Source: Enoplolaimus lenunculus (lineage: Eukaryota). Taken from it: a stretch of 61,916 nucleotides of DNA. Shown one piece after another: positions 1 through 61,916 of this stretch. Location: assembly GCA_030248215.1 (NCBI GenBank), contig JASANG010000424.1, positions 496,001 to 557,916 of the forward strand, in the 5' to 3' direction. How positions within the stretch are numbered: position 1 is the stretch's first letter; every line of letters starts with the position of its first letter. The position numbers were made by a program, and so were the translations under genes. Under the pieces are notes generated by a model that was not told the origin of the DNA, searched no databases, and worked only from the letters and a program-made list of their open reading frames with translations.

Positions 1-525
1 CAGGTATATATGTCGTATAACCAAACTGCTATTCAGGCCAATTATTTACTCGGCAAGACCAATTAACTTGCTATGTTTTCTTTTTTACGGGCGTCTATTT
101 TTTAATGGGGCGGTATTATTGTAATAGGGTAGATAGCTTTAGGTTAAACGAGTTTTTGCTTAGGTGTAAGTTTAGAGCTAGGAATGCGCTTTGACAAGTG
201 CTTCTCGCATCAATACTGTAAAGCATAGAGTGTAATTTAAAGTTAGTTAGGGCCTGCATTCTCATATGTGTGTAGCACCTATCAACAGTTTGAGAATATG
301 GGCCTGCACTGCAATGGTATTGACTTAATTGTCCAATCATATTTAATAGCATGGTCAGGTCGGCGACCAACAACCGCTAGGTTAATTTGTAGTTGGACTG
401 AAAGATTTGTGCGAGTCAAAGTTTAAAAAATATCAAAACTTTCACTACTAAAATTGTCATCTTCGTAAAATATTTTACGTTTCACTGGAATGCGATTGAA
501 ATATTTTTGTTTAAAATACAACCAG

Positions 526-3500
526 GTCAAGAGCTGCAAGAACAATATCAGGAACAACAACAAGAACAACAACAACAGCAACAACATCAACAACAAGGAC
601 AACAAGTAGGACAACAACAACAACAACAACCACCACAACACCAAACACCACAAAACCAACAACAGCGAAAGGAAGATGGAATAGCAGACGACAAAGAGAA
701 AACAAAAGCAAGGAAAAAAGTTGAAGAAAAACAAAAACAACGACAACAACAACAAAAACATCATCGACAACAACAACAACGACGACGACGACAACAACGA
801 CAACAACGACGACGACAACGACAACAACGACGACAACAACAACAACAACAACACCGACGACGACAGCAAAAACTCAAAGCTGCAGCGATGACGGAAGACC
901 AATACAAAGAACTGCGTAAAAAAGTTGGATCGTTTGTCAGCCAAGCATCAACAGCGCTGTCGTTGGTCAAAGAGAAAAAAATGCCTCCTTCAAAACATCC
1001 CGCAACCAAGTTTCCTCCACTGCGCTCACCTGTCAGGTCAGCACGATTTCCACGAATTACTCACCATCCGTCACGAATGCTGTACCCGCATCTCAACCTG
1101 CTTTACTGTGGTATACCGAAAAATTGTCATTCACAATTCAAAGGTACCTACTGTAGTGACCCGAGAAGAGGACGGTAATAAAGAGGTCTCCATTTTGAGT
1201 CCCAATCAACATGAGTCCGTATCCCTAATAAGAGTCCGTAAAGTCTATAAATCTCAATTATCCATGATTGTAGTGCATAAATGCCTCCAATAGTCAGAAC
1301 CAAATAAAGTTGACTTCCAAACTTTAAAGCATACTCAAGTTTTTAAAGTATATTCCTAAGTATAACCTTATCGTTAAAGGGCGGAGGAGGATGGGTTAAA
1401 CTAAATAACAGTCCGTAAACCGAATAACAGGGGGGACCCTCCGGAGATGAAAAATAAATATCGGTCCCCCCTCTTACTCGGGCCACCACAGTATCGCAAA
1501 AGAAACTGACTATTTGAGACATTGACTTTGTTCAGAGGCGGATCCAAAAATTTCCCACAGGGAGGGGGGCGGACTGGCAACTGTTATGAAACGCAAAAAT
1601 TGTAAGGTAGGGTACCTTACAATTTTATCAACAAAACATTTTTAAGGGGTAAAATTGTAAGACTTTATCACAAAGAAATTTCTGAGGGCAAAAATTCTAT
1701 TTATTACAAAATTTTTCTGATGGGGAAATTTCTAAGGTAGCGTTTTTATCATTTTATCGCAAGAACAATTCTGACGTGGGGGGGGGCAAAATATATACCC
1801 AGAACAAGCGAGAGTTGCCTTGACGATGAGCATCAAGCTCTTATAGTTGAGCGGTGGTGGTAAACGGGTCCAATCCGAGGGTCCAAGATTCGAATCCTAA
1901 TTTGAAAACTGGCAGTTTTTTAAATATACTCGTTTGGCCAAGAGTTAAATTTTGAAATACATTCGCTTAATCTAACTGCACACCAAAAATTGGTGAGTCA
2001 AATTGACTCTATCCGAAATAGGCTTTACGGGACTACACAAACTAAGTCAAATTCGACTCCGCCAGAGTCAAACTCGACTCACTATAAGTCGCACATTTGA
2101 CTCTGGCGGAGACGAATTAGACTCAGTTTGTGCTGTCCCGTAAAGCCTGTTTCGGAGAGAGTCAATTTGACTCACCATTTTTTACAGTGTATTATTCGGT
2201 TATAAAACTGTTATTTGTTTTGTAACCCAACTCAACGTTTCTCGCTGAATAACAAATTTTACACTAAACTTTAATATTTCGTTAAGGAACCGTTTATGTA
2301 CTCTATAGGCTTCTATGGATTTACACTCAAGGTAGAGTATGCTTCCTTATACATCCTCTTATTTGAATAACTATAGTACGAGTTTTGTTATTTTCTTAGC
2401 TGTATATATTAGGCATTATATTTTTTATGGACCTTCGCTAAATTTCATAGATTTTATGTTTTTAACGTTGTTCCATATGTTTTAACCGCAGTTGCGGCCG
2501 CCTAAAAGGTAAATTAAACCATGTTTTGCTACTAAAGTAGTGACCGAAACAACAACAGGACTTGTGTATATTCCACCAAAACCGGAGGGTCGCCTTGGTA
2601 TTTGGTTCCATGCTGCGATTTAGTTTTCAACCACATTCTGTTATATGTGGCCTCCCGAGTTCCCAATTCTCTAAAAGGCAGAATCACGACAATTCATCGC
2701 TCGACAACTCCTCGACCGAGAACCCGTCTATCGATGTCTCGTAGGCAGTCACAAGATGTAAATCTAAAATTTCATTGATTCGACAATTCGTCGCCCATCA
2801 CTATGTTTAGGTTAGGTTTAGGCTCATGATTATGCTTTGGATATGCTTAGATTTATTAGTTGGCTTTAACAGGACAGTTGATTCAATTCATTGCGAGCTA
2901 ATTAATCAATTAACACAGGGTCAACTCAATTCAGAGTGAGAATCAATTCAACTGTGAGAGTGAGTTAATGTTAATACTGATATTAATTCAAAAATAACCA
3001 ACTAGCAAGCTGAATTGATTATTGAACTCATTGAAATTCACAAAGTATATACATGTTTAATTATGTTATATATTTTTAGCATTGTTCTGTTTGGCGTCAT
3101 GTATAAAAACTAACCATTCGATTCAAACCGTTGAAACTCAACGACAAGTTGTTACAGTCTATACGATTTGCAACCAAAACGGTTCCTTACAGTATCAAGC
3201 ACCAGCAATAAGCAGTAATAAAGAGTAAACAACATAACTGCATTTTTTCTCAAATTATTAACACACCTGGGTCCACGAATGTCCCCACGGGGGCATTGGG
3301 CCCCGTCCCCCCCAAATTTGGCTGGTGCCCACCCCAAATTGACTCGGTGCAAAAGTAAACAATCTTGAGCGGCAAGCGGAGCGTCAAAATTATTCGGTGT
3401 CCTCCAAACATAATTTTCTACGGACACCCCAGCGTCGGTCATCCACGTTATAATGTTTATGCAGATGTAAAAAATGTAACCGCTTTTCTTAGGTCCGTCT

Positions 3501-6500
3501 CACAGTTAATACTCAACTTTGTTCGCGCAATGTTTCATGTGTCCTCAGATCATGTGAAGGCCACGGACACAAACAAAACTCCCTAAAAAGCCATCTTGAT
3601 TTGTCACAACATTCACTGACAGTACTCAATGTGTTTTTTCGCATGGTCTCTCGGATCGACTTCAAAAAAAGTATTTAATAAAATAATAACATGCAGTAAT
3701 TGTGCTGGAAATATGCGTAAAAGTATTTATATTTTGTTTCAAATTCATCCACTTTGTCAAACGAGTGTCGCTACTGTCCCGACATCTTTTCGAGCTACTC
3801 TGGACAAGGAGTAAGGCATGAAGCACACTCTTTGCACGGTATCTATTGTTAGGTTACAACTCTGCCTTGTGTCTTAGTTGAATTGAAGAGGTTGAACAAT
3901 TTGTTTTTCTTGATCCGCATAGTCATTATAACGTGGATGATCCAGAACGATGGATCCAGCATTTTCTCGGTAATAACTAGAATGAGGACTCGAGCACCCT
4001 ATAACAGAGTCAATCAGTATTGCTTGTTAATCTTGGCTTCAATGCAAATAGGATTGCGACAATTAAACACGTTTCATTAAACTTTATATTCAACTATTTG
4101 AGCGTCTACATATATGCTTTTGGTTCTGTTTGTATAGTCTAAAATCACCGTATGCTCAAATTTTTTGCCGAGTTCCGCTGTAAAACGGGTACCGAATACC
4201 AGGTTGCAAGCGGAGTTCGGCATCCGGCTTTTGCATTGGATGAATATTTTATAGGAAGATCCGACAATTTTAGCAATGTAATTTTTTGTATTTTTTTAAA
4301 ACAAGTTGTTTACGTTCAGTGAGTTTGTAAATTTTGGACAATGTTTAACAGTCAAAGCGATCATTTGTGACATCACTTTTAATACTAAGGATGGTTTACA
4401 GGTTAATTGAAACCAGAACGTTTAAAAAAACTGGGTCCTGTTTACTTAGGCTTTAGCCATATGTATAGCATTGTCCTTGCGCCAAGACTTTTAGGCATAA
4501 GAATCCACAAAATACATTGTTAGTCTTGGTTCAGGCTAATAATTAGGTTTTATGCCTACGTTTAGGCTTTAGAATACGATATAAAGGTCGTGAAAATAAA
4601 ACTGTATTATATTTTATTATACGCTGTCTTCAGGTTGATTAAAATATGGACATCAAAAGAATGGCTTAAATTTGCCGTCATTCGCGATCCAATCAGACGG
4701 TATTTGTCAGCGTTTTTGGATATTTGCAAACGTCATTGCAATATTCGCCGAGTTCACTACCATGTCCGTATGGTCAGCCGACGTATCGTTAAGCTGAGTA
4801 AATTGCGTAATGAACACCGATTGATTCAAGATTTAATGATAAAGACAAAAACTCATTTTTACCCGCAAGCATGGTACTGTGAATTTGATCCGGCAAAAAA
4901 TCATCACAATTTTACACTGATTACCTACAGCAAAAGTGATAGCTTTAAGCTTCAAGTCAGAAAACTTTTAGCCGACTGGGGCCTGCCTTACAATGCGATT
5001 TACTCTGGATGGTCTGAAAACGGGTACGTTTGTTTTTTAATGCATTTTATGGCCCATGTATATATAGAACCGGGCCGAAACAGTAGTATAAGCATATTTC
5101 TAAGCTTAAGCCTAAGTGTAAGCGTATGGATGAGGCTATTTCTTAAAGCCTAAGCGTATGGATGAGCCTATTCCTAAGCCTAAGCGTATGGATGAGCCTA
5201 TTCCTAAGCCTAAGCCTAGCGTATGGATTAGCCTATTCCTGAGCCTAAGCAAAAAAATTAGTCTAAAGTTTAAACTGACTCGATTATAGCCCCTCCGGGA
5301 AACGATCCGACCCTGTTCAATACATGGACACATTTCGTCAAACGTTTTTAACTTTGAAAATACATATAAGTGCACAAATGAACCATTGGGTAGTGTAAAA
5401 ATATGGTTGAGCGGTTCACACAATCTGTGTATAAAATCGTATTTTGTAATGAGTTTTGGATGCTAAACTCGGAGTTTTGCGAAGCGTTTTATGTTTTGTA
5501 TACTCGTGGTTCAAAAGTTGACCGTACGCCTTGCCTTGCAACGAGGATCTCAGGAACCAGTAAACGAATTTTGATAAACTTTTTTGTTTCAAAGCATATG
5601 ACCCTGGGGTGTCAGGTTAGCATTACGGCATAAAATTTCGAAGCTATTTATATTACCTACAATCTAATTTGCACGCGATTGGTTAAGCCTAAATTAAGAC
5701 TTCTTGCATTATTTTACTTATTGTTAGTGTTAATACAAGATATCGTATTCCAGCACTGAATGGTTTTTGGGGCGAATAATCTGAATAAATCGTTTTTAAA
5801 CCTTCAAAACAGTTAATAAATGAGTAGAGTTACAAACTAATTAACATTATTAGCTATGCCAACTATATCTGACATTTGAGTTGGGAATTATCAAAGCGTT
5901 TGTGTGCTGTTGGCTTTAGGGGTTTCGAGCATGAAAAATTTAAATATAGCGTTTAGAAATTGGGGCACTTAAAATAGTTACCTACAATCTAATAGCGTAC
6001 TACATTCGCCAATTTTATAATCTCTGGAGAGGCAAAATATATCAGTCCCCACACATATTCGGGTCACTACATCCGGGGTTCACGTTATAACCGGGGCAGG
6101 CGGGACACGGCTTGTCCCATGTTGATTTGACGTCAACGTTAAAATTTGAGTAAACTCGAATGTCATATGACATTTACTTACAAACCACCACTCTCAGAAC
6201 ATCAATGTGTACAAGAGTCGGTATGTCACGTGATACTGAGGGACATTTATGCGAACATGATATGATATTCCAAATTTCAACGAATATCATTGATATTCAG
6301 CGGGACAGTGTAACCTTTGGATACTAATAAATGAATGAAAAGCTGTACGGTAGCGGCACAAATGTGCTTTAAATACCAAATACACGCCTGCAAATCGTTT
6401 CCGACGCAAAATCGCTTAAAACCACAGCTTCATAATTCAAAAATTCAAATTTCAAATTCTAGTACATGATTTTGAACAGGACAATTTGGGTATGCTACCT

Positions 6501-7614
6501 CAAATATGCAGACATTTGAAAATATATGATGATGTTCGGAGACAATACCTCGAACATCATGCGATATTGAAGAACAAAAGGTGACCCACACATGTTAACA
6601 GCAGACAAATACGAATTTTTGAATGCGATAAAGTATCTATATGCAGACAAAACTTTTCCAATAGTCTGAGGACAACACGTGTCCCAAGCGGCTCGGTTAT
6701 AACGTGAACCCCGCAACAGTATTTCAAAATTACGGAATACACACCTGCAAATTCGTTTCGGTCACAAAATCGCTTAGAACCACAGCGTCATAATTCAAAA
6801 ATTAAAATTTCAAATTGTAGATATTATATTCAACAGGACAATTTGGGTAGGTATGTTTCCTTTTAAGTATATATGCAGACATTTGAAAATATATACATTG
6901 CAAAAAATGGTGAGTCAAATTGACTCTGTCTGATATAGGCTAGGTATTCGGTACTACACAAATTGAGTCAAATTCGACTCAGCCTTAGTCAAATTCGACT
7001 CACTGAGCTAGTACTAGGGTGAGTCGACTTTGACTCTGGCGGAGTCGAGTTTGACTGTTTGTGTGGTCCAGAAAAGCCTATTTCGGAGAGAGTCAATTTG
7101 ACTCACCATTTTTTATAGTGTGTATATAGGCGTTTGAATTTTCCACTTTTCCCAGCCGGACTTGTGATTTTTCCTACCAAACCAGCTGTAACCCAACCGG
7201 CATACAAAGTGGCTGCATTATATATACTCCTGTACGTAAGTTTCCCGCCCGGAAAAACTTAAAGGACATTTTTGCTATACAGCGGCTCCAACCTTCGAAC
7301 TAAACATTGGCTAATACGATGTAGCACATTCAGAAAACGAATTTTGAAATTAGACCGTTTTTTCCGCTCGATTCAACTTTTTAGGAAAAAACCAACCCAT
7401 GCTTTTCTTGAAGTTTAACTTGATTTTGAATATTTTTTCCTTTTTAAGAACTATGCCATTTCTGGAAATGTCAACTCCGCACGTGATTCCTGAAACGGCA
7501 GAAAAAATTCTTTTGTATGAAATATTAAAACGTAAAAGAACGCTGAGTATTTTGTATAAAATGTACTCGATTGATTATCAGTATTTTGGATTTGATTCAC
7601 ACTATTTTATATAA
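526..7614 (+). CDS. Carbohydrate sulfotransferase, Sulfotransfer_2 (PF03567-like) family; 5'-partial; exons 526-1143, 3080-3224, 4634-5023, 7449-7614
   Basis: Four exons join in phase through GT-AG sites. 5'-PAPS motif LLYCGIPKNCHSQFK, 3'-PAPS motif KFAVIRDPIRRYLSAFLDIC, HFYPQAWYC, and C-terminal LYKMYSIDYQYFGF. A long Q/R-rich stem precedes the domain; the TM/start exon is presumably upstream (the window opens with CAG|GTATAT, a possible donor). Confidence 0.85.
535..868 (+). repeat. Coding (CAA)n/(CGA)n trinucleotide tracts encoding poly-Gln and Gln/Arg blocks
   Basis: Runs of CAA and CGA directly visible; reading frame stays open. Confidence 0.9.
1979..2189. mobile_element. MITE family A (~160-220 bp, almost fully palindromic, CACTG...CAGTG ends, often TA-flanked; CMC/EnSpm-like non-autonomous), copy 1
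   Basis: TIR CACTGCAAAAAATGGTGAGTCAAATTGACTCTCTCCGAAATAGGCT; further copies at 6896-7120, 7723-7930, 38680-38889, 42247-42407, 42476-42694, 46248-46456, 49831-49998. Superfamily assignment is inference from termini. Confidence 0.85.
5051..5329. mobile_element. MITE with internal degenerate GCCTAA/TTAGGC (nematode-telomere-like) repeats
   Basis: Ends GGCCCATGTA..TAGAACCGGGCCG / CCGACCCTGTTCAATACATGG are inverted; interior has CCTAAG repeats. Related copies or fragments at ~8085-8165, 21280-21329, 48445-48620, 50559-50720, 52780-52910, 53390-53515. Confidence 0.7.
6074..6713. mobile_element. Non-autonomous DNA transposon, ~640 bp, with ~20-bp perfect TIR
   Basis: CGGGGTTCACGTTATAACCG at 6074 and its reverse complement ending at 6713; part of the interior (~6375-6530) is duplicated again at ~6735-6895. 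Confidence 0.7.
6896..7120. mobile_element. MITE family A copy
   Basis: Same TIRs as 1979-2189. Confidence 0.85.
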
Positions 7615-7722
7615 ACATATTGTCTAAAAATAACACACCTTTTTTAAATTTTAGATCTAAGTATACTACGAAATACTACCGAATGACTGCATCCAGTTTC
7701 TCTTTAATCGTATGTTACTATA

Positions 7723-7930
7723 CACTGCAAAAAATGGTGAGTCAAATTGACGCTCTCCGAAATAGGCTCTAGGGAACTCTACAAATTAAAGTCAAATTCG
7801 ACACCGCCAGAGTCAGACGTACGACTCAGTGAGTCGAATTTGACTCTAGCGGAGTCGAATTTGACTCAATTTGTGTAGTCAGAAAAAGCCTATTTCGGAG
7901 AGTCAATTTGACCCACCATTCTTGCCAATG
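7723..7930. mobile_element. MITE family A copy
   Basis: Same TIRs; TA on both flanks. Confidence 0.85.
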
Positions 7931-10900
7931 TATATAGGCGTTTACTTTTCCCGTGGGACACCAAGGTGTATATAGGTACCAAAGAGCAACCGGAGAAAAA
8001 ATTACGGAGCCGGAGGTAAACAAGTTTGAAGGAGCTGAAGGTCAACAAGTTTTCCCTGAGCCGGAATTTAAACTTTTTTGTCCGGCTTTTAGGCTTAGGA
8101 ATATGCTCATTACCCTTCTAGGAATATGCTTATAAATACGGTTCTGCCCCTGATGTTTACATTGGCCCTTACGCTTAATGACTGTTGTATGTTTTACGAT
8201 CGGCTCATCTTCTGCAAAAACTGTACCGAAGTTAGAGAACAATAGCTATACCAGATCCATCCTATGGTTGGAAGCAGGGCGCAACCGGAATTACGGTTCC
8301 GATCGGGAAATAAGGTATTTTTCACTATCCGCTTCCGGCAAAAAAATCCGGTATTGAAATTTTGCTCATTCGAAAATTTAACAAAAATTGATATATTATC
8401 GTAACTGACGTTCTAAAATTGTCTGAGCGTACATTGCCAAAATTTTTAATTTGTCATACTTTTTAATTGACCATATTTCATGATTTTGGCACCCTAAATG
8501 ATGTATTTGCACCGTTAAAAGCGAATTTATCGGTAACAAGAATTTTCTATTTTCCGGTGTTTTTTAGCTTTCCGGGTCCGGTGGAAAACCGCATAAAACT
8601 AGCAGGCATGCAGTAGTTTCAAACACTATATGACTATAAACGGAAGCTCACAGCTTCAAAAAATTTATACTCAAATCGCTCCTTAGTAACCAGCTACAAA
8701 CTACGTTTAATCACAACTGAGCACAGGCAATATTTGCATTCTGAAAGCGTTTTAGCTAGCACATCTAACAGCCAGTGACGTCAGCAAACTGTAAGCAAAC
8801 TAAAGTTCACTTTTAAATGAATTAAAATACGTTACGTCACCAACGGTTGATAAAGTGCAACAAAAGTTGATAATGTACGACCCAATATTCGTCAATAAGT
8901 AAACAAACACAGGTATGCAATACAGCGCAATACCTACGTAAGCAGTGTCTATACTGCTCATTACTGCTACACCCAAATAAGAATACGATGCCTAAAAACG
9001 TTAATACAGCTTAAATTAAGCGAACTCGTCAGTCTATGTATATAGTCAGCTATTAACCTTGCGCCTAAAATCGAGAAACAATTGAACCATAAAAGCATGA
9101 TGGGTTGGATCGACAACCGTCAACATTCGTAAAACAGGAAATTGCAAAAAAAGTGGGCCGAGTCAATATCATAAAATACTGACAGTCTCGCGAATGCTTT
9201 CGTTGATGTTTCCACGTCACACTGGATAACGTACCAACAAAGAGAAAGCAAGCAAACAGCTTTAATCAAACCAATACAGTAATGCGGCAGATAGAATAAA
9301 CTGCACATACGACTAATCGTAAAACCGCTTCATAATATGAACACCAAAGTTGAAACCGGGATACCACATGTAGTAAATAGCCCGCATCGCAAGAATAGTA
9401 ATCTCATTAAACCGTAACCTGCTTTTGATTAAGTCAGCAATGTATTAGTGGTACTGCAGGCACATACCAAACATTTATGACATATCAAAACGTGTTTTTT
9501 GCAGTCATTGCGAAATATTGTCCACAAAAGACATTTGAAACCTATGGAATTCGACTCGTACTGACACACAGCGGGTCATACGAATTAGCTTCTTGACCTG
9601 TGACCCCGATCGCTCGCTCAAAGTCTATTAAAATTAGACCCTGCGACAAACGACCCCCTTCCAAATCTGAAATACACCACTTAGCTACACTTCATTTTAA
9701 TTTAAACTCATTCCAAACATCCTAGAACATTTCACACACAATAGCTAGCTGCAATAAACACAGCACTATATCCAGAGTGGAACTTTACCCGCGGGTAAAC
9801 GCGTGTCGGTTACGATATTTCGGCCGCGCGTACACCCGCGAGTAAGGATTTGTATCACGCGGGTAAAAAAATTGACAACCCACTCCAAACCTTTAACAGT
9901 TAAGGCATAACAGATACGCTGTTAACTAAGCTACTCAGTCAGCGTTGAAAAAGCAAAAGTTATGTTCTTTATTTGCTTAAATTCGGAATTTTGGTTTTTT
10001 CTAGTAAGCTTTCACGTGTAAAAGCTTTTACGTGTAAAATTTATTGGAGTGATAAACACAAAACTTCATTAGTGCAAATCACTAGCGATCTTTAAAATAC
10101 TGGTTTAACTTCAGGTACTGTAATAGGTGGATCGTGGGTAGATCTTTTTAGCGTGAATAAACTCGCGGATATAAAAATCCTTATTTGCCTAGGTAAAGCG
10201 AGTGTCGTGTAAAATAATCCTTACCCACATCCCACTCTTACTATATCTCGGATTGCTAAATGCTGTATACACTGATGCCTGAAACTAAAACATGAGCTTT
10301 CTCTTACCATATCTATTCCGATTTACTAACCAGTTTAATAAATATAAAATTTCAAATCGGAAACCTTTTCTCTCACTTATCATGTAAATTGTTATCTGTT
10401 TATTTGTAAAAAGTCAAAAAAATCACGTTCGCTTGATTTGAATAACGAGCTTGAAGCCGAAACAGAATTTCATGTGGTATCACGCCAACCAACTATGTAT
10501 TAATAACTCACTTTAAAATTGAAAACATTAAACGAAAAGACAGTTATAACATATATATATGTATACATATGGCAAAGCCAAAGTCATTGCACGATAAATA
10601 ACACTGTATTATATTTTAAACACGAGCCGCAAATATGACCAAATTCTTTGAGAAATCTTCCTAACAATTTCAATCGATTTCAGATCAAAAGGAGTAGCAA
10701 ACCACTTGAATTGCAACAAAAGATTTACAATTAAATTTTAGCCGCGTCGGCCAAAACATAGTATGACATTAGGTCCAATGCCAAACATTATTATTAGTGT
10801 GTTGATTCAAGTATCATTTGCGAATTTTCTCCTACCGTAAATTTGAAATGAAAGCATTGACACTAATAAGATTTCAGAATAACAAGAAACAAAGCATTGA

Positions 10901-11359
10901 AATAAGGAGCGAATATTAGAAAAAGGGACAGATTTTAAAAATTGTAAGAGCACCCACTATATCGCGGAAAGATACTGTCTGTGATAATATTACTGAACGG
11001 TACATACATGCCATGCGCTTCATATAACGTGAAAACAGTCTCATTCTGCGACTCGACGCAAACAGCGTCATTGTATTAACGTTATAATAGTAATTATTTT
11101 TCACGTATATACGTACAGAGGAGCATTTTTCATTCTGAAGGAATAACACTACAACCACTACGATAATCTGAATTTGAAAACGGTCTAACACAGTAACCTA
11201 GCTTATTGATTTTATTGGACGTATACACCAACTTTATCTACCACACAGTCAACGCAGTAGACCAACTCAAACACAAACAAATAAATAAATAATAATAACA
11301 GTAATAATACATTAATAACGGGCCTTGTGATTCCCAGCTTTGAACCGACGTCAACGCTT

Positions 11360-14300
11360 TCACCAAGCAGCTCCGCTACTCGTAATACTCGCCACATCAG
11401 AGTCAGACGCAACAACAAATTCAACAACGGAATGGTTGTCACTGAAGTTGCTTGTATCTTCGCTGACAACCGACAAAATATCGCTGCAATAACATACTTC
11501 ACCCACACAACTGTTGTTGTTTTTATCCACATTCACGCGGGATAAGCTGAAACAAACCAGTATATCATTTCGAATCAAGTGACAATTACTGTAAACATAC
11601 ATGCGTATAACAGGCGATAACCGTATTAAAGATGATACTGGCGCCGGAAATCACATTATTTAGTTGAGGCCGAGATTAAAGACGGGCAATACCAGATTAT
11701 ATATAACGTTTTGATTAGATTTGGTGCCATTTTGTTGAATGCAGTACAGCACTCGAATTACCTGCGGCAACCGAATGACGTACAAACATGGAACATCGCT
11801 AACAAAACATTGCTACCAATTAATTGAAACAAATCCAAAGGGGTTCGACCGGAAGTTCCGCTTGGAGTCCCAGGTTCATGATTACGAAACGGAGTCGAAA
11901 CTTAACAAACGCAAAAACCTTCTCATCAACTTACCCGTCAATCAAACTGAAACCGAAACACTCCATCGTTTTCATCGCTGCATCTCTTATAGCTCGTTCA
12001 CTACCATTTCCGTACGCTTCCTTTCGGTTACACACCGGGTAAACCACAGAATTCGGACGACGCGGCGGTTCGTGAACACTTTTTTCAGTTTCGTCACCCC
12101 CAGCTAGAAGCATTTGATATTGTTTCCTACAACAAAATCACATGGTCATTGATAGATACACTTTATTAGTCATAGCTGCGGTGTGAGTACAATCCACAAA
12201 GGAAGTTTAAAGTGACGCTCTCACTAATTCGTTTTACATATCAGCGTTGGGATGCCCCACTAGACCTCAACCTTTCCACCCATGAGTGCCGCTTCCCCGA
12301 TTCAGGTTTAATAAGTGCTCCCGGTTTAACCAAACCGTCCACCACATACATGAGCACCAGTTGAACGATATAACACGAGCGAAGCTAACGAAAAAACAAC
12401 GAAATTTTATCAATCCTAGTACACAATCATTGTACAGTGACAACTTTCGTTACTTGCATTTGGTCATAACTACTCACACATCTGGCACTACGGACCACAG
12501 TTCGTATTCAAAATCGGTGAAATTGAGCGAACGGAGTCATTATGTTTCTCCTTACCTGCTGACACTACTCGTTTACCCCCAAACCATAACTTAATTTATA
12601 CCCCCAAACCATAACTAAATTTACCATTCAGCCGAACCGCAAACATAAACAACATCTGGACGTTCGAATCCATTGAAATTGGAATAAGCTGCAATTGTGT
12701 ACGCTCCCATGTTCGGAAATACCACCCAGTCTCCTGCAGCGAGCACAGGAAGTCTTGTCTGCGGCATTATACAATCGAAACTATCACAAGTTGGACCCCA
12801 AATGCTGCACAGTTTCCAATCGTTTACGCTTTGCGTCTGAAAGTGACAAAATATTAGTACCCGGATAGATACGTTCTGCTGTTTATAGCAAGGTATTCCT
12901 GATTGTCAGCTGTCCAGCACCTAGCAAAACAGGTTCATGATGTAATACTAACCAGAGGCGAAACTAAAGTGTTGACAATACTGAAATTAACAAATCTAAC
13001 ACCTGTCGTGAGTTATAAGAAAGCAATCATCTGTTACTTTAGTGGCCAGTGCAATGTCCACAATAGCGTACACTGATAACCCGGAAGCGACACACGTCGA
13101 AATTTTTCCTATCATATCTTTGACGGTTACCCCAAACAAACAATAAAAAAAGCACATATATACCTTATCCATTGCATATCCTTTTGGAATGACATGGTCG
13201 TACAAAACACAATTGAACGAACCGTAAACTCCATCGTTTAAATAATACATAAATCCGGCTTCGTCCGCGCCAGCATCTAAAGCAGATACACAAAAGACAG
13301 TGCGTACATCTATTATTTAAGACTATCTAACAATAAATAACGTAATGTAAGGCGATTGGACACGTATTTTAGACCAGGGTACAAACGGGATTCCGATTCC
13401 AATTCAAATCCATCTGCAATCATTTGCGAAATTTAACGATAGTTGTGATATATTTCACAACAATCGGTGTTTTTACATGAATTCAGGGTCGTTTGACACC
13501 CTACTTCAGACATGTTCATACGTGCTGTGTAATATTTTAAAAATTGTTGTACGTGTTTCACCGTTGCAAATGTGCACGTTCCTATACCAAGTTAAGGATC
13601 TGGGCGACCAATAAATGCTATTAATTTCGAGCATATGTTACTACCGTATACGCAAGCATAATTAACTTTATCAGGATTCAGTATTACTTCACTTTCAATC
13701 CATTAAATAACGTGTTTCCTGCAAAAATTATTGCGGCCATGAACAAGTTCTTCAGAGTATAATGCATGTATTCACGAGAGGGTCCGCATGAGAGTAAGTT
13801 TAAAAGTAATCGGAAAACCGAAAATGTAGTTGTTTATACCGGAACGGATTATATTTAATTTCTGAGAGCGACACAGCGAAGAAACCAAACTCCAACTACG
13901 AATATTTTTTTACATACAATCACTTCCTGTTTTTAATATACCTTTATCAATCTGCTGTGCGTCTACTTGTTTTACACTAGTTACATTAGTGCACAGCGTA
14001 TACGCAGCGGCTGAAAAAAACCGTCCAGGCTCAGCGATAATTTCCAGCCCAGCTGTTGTATCTGGAAAATATTCGTTCAGAGCTACATTGATAACATGCG
14101 CGATCGCTTCGAACGTGATATCGGCGCTGGCGAATCCCGGATACCCTCCGCCCAAATCAAGCAATGTCATCGCGTGCCCGAGTTCAATTCCTTTATCGAA
14201 CAGACGGCGCGCATGCTCAATGGCAATTGCAAACGCACTTGCATCACGGCAACCGGAACCAACATGAAAGCTAAAACCATCAGCCATGTTCTGAACAGTA

Positions 14301-16595
14301 TGTAGTACAGTTATCGACAGTTAGAAATGTAACAGTTGTAAACAAGCGAACTGTACAAGCTAGAAGTTTGCAACATGAGCACGCACAAAGGCATATGTCC
14401 CTCATAATAAAAGACGAAGTGATTCGAAAAATTTCTCACGTAATATCGTTCTGTATAGTCCATATATATACTTATTTGAAAATCTGCTGGCACCACAAAG
14501 TAACAGCTGATTGATTACGTCTCTGGCAAAACTAAAAGTTTCAAAATTCAAGCGTGTCTCAATGTTTCTAAATGTCCGATCTTTTTCAACTAAACCTTTC
14601 GACAAATGTCAGAAATGTTTCGCGTCGGCTATAATTTGAACACTCTAACAATACGTGGTTAGTGGTTCAAATCAGTGTGACAACAAAGGTTCGGATTGGA
14701 ATTAGGCAAAAATTTGCGGTTCGGATTCGGTTGTAAAAAAGCGGAATCCGAAAGCTGAATCCGACAATGTTCAGCAACATATGTATTAAAAAATTTCAAA
14801 TAACTTTTTACGTATATAAATAAATATTTTTGTTTTACTAACGTTTAGAAGTTATGCGGCTGGCATTGCGTTGATATTCCGGAATAAATTATAGATATAT
14901 GTAACTCATATTTGTAACATGCAAGATTCGGATTCCGATTCGGTAAATTAGCTTTGGATTCGGATTTGGTCATATCGTGGATTCGATGCCACCCTGGTTC
15001 TAATTTTACCTGATTCCTACCACACTGATACCCATTTTAGCTGCCAGCTGCAATAGTTGTTCCGCTTCGTTGACTGGATCTGCGCCAAATTTTAGATTCA
15101 ACTGACACACTGCAGTTGGATCCGACACTGCGATACGCAAAACCATCCTCAAATTGAAAAGCATTCAATACAATATTTGTGCCACAAAAACTTCAGCAAC
15201 TCGAGACAAATTATATGAACACAATTGTTTTTAAGAAATTAATATCTGGCAGACATTACAAGCAAGCAACTAGTTTTTTGTCCGGTTCCGGTTTGAAATG
15301 ACGTCAGACAAATTAATTACGTTTTCCTATCTTCAGTTATGCGTGTCTGCGGTTAAAACCAAGCACTGAAACACACATATTTGGCCATCATCAGTTTCGA
15401 ATACTTTTGCATCGTGGAAAATGTGACTCCCTTAGCGTAAACATTTAAGAAATGTACCCAGCGCCCATCAACAACCAACCGCTTCTACAAACAGTTAAAA
15501 ACACCAAACACAAGCCCTAAATTTAATAAAAAGACTTTTGATACCTGGCATCCGGATAATTCCGTTTCACTTTTTCCAGCTCTGTCGCACTATCAAACGT
15601 CATTAACGAGACGTTATTGGCAGCGGCAAATCGTATATGACTCGCGCCTTTGCATGGATTGGCGTATACAATACGGTCTGCGCTGACTCCAATGCCAAGA
15701 ATTTGTGCAATTTCTGGCTAAAGCAAAAGCAACAAAAATATATAGTATTTACGCAGAGTTTACGTTAAGAAAATTTCCATATAACCTACCTACTTCAAAA
15801 CATTAAGGCAAAAAATGATGTACGTACCTATAATGTCAAGAAATTGTGCACTGTTGAGCTACAAGCCAAAACAATGTCTAAAAACATACATTGCCATCAC
15901 AATTTTCGCAACAAAACTTGCACATACAGTGCTGCTACCTTGCTTGCACAATCGAATCCACATCCCAAATTGGCAAGAACTTGTACCAGTGCAGGATCGT
16001 TGTTACATTTAACAGCGTAAAACGGTTTCACACGAGGCAAGTTAGTTGCCCACGTGTTAAACTGTTTAACCAGTTGACCAACATCCATTACGTAGAACGC
16101 GTCGTCATTGCACTGCAAAAAATAAGTTTAGCTATATAGGAATTCAGATATTTCAAGTTTACATAGTCATAGATTAACCGAAATTATCTCGACCAAAATG
16201 CAAAACTGTGAATTCTCCACTACAACCGCAACAAATTGCTACTGTCTCAAATAGTTTTAAATTTGGATAGAATGCGCCAGCGATGTCCTAGTACGAATTA
16301 TAACAGCTAAGTGACACTAAACACATTCATAGCAAAAAAGACAACTCAGTCACATACATGTATACGCAAATAAAAAGCTTGGCATTGACTTAGCACCCAT
16401 TTAACTTACTTGCTCCGTTTTTCGTCGAGCCATAGTCTCCACGTACCACCTCGTTTCAGAACAAGTACAGTCAATCTCGAGACAACCTTCCGCATGATAG
16501 GCAAACATTTTCTCCAACTGCACGACATCGTCAATGTTTGGCAAAATTTCGACATGTGTCGCGCCCGGATTATCAATGAATGCTATTGTTGACAT
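11360..16595 (-). CDS. odc-1: Ornithine decarboxylase (fold-type III PLP enzyme), ~567 aa; exons 16595-16410, 16112-15939, 15717-15545, 15147-15010, 14270-13942, 13276-13164, 12836-12625, 12126-11935, 11546-11360
   Basis: All junctions are GT-AG and in phase. PLP lysine in [64 protein letters not shown], catalytic Cys in [19 protein letters not shown]. Catalytic residues are intact, so ODC rather than antizyme inhibitor. The last two exons (C-terminal tail) are less certain than the first seven. Confidence 0.95.
14662..14996 (-). mobile_element. hAT-like non-autonomous element with GGATTC/CCGAAT internal repeats
   Basis: Reverse-complement similarity to 27281-27540 (CAGAGTGGCATCG..ACCACGAT..GACCGAATCCGAATC); CAG termini; fragment also near 20070-20150. 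Confidence 0.55.
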
Positions 16596-17477
16596 GGTAC
16601 TGGCCTCCAATTCGGCAGGTATATAAATAAATCTAGCTTTCACAAACACAGGAGTCTATAGTGAGTGGCAAATGAGGGAGGACGTGTACAAGCACTAGCG
16701 ATGCAGTCACACTTAACTATAAGAGCCGTGGTACAATTAATGAACAGTAGCTAACTGGAAAATATATAGATAGGCGCTGTTGGGTAGTAAGTGATGTTGT
16801 AGACCGCGGAACGCAAGCGAAGTATTATAGATACAACACTATTGTCTAGACAGCTGACGCAGGAGTCTAACGGAGGGGAAAGTATAAGCGACGTTTCAAT
16901 TTACAATTGAGAATGTTTAAGTGGGAATTCAGGGGGAATCTCGTGAAGTCTTCGGTCAGGGATAGGGGAAGATACGGTTGCGGATCGGGTTATGGTGGTA
17001 TAAGGTGACGATTGTCTGAAACAAATAAACAACAAATAAACAACTGCATTAACAAGTTTAGCTTTCGTGTAAGTTATTCACATAAATACTAAGCAGCCTG
17101 CAAATGTCGCACAACAATTACGCATTATCGGAAATCTAAGATTAACGCAAAAGTATCCGTACGTACATATTTAACAATGCCGATTTTTATTTCGATATTC
17201 CAATTTAACCAATTCTGATATATCTATTTAATACTACGAGTGTTATTAGAAAAGTTCGCTGCATGAACTACAATATATACGTAATAACACAATTATGATT
17301 TGTTAGTTACCTGCCAGTTCTAGCAGCGATGGGTTAGAGTACTTATACCCAAATTGCGGTCGCAACCCGTAAACAAACAGCTGACCCTGGGTATGGCGAT
17401 TAGACACAAATTCAAATTGGGAAGGAATGATGATAGGCTGATTGAATTTAAAACTATAAATAATAAATCAAGGTAAC
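16596..17477 (-). promoter_or_regulatory. Long spliced, AUG-free 5' leader of the ODC mRNA (exonic 17477-17311 and 17015-16596)
   Basis: Acceptor TTTTAG before 17477, donor GCAG|GTAAC after 17311, acceptor TTTCAG before 17015. No ATG on the minus strand in ~590 exonic nt, whereas the intervening intron 17310-17016 has several. Confidence 0.75.
16990..17428 (-). CDS. Candidate non-AUG (AUU) uORF, 47 aa, ending Pro-Pro-stop; exons 17428-17311 and 17015-16990
   Basis: ATC-ATT-CCT start (A at -3); spliced frame reads IPSQFEFVSNRHTQGQLFVYGLRPQFGYKYSNPSLLELADNRHLIPP*. Start type, size and position resemble the uCC of AZIN1/ODC homologs. Confidence 0.65.
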
Positions 17478-17681
17478 CTAAAAGTTTACAAATTAAACAG
17501 GCGAATAACAAACTGAGAATTTTTCAAATGCGTATATATATGCATGCTGTTGTATTATTATCTTTGGGTTGCTGATGTAAAACTCGAGCGAACAGCATAT
17601 TTGAAAAAAGTCCACACTTTACATACATTGCACAGTAACTATGCAGTACACTGTTGAACAAATATAATATTGAAGTTAAGA

Positions 17682-17769
17682 TGTTGAAGCAGTGCCGTGA
17701 TAGCTAAATTGGTAAGGTTGTTGGCCCGGTTAGTCAAAGGTAACTGGTTTGAATCCAGCAGGGTTCAAC
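17682..17769 (+). mobile_element. tRNA-derived repeat (SINE-like head or tRNA pseudogene)
   Basis: A-box-like TAGCTAAATTGG and B-box-like GGTTTGAATCC; related inverted copy at ~19934-20012 shares the 5' flank GTTGAAGCAGT; cloverleaf stems are poor, so not called a functional tRNA. Confidence 0.55.
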
Positions 17770-19933
17770 CGGAATTCCAATTTCGATTTAAATCATGTTT
17801 CGATTCCGATTCCACAATTAATTGGAATTTTGAAATTTTTATTTTAATCCAACTTCTTGCGATACGTTGCACAAAAATTATTAAACTGCTTCCTATAAGT
17901 TAACTTATCAATAATTGATTATTGTTTAGCTTTCCAGAACCACAAATCATCGCCAATTTGTTCATGCGACGTTTTGAAAATTGTTGCCAGCCTATAGACA
18001 TCATAAAGTAATATTATATTTGTCAATACAAATTATCCGCACGGTCACAAAATTTGTTAAGACACCAGTTTGCTAAGCTAGATTACGACGCAGCATTTGA
18101 TATCCTTCAATAACAAAGTGCAATAACAAAACAACAACGAAAAATACATACAAACACTTTTTCGTCATTAATGTAGCTATGTTATAGACGCGATACAAAT
18201 CTATATCAGTTATCCCATTAAACAATTCAAACGCGAAATAACATAGCGTTCACGCCAGATGACGAGCGCAGTTATTTTTAAACCAAATGTTTACTAGGTC
18301 ACAATTCGTATGCGCAAATAAGGTGTCATATAAACCTTATTTTTGGCATATACGACGCTAAAATTTTGAGCCCCAAAATTTGTACCAAACATTGTACCGT
18401 AGCAGGTTGCAGGAAGTCTGGCCAAAGCAAGACAATATTCTGCGCAAATTTTAAAAAATGAACCATCACGGCAAAACAACAGCACGGCTGTAAATTGGAC
18501 GGTTTGATTCTTGTACCTATAATATTAAAATAAATTCTGAATGATATAAGACTCAACATAGGAGCCCCGGGAAAGGTACAACCAAGCCTCTTTTCAGTTC
18601 ACTTATATAGAGTGTTTTAGACACCACTTAAATTACGTGACCCTCTCAGTGTTGTCAATTTTACTAGGATTGTGTCGTCTAAGGAAAGTATTATAAGCAA
18701 ATATCTTTCGTCAGAATTGCTGCTTTTTATGCTGCCCACAGTGCCAGAACAGGTTTGGGTAGCCATATCGAAATACCGAAATGGGAGCCTCTTGCGGTGA
18801 TAGAAAATAATTTTCAGGTTTTTGTTTAAAAATTGATTAGGGTATAGGACCCTTTTTTGGCTGCCTCCCAAATGATGGTATGTTGGTGGCTGCTCCAGCC
18901 CTAGTTGCCCATTTTTATTTTCAAGTATCGTTCATGTAGAATCGCATGAAAACAGAATAAAATTTTCTCCCGCTGTTCATAGTGGATCGACAATTTCTCT
19001 GTCTTGGAGCCGCTAATTTGGCCAGGTTCCCAGAGGTACTGAAGGCGATAAACCCAACTCTACGTTGCCGCTCTGTTTTATCGTTCATATGTGCGGTCTG
19101 CATAATAAATCAGCACCTGGCTTAAAATTCGACCTGTCATGTGCAGCAACAACCCAGCCGAGCGACAGTACATGCATTTCTGCTTGTATATTTTAAAACT
19201 GGAACCAGAGGTAAAAACCGAAACCAGTGCGTAGCGCATCAACCGTATCTCAAAGATAAACATTTATTCCACAATAAAATATATCAGTAATTATAACAGT
19301 CGCTTATGTAAAAGAACCGTAGGCAAAAGCTCATACATGGTTAAGAAATTAGATATTTCTACTTTTGTTTCATACAGTTAATACACAAAGACCGCTTCAA
19401 ATTTAAAAAAACGCGGGTTAATGCAAAAAATAACAAAACATACTTTGGTTGTTCAAAAATGCCCCGTAATTAAAATGTTTTTTAATCAGCGGTTGAGAAG
19501 GTGTTTTCATGGCGGTACTGAACCGATATTTAAATGTGTATGCTGTTTCCAATACATGCGTCCTGACAGTATTACTTATAACAATTGAAATATATGCGTA
19601 TGGTTTTATACTTGTACACACAATGTAAGGGAACATCCGGATTGATGTCTAAGAAGTGGAATCTAATGCAAGGCTTTCTAGGACAAGAATAAAATGTATG
19701 TTTATTACGTAGCTAGGAAATGTGTTGTGCTAAAATGTGGCCTAAAAATGACAAGCCAAAGACGCCGTGAAGACTCGCCATGGGTCATGCGTTATATATT
19801 CAAAATTCTTTGATATCAAATTTGACTACTGAGGAAACTAGCGAAATTATTTGCGTTTCGTCGCACTCGTGTATGGTTGCGCGGTCTTTGGATAATTATG
19901 CAAGTGTTATGTTAGTGCTAAGTAGTTAAAACA

Positions 19934-20012
19934 ATTGACCACGGCTGGATTCGAGCCATGGCTAACCGAGCCAACACTCGTAGCAACGGAGCTATTGCGG
20001 CACTGCTTCAAC
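19934..20012 (-). mobile_element. tRNA-derived repeat, second copy
   Basis: Reverse complement reads GTTGAAGCAGTGCCGCAATAGCTCCGTTG...GGCTCGAATCCAGCCGTGGTCAA. Confidence 0.5.
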
Positions 20013-22449
20013 TACTTGTGCTTGCTGTAAGCATGTGAGACATGCTTGTCCGTTATGTGCACATGCAATACAGTGTATTCGGATTTGGATTCGGCAAAAA
20101 TTTGTGGTTAGGATTCGGATTCGGTTGTGAAAAAGCTTTATCCATAAGGCGAATCTTTTGCGATCAAATACATTTGTCTAGCAATATAAACGGCTATTTT
20201 GATAAAACAAAATTTTTTACGTACCTATATTCTCACTGAATATTCATGGGTCTGGTTGGTACCCGTCCAGCCCCAGTGCTAGGGGTTCTGGCGTCGGGGC
20301 AACTCTAGTTGGAGCTATACATACGATTGGTGTGATAAGCGTGTACATATCATTTTCAAGTTTATTTGTTGCCAGATAACTGTCCCAGCGAAAGAACTAA
20401 TTTTCCTTTTCCGGAGGAAAACCCAGATTATTACAATAAAGAAAAGCAAACATCTTTGTGAGAAAGAGGCTGCCATGAAATATTGATTGTAATAAAAACT
20501 AATTCTTGCGTTATTGCGTTGTAATTTTGCCCTCTCGTGTATGTCATTCAATGTCTTTTCATAGTTGCAAAATGTTAGTCATTTTCGCTCCGAAGCAGAG
20601 TTATATAATTCGTTCTGTGAAATAATTTTCTTGGATTGTTTCTAAATTACTCTTCGTTTACTGATTTAGAACATCGGAGTATTTCGTAACTTAGCATGAT
20701 TTTGCGTTATTTATATTAGTTTTGTTCCTGGTCGTACTGTCGATTTTGCACAGAATTTTGCTAGCTAAATGCAATGAGAAAATAAAGCAGTAAATTTAAG
20801 GCACAAATTATATAAAATTACACCATGTGTGATATAGAATAACTCACAGTGGTAAATATACGTTTACAACTTTAGACTACGTGTACGTAACTTAAGCAGG
20901 TTCACAAACACCAAGTCTACAATGTTTTGATAAATCTTACTTTATTGTAGTACTTATTAATGGGTAAACTTTGACAAAATAACACACAATTCACGATAAA
21001 CTCTACCGGCAAAACACAAATTGTAAACGCGCAACTCTTCATTAATTTTTAAGCTTGAACTTAAAATTCTTTAGATTATTGGATTACAATTTTGTTAGAA
21101 ATATTGATTTTTAGAAAGTTTTTGCATGCGCGGCGTCTATACAACAGCAAAAAACATAACACAATACATGAAAATAATACATAAAACTCGTAACACAAAT
21201 CAACGTAATAACGTTGCCTACTTATGTAGTTACGTAATTATGGAATAAAAGTGTAAATTGGTAAATATTTTGTAGACTTTATTATAGCCCCTCCGGAAAC
21301 CGATCCGGCCCTGTTCTATACATGGGCCACAATTTTTATGCCGAGCATCCCAGTCACAAAATCCTGGCTACGTCCATGCTCAAGACGGCATGTATCACCG
21401 AACTTCATCAACTACCATCTTGCAGGCAAAATTGTTGACTTAAAGACTCAAACGTGACATAACATCATACTAACGACTATGTCACTATTTATTTTAAACT
21501 AAAGACGCATAGTGCAGTTTAATGATCAATTAAAGTCTTAATTATACAAACATATTCTACACACATAACAATTTTATGCAGTGTAGATATGTGAATATAG
21601 ATAACGGTGAAATTTGCGTTAACCTGACCTTAACACATGTCACAAAATTTTGTGTGACACGTGTAAGGGTGAGGTTAACAGAGAAATTTAAGGTAAGGTA
21701 GGGTTAATGAGTGGCAATTTTAAAATTTGCCACTCATTAACCCCAGCGCTGGGCAATTTCGGTGGCAAAGGGAAAAAAGATAAAGTGGATGCTGCATTAC
21801 ATAAAAATACAGAAAATGGGGTTAAAGTGATATTTTTTGGAAGAATTTTGAAAGCAAAGAAACAAAATTATGTATTTCGCGAGTCACAATTAATCAAATG
21901 TAAGAAAAAGAGAGCGAACTGATAGCCCCGGACGCTCTGAAAAAAATGAAAAAGTGAGCGAGAATGATTTGATAATACAAAAAAGGAAAACCCGGAATTC
22001 CAGGAATGTAAGACTAAGACATCACACCACCTACAGGAACGACCCTTATTTGAAGTTTCGTCGAAAGTTAAGTGAAGACCACACTGGGAATGACACCTTG
22101 GCCTCTTTTGCATTCATACTGCAACTACAGCGCGCGGTTGCTGAAACAACTTTTTTTGGCTTCACGTATACATTTCTTCCCGTGCACTTACATATGTACG
22201 TATATATGCCGTGACTGCGGGCCGTAGACAGAAGGATTTACGACGTTAGACCCGTAGAAAAGTTTCAATCTCTGTTTTGAATCTTTTGACAAATTTGTGT
22301 GGCTCAATTAGCCTGTTTAATTGTGTTTAGTGCACATGTATATCTTTCTTGGCTTTACATACATTTCCCTTCGCATGCATTTATGTGTATATGCCGAGAC
22401 TGTGGGCCACAGGCAGAGGAGTTCAGGGGGAAACACACAACAAAAGTTT

Positions 22450-22765
22450 CAATCCCTTTCCCAAGTGAGCCTGCAACAGCACGCATGATTGCGTTACTTA
22501 GGGCATCAGCGACTTTGGTTGCATGATGTGTAATGAACGTGAACATGCTGTCAAGGGTGATGCCTAGTTGCCTTGGTTTTGATGTGGTGGGGATGGGGGA
22601 CCCATTGGCTGTGATTGGCTGTGCCTTGTTAACTTCGTGCGAGAATGTTGTGAATGTGGTTGCCGTTGATTTGCCTGGAGACAGTTGCAGTTGGCGGTGA
22701 TGGAGCCATCTTGCCAGTGTTGAACTTGCCAGGTACCGATTGAGGTGTTCACATAGCGGCGGCAC
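22450..22765 (-). pseudogene. Degraded non-LTR retrotransposon reverse transcriptase fragment
   Basis: LNRYL..LQLSPGKSTATTF..PRQLGITLDS..IMRAVAGS aligns by eye with LNDYI..LAISPTKSTVTIL..PKILGVTLDP..ILKALAGS of the LINE at 25467-26700. Confidence 0.8.
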
Positions 22766-22960
22766 GGTTTTGCTTGCCCTTATTTACGTGCGCAACCGGA
22801 TACAGGTCAGGGTTGCGACACTTGCTACGGAAATACTTACTGGGTTATAGTGTTTTGTACACAAAGTTTTCTGTGACATCATTCACAGTGTTACAACTAA
22901 AACTACAAAAATTGACTAATAATGTGATTACATGATTGTTGCTACTCTAAGACGTTTGCT

Positions 22961-25900
22961 ATGGAAACCACCAGTCCAAATTTTAGTAGCATTCAGAGCG
23001 AGCTCAACCGAATTGTACAAGACACGCAGGGAACTTCAGTAACTGATTCTTCCGTGTTTTCAAGTCCTCGCAGTTGTCCTACTAGAGGTAAGTTTGGGCG
23101 AGTGCAATGGGTTCGTCGGAGTTACCTCTCTCAGCTGTGGCAAAGTGATACCACAATGCATTCTAAGGATATTAGATAACAGTGTTTCCGATTTTCGTAG
23201 CCAGACTTTCATTTCTTGAGGCCTGCCCTCTCCCTTTCGTTCACACCGTTGTTCCCATCCGTTAGGGGACCTGTGGTGAGTTTAATGTTAGGGTAATTTT
23301 TCAACTTGGCAATGTTTAGTTTTCAACGAAAATTTGCCGTGTTTGCTCGATACGCTAGCGAAACAGTCATTTAAAACTTCGTGTTCACAGTTTGGGATTT
23401 CATTGCACGAAGGTCACGACGACAAGCAAACAGATAGACTTGTGAACAATGACGGGTAAGTTTGGGATTCGTATGTAAATATTGTGTAATGATATCGTAT
23501 TGGCATGTTGGTCAATGTTATGTTTAGGAGAGCAATGTTAACGCAAGCTTATGCTTAGCTCTGAACTAAGCATACGCAAAACCATAAAGATTAGTTTATG
23601 GCCTTAATCTACTCTTTTTGCGGCCTCGAGTGAAAACGGAACTCTCATACGTAGCACTAATATGGGAGAGTTTGCGTATGTCTATTGGTGTTGCCAAATA
23701 TAAGTGCTGGGTTTCTGGTACCTTTATTAAGTGCACTTAAGTATTTACTAAGCAATTACTCAAATAATTTACCGTTTCTGGAAGCGTACTTAAGTTAACT
23801 AAATACTTTAGTATACTCACCTAGTTTAATGAATTGCGTACTAAACAGTTTTGGCATAGTTCAGTTGAGATTGTAGATTCATGGAACATCTTTAGCATAA
23901 AGGGAAACTATGGCTTTCTTGCGATGACGCTGACCCTTTGCATTTTTTGCCCAAAAAGTTAAGTATTTACTTAAGTTTGTGACTTAAATACTCGATAAAA
24001 GGGTACAAATTTCGCCACTACGTACATATATTGAAATACAATTAGTTGAAAGTTTATTTTCCGTCAATTAGTTGTTGTTTGGTTTGTTTTGAATTATAAC
24101 TGTCTGTAGTTACGGACGGCACAACTGCCAATTAGTTTAAATTGGTGCTAAGGAGCGACATATATTTGTGCGATTGCATGTTTATTTGTATACTATATAT
24201 TATCTAGAATTTATAATTTCCAGATTATCCCGACAACTGTTGGCGTACACAACTAACGGAATACTTCAGCTGAAGCGTAGGGATATGGCGATTTTGAAAC
24301 CTCGTAAGCTTGTAAGTCTAATCTTGTGTTCAGCAGACTTTTTGATCGAGGCTTTTGGCGTAATTAAAGTATACTGAATCAGATAATTTAGGGCTCATTA
24401 GGTGTTAAGATGATTACAGAGCAAGATTTACCACTGTCGTTTAATGAAACTTCCACAGACTACTAATAATACAAACAATTCTGCCTCCGGATAAAAACTC
24501 CTCAGCGGGCTAAGTTTAACGTATACGTATGCAAATATCAATGTGGACCTCTACAGTGTTTTTCAGATAATTTGATTTTGTAATTTTCTGTTGGCTCTGC
24601 GGGCTTCACATAACTAATTCAGATTGGTTTGGCGTTAGTTTAGGTATGCATGTTATTAGTACGCTGGCTGTATGTTTAATGGCACTGGAAGTAGTTGGAC
24701 CGGTGAAATATTCGACACATATACCATAAGTTAGGCAGAGTCTGGATAAAGTGTTTTTATTTTGAACACCCATTAAATTTTGTTGTATATGTGTAGTATA
24801 CTTTATAATTTAACCATGAGCTTAAAACAGTGATGAACTTCCGGGAGCCTCCTAAAGTTTCACAGTTGCAGCAGAAAGCTTTTTATTAACTGTACTATAT
24901 AAAATTTAAACATGATTGTAATCGAAATCTAGTGATAGGCGCTGCACACATTTGAGAATGCTAGCCTTTCTCACATATCTTGTGTTGAAAATGGCATTGT
25001 GCATACATAGATGTTTCGGAGTTTCAGAACTTACAAGATAAACTACGTCATTTGCAACGCAATGCTGTCAAATTAAAGCGATGTCTTTCGAATGCTCAAT
25101 CAAACGAACAGTGTGGTTCAAATCAGCTTCAAGAGTTTGTAACTGCGATTCAAAATAACGCTCAACTTCAGGTTGGATTCATTATTTGTTGGGTTGAAAT
25201 TTTTTAAGAGTTGTTTCTGTTCTTTATGTACAGCCAGGGAGATAGGCTTTTTAGTTGATATGTGGAGTACGTATAGCAACATTCTACACAGTGCACACTG
25301 TAACAGAAGTTATTTAATCGTATGCTGATCAGGGATGGACGGCTTCGGTAAAAAAGATAGACCGAGACCGAAACCCAACCTACCGAGACCGAGACTTTTG
25401 GTCTCGGTCTCGGTCAATTGTTGTTGTTGTTGTTGTCGTGGCCGTCAGTGTCGTCCAGCAGAGCGGTTATAGATCAAGAAATTGAGCGACCTCGACCGGT
25501 TTTCGCCATAGGTCCTCAGGTATCAGCGTTGTGGGTTTTGCATTGCAGTTGAAGAGATGTATGGTGTTGTGTGGTGTAGACCCGCAGTTCGGACATTTGT
25601 CTGGGATTGTTGCATCAATCCTGTGCCGGTAGCTGTGCAGCAGGAAGGAGTATCCCGATCGTAATTGTGTTATCTTTGAACGCTTGGCTCGGTCCAGTTT
25701 CATTTCTGAGACGTCGATTGGAGGTGGTGGGTACCCTCCCAGTACAACCTGATTGAGGTATTTTGATTTGACCACTGCTACTGTTGTTGTATGGATTTCG
25801 GATATCCGCGCCTTGATTTCGGACTTTGATAACTGATCTGGTGTTGGTGAGCCGATAGCATCTTGAGTGAACGATCTCAATGTGTTTTTCTTTCTTCTTT

Positions 25901-28900
25901 GTCTTGGTCTTTGCTCTGTCACATGATGGCATGGGTGACTTTGAAGGCAGCACTGAGCGTAATATTGGCACGTCAGCATAGCACTATGGTCTGCGACTGG
26001 GAGCACCTTCGCTTCGGAATGCAGATGGTCTTCTGAGGCCATTTTTAGGTTACCCGTTGCTGTCCTTATGGCATCGTTCTGTAAGCGTTGTAGCTTTTGC
26101 ACTTGTGATTTCGAGCAGTTCGGATACCAGACCGGGCAAGCATAATTTATCACCGATCTCCCGTCTGCTTTGTACGTCATTATCATAGTTTCCTTGTTCT
26201 GACCCCATGTTGAGCCAGCTAGAGCTTTCAGGATGTTAATTCGCTGTCTGACTCGTGAATACGTGTTTTCAGTGTGCCTGGGGAATTTTAGCTTTGGGTC
26301 CAGCGTCACGCCCAGGATTTTTGGGTTCTGCTCGAGGGGGATCGGCAGCCCATGAACAATGATCTGTGGGTGGTGTTTGAATTCACTGGGATCAGGCGTC
26401 AGTATGGTCACGGTTGATTTTGTTGGTGAGATCGCCAGTCCTTTGTTTTCGAAGAAGTCGATGAGCTCCGGGATATAATCGTTCAATCGTCGCGATAGCT
26501 CTTCTTTGTTGTGACCGCTCGTGTACACCGTGAAGTCATCCGCGTATGAGACGAGCTTGATGTTTGCCGGTGGAGTTGGCGCATTTGATACATAGAAGTT
26601 GAAGAGCAGTGGCGATATGATGGAGCCTTGTGGCACGCCCATGTGAATGTTTCGGAAAGGTGATACCTCATCTCTGAAACTCGTCTGGGCTTGTCTTCCG
26701 TTGTAACCGTTACCGACAATAAATAAGATTCATACAATTAAACTAATAAATCGTCGCCAAACTTTATTTTTTTACTTTATTTTTCGCTTTGCTACTGTTC
26801 CCATACCCTTCGAACAGACTCAAGACAAATCACACTGTCTCAAAACACCCTCAGTACAACCCTAATTCAAAGCTATAGTGTTGTTTTTGGTCCCGGGCAA
26901 ACTGGATAGACTGGAGAATTTATTAACATAGCGCAGACGGTATAAATGCGAATAATTGTTTACGCAAGGCCTTAAATGTTTTAAAAGCATTGTTGTTTCT
27001 ACTCAAAATCTGTTTTCTGTTGAAGCTTTTGCTTTCATTGAGTCTGTGTGGGATTTATGGTGAATATAAAGTTAATATATATCTATTAGTTACACCATAA
27101 AATTGAAAATTTCAGGCGCCTAATCAGGGTTTGTCGGGGGTACATACCACCAATCTATAAGCCAATAAACGATTTGTTGCTGTTATAAAAGATTTAATAC
27201 CAAAATGAATGACGTGTAACTTAGCTTCTCGCTCGCGAGGTTTTTTATAGTTTTAGACACACAGCAAGTTTCATGTGAACCAGAGTGGCATCGTAACCAC
27301 GATTTGACCGAATCCGAATCCATTGCTAATTTGCCGAATGCGAATCTTGCATGTTGCATATTTCAGTTATATCTAATTTGTTTCAGAATAGCAACGCAAT
27401 CCAGCCGCTTAACTTTATACGGTAATATATTTCCTGCCCGACCTCAGTTTTGAGATTTGTGACCTGAAACAAAATTTTTTACTAATATAATAAGTTATTT
27501 TTTACCGAATCCCAACCTTTGTACCACCGGGATATAAACCAAACTCGAACATCCACAGCTGTGAACTGTGAATCGTTTTGAAACTCTGGCACCGTCTTGG
27601 TCCGGCCTAAGTAAAACTCTTAGCGCTGGGACCGCTCTATTCCATTGAGTAGATGTAAATCTGTATATATTTTGTATATCAACTTTTCAGGTACTAATCA
27701 AACAAGACATATCCGCTGTCAGCGAACGTATCAAACGCATTGATCGCATTTGTTCGACAATTGAAAAATTGTTTTCTGTTTCCAAAACTGACATTGAGAC
27801 AGAAATCCGGCCAAGCGTATCCCTTTGTGACATAACTGGTGCGAATTCATATGGTGAAGCCCGCGATCCAGAAGGTAGTGATACCTTGGGAAAACGTTCT
27901 GATCATTTGAACGCAGCTACCAATGGAACGACTGAAAGGGATCAAATTTTAAGCGAAAAACTTGATAAGAAGCTGGCAAGTACGGAAAAGAAGGCTAAGC
28001 TGACCGTAGAACAGCTAAAGGACGAGTTAGAGCAAAGAAAGCGACGCTTTAGTCAGATAATTCACAGTATTTTTGAGGAGCAGCAATATGAGCACCAAAG
28101 GAAACGGGTAAAAACATCGAAGTGTGTGAAAAAGTCAAGCGAGCTTGCTAAGCAATCGGTTGGAGCTTATGCATTCAATAATGCAACTCCGTTTAAAGCC
28201 GCTAACTCGTCGCAGGAAGATAAGCGTTCGGAGATTAGATCCGGCGGAGAACAGAATATGACCGGCGAGAAGGGTTTGGACGGCGAAATCACACCTGTGG
28301 AAGTGAATGGAAACGTCGAAAACGACCGAGGCAACCAAAATGTCTTGGAAATTTCAAATGAAAATAAGAACCATTCGAGTAACATAAATGATCAAAATTG
28401 TCAATCCTTGACCAGTCAACTTTCAGGGACAGCCATGGAGTCTCAAGAAAACACTTCAGCAAATGTGGAAACGCATCGGCCTAGTGATTTGTTCTTTGAT
28501 CCAAAACAGCACAACGAGCATTTATCATCACCGCCGTCGAAATCATGCTTCTCTGGTCAACGGAGCAGGTCGGATAGCAACGAGATGATCGATCTTGGTG
28601 TAACGCCAAATGATAGCGGTTGCTATACCAGTCGTGATGACATAGCTGCCAACGCAGCATCAAGTTGTTCTAATTATATTGAGTTGACCGGAATTGCGGA
28701 AGAGCCAGCGGTTTCTCAGAGAAATATTGGATCAGTGTCAGAAACTGTCAAAGGATATAATCCTGATCAGCTGTTTGGTTCAACGATTGCTAAGCTGCGG
28801 GCGGCTATCAGAAAACTTTCAATGCCAAGTACCGTAGGGTTAGCTGCGCATGAATATAACATCGGAATGGAAGGCTGTTTAGGGGAACAGAGCGCTGAAG

Positions 28901-30534
28901 GAGCTAATCTGGGTGCTGAAACAGTTAGGTGGGTCCCGGACAATACTAAGAATAAGGATTGTGTGACTTCTGAATGCAGTTCTCTTGAAATCGCTAAGGC
29001 TTCTGAGAATAGTGCCGCTTGTGGAACGTCGGAATTGCGCAAATTTTCAGGTAGCCATAATAGGCGGCCTCTTGAGGTAGAAATGGTGGATCTTTTCGCA
29101 AATTCCGATAGTGATGATAACGATGTAGTTATTATTGATGAATTTGTCAAAACGAATAATGAAATCCACAGCAGGTGTCAGGTAGCGAACCAACCAGCTT
29201 CAAGTGGCAATTTTGAACCATTGGTGAATGCTAGGGAGACTGTAGATTCTAAGGACGGACCAAAGACAACTATACCTCAACCTAATGAGTCACTGGAAAA
29301 ATATGGAAATCCATTTCGAAGTGATATGGGGCAAGTTCAAGGAAAACAAAATTTTAGTAGCAATAATCTCAGTTATGATAGACAAGGACTGTCTGAAAGC
29401 AAGTTTGCAACTTCGGTTCATGGAGCCTACACAGCGTATCCTAGACCCCCTAAGGCGAATATTCAGACCAGTCTGGTGGACTTTGCTTCTGCTGGATGTG
29501 GGTCAAATGCATTTCAGAACTCCGTCTGCGCGTATGGGGAACCCGTTTCCGCGTATAACGATCACCAGTCTCTAAAAATTCCTAAAGATGCAGTTTATGA
29601 CGATAGATCGCGAGCGCCGGTACATTCCAGGCTTGAGCCTTCAGTTTCTAGTCGTTCGTTTGATGATTTCTGCTTGCCTAGAGCTCTCCATGACTCAGCA
29701 AGGCATCACACTCCAGCGTTTGGTGAATTTCATGGTATCTCGAACCGGCCTAGGTATACTGGATACTTCAATCACGTTGCGCCGCCGGCAAGAATGCCAC
29801 AGGATAGGACTAAAGCTCTTACAATACTACTACCGCCTAGATTTGGACCTCAGTGCCACCCTGCGAGAGGGTTTTCACGTTTCCAGCCAAATTTTGATTC
29901 GCATGGATGGTCTCAGCAATTAGAAGCTCGAGCATTTTTTGATCCAAGGCGGATGAGGCCACAATCCGGTGTGCCTTATCACAGAAATCGAGGTTCGTTA
30001 GGCGGTGCTACCCATGGCGACATTCGCAGCCCTTGGCCAGTTAGAATACCAACTGGTTTTCAGTATCGACTTGAGCCTTCTGGTTTCCGACAGCCTGTAT
30101 CTAACCAGATTAAACCTGATCACGAGCAAATGTCTACTAATTTCATGAAGGATCCTCGAGTATATCGGGATACAAAGAACCAGGGTGATATTTCGGCAAG
30201 TGTTGACTATTGGGCTGGAGAATTGCCTGGCGCCTCTCATTTCGATTGCAGCCATGGTCAAAATCAAGCTTGTTTCCCATCTGCGCCAAATGATAAAGGT
30301 GGTTCGAAAACTCAAGTTACAACAGGATCGAAAATATCAGCCCAACTTGCTAAACGACTTGATTTTTCAACGAAAATTTGCACGCAACCCAAGAGCGACG
30401 CCATCAGCAACAATAACAATTACGGGCAAAACAAGCTCAACTGCCATGACAGCAACAGCAAAAACAACAGCAACCCGAACAACAAAAACAATGACAACAA
30501 CAACAACAACAACAATACCATCAACAACAACAAC

Positions 30535-30577
<43 letters not shown>

Positions 30578-30810
30578 TCAACACTAAAGTTAGTGCTGTA
30601 TGCCTTCAAGACGAACCGAATGATGAACAAAATTCTGAATTCGAATCGGATTCAATCAATCAAAATAATCAAGCAGAGTCAAAACAAAATAACAAGCCTT
30701 GTGGTATAGTAGCACAGAACCATAACAGCCACGTCAGCAACAACAACAACAGCAGCAGCAGCAGCAACAGCAACAACAACCACAACAACAACAATAACAA
30801 TAACAGCAGC

Positions 30811-30859
<49 letters not shown>

Positions 30860-32259
30860 CGAACAATAACAAAAGCAACAACAACAAAAACAAGAACAAC
30901 AACAAAAACAACTTCAGCAGCAACAGCAAAAACAACAATGGCTTAGATGACTCTTTTGGCGACTTGCCAAGCCCGCCAGACATAAGTTTGGTCGACAACG
31001 ACTATGACGAGTATCAAAACGAAACCACAATGATCGACAGCAACGACGTAGGCAAACAAATCGTCGACGAGGAGCGACAATGTTTCAGTGATGACAACGA
31101 CGCTGTTACGCGTCATTCGGGTGATTTTGAAGGGTTTTCCGACGACGACTATGATGAGCGTAAAAAAATGACGACGGTCGATGACGTAATCAACAAGAAT
31201 GGTGTCACTGATCCAGATGATGTCATCAGTCGAAGTACCGTCATTGATCTAAATAATGTCATCATTAAAAATGATATAATTGATGACGTAATCGATCGAA
31301 ATGATGTCATGGACAACACTGACGTTATCGATCGAGATGATGTATTCGATGGAAATGACCTGAATGATCGAAATGACGTTAAAGACGCTTATGACAATTT
31401 GGACTATGACAGCGAGCATAGCAACGACGACGACCTGAAGGATCAAAGTAGAAACTGTGCCAAGCAGTATAAAAACCCTGATAATAAGGGAACGATTCAA
31501 ACTGACGTTGGTCAATGTCAAATGCGTAAATTTCATGACACTAATATGCCTGAGGATGCTTCTAAGGGTAGGATTTCGGCTGCGAGCTCAAACGAAACGC
31601 AACGATCGTTAATGATTGATTGTGATTTGAGTGGATTTGGCTTGGTTGAGAGCGGGCTTAATTCGGCTATCGGTCAGAAAACCAGCCCTTCCCTTAAAGG
31701 AAATGGGAAACTTTCTACGTTTGAGGAGGTCTACGAAAATGACGATGGGGAAAGAAGACAGTTTAGTGGTGCTATGTCTGAGGATAAAGGATGTGAGGAG
31801 AGTTGTATTCTGGAAACCGGAAACGATAGACATGATTCTGTGATCGACGAATTTTTGAAATGTTTCACCAATAGTTCGGATAAATTGTCGCCGGCCGAGC
31901 TAATTTTGCAGTTCAAAGAGGGTCACAGGGAAGAATTTAAATTCGAAGTCGACAGTTTTGGTGGAGGAAGCCAGAATGATGATCGTAATACATCTAAGAT
32001 AGAACTTAAGTTCGCTAGGACTGGTGATTCAGGACTGATTAAAATATACTCAGGGACTGGGAATGATTTTAATGTCGCTCTGGATTCGGCGCTCGCTGGA
32101 TTGTTGTCAGACTATGAAGCACTTGCGCGCGAAGGTTTTAGCACTTTGGCGGAACAGTATGTTAACTCTTGCCAAGGGGCTAGCACAATTTGTAGTAAGT
32201 CTGTCGCTGACGATAAATGGTTAGCATTTGCCAACTTTGTTAAAAACAAAATTAATTAA
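22961..32259 (+). CDS. Uncharacterised ~1640-aa largely disordered protein; exons 22961-23087, 23320-23455, 24224-24311, 27691-32259
   Basis: 4.57-kb open terminal exon preceded by TTTTCAG; three upstream exons join in phase via GTAAGT donors. Coiled-coil-like N-terminal part, R/F/G/P-rich middle, poly-Asn tracts, Asp-rich region. No domain recognised. Confidence 0.8.
25418..26705 (-). mobile_element. 5'-truncated non-LTR retrotransposon (LINE; I-group-like, clade uncertain) with (CAA)n tail
   Basis: Uninterrupted frame with GVPQGSIISPLLFNFY, YADD, KILGVTLD, C-terminal CX2CX8HX3C (CPNCGSTPHNTIHLFNC); short 3' UTR then (CAA)7; lies antisense in intron 3 of the 22961-32259 gene. Confidence 0.95.
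30408..30940 (+). repeat. Coding (AAC)n/(AAT)n/(AGC)n tracts encoding poly-Asn/Ser
   Basis: Directly visible trinucleotide runs in the open frame. Confidence 0.9.
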
Positions 32260-32660
32260 GTTAACAAATTTGGAAATGCTAAATTTTTGTTGTTATGCAA
32301 CGTAGCGATATATATCTATGAAAACAATTAAATTTCGTTTGCTCTTGAGTAGAACACGTTCCGAACAATATTGCGAGCAGTAACCCCTAATCTTTAGCTT
32401 AAGTTCAACAATTATTTACATTTAAGCTTTAGTTTAGGTTTAAATTTATGTTTAGGCTTATAATTACATTTATTCGTAGGTTCAGATTCACAATTATTGT
32501 CCGAGACGTATTGTATAAATTGGATGTTAGGTTTGCTTCTGACTGTGATTTTAGTCGAAATACGAATTTGGCTCTGTTTCAGTACGTACAATGTCTGTTT
32601 AGTGAAATAAGCTATTTACATTTCAAAAAGCAAAACGTAGTACTTCAGAAATATAGTTAA

Positions 32661-32930
32661 GCCGTATACACACGTGCAAGTTTTTGCTGCGAGAACTTGC
32701 AGCTGCAACGTGCACTTGCAAGTTTTATCAAAAATCCCGTTGGAAAAACTTACAGCTGGAAATAATTCATTAAAATTCATGGCTAGGAATGTAGTTCACA
32801 TGTGTGAATAACCATGCAAGTTCATTGAATTATTGCAGCCGCTTTCTCATTGGCTGATAAAAAATGCAAGTTATACGTGCAATTTGCAGCTACAAGTTCT
32901 CGCAGCAAAAACTTGCACGTGTGAATCGGA
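32661..32930. mobile_element. PIF/Harbinger-like MITE (family D)
   Basis: TIR CACACGTGCAAGTTTTTGCTGCG; second copy in opposite orientation at 47496-47769 flanked by TTAA/TAA. Confidence 0.75.
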
Positions 32931-34521
32931 TCATATACTAAAACCTGCATTATCATAATTAACAATTTATAGCATATAGCAGAGTGGCAACAAAAGTTCA
33001 GATTCGGTTTTAATTTCGTCGATATTTAAAGGGTCGACATTATATTCGTTGATGAAAAAGCCGACTGCAGCAAGAAAGTTCGCGAAAACTGTCTTGCGTG
33101 TGCTTGTGAAATTGAGTTGAGCAAACGGGATAATTTTTCAGACAGTTTTAACGTTTAAATTTTGAAGCTTAACGCATGAGTTTCAATGAAATTGGGTTGC
33201 AATAGTTCAAAATCTACATGTTTCTATTGGTTGCGATTTATTGCTCAGTCGGCTTGTCAAATGGCTACGGTTCAATTTTAAACGATACTTTAGTGTATGA
33301 GGGTATTTTTTGAACTCTCGATTTGGATTCTAAAAATCGTCACAAAGGATCCGTATTGGCTTCAAGTCGTTGGTTCGGTACCGCCTTGCGTGTCACTTAT
33401 CGACCGGATATTTATTTTACCGGAGCCGGATAGTGAATTTTGTACCGGAACCGGAGCCGGATGTTAATAACCGGATACAGGATTTAAATTTGTACACTGT
33501 TGGAAGTATTTGAGTTGTGCACAAAAATATGTATTTATGGATTTAAGATTAATTTTCAGTTTGGATTTTTTATTCCATGCCAGTGTCCATTCATGAATCG
33601 CTCGGAAATGCACTCGCTTCAAAATATCTAGTATTTTGACGTGCAATAAACAGTTTTATGATATTTTGAACCACAACCACACATATCCGGTAGGTTTACA
33701 CCGGATACCGAAACCGGATACGGATGTCAGATTTTGTCGGATATTAAACCAGAACCGGACCGGATATCTGGTCGATACCTGCCTCCGACTACGCACTTTT
33801 AATAATCCTGGTTTGATTTTTGGGCTTCAGCGTTATTTGCGTTTGTTTTATTATTTTGTTTTGAATGGATGTTTGTATTTTAGTATTATAGCTTGGTATT
33901 TTGTGCGTTAGAAATAGTACAAATGCATCAACTACTGTTATTAGTGATATTTAAAGGTATGCTGTAACTTATGCAGGGTCCACAATAAGCAGTGACACAG
34001 TGGTGGAAAATGGAGTTCAGTTTGAAAATATAATTTTAAACAATATTCAATTCCGGGTAATTGAATCGTATTTGTTTGCGTAGCCAGGAATAAATTGCAG
34101 TAACATAATAGTTTGCAAACTAAGAAAAACATAAATCAGTTTGCAAACTAAGAAAAACATAAATCAGTTTGCAAACTGACTTTAAATTACATTACAAGTA
34201 TTAAATCATATGAACACGATAGTGTTCATATATATGGTTCGCGCTTCTCAAGTGCGTATTTTCAGTTTAGTTTGCATGTTGGTACTCAGGTAACATCAGA
34301 CCTAGTTCGTTTAAATTTTGTACACTGATATCCTTTTCCGTCGGGAATATCTGTGCCAAAGGATTTGCTAAACGAACGTGGTCTTCAGTAGTTACGGTCA
34401 AAAAACTCCTACCAGAAAGTGCACGAAATTTTCCATTTTGGTTCAGCACTTTTTACCCGTTAGCTAAGTAATTTTATACGATTATAACTTTATAGGTACA
34501 CTTTATAGGGCTTTACGGTCG

Positions 34522-35485
34522 GGTTCACCCCAACGGTTAGTTTAACCCCAACGGTTGGTTTCACCCCAACGGTTGGTTTCCCCCCAACGGTTGGTTTCCC
34601 CCAACGGTTGGTTTCCCCCAGCGGTTGGTTTTCCCGCAACGGTTGGTTTCCCCCCAACGGTTGGTTTTCCCCAACGGTTGGTTTCCCCCCAACGGTTGGT
34701 TTCCCCCCAACGGTTGGTTTCCCCCCAACGGTTGGTTTCACCCCAACGGTTGGTTTCACCCCAACGGTTGGTTTCACCCCAACGGTTGGTTTCACCCCAA
34801 CGGTTGGTTTCACCCCAACGGTTGGTTTCACCCCAACGGTTGGTTTCATCCCAACGGTTGGTTTCACCCCAACGGTTGGTTTCCCCCAACGGTTGGTTTC
34901 ACCCCAACGGTTGGTTTCACCCCAACGGTTGGTTTCCCCCCAACGGTTGGTTTCGCTCCAGCGGTTGGTTTCACCCCAACGGTTGGTTTCCCCCAACGGT
35001 TGGTTTCACCCCAACGGTTGGTTTCACCCCAACGGTTGGTTTCCCCCCAACGGTTGGTTTCACCCCAACGGTTGGTTTCACCCCAACGGTTGGTTACACC
35101 CCAACGGTTGGTTACACCCCAACGGTTGGTTTCACCCCAACGGTTGGTTTCACCCCAACGGTTGGTTTCACCCCAACGGTTGGTTTCACCCCAACGGTTG
35201 GTTTCACCCCAACGGTTGGTTTCACCCCAACGGTTGGTTTCATCCCAACGGTTGGTTTCACCCCAACGGTTGGTTTCTCCAACGGTTGGTTTCACCCCAA
35301 CGGTTGGTTTCACCCCAACGGTTGGTTTCCCCCAACGGTTGGTTTCACCCCAACGGTTGGTTTCCCCCAACGGTTGGTTTCACCCCAACGGTTGGTTTCA
35401 CCCCAACGGTTGGTTTCCCCCCAACGGTTGGTTTCACCCCAACGGTTGGTTTCACCCCAACGGTTGGTTACACCCCAATGCTTGG
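34522..35485. repeat. Minisatellite, 18-bp unit TTCACCCCAACGGTTGGT, ~53 copies
   Basis: Directly visible tandem array with occasional 17-bp variants; explains all repetitive ORFs at 34490-35570. Confidence 0.97.
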
Positions 35486-35635
35486 TTTTATACAAATACG
35501 TTGGTTAGGCGCTTGTTTTCAGGATAAAAGTTTCTGTCATGCAAACGATTTTTTGAAACTCCGTATTTAGTTTAATCAGTCTTCTCACTTTTCATAGTTC
35601 GGATTGATGGATTAATCAGCAGCTTGGTAAAGCGG

Positions 35636-36502
35636 TTGAAACTAGAAAAAATTGCTCAGCACTTGAGCAGCATGGGATATGCTTCATATTCCTATTAAAA
35701 GGATAGTAACTAGACCAACACATTCGTTCGATGTAACCTGGAAAAATATTAAGAAACAATGGCGTCCAAAATCATGTTGACTATTAATTCCTCTGAAACA
35801 TATTGCGGATAGCAAAATGTTTGTAATTTTCTTTTATAAGAAACAAATGTTTTGCTTTAAATGTGTATTGAAGTTTTCTACACGAACGTACTAAACTCAC
35901 CTTGGGCTCTCTATTAACATAGTTAATTGAATTCCACAAGAACACTGCATGGCGACATAATTGGGGAGTTAGAGTACTGATGACCAATTTTGTAAGATAC
36001 TTTATTAAACAAGGCGTCACAAAATGACTCACAATTGATGCTTTAAAAACGACTCTTGACTTTACCCGCCTTTTAACCTTATTGACAAACAAACAAGTTT
36101 ACAAGTAGAAATCTATAAATGCGCATTTCCCTGCTAAGTTATTTGTTTCACTGCATAGTCGCGACTAGAGGATCAAAATTCTCACCGTATTCTGGCAGCA
36201 TCGATTAATCTGGCAAAAGCAAGATCATTATACGTCAGCCATGTCTCTGTAACCCTGCTATTATCTAAGAAATTTCTTAAAATGTATAATAAATCCGCAA
36301 AAACTTTCAACATAAAAATAGATTTGCTCTCCGCAATATGTTTCAGAAGAATTAATAGTCAACATGATTTTGGACGCCATTGTTTCTTAATATTTTTCCA
36401 GGTTACATCGAACGAATGTGTTGGTCTAGTTACTATCCTTTTAATAGGAATATGAAGCATATCCCATGCTGCTCAAGTGCTGAGCAATTTTTTCTAGTTC
36501 AA
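35636..36502. mobile_element. Fold-back-type element with ~155-bp perfect (~180-bp near-perfect) terminal inverted repeats
   Basis: 35636-35790 is the reverse complement of ~36350-36502; ~500-bp non-coding spacer; no TSD identified. Confidence 0.85.
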
Positions 36503-38679
36503 TTCCAGACTACGTAAAATTTTATTCTAAAATTTTACACGATTTTATAATATCAAAAAATTTTTAATTGCAAAATTAAAACTGCAATATAAATTAAAGG
36601 GGAAATTTAACGATTGTTACGATTTGCGTTTTGAAAAATATTTCCATTCCAGACTGCGTTAAAATGAATGTAGTTAGATTCCTGACAATTGACATCGTTA
36701 TTAAAATCCATTACAGACTACGGTTAAATTACATATATTCCATTTCAGACTATGCCAAGGTTACACACATTCATATCCTCACTGCATTAATTATATCTTA
36801 TTTCAAGTTGAGGCAAATTAAAATCGATTAAACTTTATATTGAAATACCTGGAATTGAATAAAAATAAAACTGAGTATTTAATAAGATTTAAGAAACAAG
36901 ATATAAAATTTCTGTCAATTCCATACGCATCTTTCCCTGAAAAACATTTGTCAATAACTTATATCATAACCACAACTATAAAGTTTTGATGAGTTCAGCT
37001 TACTTCTGTCAAATTAGGTGAAATCAGTGTTTCAAAAGTGTTATTTCAAACTCAACTTCAATTCCATTCCAGTAGATTCGCTATGTAGCGCCATTCAGTC
37101 TGCATATGTGTAATATTGGCTATTGTCGATTTGCAAACTGGTATACTAAAATAAAACGTACCCATCTCAACACCAATTTGATCGTTCTGTAAATATTTAA
37201 ATTCGTAGAAACTCTAAAAATTTATTGCACATAAACTCGCAAATTTTGGATATGTTTCTACAGTTTAATTCATGTCCAGACTGTGTAAAATCAAACGCGA
37301 TTCAATTCCTGTACACTTGTGATAAATTTTATCAAAAATTATAAAATTCAGTTTGCAAACTGAAATAAAATATTTTATAAATTTATTTGTCGGAATGACT
37401 GGAAATTTTCCACCACAGTGTCACTCCTTATTGTGGACCAAGCATTAGATGTAGTTAGATTATTGGTATATAAGGGTTTTGTTGGCTTTTCTGTAGGTTT
37501 GAATAGCCGCATATATTCATTCCATTATATTTGTTGGTATCGCTTTATGTTTTGTTTATATAATCGTGTGTGTATTGCATGTTTTGTTTGTATTCGTTTG
37601 TTAACGGCCTTTTGAGCATTTATGCAATTAAAAATTATGAAATTTTTTGTACTATAGTTTCTATAGTGTATATAGTCATATCCGTTTTCGTATTTGGAAG
37701 CACTATCCGTTTACGTTTATTTTCAACATTGGTCAATTCCCTACTAGTTTCCAGTTAAAAACTTTACATTTTAATGGTAACCAAACGTTTTTTCATGAAA
37801 TCGTAGTAGTTTCTGTCGCATGATAGATAAGTAAAAGGGTTGCGCTTCATACAAAAACATTTTCTGATATTCAAGAAATATTTTCTGAAATTCAAGACAA
37901 TTATTGCAAGATAAATACGTCTGAAATATAAAACAAATATGTCTGAAATAAAAGACTTGTTTGTTAATTTTTGAAACATATGTATTGAGATTTGACAGAG
38001 AAGTCGTCTTCAAAATTGGGAGTTAATCTCAACCAAATTCCCTAATTTTTACGCCTGAGCTCAACCCGAGACATCATTTAAATTGGTTTATTTATGTACT
38101 CTCTTAGATAAATTTCGTAAAATATGCATAATTTTACTACCGAAATTGCCGGGAGCTCGGGCAAAAATTCTACCGGAGCCTCTGGCATAGCGCAGCGGCG
38201 TTCGACGCAGTAAAGTGTATATGGCGTAGCCCTAACTAAAATTAGCGGTATATACTAATTCTAAGCGCTAAATTTTAGTATAATCGAAATTTTACGTGTA
38301 TTGTGAGGTATAAAATGTGACTATATAGTTTCGTGCGATACCTCATGTCGTGAAGTGGTTGTGAACGAATTTTTTAATCAATTGTTTTTCTGATTGAATT
38401 TCTGGTGTTGGAACATAACGTAGGAATGTCTAAAATTTGTGAAAATAAATTCTGTCGATAAAGGGTTTTATATGTTTTAGTTTATAGCTGTTGTGCTCAT
38501 TTATATTTTGGTATTTCTGGTCGAATCTATGCTGTTATCTCTGTGACGTAATAAACTGCCGATTGAAATCAGCAGAGCGAGGATTTTTAAGTTTGTTTTG
38601 CACAAAAGTTTTTATATAAAAAAGTTCCGACAGATTATAATCATAGGGTGTCTTAAACGGATAGTAAAAAAAGAACGCA

Positions 38680-38889
38680 CACAGCAAAAAATGGTGAGTC
38701 AAATTGACTCTCTCCGAAATAGGCTCTACGGGACTACACAAACCGAGTCAAAATTCGACTCCGGCAGAGTCAAATTCGATTCACTGAGTCGCATGTTTGA
38801 CTCTGGCTGAGTCGAATTTGACTCAATTTGTGTAGTCCCGTAGAGCCTATTGCGGAGAGAGTCAATTTGACTCACCATTTTTTGCAGTG
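38680..38889. mobile_element. MITE family A copy
   Basis: Same TIRs as 1979-2189. Confidence 0.85.
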
Positions 38890-41275
38890 CAAATGAAAAC
38901 GGATAGTGATCAAAATAAAACGGAAACGGAAAGCGGATATTGAAGCATATACGTTTTAAAAATGTTTTTTCTGCCAACAACTGAGGGGTGGATTAAATTC
39001 ACCCGGAGCCGGATGTTTATGCGAAATTAGGTAGTAAAAATGACGGTTAATTAGATAAGTTTAGCTTATATCTGCATATGTTGTTAATTTGTTTGGTGTT
39101 ACGCTAATTTTCTGCGAAACTTTGAAAATTCTTTCCTGAAAATGACAAAAGTATAACTAAAACGCACTAAACAGATAAAATTTGCAAAATTATGCAAAAT
39201 TTTACTACCGAAATTGCCATCTTAAATGGTTCCGTGCTTCGAAATATGACTGATAAGGATATTTACAACTTTTAACTATAATCTGCGAAAGCTTCTTAGG
39301 CATGCAATCATGGCTTTCCAAATCGAATTTGGATACTAAACAACATACAAAATACGAAAAATGTTGCTACGTGACTGAACCTACCGCAAAAATTCTATCG
39401 GAACCACTGCTCGCATTTATGCCGGAACTGGAAGTAGACCCGCTGTACCCTACTAAATTTTGTTTCATCTCAGACTTTCGGCTCCGGTATTTTTTACCTT
39501 CGGTATGGCACCCTGCCTGCTACGACCGCATGAAAATTGCTCATGTCTGTAAAAATTTAAAATCCATATATAAAAAGTATTTTTTCGTTTACATATAAAT
39601 AAAATTTTCAGTCGTTTCAAAAGCTGAATCAATATCTATATTCTGATCAGTAGAATGCTTGGTATCAAACTAAGTGAATTATTACGCCTTTGGCGATCAC
39701 ATTTCGGTTAAAAAGCAGATAATACACATTTCTGGTATAAGCTTTTTCTTCATTTTAAAAATTTTCAATTTTTGACATTTAATAAAGAATAAATAGCATC
39801 GTTCCATGGTTTTAGGAGCTACGTTTATCTCATCCCTAAAGGTTCGAAAATTCAGTTATTTAAATTCATGCAATTATGTTCTGATATAATGTGCAATTAC
39901 CGCTTTTACTACTGGCCGGCCGGCCGGCAGCCAACGAAACATTTGATTGGACGGCCAATATAAAAGTTCAAATTTTAAAAATTCAAGCATTTTATATTAT
40001 ATATCAGGGTGTATTAAACGGATAGTAAAAGTAACGGAAATGGAAAGTGATCAAAGCGGGCCCGAAGCCAATTGGGCTCAGCCTCCCTGGAAAAGTTTTA
40101 GCCCCCCTAGAAAGGTTTCAACCTTGCTTGTAACTCATTGAAAACCCTTGAATGCCCCTCCTGACAAATTTTTAGCTCCCCTACCAAGGCGAGCTGGAAA
40201 CGGGTTTGGATCAAAGTAATGGAAATGGAAACAGAAAACGAATATTTATTATATTTTTCTGCCAACACAATTGAGGCGGGTATAAAATTCACGCTTTAGA
40301 TTTCAGTGAGTAGATTTTAACTCAGAATAGTTGGATCACTCAGCCTGAGTTAGGACTATCAGAACTTAGAATTTTGAGTTGATTCGACAATTCATTCTGA
40401 GTTAATTAATCGAATCATCCAGAGCCAACTAAACTCAGTAAGAAAGAATAAACTCAACTCAGAGTGAGTTAATGTTCACTGATATTAATTCAGAAAAAAC
40501 CAATTCGCAAGCTGAATTGATAATCAACTCATTGGAATTTACAGTGCACCAGTGTTTCTAAAATTTCAAAAAAATGGCAGTTCAGAAATTTTTAAGATTT
40601 TGGATGAATTTCGTAATTCATATTTCATTTCGAATTTTAGCATATCTTTAACAAAAAATTGCGAAGTATACACGTGAGTTATGTACACAATAAGCTGTGG
40701 CGTAGCCATAGGGGGTTTCAGCTGTCAACTTCCCCCGTTTGAGATTTTAATTCTTTTACTAAAAGAGCTAAAATTTCTAATCAAGTATAACTGTGTTCTT
40801 GGCGATTTTAGTGTGAGAATCGCTTAGTGCAAAGGTTTGATCTTGATTTAGGGTCCCTTAAAATTGCAGGGGTTTACGGGTGGCAGTAGCCTAATAAATT
40901 TCTTGTCTGGGTACTCCCATATCGTGGGCTACTAATTTTTCGCACCTGAAATGTAACATTGACAAAAATATACGATGGCTAACTTCCCAGTAGGTTGTGC
41001 TTCTGCTATCGCGAACCTGTTTTGTTTTCGGTTTGATTTCTGGCACCGAACGACATTAATATCTCAAACATATATAGATTCTTTAACTAATTCTATTTTT
41101 ATACTCAATGTGCCGAATATCAGGTGCATCATTAAAGTGCTATTTGGGTCAATGATTTCTAGTTATATTTGCAAGCGTGAGAAAATTCTCATCGTTTACT
41201 ATCGCCACAGACGACACTGTGGGAAAATTGTCTGGGAACATTGCAGTTTCTAATTGAATTCTAAAAACGGTACCG

Positions 41276-44200
41276 ATGCAAGAAGATTCTGATGGATGTA
41301 CAATGCCTGCTTGTATGGTAATTTTTTTACATTTTGAAAAGATGCAAGGAATTGTAGATTAAAACTTTTCTATATGGCAAAAAAATACCTCTGCGAAACA
41401 GGCTCGTTTCGTTCATGGAACAGGTTGTCACGAAACGTGCAAAAAATAAAACTATTTCAAACGCTTTTCGTGTTTCAAACATCATCTTTCAAAATGTTTT
41501 TCTGGATGTGGACATACGATGAAATGAATCGCGAGCGTAGCTGAAAGGCTATAAACGCTTTTAATGCGAAAAGCGTTTTGTAGTTTTCATACGATTCCTT
41601 CAACAGAATACAAAACCACACTTGGAAACACAAAAATACTTTTGGGCAACCCTCTGCATAGGCCAAATAAATATCAGGCCCGGGCCCGTAGCCAAGGCGG
41701 GGAGGGGACAGGGGGCTCAGCACCCCTGGGAAAATTTCGGCCCTCCTAGAAAGTTGTCAACCTTGTTTGTAACTTATTGAAAACCGTTGAATGCACCCCC
41801 TGAAAAACGTTTAGCCCATCATAGCAAGGTGAGCTGGCTACGCGCCTGATGTGGCCAAATAAATATTAGTCTCCCCTTATTCGGGTCGCTACAGTAATCC
41901 TGAAACTGTCCAATTTCGCGTCACCTGTGACTCCGACAAATTTTGTTGACCTCCGGCTCCGGTATTTTTTACCTTCGGTTACGTCAGCTCATAGACCGCC
42001 TTGAAAATTGTAGTTACAATTAGGAATTATGCGATGGTCTCATAAAACGTTGGACTGGCTTACGGACCTGAAAGAGGCGTGCCGATATTCTTTATTGTTT
42101 TAGCCACTGTGGTTGGCAAGTGTAGTCGGAATTGCAGTAGCTGCGGTGACAATTACATCAACTACATTTTTTATTATTTGTATTGTTCAAAGGACATGCA
42201 AACGGTTCGTTGTTTTAAAATATTACCTATCGTTTCCATTCGTCTACACTGCAAAAAATGGTGAGTCAAATTGACTCTCTACTAAATAGGCTCTACAGGA
42301 CCTACGCAAACTGACCCAAATTCGACTCCGCCAGAGTCAAACGTGCAACTCAGAGAGTTGAATTTGACTCTGGCGGAATCGAATTTGACTCACCATTTTT
42401 TGCAGTGTACGTTTGCCCAAAAATGGTCCGATTTTGAAAATTTGCGAATATGTCTTCGAATAAGTACTATTTTTACACTGCAAAAACTGGTGAGTCAACT
42501 TAACTCTCTCCAAAATAGGCTGGTTCGGACTACACAAACTGAGTCAAAATTCCACTCCGCCAAAATCATATTCGACTCCATGAGTCGTTCAGTGAGTCGA
42601 ATTCGACTCTGGCGAAGACGAATATGACTCAGTTTGTGTAGTCCGGAAAACCTATTGCGGAAAAAGTCAATTTAACTCACCATTTTTTGCAATGTACTAT
42701 CTCATGCCAGAAAGTTTAATATACTAAAAATGCACTTTTCTAAGGAAAGTCACTGTGGGCAATTTCGTAGTTGTTTATCTTTTTTGTTAATCTTTCCAAT
42801 GCCCGGTCAGATATATTAGATGACTTTAAATTTAACACCATTCAACTTAGCTACATCAACAAGCAAGTGTGTCTAAAAATGTAAACACATCGACACTGGC
42901 TTGATCTATTGTTGCTTTTAGGCAAATGAATCAATTTGGAAGCATTTCAAAAACACGCGGGTTTACACTTCCAAAGTTCCCATTTGTTAACGTCCCTATT
43001 CAGCCTAAGTTTCCGGCCGACAAAACGCGTCGTTTGACTCAAAAAAGCGAGTATGAATTTGGTTCCGATACAGGTACTTGAAACTAAAAGCGGATATAAA
43101 CCGGATATAAAGCGAGTATGAATTTGGATCCGATACAGGTACTTGAAACTAAAAGCGGATATAACCCAGATATAAAGCGAGTATGAATTTGGATCCGATA
43201 CAGGTACTTGAAACTAAAAGCGGATATAAACCGGATATAAGGCATCTTCAGCTGGTTGCAAGTAGTTAAAAAAGGGCTATGTGCTAGTTTAACCTTCGAA
43301 GTAAACGTTATACTTGTAAAAAGGTTATTATGGTCCAGCTTTTAAATTAATACAAACTTCTTGTATGTCGTAAAAATGGATTTCTATGGGGCAAAATTCA
43401 ACGCCGGTACTTTTTACACTGGCCCCTACCACTGCAATGTTGGAGGGGGGGGAGACTAAGGATGGCTCTGTTTGGACAATTGTCGTTTGCACAACTGTAG
43501 TACTGGCGATCATTGTAGTCGATGGTGCCACATCATCTGGCGGTATTGCAAAAACGCGGTTTACATCACAGTTGAATTCAAAGAAGAAATAGTCAAACTG
43601 AACCGGTGGGTTCACTGTAAATACTAATAAGTTGAGTAATCAATTCAGCTAGCGAGTTGGTGATTTCTGAATTAATATCAGTAAACATTAGTTCACTCTG
43701 AGTTGAGTTGTTTCTTACACTGAGTTGAGTTGATTCTCACTCTAAGTTGAGTAGACTCTGGGTGAGTTGATTAATTAACTCAGAATGAATTGAATCAGTT
43801 CAAAATTTTGAGTTCTGATAGTCATAACTCAGACTGAGTGATTCAACTCATTCTGAGATAAAATTAACTCACTGAAATTTACAGTGTTTAAATTTGATAT
43901 TTTAAATTTGTATTTCTCTTTAGATTTTTAACTAATCTTAGTTCAACGGACAGCTCAAAATAGATGTTTCGTATTCAGGCATCACTTGCAAAAATAACAA
44001 CCTTTTAGATTAAGTAAGAAAATAAAGGCCCTTCATACGTACAAGTTTTAGGTCTTTTCGGTTATCTCTTCCATCCGGCGTTTGCCCAAAAATGGTTAGA
44101 TTTTGAAAATTTTAGCATAGTTGATCTTCTCATGCCCTACCCTATGATCAGTCCACACACGAAATATATTGTCTTGTATTAATGAATATATGGTCTGAAA

Positions 44201-47200
44201 TTTAAGACAATTATGTCTCGATACAGATTCCAGCCTTATATGTCTTTAATTCAAGACTTTTATTTCTTAAATTTTTCAGAAATATTGGTTTAAAAGTTTT
44301 CACACTTAATGAATGTCTTAAATTTAAGACTTTGTTTTATGAACGATTAAGAAAAATATTTCTGAAATATAAGACAAGCATATCTGAAATAAAACACAGA
44401 GATTTGTCATGGAAACCGACTCCAAAATTGGGGGCCAATGTTCAACCCAATACCTTAATTTTACAACCAAAGATACGCTCAAGACGTAAACTTAGGTCGG
44501 AGGGAGCTTGACCTCAACCCGAAATATCTTTGAAAATTCGATTATTTGTATACTCTCGTAAGAATATAAACTGAGTAACAGTTTTACATGCATAAAAATC
44601 AAAAAATAAATTTTTGAATATAAGACAACTGTTTTTAGATTTTGTGTCTTATAAATTGGCAATAGCAATTTCTTGAATATAAGACATTTATTTTTAACCA
44701 TTTAAGAAACGAATTTCTGAGCTGTTTAAGGCTATTAATGTCTAAAATACAAGACATTTATGTCTTGAAAATTTAAGAAAGTAGGAGTCTTGAAATTTTA
44801 AGAAAATTTATTTGGTGTGCACGCCCAAAGTTGAATTGTTGAAGGTTCCAAGGTCCCCTGCTCGGGATCCAAAATTTTTGTGTCAAAAAGTTATGACAAA
44901 TTATATACCATTCGACGCAGCAAGTTTGTACAGTGAGAACTTGCAGTTATAGCTTTCACGGTATCATGTTTGAACTGTTAATATAACGTTTCACATCAAA
45001 ACGTTTATAAATAGATTTGTTTGATTTCGGACGTTCCGGCAAGCAAATAATCCGAATACAATATAAACTTAGAAAACTTTGCAAATTTGGTCGCTTCACT
45101 CAAGGGAAAACATCCTAAAATTTTCGAATTTTATTGAAATAATTAATGTTCAGCATCATTCACGCCTCAATTCACAAAAACAATTTTCGTATATTTATTT
45201 ATTTGTTTATTTATTTATTTATTTACTTGTTTATTCATTTATATATTTAATATTTATTATTTTTATTTCACTAGTTTCAGATCACGATTCTGTGTTTGGA
45301 ACATATTGTGGATCGGGAGATAAAGGAACACGTCGATCTTATCTCAAATTTGAGTAAGTTTGCAAACGTAAACACAAATCTGGCGAGTTGCCAGCCAATC
45401 ACCTTCAAAGGGGACATGCGAGGATTTATCATTATATCAAAAGACGGGTTGGGGTAACGATTTTTCTAGGAGGGGAATGAAACATTCAAAAAGATGAAAA
45501 TAGAAAGAAAATCTCTTACCTTTTGGAAAATATAAGTTTTTGCTAAAGCTTTATTTCAACAATTTTATGCTGCTTTATAGTGTTTGTCATGTGTCGAATT
45601 TCAATTGGTTAAGTTCACTGTAAATTCCGATGAGTTGATTAATCAACTCAGAGAGAGATTTGGATATTTTTGCGTGTTTCTGAAGTAAAAAATCAGTGAA
45701 CATTAACTCACACTGAGCTGATTTAATTATGCGTTAGTTAATTTATTAATTCAGAATGAGTTCAATCAATTCAGAATTCTGAGTTCTGAAAAACCTAATT
45801 CACAGCTGACAGACCTCTGAGTGGATTCAGCTCATTCGGAGTTAAAATCAACTCACTGAAATTTACAGTGTTGTGTGTCAAATTTTGTGCTATTCACAAG
45901 TCTTATTAGCAGCAGTGTGCAGCCGTAGGTTCAAATACATTAAAGTCAAACGACGGCAAAATTAGCCGATGCCAAAAGTGAAACGAAATTTATTCAGTAA
46001 TAAAGTGGCGCTAGAATTGACTATTATTTTAACATAAAATCTAAATGGTTTGTTTTAGGCCCGTAGTCAGCCATGCACGGATGTCACCTGAATATGCGCG
46101 TCTATATGTCTTATTGTCCAAACCGGGCACTGTGATTATTTTCAAAATTAAACATTTAAAAATTTGATACCTATTTAATTTCTGCCACACTAAAGTCAAT
46201 TTGATAAGAAACAAAACGTTTTATACCACACTACTGCTGATTTGTTACACAGCAAAAAATAGTGAGTCAAATTGACTCTCTCCGAAATAGACGCTACGGG
46301 ACTACAGAAACTGAGTCAAATTCGACTCCGCCAGAGACAAGTTCGATTAACTGAGTCGAAAGTTTGACTCTGGCGGAGTCGAATTTGACTCAGTTTGTGT
46401 AGTCCCGTAAAGCCTATTTCGGAGAGAGTTAATTTGACAAACCATTTTTTACAGTTGAAGCGTAAAATTTAAGAATATGCTAAGGCTTGCTGTTAGGCTT
46501 AGTCATATGCTGAGACGTGGGCATCAACTTAAGCATAGGCTATAAGTTTCTGAGCCGAAGTCTAAGCCAAAGCTTCAGCCTATTTTATTCGTCTAGACAT
46601 TACTAAGACAATGGTCTGTGACTTCACAGTTAGCCAAACCACAATTACACAAACCGCAATTACCCAGAAGCAATTGCCCAACTGCGTCAATGGCAAAAAA
46701 CGACAATTGCAAAAATGACAGTTGCCCAAATGACAATTACCCAAACGATAATTGCCCAAACGACAATTGCCCAAACGACAATTACCCAAACGACAACTGC
46801 CCAAACGACGACTTGTAGCGTTAGGAAAATAGTCGTTCTTGCAATTGTTGCGTTTGGACGATTGGTTTCATCCGGACAAACTGTTGTTTAGGCAATTGTT
46901 GCGGTTAGAAAATTGTTGCGTTAGGGCAATTGTTGCTGTTGCACTTGTTGCGTTTAGGCAATTCTCACAATTGGCAATTGTCGTTTGGGCAATTTTCGCA
47001 TTCGGGCCGTCGCAGTTTAGGCAATCGTCGCCACCTTTGTGGGGGGGAACATTTTTCGTACGGGAAAAGTGTAACAAGGACCGGAAAAAATTTTATTCAG
47101 ACGTAGAAAATAAAGTATTAATAACAAAATCATTTCAGACGACGATCTGGATGGTCAAACAGCAGAGACGACATCCGGTCCCCAAGTTCAATACGCAATG

Positions 47201-50200
47201 CAATACCGGATATTTGGAAAGTAACTGTAAAAATGAATTTTGATCCAGTTGCGTGCAAGCTTAATTTTGTGTTATTTCGAGCGTTCAAAGACTGTGGTAA
47301 GTTGCCGTTCATCACACTGTTGTCTCAACTTGCGTTGCAATTAGTTGTAATTTATAGACCATTAGCTGAGGTGTACTATGTATAAGGCTTAGATTTATAC
47401 GCTAAGGCTTTGATTTAGACTTTAAAACTTGAGTTTACAATGGTGGCTGCTGGACACTGTGTGAAAAATATTTGAATGCCAGTTTTAAGCGTTAAGCTCT
47501 ATTCACACGTGCAAGTTTTTGCTGCGATAACTTGCAGCTGCAAATTGCACGCAGAACTTGCATTTTTGTATCAGCCAATGAGAAAGCGGCTGCAATAAAT
47601 TCAGAGAACGTGCATGGTTATTCACAGATGTGAACTAAATTTCTAGCTATGATTTTTAATGAATTATTTGCAGCTGCAATTTTTTCGAGCGGGATTTTGG
47701 ACAAAACTGGCAAGTGCAAGTTTACAGCTGCAAGTTTTCACAGCAAAAATTTGCACGTGTGAATAGGGCTTAATGTTTCTAAAAAAACTTGGTCCATATT
47801 AATTGAATCGATGTATTTCTGGACTTAATTTTTGGCTCCAGCGTTCAAAAATACACTTTGCCTAATAGCAAGAGTATATAATCACAGAGTGTGACAGTTA
47901 GAAAAGGTTGCTACCTGTTGCTATTTGAAGTATCACATGATCTATATATGACAGTACCCGTTCCGCGTTTAGGGAGGGGGTATTACGGCTAGTTTTGCGC
48001 ACTAAATTTGTAGCATAAACATTGCGATATACAGTCTACAACATGGTGCGCGTTCCCTGCTTTATTTCACGTTTAAAATGAACATTTAACTCCCCTCAAT
48101 TGAAGGGGGTCTGATGGAAAATGTCCCTCGTGATGCTACCAGAGTAAATGTTGTAGATCGCAAGTGTCGTCCTAATAGTGTATGGTTTGTCGAATTTTTC
48201 TGGCAAACTGCTTGCTAAGTTCAGTACAACTATGCTAAATCCGGAAACGTCACGAGAAGATATAATGCCATGGCTTAAGTTTATCTTTCATAACAGAAAC
48301 AGGGGATACCTAAGTCGTCCAAAAACATAACCACTGTACCCCCCTCCTTTTGTAAATGTGCATGACAACAGATTTTCTTCTATTACTTTCGAACTACTGA
48401 CTCACAAGTTTCCTAGCTTAGAACACTTTTCACGTTTGACTTGCGTTACTTCAAAGTTTTCCTGCGGGACGGTAATAGAGTAAGCTTTAAGTTTGGCTGG
48501 CTTAGGCTTAGATTTAGATGTAGGTTCATTCTTACGGTTAGGCTTAGGCTCAGGCTTAGGCTTAGGCTTTGGCTTAGGAATACGCTTAAACTACAGCTCC
48601 AGCCTTGTTCTATATATGGCTCCTCTGAACTCAATTATTGCTAGCTTGTTGCTAAGCGGGTTATTAAACTTCCGATGGTGGTACACACAGTTGAGAAAAT
48701 GATTTCGCTTCAGAAAACTTGCCAAACAACAGGGAAAACGATGGCCGACCGGAACTGAAAGGAATTCAAGAATCGGATGTTACTAAAGCCGTCTTCGCTC
48801 AACTTTGCCTTTTGCCTGGTGAAACACAATTGCGTCAGACGGTTTCGGTTGTGATTGGTGGTCCGTATCCGGTGGAACCATGTTTTGATGAGGCGTTTCA
48901 TTTTAAAGTAAATCCACTGGTAATTTCGTGTATTGTGAAATTAAAAATTGTGATATTTTTAAGGCTTAAACTTCGCTGCGGTTGATTAAAGTTTTTTTGA
49001 CTGCTAAATTTAGGAATGAAAAACAAAACCAGATTTTCGGTATTTGACAAAGATATTTCATTGTATTTTAAATTATTCAAGCGAAAAATTTTCAGTTTAC
49101 TGTCTATAACCCCTTCTCACATAGAGTTGACTATGGGCAACTCAGTGCAGTGTATATACGTTACATAATATATATCGCACCGTGTTTAACAATTGCAAAA
49201 CGTATACATAGTACTAAATTACTACAAGACGTGAGAGTACCCTCGGTCTCGAGCGTCAAGCTCCTATATAGCTGAGTGGCGATGATTTGTGCACATTCCG
49301 GTAGCTATGTAATTTTTAATGAATAAAGACAGCTTTTTTATAATATTTTATAGGTTCAGGCAAATCAGCTATTAAATACTTTTGTTCGCGTTTCGTTATT
49401 TGAACAAGACACTAGTAAGCATCGGATGTGTTTGGGACATGCATTTTTTGGACTCGCAGTGTTGAACGAGGAAAATGACTACGAACAATACGCGAGTTAC
49501 GCGTTACAGTTGCTGTCCACGGTAAAGGATGGGTCAGAGCGAGTCTTAAACGTCGCTAATTGTTTTCAAATTTCAATGTTTTGTTGCAATCGGAACCGGT
49601 TCGATAATCGCATATATTTATTGCATGAGGTGATACTCAGAGATGGGTGCCTCGGTCTCGGTATTGGCAAGTTTCGGTATTTGGCAGGTCTCGGTCTCAG
49701 TCTCGGTTTCGCTTTTTTGAGTCTCAGTGCTATGGAACCGCGAGACCAGAACTCGTGAGGATTCAGCAAATGTATGACTGTATTGTTCAAATAAGTGATG
49801 GCTTGTGGTTGAATTTTTTGTGCGAAATTACACTGCAAAAAATGGTGAGTCAAATTGTCTCTCTCTCGGAAATAGGCTTTTCCTGACTACGCAAACTGAG
49901 TCAAAGTTGACTCAGGCGGAGTCGAATTTTGACTCAGTTTGTGTAGTGACGAAAAACCTGTTTCGGAGAGTCCGTTTGACTCACCATTTTTTGCAGTGTA
50001 GAAAATGTCATAGTTACGCAATAATTACGCGGCAGATATTCTGAAAATTTACAAAAAAGCTATGAAAAGCACAAAAACTATAAAAACTGGAGAAATCACT
50101 GGCACATGTTACTTCAAGGACGTATCGTTATTCCGCGATACTGCAATAAAGTAAGCTTACGACTTTAGAATAATTTTTTACTTACGCTTGGGCTTAGGAA

Positions 50201-52382
50201 TATGTTTATACCACCGTTACGCCCGCTTCAATTCTTTAAGGTTACGGTTGCGCTATACTTGACGTCCGGCGCCGTCCGTCACCGTGCGTCACCATACGTT
50301 ATCGTACGTGAGTTATTTGTGTACGATACTGCACGGTGATGGACGGCGCCGCACGCCAAAAAACTATAGCGCAACCCAAATAGTTGCCAAGTGACATTAC
50401 TGTTAAGTTAAAATCGAATGTTTAAAATGTTACAGCCAAAGACGAAAACAGCAGAAATCAAACTGGGTCTTTGTTATCATCCGAAAACAGAAACGCTTTC
50501 AATCGATGTTTCCGATGCGAAAGGCAATTACGGTTAGTGAAATCGTACTCAAAACTCGACCAATGTATAGAACAGGGCCGTAACAGTAGTTCAAGCATTT
50601 CCTAAGTCTAAGCCTAAGCGTAACAATGAGCTTATACCTAAGCCTAAGCATAAGCAAAATAATAAACTAAAGCTTAAGTTTACTCTATTGCAGTTCCGCA
50701 GAAAAACGTTCCGCCCATGATAGCGTATAGTGTATGGGTATATGTCAGTCTAGGTAGGAACCAGGACTTCAGACGCTTTTATTAATAAGCAGTTGAAAAA
50801 GCAGGCATACAGTAGTGGCTCAAGAACTCTCACCTTACGAATTCAAAAACGAATTCTTTACTAGGGCACCACGAAGCCTGTGTCTTCTACTTACTCGTCA
50901 ATTATATGTCGACTCGTATGCTTCCATCAAGTATACACAGTAAAATCCAGTGAGTTGATTTTAACTCAGAATGAGTTGAATCACTCAGTCTGAGTTCGGA
51001 TTATCAGAACTCAGACCTTTAAGTTGATCCAATTGATTGTGAGTCCTGAGTTAATTAATCAACTCACCTAGAGTCAACTCAACTCAGATTGAGAATGAAC
51101 TCAATTTAGAGTGAGTTAATGTTTACTGATATTAAATCAGAAATAACCAACTCTCAAGCTGAATTGGTTAATCAACTCATTGTAATTTGCAGTGTACATA
51201 CTGCATTATATTGCACGCGCAGGTAATTGACTAGCATGTCTCACATACTTACAGGCATATAAACTAGAGAATTTGAAATTTGTGAAGGTATTTGTTAAAT
51301 CCTGTCTTAGTATTCTGATGTTGTACTGACTTTTAAAGGTCGTGTCAATGAATTTGATGGCTACTAAATGTACCTTTTCGTAGCCAAATCCTAACTCCGT
51401 CCCGTACTTAAAATCAAAGCAACAAGCGCTTTCTAAAACCTGGACAATTTTCTGCAGTAAATGCAAGCGCTATTACGTGGATGATCCATTGAAAAGCATA
51501 TTTTCAGAGTTCAACAGTACCACGCGGTGTCTATATCAATTGCGTTTATCGGTAATTGTCGGAAATCGCACTGTGAAACGGAAACAAAGCGTAGCGAAAC
51601 CGGAAATAGCAAGCGGTATCCGGTTTTCGTACAATGTTCAAATTAGCCAGCGTCATATGGATGCTACTTGTTTACGGTTTACAGTGCTTCAAATCACTCA
51701 ACCAGCTGTGGTACGTCAAAAAGGTCAAAGGTCAAATTCATCAACCGGTCAGCATGGCATGGAGAAAAGTGGTGACAATCGATGGAAAGATCAAACACAA
51801 CTTCGAAAGATCAAAAGCTACGAAAAGCATTATGAACAGCAACCAATCAAACTGACGGATTTTGACAATCGCCAATCAAGTGATGATTACGGTGATAGTG
51901 GAGTATCGGCCGATTTGGATTCGACCAATCAGCGATCGTCAACTTACGCGACACAGTCAGTCACATCAAATCAAAATAGTGATTTCGAAAGTTTCAACCA
52001 ATCAGCAAGTAGAATATCGCATAATTTGGAAACAAACAATCAGCAATCGCCAAACAACACGACCGAGCCGTGCAATTCAAATCAAAATGATGATTTCAAA
52101 ATATTCACCCAATCAGCGACGACAATATCCGGCGATTTAGAATCAACCAGTCAGCGATCGCCAAACTCTTCGATGGCCACAGGACGATGCCGGTCATCAC
52201 GGGTTAGGGTAATTGGTCGCGTTGTAATTGGTTCGTGTATGTTTGCTCATGGATCCGGATTAGAGCATTGGAAAGCTATGCTTGCCTCTATGCGTAGAAA
52301 TGTCGAACGATGGCATCCAATAACAACGGCTTCGCATGTGGGCGTCGAGTCTGAAATGGAAGAGCTTTTGGCTGATGAGTGA
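41276..52382 (+). CDS. Synaptotagmin-15-like protein (TM + C2A + C2B), ~619 aa; exons 41276-41317, 42104-42204, 42922-43073, 45281-45353, 47139-47296, 48714-48907, 49354-49521, 50436-50532, 51508-52382
   Basis: All nine exons join in phase. TM LWLASVVGIAVAAVTITSTTFFIICIV; C2A strands KVTVKMNFDP..LNFVLFRA, FAQLCLLPGETQLRQT, PCFDEAFHFKV, VRVSLFEQD..LGHAFFGL; C2B AEIKLGLCYHPKTETLSIDVSDA and terminal IGRVVIGSCMFAHGSGLEHWKAML..VERWHPI, which resembles the SYT15 C-terminus as I recall it. Exon 1 is the least certain. Confidence 0.88.
42247..42694. mobile_element. Two adjacent MITE family A copies (42247-42407, 42476-42694) in synaptotagmin intron 2
   Basis: TA|CACTG...CAGTG|TA termini on the first copy; same TIRs on both. 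Confidence 0.85.
43044..43240 (+). repeat. Tandem repeat, 65 bp x3, spanning the exon 3 donor of the synaptotagmin-like gene
   Basis: Unit AAAGCGAGTATGAATTTGGATCCGATACAGGTACTTGAAACTAAAAGCGGATATAAACCGGATAT. Confidence 0.95.
43613..43886. mobile_element. MITE family B (~250-270 bp, CACTGTAAA...TTTACAGTG ends, GAGTT/AACTC-rich)
   Basis: Further copies at ~40291-40546, 45616-45870, 50936-51194, 53151-53364, 53978-55227 (interrupted), 60503-60764; fragments at ~2870-3042 and ~57305-57344. Confidence 0.85.
46620..47032. repeat. Inverted arrays of a 15-bp unit (GACAATTGCCCAAAC) forming a degenerate palindrome
   Basis: Forward units ~46660-46810, reverse-complement units ~46830-47030; probably a non-autonomous element. 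Confidence 0.75.
47496..47769. mobile_element. PIF/Harbinger-like MITE (family D) copy
   Basis: GCTCTATTCACACGTGCAA...TTGCACGTGTGAATAGGGC flanked by TAA/TTAA. Confidence 0.8.
50248..50376. mobile_element. Small palindromic MITE
   Basis: GGTTGCGCTATA...TATAGCGCAACC with inner inverted CGGCGCCGTCC/GGACGGCGCCG. Confidence 0.6.
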
Positions 52383-54157
52383 TTAAAATCCTTTTAAAAA
52401 TATTATTGAAGGCTTTTTGGATAGTCTTTTTCCACCAAATTATTTACTATTTCATCTGAAATCCAATTTCTTGCTAGTATTCAAACCCCTTTGTGTCTTG
52501 GAACGGCTGTGTTTCCCATGTCCGCAATAGATTTTAGGAGCTTGACGCTCGAGCCTGAGGGTCGCTCAAGTGTTGTGGCGAGATTTTGTACTGAGCATAC
52601 ACGTAGTAATTGTTAATCCCCACTCATTGTTTATAATAATGTGTACACAGATTGCACCGAGTTGCTCATAGTCTAGGAAAGGAATTAATAAACGAAACAT
52701 ATTGAATAAAATTGTGCAATATGTTATAAGTTTTGCGGCCTATGTTACTTTAACGGGCGTCCAGGTTTCTGGTGGGTCTATAAAAGAGTAAGTTTAGATT
52801 CGAGATTACATTTTTTGCTTAGGCTTAGGCATAGGTTTAGGTTTAGTAACACATTTTTGCAAGGCTTAGGCGTACAAGGAATACGCTTAATTTACTATTA
52901 CGCCCCTAAAAGTAACATTGGCCAGTTTTGCAATAAACAAATAGATACATGCAATAAAGACCAATATATCAACATAACTGTAAATAAATATCGCTTCATA
53001 AGCTTTTGGCGAGAATGAATGGTAAAAGGCATTTCAACGGCGCAGACTATAACCTGCTGCATTCTTGAGCACAAAAATGATTTTTTTCGCTAAATGCAAT
53101 GGCTACAAATGTATGAAGGTTATATCCACCAGAAATAAAATCCTTAGGTGCACTGCAAATTCCAGTGAATTGATTGTAATTTAGAGTGAGTTGAATCACT
53201 GAGCAGAAATCTGAATTGAGTACCTAAACTCATGATGAGTTAATCAACTCACAAGAAATTAAATCAGCTCAGAGTGAGTTAATGTTTTTACTGTTAGAAA
53301 CAACGAGATATGACTAATTTGTTTTCTGGTTTGAGTAAATCAACTCATTAGAAATTCCACAGTGTGCCCTATGGGATGCATATAATTGGCTAATGTAAAG
53401 AACAGGGGCGGAACAGTACTATATGCATATTCCTGAGCCTAAACCTGAGCCTAAGTCCAAGCGTAAGCGTTAAGAATGAGCATATTCCTAAGCCAAAGCA
53501 TAAGCCAGGCAAAAAATTTGTCATATATATATTATATATATTATATATATATTATATATATATTATATATATGTCTTCTAATATCCCCCATTCCCTGGTT
53601 TGGCTTTCAAACGTGAAATGCGAGCGATTTCGAGTGAAATACTGCGTAGAAAAAATATAAAATATATGCAATTTTTGTTAAAATATTGCAACTTATCTAT
53701 TATGTGTAGGTATAAATGATAAGTTCATGAAAAACTATATTATCGATATCGGTTTGTTAATATGTTTGTAAACGCAAGAAAAATATATCGCATCTTTCAT
53801 CACGTATAGAAACTGCACGTCACTGCCTTGCACTTGCACACAAACGCCTCTGTGGTGTTTGAGTCTTACGAGGTCAAGAATTGACGATTAAAAAGGTGAA
53901 AAACGCATATTTTAAATTTTAAATTTTTCCTTTTTACGATTAAAATGAAATTGTGAGGAAAAAATTTTGTCTTCTTTCACTGTAAATTCTAATGAGTTGA
54001 TTAATCAATTTACAGAGAGAATTATTGTTAATATTTTTGGCTATTTCTGAGTTAATAAGAGTAGATATTAACTCACACTGAGTCGATTTAATTCCGGCTG
54101 AGTTGACAAATTTACTCGTGATGAGTTAAATCAGTTCAGATTTCTGAGTTCTGAAAG

Positions 54158-55155
54158 CTCACACGTTACCATACGTGCACTCGGCACATCCATCGTCCCC
54201 CTATACTGTTTTAAAAAGGCTAACTATACTGTTATTGCGTAACTGTGTGCGGAAATTTTATCTCTAAATAAAAAATGTCCACATACAGTTTATTCCATTG
54301 ACGGACATTTTGAATACTGTTTGTGCATCATATATGTTAATATTAAATATAGAGTTGCGTGAATTGACGGACTTTGTCGTTACAACCTAAAAGGTGTCGC
54401 CAGAAAGCGCTAAATAAGATAATTAATTTAATGCCGAATTTAATTGCTTTTTGCATGTTCGCCAAAATTTCCTGCCAAAATTTGAATTTTTCCGCCAAAA
54501 TTTGAATTTTTCGCCAAAATGTGAATTTCCTGCCAAAATTGAATTTTCCAAACAAAATTTGAATTTTCCGCCAAAATTTGAATTTGCCGCCAAAAATTGA
54601 ATTTTCCCGCCAAAATTTGAATTTTCCCCCAAAATTTGAATTGGCCGCCAAAATTTGCATTTCCAGCCAAAACTTGAGTTTTCCCGCCTACATTTTAATT
54701 TGCCGCCAAAATTTGAATTTTCCGGCCAAAAATTTGAATTTACTACCAAAAATTGATTTTTCCCGCCAAAATTTAAATTTTCCAGGCAAAATTTGAATTT
54801 GCCCCTAAAATTTGAACTTTCCGCCCAAATTCAAATTTGCCGCCAAAATTTGAATTTCCTAAGTTTTGAATTTTCCCGCCAAAATTTGAATTTTCCCGCT
54901 AAGGTGTCCCTAATGTCTATCATATAAAAATATTGTCCACTACAATGTTCTTCAAACATTTCAATGTCCTAGACACTGTCACTGCAAAAAAGTCTTGTCC
55001 GTATAGAGTTTCCGTGAAACTCTGCGATGTCCGCGAATGGCGGTGATACTATTGGAAAATGAATGTTTTCGATAAAACATAAGCCGGACAAGCTATTAAA
55101 TTTCTTTTGGGACGGGGCATTTAGTGTGCCGAGTGCACGTATGGTAACGTGTGAG
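54158..55155. mobile_element. ~1-kb non-autonomous DNA transposon (family C) with 30-bp TIR and an internal ~20-bp AAAATTTGAATTTTCCCGCC array, nested in a family B MITE
   Basis: TIR CTCACACGTTACCATACGTGCACTCGGCAC; removing it rejoins the two halves of the family B copy 53978-55227. Confidence 0.9.
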
Positions 55156-55472
55156 TGACTTTACTCATGCGTCAGAGTTGATTCAACTTGTTCTAAGTTA
55201 AAATCAACTCACTGAAATTTTACAGTGCTCACTTTTTTGTTATACAAACAATTTTAAGTGTACTAGATTAAATAACGTTTCTAGCTAACATTTTTTCATT
55301 TATTTCAAAACAGGCACTGTACTGATCTGAATAACGGGAGGGCCGTAATAAGAATCCCGGGTCTCCGTATTTTCGGTCTGAATCAATAACAGTCTATTTT
55401 CCAGAATAGAGTCTGTATATAGATAGAGTCCAAATTACTTATTGGTCCATAAACGTCAATTACCTTAATTTA

Positions 55473-55473
<1 letters not shown>

Positions 55474-55562
<89 letters not shown>
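55474..55562. repeat. (AT)n microsatellite
   Basis: ~44 AT units; a shorter TA-rich tract lies at ~53523-53572. Confidence 0.95.
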
Positions 55563-55566
<4 letters not shown>

Positions 55567-57882
55567 GAAATGCTCTTGGAATAGACGAGTTTCAGATGAA
55601 CAAACTGGTAACAAGACGTGTCGAATATACAAACAAAGTATCGACTTTAAACACAGTCAGTGTCGAAATTAAAAAATAACCACATATATACAATTAACAT
55701 ACGCAGTACTTAAAAGTATTGACAATAGATGAACTTATATCTGCTTAAACACTATACAAGTTACATAAATGTTGAAATGTACTCATAAAGCAAGCAGGCT
55801 TCGTCTGTTAGAGAGTAACAACACAAAGAAAAAGTAAACAATCTTCAATCTTCAGAATTTGTCACTTACAAGTATAGAAGCAAATTTGTATATCGATATA
55901 TAAATCTTCTTCAACTTGATGGAAACATATAACACAAAAAATGTATTTACATCGCATACTGCACATAACAGACATACCAATATGCTTACAGTTATTACCC
56001 TGAAACTATGCTCGTCACAACTTTGGGTGTATATTCTATACCCGAATTTCGACTAAAACCCGTCGCGTTCTGCTTTCCATCTAATTGGCTACAAAATTTG
56101 GCGTTTTACACTGATTCTGTCTTAACTAACTTTGACCAAACCTGAAACAAATGTACGAAAAAAATGTCGAAAATACGCACTAGCTACGTAAAATCTTTAA
56201 TACAAGTTCCATTGGTTCCGGGTACGGAAGAATTTTTGTCGAAGGTTTCGGAAATTTCGGTAGGGAAATTTGGCATATTTTTGCAAAATTTTTCTGTTTG
56301 CTGCCATTCGTTTTAATTTTTGGCACAATTTTGAGGAAAACAGTAACGAGATTTTGTAAAAAAATATGCGAAAAGTCGAACGATTTCAGACAACACATTG
56401 CAGATATTTGCTAAAACTATTAACAAATTAAAACAATATTTTCGCTACCTTTCGTCTCACCTGAGTCTGCCTATAAAGATCCTGCATCAGCTTTTGAATT
56501 TGTTCATTTTGAAGCCTGCTTTCAGACCCAATTTTGTTCTGACATAAATTTTGGCTCCAATATAGTGTGTGGTTTGAGATCTTTTTGGTATTTATATTGT
56601 AAACATTTTTCTTAAAATCCCAGCCGTACATAAAAAGCCACCAAACTATAATTTGATGTAGGAATCTAAAACATTCATTGAAAATAAATTCGCTCTCGCG
56701 CAGTTTTTATACAAAAATCAGCTGTTGTTTGTAGTCTTGGATTCTTACAAAGGATTGTGTTGATATAATGTAACTTACACGTTATAATGCGTAAACTTCG
56801 CACATGCAACGATGCTATTTTTTGAAAAACAGTATAAATGTCCATACTGTTTAATACAAAAAGCAATTTTCATCGCATCACTTGCGACACAAATTGATGG
56901 ACATTTGGTCGTTTTCGGCAACGGTGTAGCGGACAAGTTAAACATCCACAAATAGTGTGTGGACTTCTAAAGTTTTCCAGGAAATTCAAACTGTGTGGGT
57001 GAATTTATAAAACTGCAGGAAATAACACTTTTGGCGCGAAAATTCAATTTTAGCCGGGAAATTCAAATTATGACAACAAAATCAAATTTTGGCGGGAAAA
57101 TTCAAATTTTGGAGGGAAATTTGAATTTTGGCCGGAAAATTCAAATTTTGGTGGGAAAATTCAAATTCTCGAGCAGGCTAGTAGCCAGCTCACCTTGCTA
57201 GGGGTGTGAAAATGTTTCAGGAGGGTGTTCAAGGCTTTTCAATGAGTTACATGCAAGGTTGAAAACTTTAGGAGGCCCAAGAGCTAAGACTTCTGGGTGG
57301 AGCAATTCATTCTGAGTTAAAATCAATTAACTAAAATTACAGTGCACAACAATCTGCATTTAAGTTTTCTTTTCACGGAACGAATCACATTTTTGTTCAA
57401 TAAAGAAAATATTGCAAACAAAGTAATGCTGGTAGTAAGTTGACCAAAATACATAAGCTTGTTGGGCATTACAGCTTAAGATTACCCACCGTAGTGTCTC
57501 GGTGAAACTGTCAGGAACAAAGTTTCAATCTATAAAACAAGTTTCGTAGGTATTGCTCTATTTTGGTGTGTAGCTGCGTTGTCGTATAGTACGTCACTGT
57601 ATAAAATGGTAAATTTAAATATATCTCCTCAAAACAGCGTAGGTTCTATATATCCGTTTATGAAGGGGCGTTGGTGGCAAATATTATACATCAGACAAAA
57701 AAATTTGCTGAATTTAGTGATACAAGCGATTTTTTAAACGACAACATTGGCTTACGGAAGTCAAAATTCGAAACAGAACCTTCCATATTACTACTGACTG
57801 ACAATTTCTACATTGCGTACACAAATTAAAGTAAACAATGCATTAAAACTCCGTGTAGTGATTTTTATTTTAAGGTTCATGT

Positions 57883-59914
57883 TCAGTCAAAACCATCACT
57901 GCTGTGCTCGAAAAACATGAAATCCTGAAAAAGAATTCAGATACATATACAGCTCCTCAGAGTAATCTTTTAAGCACTAATATGTATAAATTAGGAACAG
58001 TAACAACTCGCTTCACAATTATGTGCTAGTAAATGTTGTTGCAAAATCTGCAACCCTAAAACATTTCACCCAAACCCTTCTATTTTTGAAAATTGCGTAG
58101 TATATATGTTGTAGCCCAAGTCGTAAATTCGTCCCAATTTCGAATTGGGCTGTTCCAAAGCGGAACTAGGGACCTGGGCTAGCCCAAGGTGGAATCATAT
58201 CTGATAAAGCTGTGCGTTTTCTGATTGGTTATTTATAGCGGCAAATTAGCTTATTGAAACAGCAAATTATGTCACTCACACGTTACCAAACGTGTACTCG
58301 GCACACGAAATGTCCCCTCCCAAAATAAATTCAATAGCTTGTCCGGCTTATGTTTTATCGAAACCCTTCATTTTCCAACAGTATCGCCGCCATTCGCGGA
58401 CATCATAGAATTTCACGGAAACTCTATCCGGACAAAACTGTTTTGCAGTGACACTGTCTAGGACATTGAAATGTTCGAAAAACAGTGTAGCGGACAATAT
58501 TTTTATATGATAGACACATTAGGGATACCTAGCGGGGAAATTCAAATTTTGACGGGAAAATTCAAATTTTGGCAGGAAATTCAAATTTTAGCGAGAAATT
58601 CAAATTTTGGCGGGAAAATTCTAATTTTGGCGGCAAATTCAAATTTAGGCGGGAAAATTCAAATTTTGGCGGGAAAATCAAATTTTGGTGGGAATTCAAA
58701 TTTTGACGGGAAATTCAAATTTTGGCGGGAAAATTCAAACTTTGGCGGGAAATTCTAATTTTTGCAGGAAATTCAAACTTGGCGGCAAAATTCAAATTTT
58801 GGCGGCAAATTCAAATTTAGGCGGGAAAATTCAAATTTTGTCGGCAAATTCAAATTTTGGCGGGAAAAATCAATCTTTGGTGGTAAATTCAAGTTTTGGC
58901 TGGAAAATTATAATTTTAGCGCAAAATTCAAATTTTGGCGGCAAAATTAAAATTTTGGCGGAAAATTCAAATTTTGGAGGGAAAATTCAAATTTTGGCGG
59001 GAAATGTTGGCGAACTTGCAAAAAGCAACAAAATTTAATTACCTTACTTAGCGCTTTCCGGCGACACCTTTTAGACTGTAACGACAAAGTCCGACAATTC
59101 ACTTAACTCTATATTTAATATTAACATAATGCGCAAACAGTATACAAAATGTCCGTCAATGCAATAAACTCTATGCGGACATTTTTTATTTAGAGATAAA
59201 ATTTCCGCACACAGTTACACAATAACAGTATAGCTAACCTTTTAAAAACAGTATAGGGGGACGATGGATGTGCCGAGTGCACGTATGGTAACGTGTGAGC
59301 GACATTAGCTTCGGAAAACACACTGCTTGGTAACCAACAGATACTTAACGGTTACTTAGCCAATCAGAAAAGTGTATTCGCATCAGCCAATCGTATTTGA
59401 GTATGGCATTTAAGATTAAAGGTAACAACCAATCGCAAGGCGTGCACTTGTAGCAGAAAAAGAATTACGCCGTGCGCTAGCCCAAGTCGTAATTCCACGC
59501 TGGACTATCCCAATTCGGAATTGGGCTGCATTACGACTTCGCTACGACATATATTTCTTTTTCACTAATTCTTTGCTACATGGTGTACACTGTACATTGC
59601 CTTCCAAAGAATTTGTTCTTCTTTGAGAATGTGCGATGTCTCTCGTTTATATATGAAACGATACACAGCTGGAAACGTTGCCCAAAAGTCGTATATGAGG
59701 CGTTCCAGCTGTGATTCGTATTGGTAAATAGCAGATTTTATCATGGGCTTACAATTAAAAATGTCGCTCCAAGTAGCGTTGCCTTTGTCGCAATTGCTAA
59801 ATCACTTGGAAACGATATGCCGAAAACGTCTGCGTCAGACATTAATTCTTTGCCATACCCGCTCCACTGTTTCTTTATAAATCCAACTTGTTCATCTGTC
59901 TTCGCTGTTGTAAT
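57883..59914 (-). CDS. Phospholipid scramblase (PLSCR family), last two coding exons 59914-59753 and 57924-57883; 5'-partial
   Basis: Spliced translation ITTAKTDEQVGFIKKQWSGYGKELMSDADVFGISFPSDLAIATKATLLGATFLI|DFMFFEHSSDGFD* matches the scramblase signature KQWSG..E..DAD.FGI.FP.DL...K..L.GA.FLIDFMFFE. Confidence 0.93.
58107..59549. mobile_element. TA-flanked MITE (family E) interrupted by a family C element
   Basis: Imperfect TIR TGTTGTAGCCCAAGTCGTAA / TTACGACTTCGCTACGACA with TATA flanks; inside the last scramblase intron. Confidence 0.65.
58275..59299. mobile_element. Family C element, second copy, inverted relative to 54158-55155
   Basis: Same TIRs, arms and internal array in reverse complement; array remnant also at ~57028-57170. 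Confidence 0.9.
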
Positions 59915-61626
59915 CTGCAAAATAAAATTTCAATTTTGATACATACGTTTTTTATGAATGGCAAAATTTTGAATATCACTCAAACAAATTGCTAAATTTC
60001 TCAACTTAAAGCATATTTAATGCTGGTAGTCGTTTTAAAAGTCAGACTCCATTAATCAGTATAACCAAGAGTGGATAATACCTATTTAACAACAGTGTGC
60101 AATTGAGCACATTCTCTTTGGAAAAGAATGTACTTGGCACGCGTTGCGTTTTTGGCCAACCCCCCCCCCCCCTTCAAGAGTGTGCAACTGGGTACATTTT
60201 GTGTACAATTGAATGTACCCAGCGCACGTTGCGGTTTGGCCTACACCCCATTATTTAGAAGGGGGTTGAAGTTTGCACAGAGCCAAAGAAATATATGACA
60301 TACCATGCCAAAGAGTGCTCCGTATACGGTCTTAAAACTACAGAATATTATCATGGGACATGGACCCCTCCCTAAATAAGGGGGCGGCAGCAAAAATGCA
60401 TCGCATTATGGAACTTTTTGTACCACGCGAAATCCGACAGCTGCATTCGCCTGTCCGTAATCATCCACTTTTGGTATAACACAAAAACTCTGTACTGCAG
60501 GGTACTGTAAATGCCGCTAAGTTAAATAATCAACTCTGGCGGAAAGGTAGTTATTTCTGAGTTAACGACAGCGAACTTTGGGTCACTCTGCGAGTCTCGT
60601 TGATTCTTTTACTCTAAGTTGAATCGATTCCGGGAAGTTGATTAGTTAAATCTGAATAAAGTTGAATCAACTCAGAATTCTGATTTCTGATTGTCCTTCC
60701 TAACTCTCAGACTGAGTAATTCAACTCATTCTGAGTTAAAATCAACTCCCTGGAATTTACAGTGTAGTCAGATATGCTTTTGAATAACTCGTACACTGCC
60801 GTGGAAACACCCTGATAGCGCCGACCGCGGGACCAAATATTCAGGAATGCCACACATACGTGTAGGTGGCTATGCCACACTTAAACCTATTTCAAACTAA
60901 AAACTAAAACTAAAAATAAAACCCTATATCAAAACCACACCTTAAGGGAGTTCCTGGCTCCACCTAGTCTCTCTTAGAACTTAAGTTAGGCTTAGGCGTT
61001 GCTACAGGGCGTAGAAATTTGTAAAACTATGTTATGGCGGCTGTGTCCGCAATGTAAACTTACCTGGGGCCCTGCGTGGCCAATTCGTACTTGTTGATTA
61101 GTATTGCGTATGGAGTTGGCCTAATCTGCGGATAACGACATAGCTAGGCTATGTCAGCACCAATATGGTGCTTTAGTATTGTGTGTCTCCGGCGTAATTG
61201 TTGTTGTTGTTGTGAAACCGGGTGTGTGGCTCTGGACCTCAACCGCATTGCGGACACCCAATTGTGGGTGTCGGCAAAAATGCAAATGAGGTCGAGATGC
61301 CGAAATGGGTAGCCAGGACCGGAATCATTCTTAATCTTGAGCTAGTACTGAACGGTTGCGTTTTATTTTTGGTGCTCTACACATATTCTTACTGGTTACG
61401 GTTGCATTAAGTTTTACGGTTGGATTGTGAGCGAGACTTGGGTAAGTAGGATTTAACGGATTTAAGTTAAGAATAGTCACGGAGGCGTGTAGTATGTGAA
61501 GGAATTACGGCGTTACGGATTTAATCGGCATTGCGCAAGGCGCGGTATTTACCCAGTATAGAATACTGGTGTCATGTGTTAAAGGAACTTGGGGTATTAA
61601 AGGAAACCTGGGAAAAAGTAGTCTAA

Positions 61627-61768
61627 TAAATCTAACGGGGTTAGATTTATTATTCTACAACGGCTGGGCCAAATCTAACGGGGTTAGATTGGTCGGAAAT
61701 TTGGTGTAACTCTAACGGGGTTAGAGTACACGGTTTTACGGGGTGTAATTCTAACGGGGTTAGAATTG
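61627..61768. repeat. Four spaced copies of the hairpin motif TCTAACGGGGTTAGA
   Basis: Directly visible at ~61630, 61674, 61711, 61750; probably the interior of a MITE. Confidence 0.7.
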
Positions 61769-61916
61769 CACGGATTCTGGAAAACGGCAAAAGTATTGGG
61801 TACGGTAAAGCCAGTGGCTGGATTAAATCAGATTCAGACGTCGGCTTTAAGGATTCCGGCTCGGGTTACCAGTTAAATTGCATAACCTGTGATTTGCTGG
61901 CCTTAATTTTGGGTAT

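What the first reader, a model, noticed from the sequence alone, without database searches (positions are those of the whole stretch)
16990..17428. Hidden AUU-initiated, intron-spanning uORF ending Pro-Pro-stop in the ODC leader: candidate polyamine/eIF5A sensor
Seen: on the minus strand, splicing 17311 to 17015 creates a 47-codon frame with no AUG that begins ATC-ATT-CCT (A at -3) and ends ATA-CCA-CCA-TAA (IPSQFEFVSNRHTQGQLFVYGLRPQFGYKYSNPSLLELADNRHLIPP*), ~395 nt upstream of the ODC AUG. It is invisible to the ORF track. Known: AZIN1 and many ODC-homolog mRNAs carry an ~50-codon AUU-initiated upstream conserved coding region (uCC) starting Ile-Pro, whose C-terminal PPW motif stalls ribosomes when high polyamines inhibit eIF5A; the stall queues scanning ribosomes and represses the main ORF. 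eIF5A also promotes termination. Inference: this is a functionally equivalent element whose sensor is PP-stop (a termination stall) rather than PPW, with no similarity I can see to the vertebrate uCC body, on a catalytically intact ODC of a probable nematode. I cannot check whether this variant has been reported.
Basis: partly seen in the sequence, partly recalled or inferred. Interest (0 to 1): 0.9.

Follow-up and report, generated by a model that had tools for sequence, protein, structure and literature searches.

The report
Proline-stop uORF before nematode ODC
The leader of this probable roundworm's ornithine decarboxylase gene holds a 47-codon reading frame, split by a predicted intron, that starts at AUU and ends in two prolines and a stop; it is likely a diverged version of a known polyamine-sensing brake on translation, differing from its animal counterparts in lacking the usual Pro-Pro-Trp ending.

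Summary
Removing a 295-nt GT-AG intron (17310-17016) gives an AUU-started 47-codon frame ending Pro-Pro-UAA, 394 nt before the AUG of an ODC that keeps its catalytic motifs and groups with nematode ODCs. The splice sites are the best of 130 GT and 72 AG sites upstream, and the 563-nt spliced leader has no AUG. Eleven complete animal uCCs that I recovered from ODC mRNAs share the start signature and length (46-51 codons) but all end in a PPW motif. The body shows no significant similarity to them. The pattern arises in 0.2% of simulated leaders under a strict definition and 3-9% under loose ones. PP-stop is not a new sensor type: the published nematode AdoMetDC uORF ends PP-stop, four probably fungal ODC leaders here do too, and this scan has noted PP-stop and uCC frames before ODC in other genomes. 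Best reading: a diverged animal uCC that stalls at termination (about 0.6). No RNA data, no close relative with the frame and no primary paper were available, so expression, conservation and polyamine response are untested. New variant of a known kind; moderate interest.

The parts
17311..17453 (-). Predicted leader exon carrying the AUU and codons 1-39 plus one base; its 5' edge is uncertain (acceptor-like AG at 17454 or 17478, cis- or trans-splice site unknown)
   Evidence: Donor rank 1 of 130; C content 24% against 12% in the intron; no ATG between 17545 and 17264
17423..17434 (-). Start region: two in-frame AUC codons, then AUU (17428-17426) and a Pro codon; A at -3, C at +4
   Evidence: best match in the spliced leader to a matrix of 11 animal uCC starts (8.6 bits; family leave-one-out 2.1-20.1; 37 positions in the whole window score as high)
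17384..17389 (-). Gln14-Gly15 (CAG GGT), at the place where animal uCCs have Gln-Gly, which looks like an old intron junction; no intron here
   Evidence: QG at residues 14-17 in 8 of 11 complete uCCs; 4 of 776 control frames; intron-like sequence before QG in genome-derived gene calls. Noticed after the fact, suggestive only
17016..17310 (-). Predicted 295-nt GT-AG leader intron, phase 1 in codon 40; holds 5 ATGs
16990..17015 (-). 3' part of the uORF: rest of codon 40, codons 41-47, Pro-Pro at 16998-16993, TAA at 16992-16990
16596..16989 (-). 394-nt ATG-free spacer between the uORF stop and the ODC start
11360..16595 (-). Ornithine decarboxylase gene, 9 predicted coding exons (16595-16410, 16112-15939, 15717-15545, 15147-15010, 14270-13942, 13276-13164, 12836-12625, 12126-11935, 11546-11360), 567 aa; the last two exons rest on splice signals and an open frame only
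   Evidence: Pfam PF02784 and PF00278, human ODC structure hit E 1e-29, tblastn, one stop and 8 of 8 catalytic motifs present

Best explanation
This is likely a diverged member of the animal ODC upstream conserved coding region (uCC) family that would act as a polyamine-sensing brake, with the stall predicted to happen at termination on Pro-Pro-stop instead of during elongation at Pro-Pro-Trp. Shown in the DNA: the frame, its start signature, its length, the AUG-free leader and the strong splice sites. Inferred by analogy with AZIN1 and HOL1: at low polyamines most scanning ribosomes pass the weak AUU and make ODC; at high polyamines eIF5A is inhibited, the few ribosomes in the uORF release the Pro-Pro peptide slowly, a queue reaches back about 140 nt to the AUU, more ribosomes start there, and ODC synthesis falls.
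For: Start A(-3)-AUU in 11 of 11 complete animal uCCs, followed by a Pro codon in 8 of 11, as here. Length 47 against 46-51; first Pro of the pair at 46 against 41-45. Right gene and place: leader of an ODC. Strict pattern 35 of 20000 by chance, 0 hits on either unspliced strand of the 62-kb window, 1 of 1216 pseudo-splices. Leader 563 nt without ATG while its intron has 5. Two weak anchors in the body: Gln14-Gly15 (4 of 776 controls) and a Tyr-x3-Pro motif shared with 24 of 41 family bodies (4 of 776 controls, 39 of 3000 shuffles); both were picked after looking. A true PPW-type member (L017) also scores -0.2 bits on the body profile, so loss of body similarity does not exclude descent. PP-stop ends the conserved nematode AdoMetDC uORF (PMC2811004 supplement). 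Mechanism for PPW and for the HOL1 PS-stop as summarised in PMC11550727, PMC10855120, PMC9082881 (passages); eIF5A acts in termination (PMC5499558 passages).
Against: The body is not significantly similar to the family: global score z 0.66, p 0.23, where members score z 4-12; profile 0.6 bits; larger body profile -0.1 bits, reached by 1207 of 3000 shuffles. The family's best-kept residues (PPW, terminal PS) are absent. No homologue of the exon-1 peptide was found. The one nematode-clade mRNA with a leader (L001) has no PPW, no PP-stop frame and no alignable DNA. Incidental PP-stop frames occur in 2 animal leaders that also hold a PPW frame (L015, L017), and loose definitions are met by 3-9% of simulated leaders. 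In yeast the eIF5A-dependent pause at stops was independent of a preceding proline (PMC5499558).
Confidence: 0.6

Rival explanations
1. A functional PP-stop polyamine sensor that arose anew in this lineage after loss of the ancestral uCC, so it works like a uCC but is not descended from the animal one.
For: No significant body similarity; intron at a different place from the family's; the review argues for four independent origins of uCCs; a fungal leader (L055) also combines AUU-Ile-Pro with PP-stop, so the signature can arise by convergence.
Against: Length of 47 codons matches the animal family, the fungal AUU frame in L055 has 25; Gln-Gly and Tyr-x3-Pro anchors sit at about the family's spacing.
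Confidence: 0.1
2. A decaying or merely constitutive uORF: an old uCC that lost its Trp to a stop and no longer senses polyamines, at most damping ODC output or exposing the mRNA to nonsense-mediated decay.
For: PPW and terminal PS are gone; no conservation could be shown; the review reports loss of the uCC from mammalian and bird ODC.
Against: A 47-codon frame across an intron with start context and PP intact while the body has diverged beyond recognition is hard to keep without selection. A test for leftover family sequence after the stop was negative (p 0.11-0.12), so a recent Trp-to-stop break is not indicated.
Confidence: 0.13
3. The AUU exon is outron or a minor 5' exon; most mRNAs are SL trans-spliced at the strong acceptor at 17016 and carry no uORF start.
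For: Probable nematode; trans-splicing at TTTCAG-type acceptors is common in nematodes (my own knowledge); this acceptor is the strongest upstream.
Against: A top-ranked donor at 17310 in phase with the PP-stop tail, exon-like composition and the uCC start signature all lie upstream of that acceptor.
Confidence: 0.09
4. The leader and intron are real but the frame is a chance product.
For: Loose definitions are met in 167 to 460 of 5000 simulated leaders; incidental PP-stop frames in L015 and L017.
Against: The definition taken from the independent family (start signature, PP at codon 38-50) is met in 35 of 20000.
Confidence: 0.08

Closest known systems
Animal uCC of ODC homologues, including vertebrate AZIN1 (Ivanov, Loughran and Atkins 2008; Ivanov et al. 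2018; seen only through review PMC2811004 and passages of PMC9082881, PMC11550727, PMC10855120)
   Same: Leader of an ODC homologue; AUU start with A at -3, usually followed by Pro; 46-51 codons in 11 complete examples recovered here; adjacent prolines near the end; intron inside the frame
   Different: Ends PP-stop, not PPW-x-PS-stop; body not significantly similar; intron 6 codons before PP instead of about 21-31
Nematode AdoMetDC (smd-1) uORF (PMC2811004 Supplementary Figure 1B, read)
   Same: Polyamine-pathway leader in nematodes; ends Pro-Pro-stop in 9 of 9 species listed
   Different: AUG-started, 17 codons, on another gene; no sequence relation tested beyond the ending
Fungal ODC uCCs (review PMC2811004; PP-stop frames seen here in L034, L052, L055, L059)
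   Same: PP-stop frames in ODC leaders; L055 starts A(-3)-AUU-Pro
   Different: Thought to be of independent origin; other lengths and no shared body
Yeast HOL1 uORF, PS-stop (Vindu et al. 2021; seen through PMC11550727 and PMC10855120 passages)
   Same: Proline next to the stop as a polyamine- and eIF5A-sensitive termination stall
   Different: Six codons, Met-started, Ser as last residue, on a transporter mRNA

Membership tests
Animal ODC/AZIN1 uCC | Lies in the 5' leader of an ODC homologue | tested here: met
   leader inferred from splice signals and AUG depletion, not from RNA
Animal ODC/AZIN1 uCC | Non-AUG start, AUU in good context | tested here: met
   A(-3) AUU CC, as in 8 of 11 recovered members; best site in the leader
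Animal ODC/AZIN1 uCC | About 50 codons | tested here: met
   47 against 46-51
Animal ODC/AZIN1 uCC | Two adjacent prolines near the C-terminus | tested here: met
   Pro46-Pro47; criterion from PMC2811004
Animal ODC/AZIN1 uCC | PPW motif and terminal Pro-Ser-stop | tested here: not met
   Ends PP-stop; PPW in 13 of 13 mRNA-derived members used and 41 of 41 profile hits, the latter selected by a PPW-bearing profile
Animal ODC/AZIN1 uCC | Conserved residues before the prolines | tested here: not met
   z 0.66, 0.6 bits, -0.1 bits; nucleotide matrix negative at all 11 offsets; only two post hoc anchors
Animal ODC/AZIN1 uCC | Conserved as coding sequence among relatives | tested here: inconclusive
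   No homologue found; no close relative with a leader was available; L001 is distant
Animal ODC/AZIN1 uCC | Polyamine-enhanced, sequence-dependent repression of the main ORF | not testable with these tools
   Needs reporters or ribosome profiling
Proline-stop uORFs of polyamine-pathway mRNAs (nematode AdoMetDC, HOL1) | Penultimate proline before the stop in a polyamine-pathway leader | tested here: met
Proline-stop uORFs of polyamine-pathway mRNAs (nematode AdoMetDC, HOL1) | Termination stall that depends on polyamines | not testable with these tools
   Needs toeprinting or ribosome profiling

The most novel reading that the evidence does not exclude
In a nematode lineage the ancestral animal ODC uCC swapped its PPW elongation stall for a PP-stop termination stall, the same ending that nematode AdoMetDC uORFs use, while keeping AUU start and queue length: a natural experiment showing that AUU queuing can be driven by termination alone. 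A choice between cis-splicing and SL trans-splicing at 17016 could further switch the sensor in or out of the mRNA.
Probability: 0.4. Interest if true: 0.55.

Novelty: new variant of a known kind. Interest (0 to 1): 0.35.

Why it matters
If true, it extends the polyamine-sensing uCC to a form that joins the two known modules, the AUU queuing start of AZIN1 and the proline-stop termination stall of HOL1 and AdoMetDC uORFs, in an animal ODC. It would be a ready reporter substrate for asking whether stalled termination alone can raise non-AUG initiation about 140 nt upstream. It does not open a new kind of regulation.

Tried and rejected
No whole genome is held for this window. No RNA holder was listed for 12500-17600; this is no evidence either way. 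Primary papers PMC2481320, PMC5916843, PMC8500938, PMC7686025, PMC6290161 and PMC5414311 are not held; their alignments and supplements may already show a nematode PP-stop uCC. Nine literature searches listed no paper whose title or abstract start names such an element; PMC13578949 treats upstream regions of C. elegans odc-1 and F53F10.2 under the label 'uCC, uORF, or ORF1' but its text and searchable supplement give no sequence. The exon-1 peptide found 3 hits among 1.84 billion representatives, all unrelated repeat proteins, and none in the 5.8-billion set; the Atlas gave no answer. Idea that the codons after the stop are a relic of the family's ending: rejected, p 0.11-0.12. Idea of a conserved hairpin in the frame: rejected, z 0.13 here and -1.9 to +1.2 in 11 members. 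Idea that L001 shares the C-terminal residues: rejected, two stops precede them and DNA does not align. Rfam on 16400-19500: one chance match below its threshold. Alternative donor at 17385 would give a 22-codon frame with the same end but scores 0.7 against 11.9 bits. The careful tree did not finish; the quick tree was used.

Full report
Observation. On the minus strand an AUU at 17428 opens 39 codons and one base up to 17311; after a 295-nt GT-AG intron the frame resumes at 17015 and ends CCA CCA TAA at 16990, 47 sense codons in all and 394 nt before an ATG at 16595. Without splicing it stops after 41 codons and has no proline pair.

Is the intron real? No RNA run was listed, so the splice is a prediction. 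It is a strong one. With matrices from the gene's 8 coding introns, the donor ranks first of 130 GT sites and the acceptor first of 72 AG sites in the 2 kb upstream of the start, and both outscore the leave-one-out values of the coding sites. The flanking exons have 24-29% C, the intron 12%. The 563-nt spliced leader has no ATG, its intron has 5; a leader without ATG arose in 7 of 20000 simulations. The 5' edge of the AUU exon is not known; acceptor-like sites lie at 17454 and 17478.

The gene. Nine predicted coding exons give a 567-residue protein with one stop and all 8 catalytic motifs I looked for (motifs and numbering recalled). Pfam and solved structures call it an ornithine decarboxylase. 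In a quick tree of 76 proteins it falls in a 22-row group (support 99) whose six named members are all nematodes; its nearest row is the unnamed P0003, 58% identical. The careful search did not finish.

Relatives. A scan of metagenome contigs kept 80 ODC-like loci. I examined 55 of them, mostly short transcript-like contigs, and left out 25 longer ones. Thirteen carry a classical uCC with PPW near its end; 11 are complete. All 11 start at AUU with A at -3, 8 continue with a Pro codon, they are 46-51 codons long, and PPW begins at codon 41-45. A profile search added 41 proteins, all with PPW, some named from fish, lancelet and snail; that search selects for PPW and says nothing on how common PP-stop is. 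The window's frame matches the family in start signature, length and roughly in the distance from AUU to the prolines (46).

Where it differs. It has neither the Trp nor the terminal Pro-Ser. Its body is not significantly like the family's in three tests: global score z 0.66 where members give 4-12, full profile 0.6 bits, body profile from 41 distinct sequences -0.1 bits, reached by 1207 of 3000 shuffles. One true member, L017, also fails the last test (-0.2 bits; the other five tried gave 4-38). Two small anchors remain, both noticed after looking: Gln14-Gly15, found at 14-17 in 8 of 11 members and in 4 of 776 control frames, and a Tyr-x3-Pro motif found in 24 of 41 bodies, 4 of 776 controls and 39 of 3000 shuffles. 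In genome-derived gene calls the residues before Gln-Gly look like translated intron ends (25 of 41 have QG 24-32 residues before PPW), so I infer that Gln-Gly marks an old intron junction, which this gene would have lost. Tests for leftover family sequence after the stop and for a conserved hairpin were negative.

Chance. A pattern defined from the family (purine at -3, AUU-CC, open frame, PP starting at codon 38-50, stop within 8 codons) occurs in 35 of 20000 simulated leaders and nowhere on either unspliced strand of the window; with relaxed bases after AUU it occurs in 81 of 20000 and in 1 of 1216 pseudo-splices, the real one. Looser patterns occur in 167 and 460 of 5000, and two animal leaders hold incidental PP-stop frames (L015, L017). 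Chance is unlikely but not excluded.

Conservation could not be shown. The exon-1 peptide has no homologue in either protein library. Only two fetched loci fall in the nematode group: L051 has no leader, and L001 has a 353-nt ATG-free leader with no PPW and no PP-stop frame, only a three-proline frame open from the contig's 5' end. L001 is too distant to be a test.

What is known. I read the main text (parts 1-3 of 4) and part 1 of 2 of the supplement of the review PMC2811004. It describes mostly AUU-started uCCs in ODC homologues of animals and three fungal groups, nearly all with two adjacent prolines near the end, and a Pro-Ser end in animals of six phyla. Its supplement shows an AUG-started nematode AdoMetDC uORF ending PP-stop in 9 of 9 species. 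Passages of PMC9082881, PMC11550727 and PMC10855120 give the PPW queuing mechanism of AZIN1 and the PS-stop termination stall of HOL1. Passages of PMC5499558 show eIF5A acting at termination, but independently of a preceding proline. Passages of PMC13578949 show that upstream regions of C. elegans odc-1 and its AZIN homologue are already used as polyamine read-outs. I also saw passages of PMC3105428, PMC8892498, PMC7530721, PMC13222480 and PMC8162569, which changed nothing. The primary papers were not held, so I cannot say whether a nematode PP-stop uCC is in their alignments. Four ODC leaders fetched here, three placed with fungi by the tree and one by its best hit, carry PP-stop frames, one starting AUU-Pro, and earlier notes of this scan report the same in other fungi and uCCs in other animals.

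Mechanism. Shown: frame, start context, length, AUG-free leader, splice signals, intact enzyme motifs. Inferred: weak AUU initiation, slow release of a Pro-Pro peptide when polyamines inhibit eIF5A, a queue back to the AUU, and lower ODC output as negative feedback. I give this 0.6 with descent from the animal uCC and 0.1 more for the same function by independent origin.

Verdict. It works like a uCC but fails two defining features of the animal family (PPW-x-PS end, conserved body), so I do not file it as a plain member: new variant of a known kind. Interest 0.35: a tidy, testable variant, with a precedent for each of its modules and no direct evidence yet of expression or conservation.

Noticed in passing
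L003:40-200 and L004:130-300: Two related animal ODC mRNAs carry an upstream frame with no proline pair that ends W-D-x-A-Y-T-G-I-S-stop, followed by the same bases that follow the classical uCC stop; it may be a PP-less uCC variant.
   Followed up: partly
L002, L006, L008, L019, L020, L028, L070, first 9-12 bases after the uCC stop: The bases after the stop are conserved and read Tyr-Leu in frame in these 7 of 12 aligned members; an RNA element or readthrough is possible. The window lacks a significant match.
   Followed up: partly
P0147-P0186: Many database 'hypothetical proteins' from fish, lancelet and snail are mis-called uCCs; they point to old intron junctions just before the conserved Gly and, in another group, about 21 codons before PPW.
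   Followed up: partly
L001:1-353: A nematode-group ODC mRNA with an ATG-free 353-nt leader and a frame ending three prolines, four residues, stop, open from the contig's 5' end; possibly the cut end of another uCC variant.
   Followed up: partly
window 17385 (minus strand): A weak in-phase donor would give a 22-codon uORF with the same PP-stop end; the tripeptide Asn-Arg-His occurs twice in the frame, probably by chance.
   Followed up: partly
window 11360-12126 (minus strand): The predicted ODC has a long Ser/acidic C-terminal tail of about 130 residues beyond the catalytic domains; PMC13222480 says C. elegans ODC-1 lacks a tail and AZIN-1 has one.
   Followed up: no
window 25467-26729 and 22355-22783 (minus strand): Open frames that look by eye like non-LTR retrotransposon reverse transcriptase pieces.
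   Followed up: no
window 34490-35570: A 1-kb array of short tandem repeats, open in several frames on both strands.
   Followed up: no
window 27649-32259 (plus strand): A single 1536-codon open frame rich in Asn, Asp and Ser, not identified.
   Followed up: no
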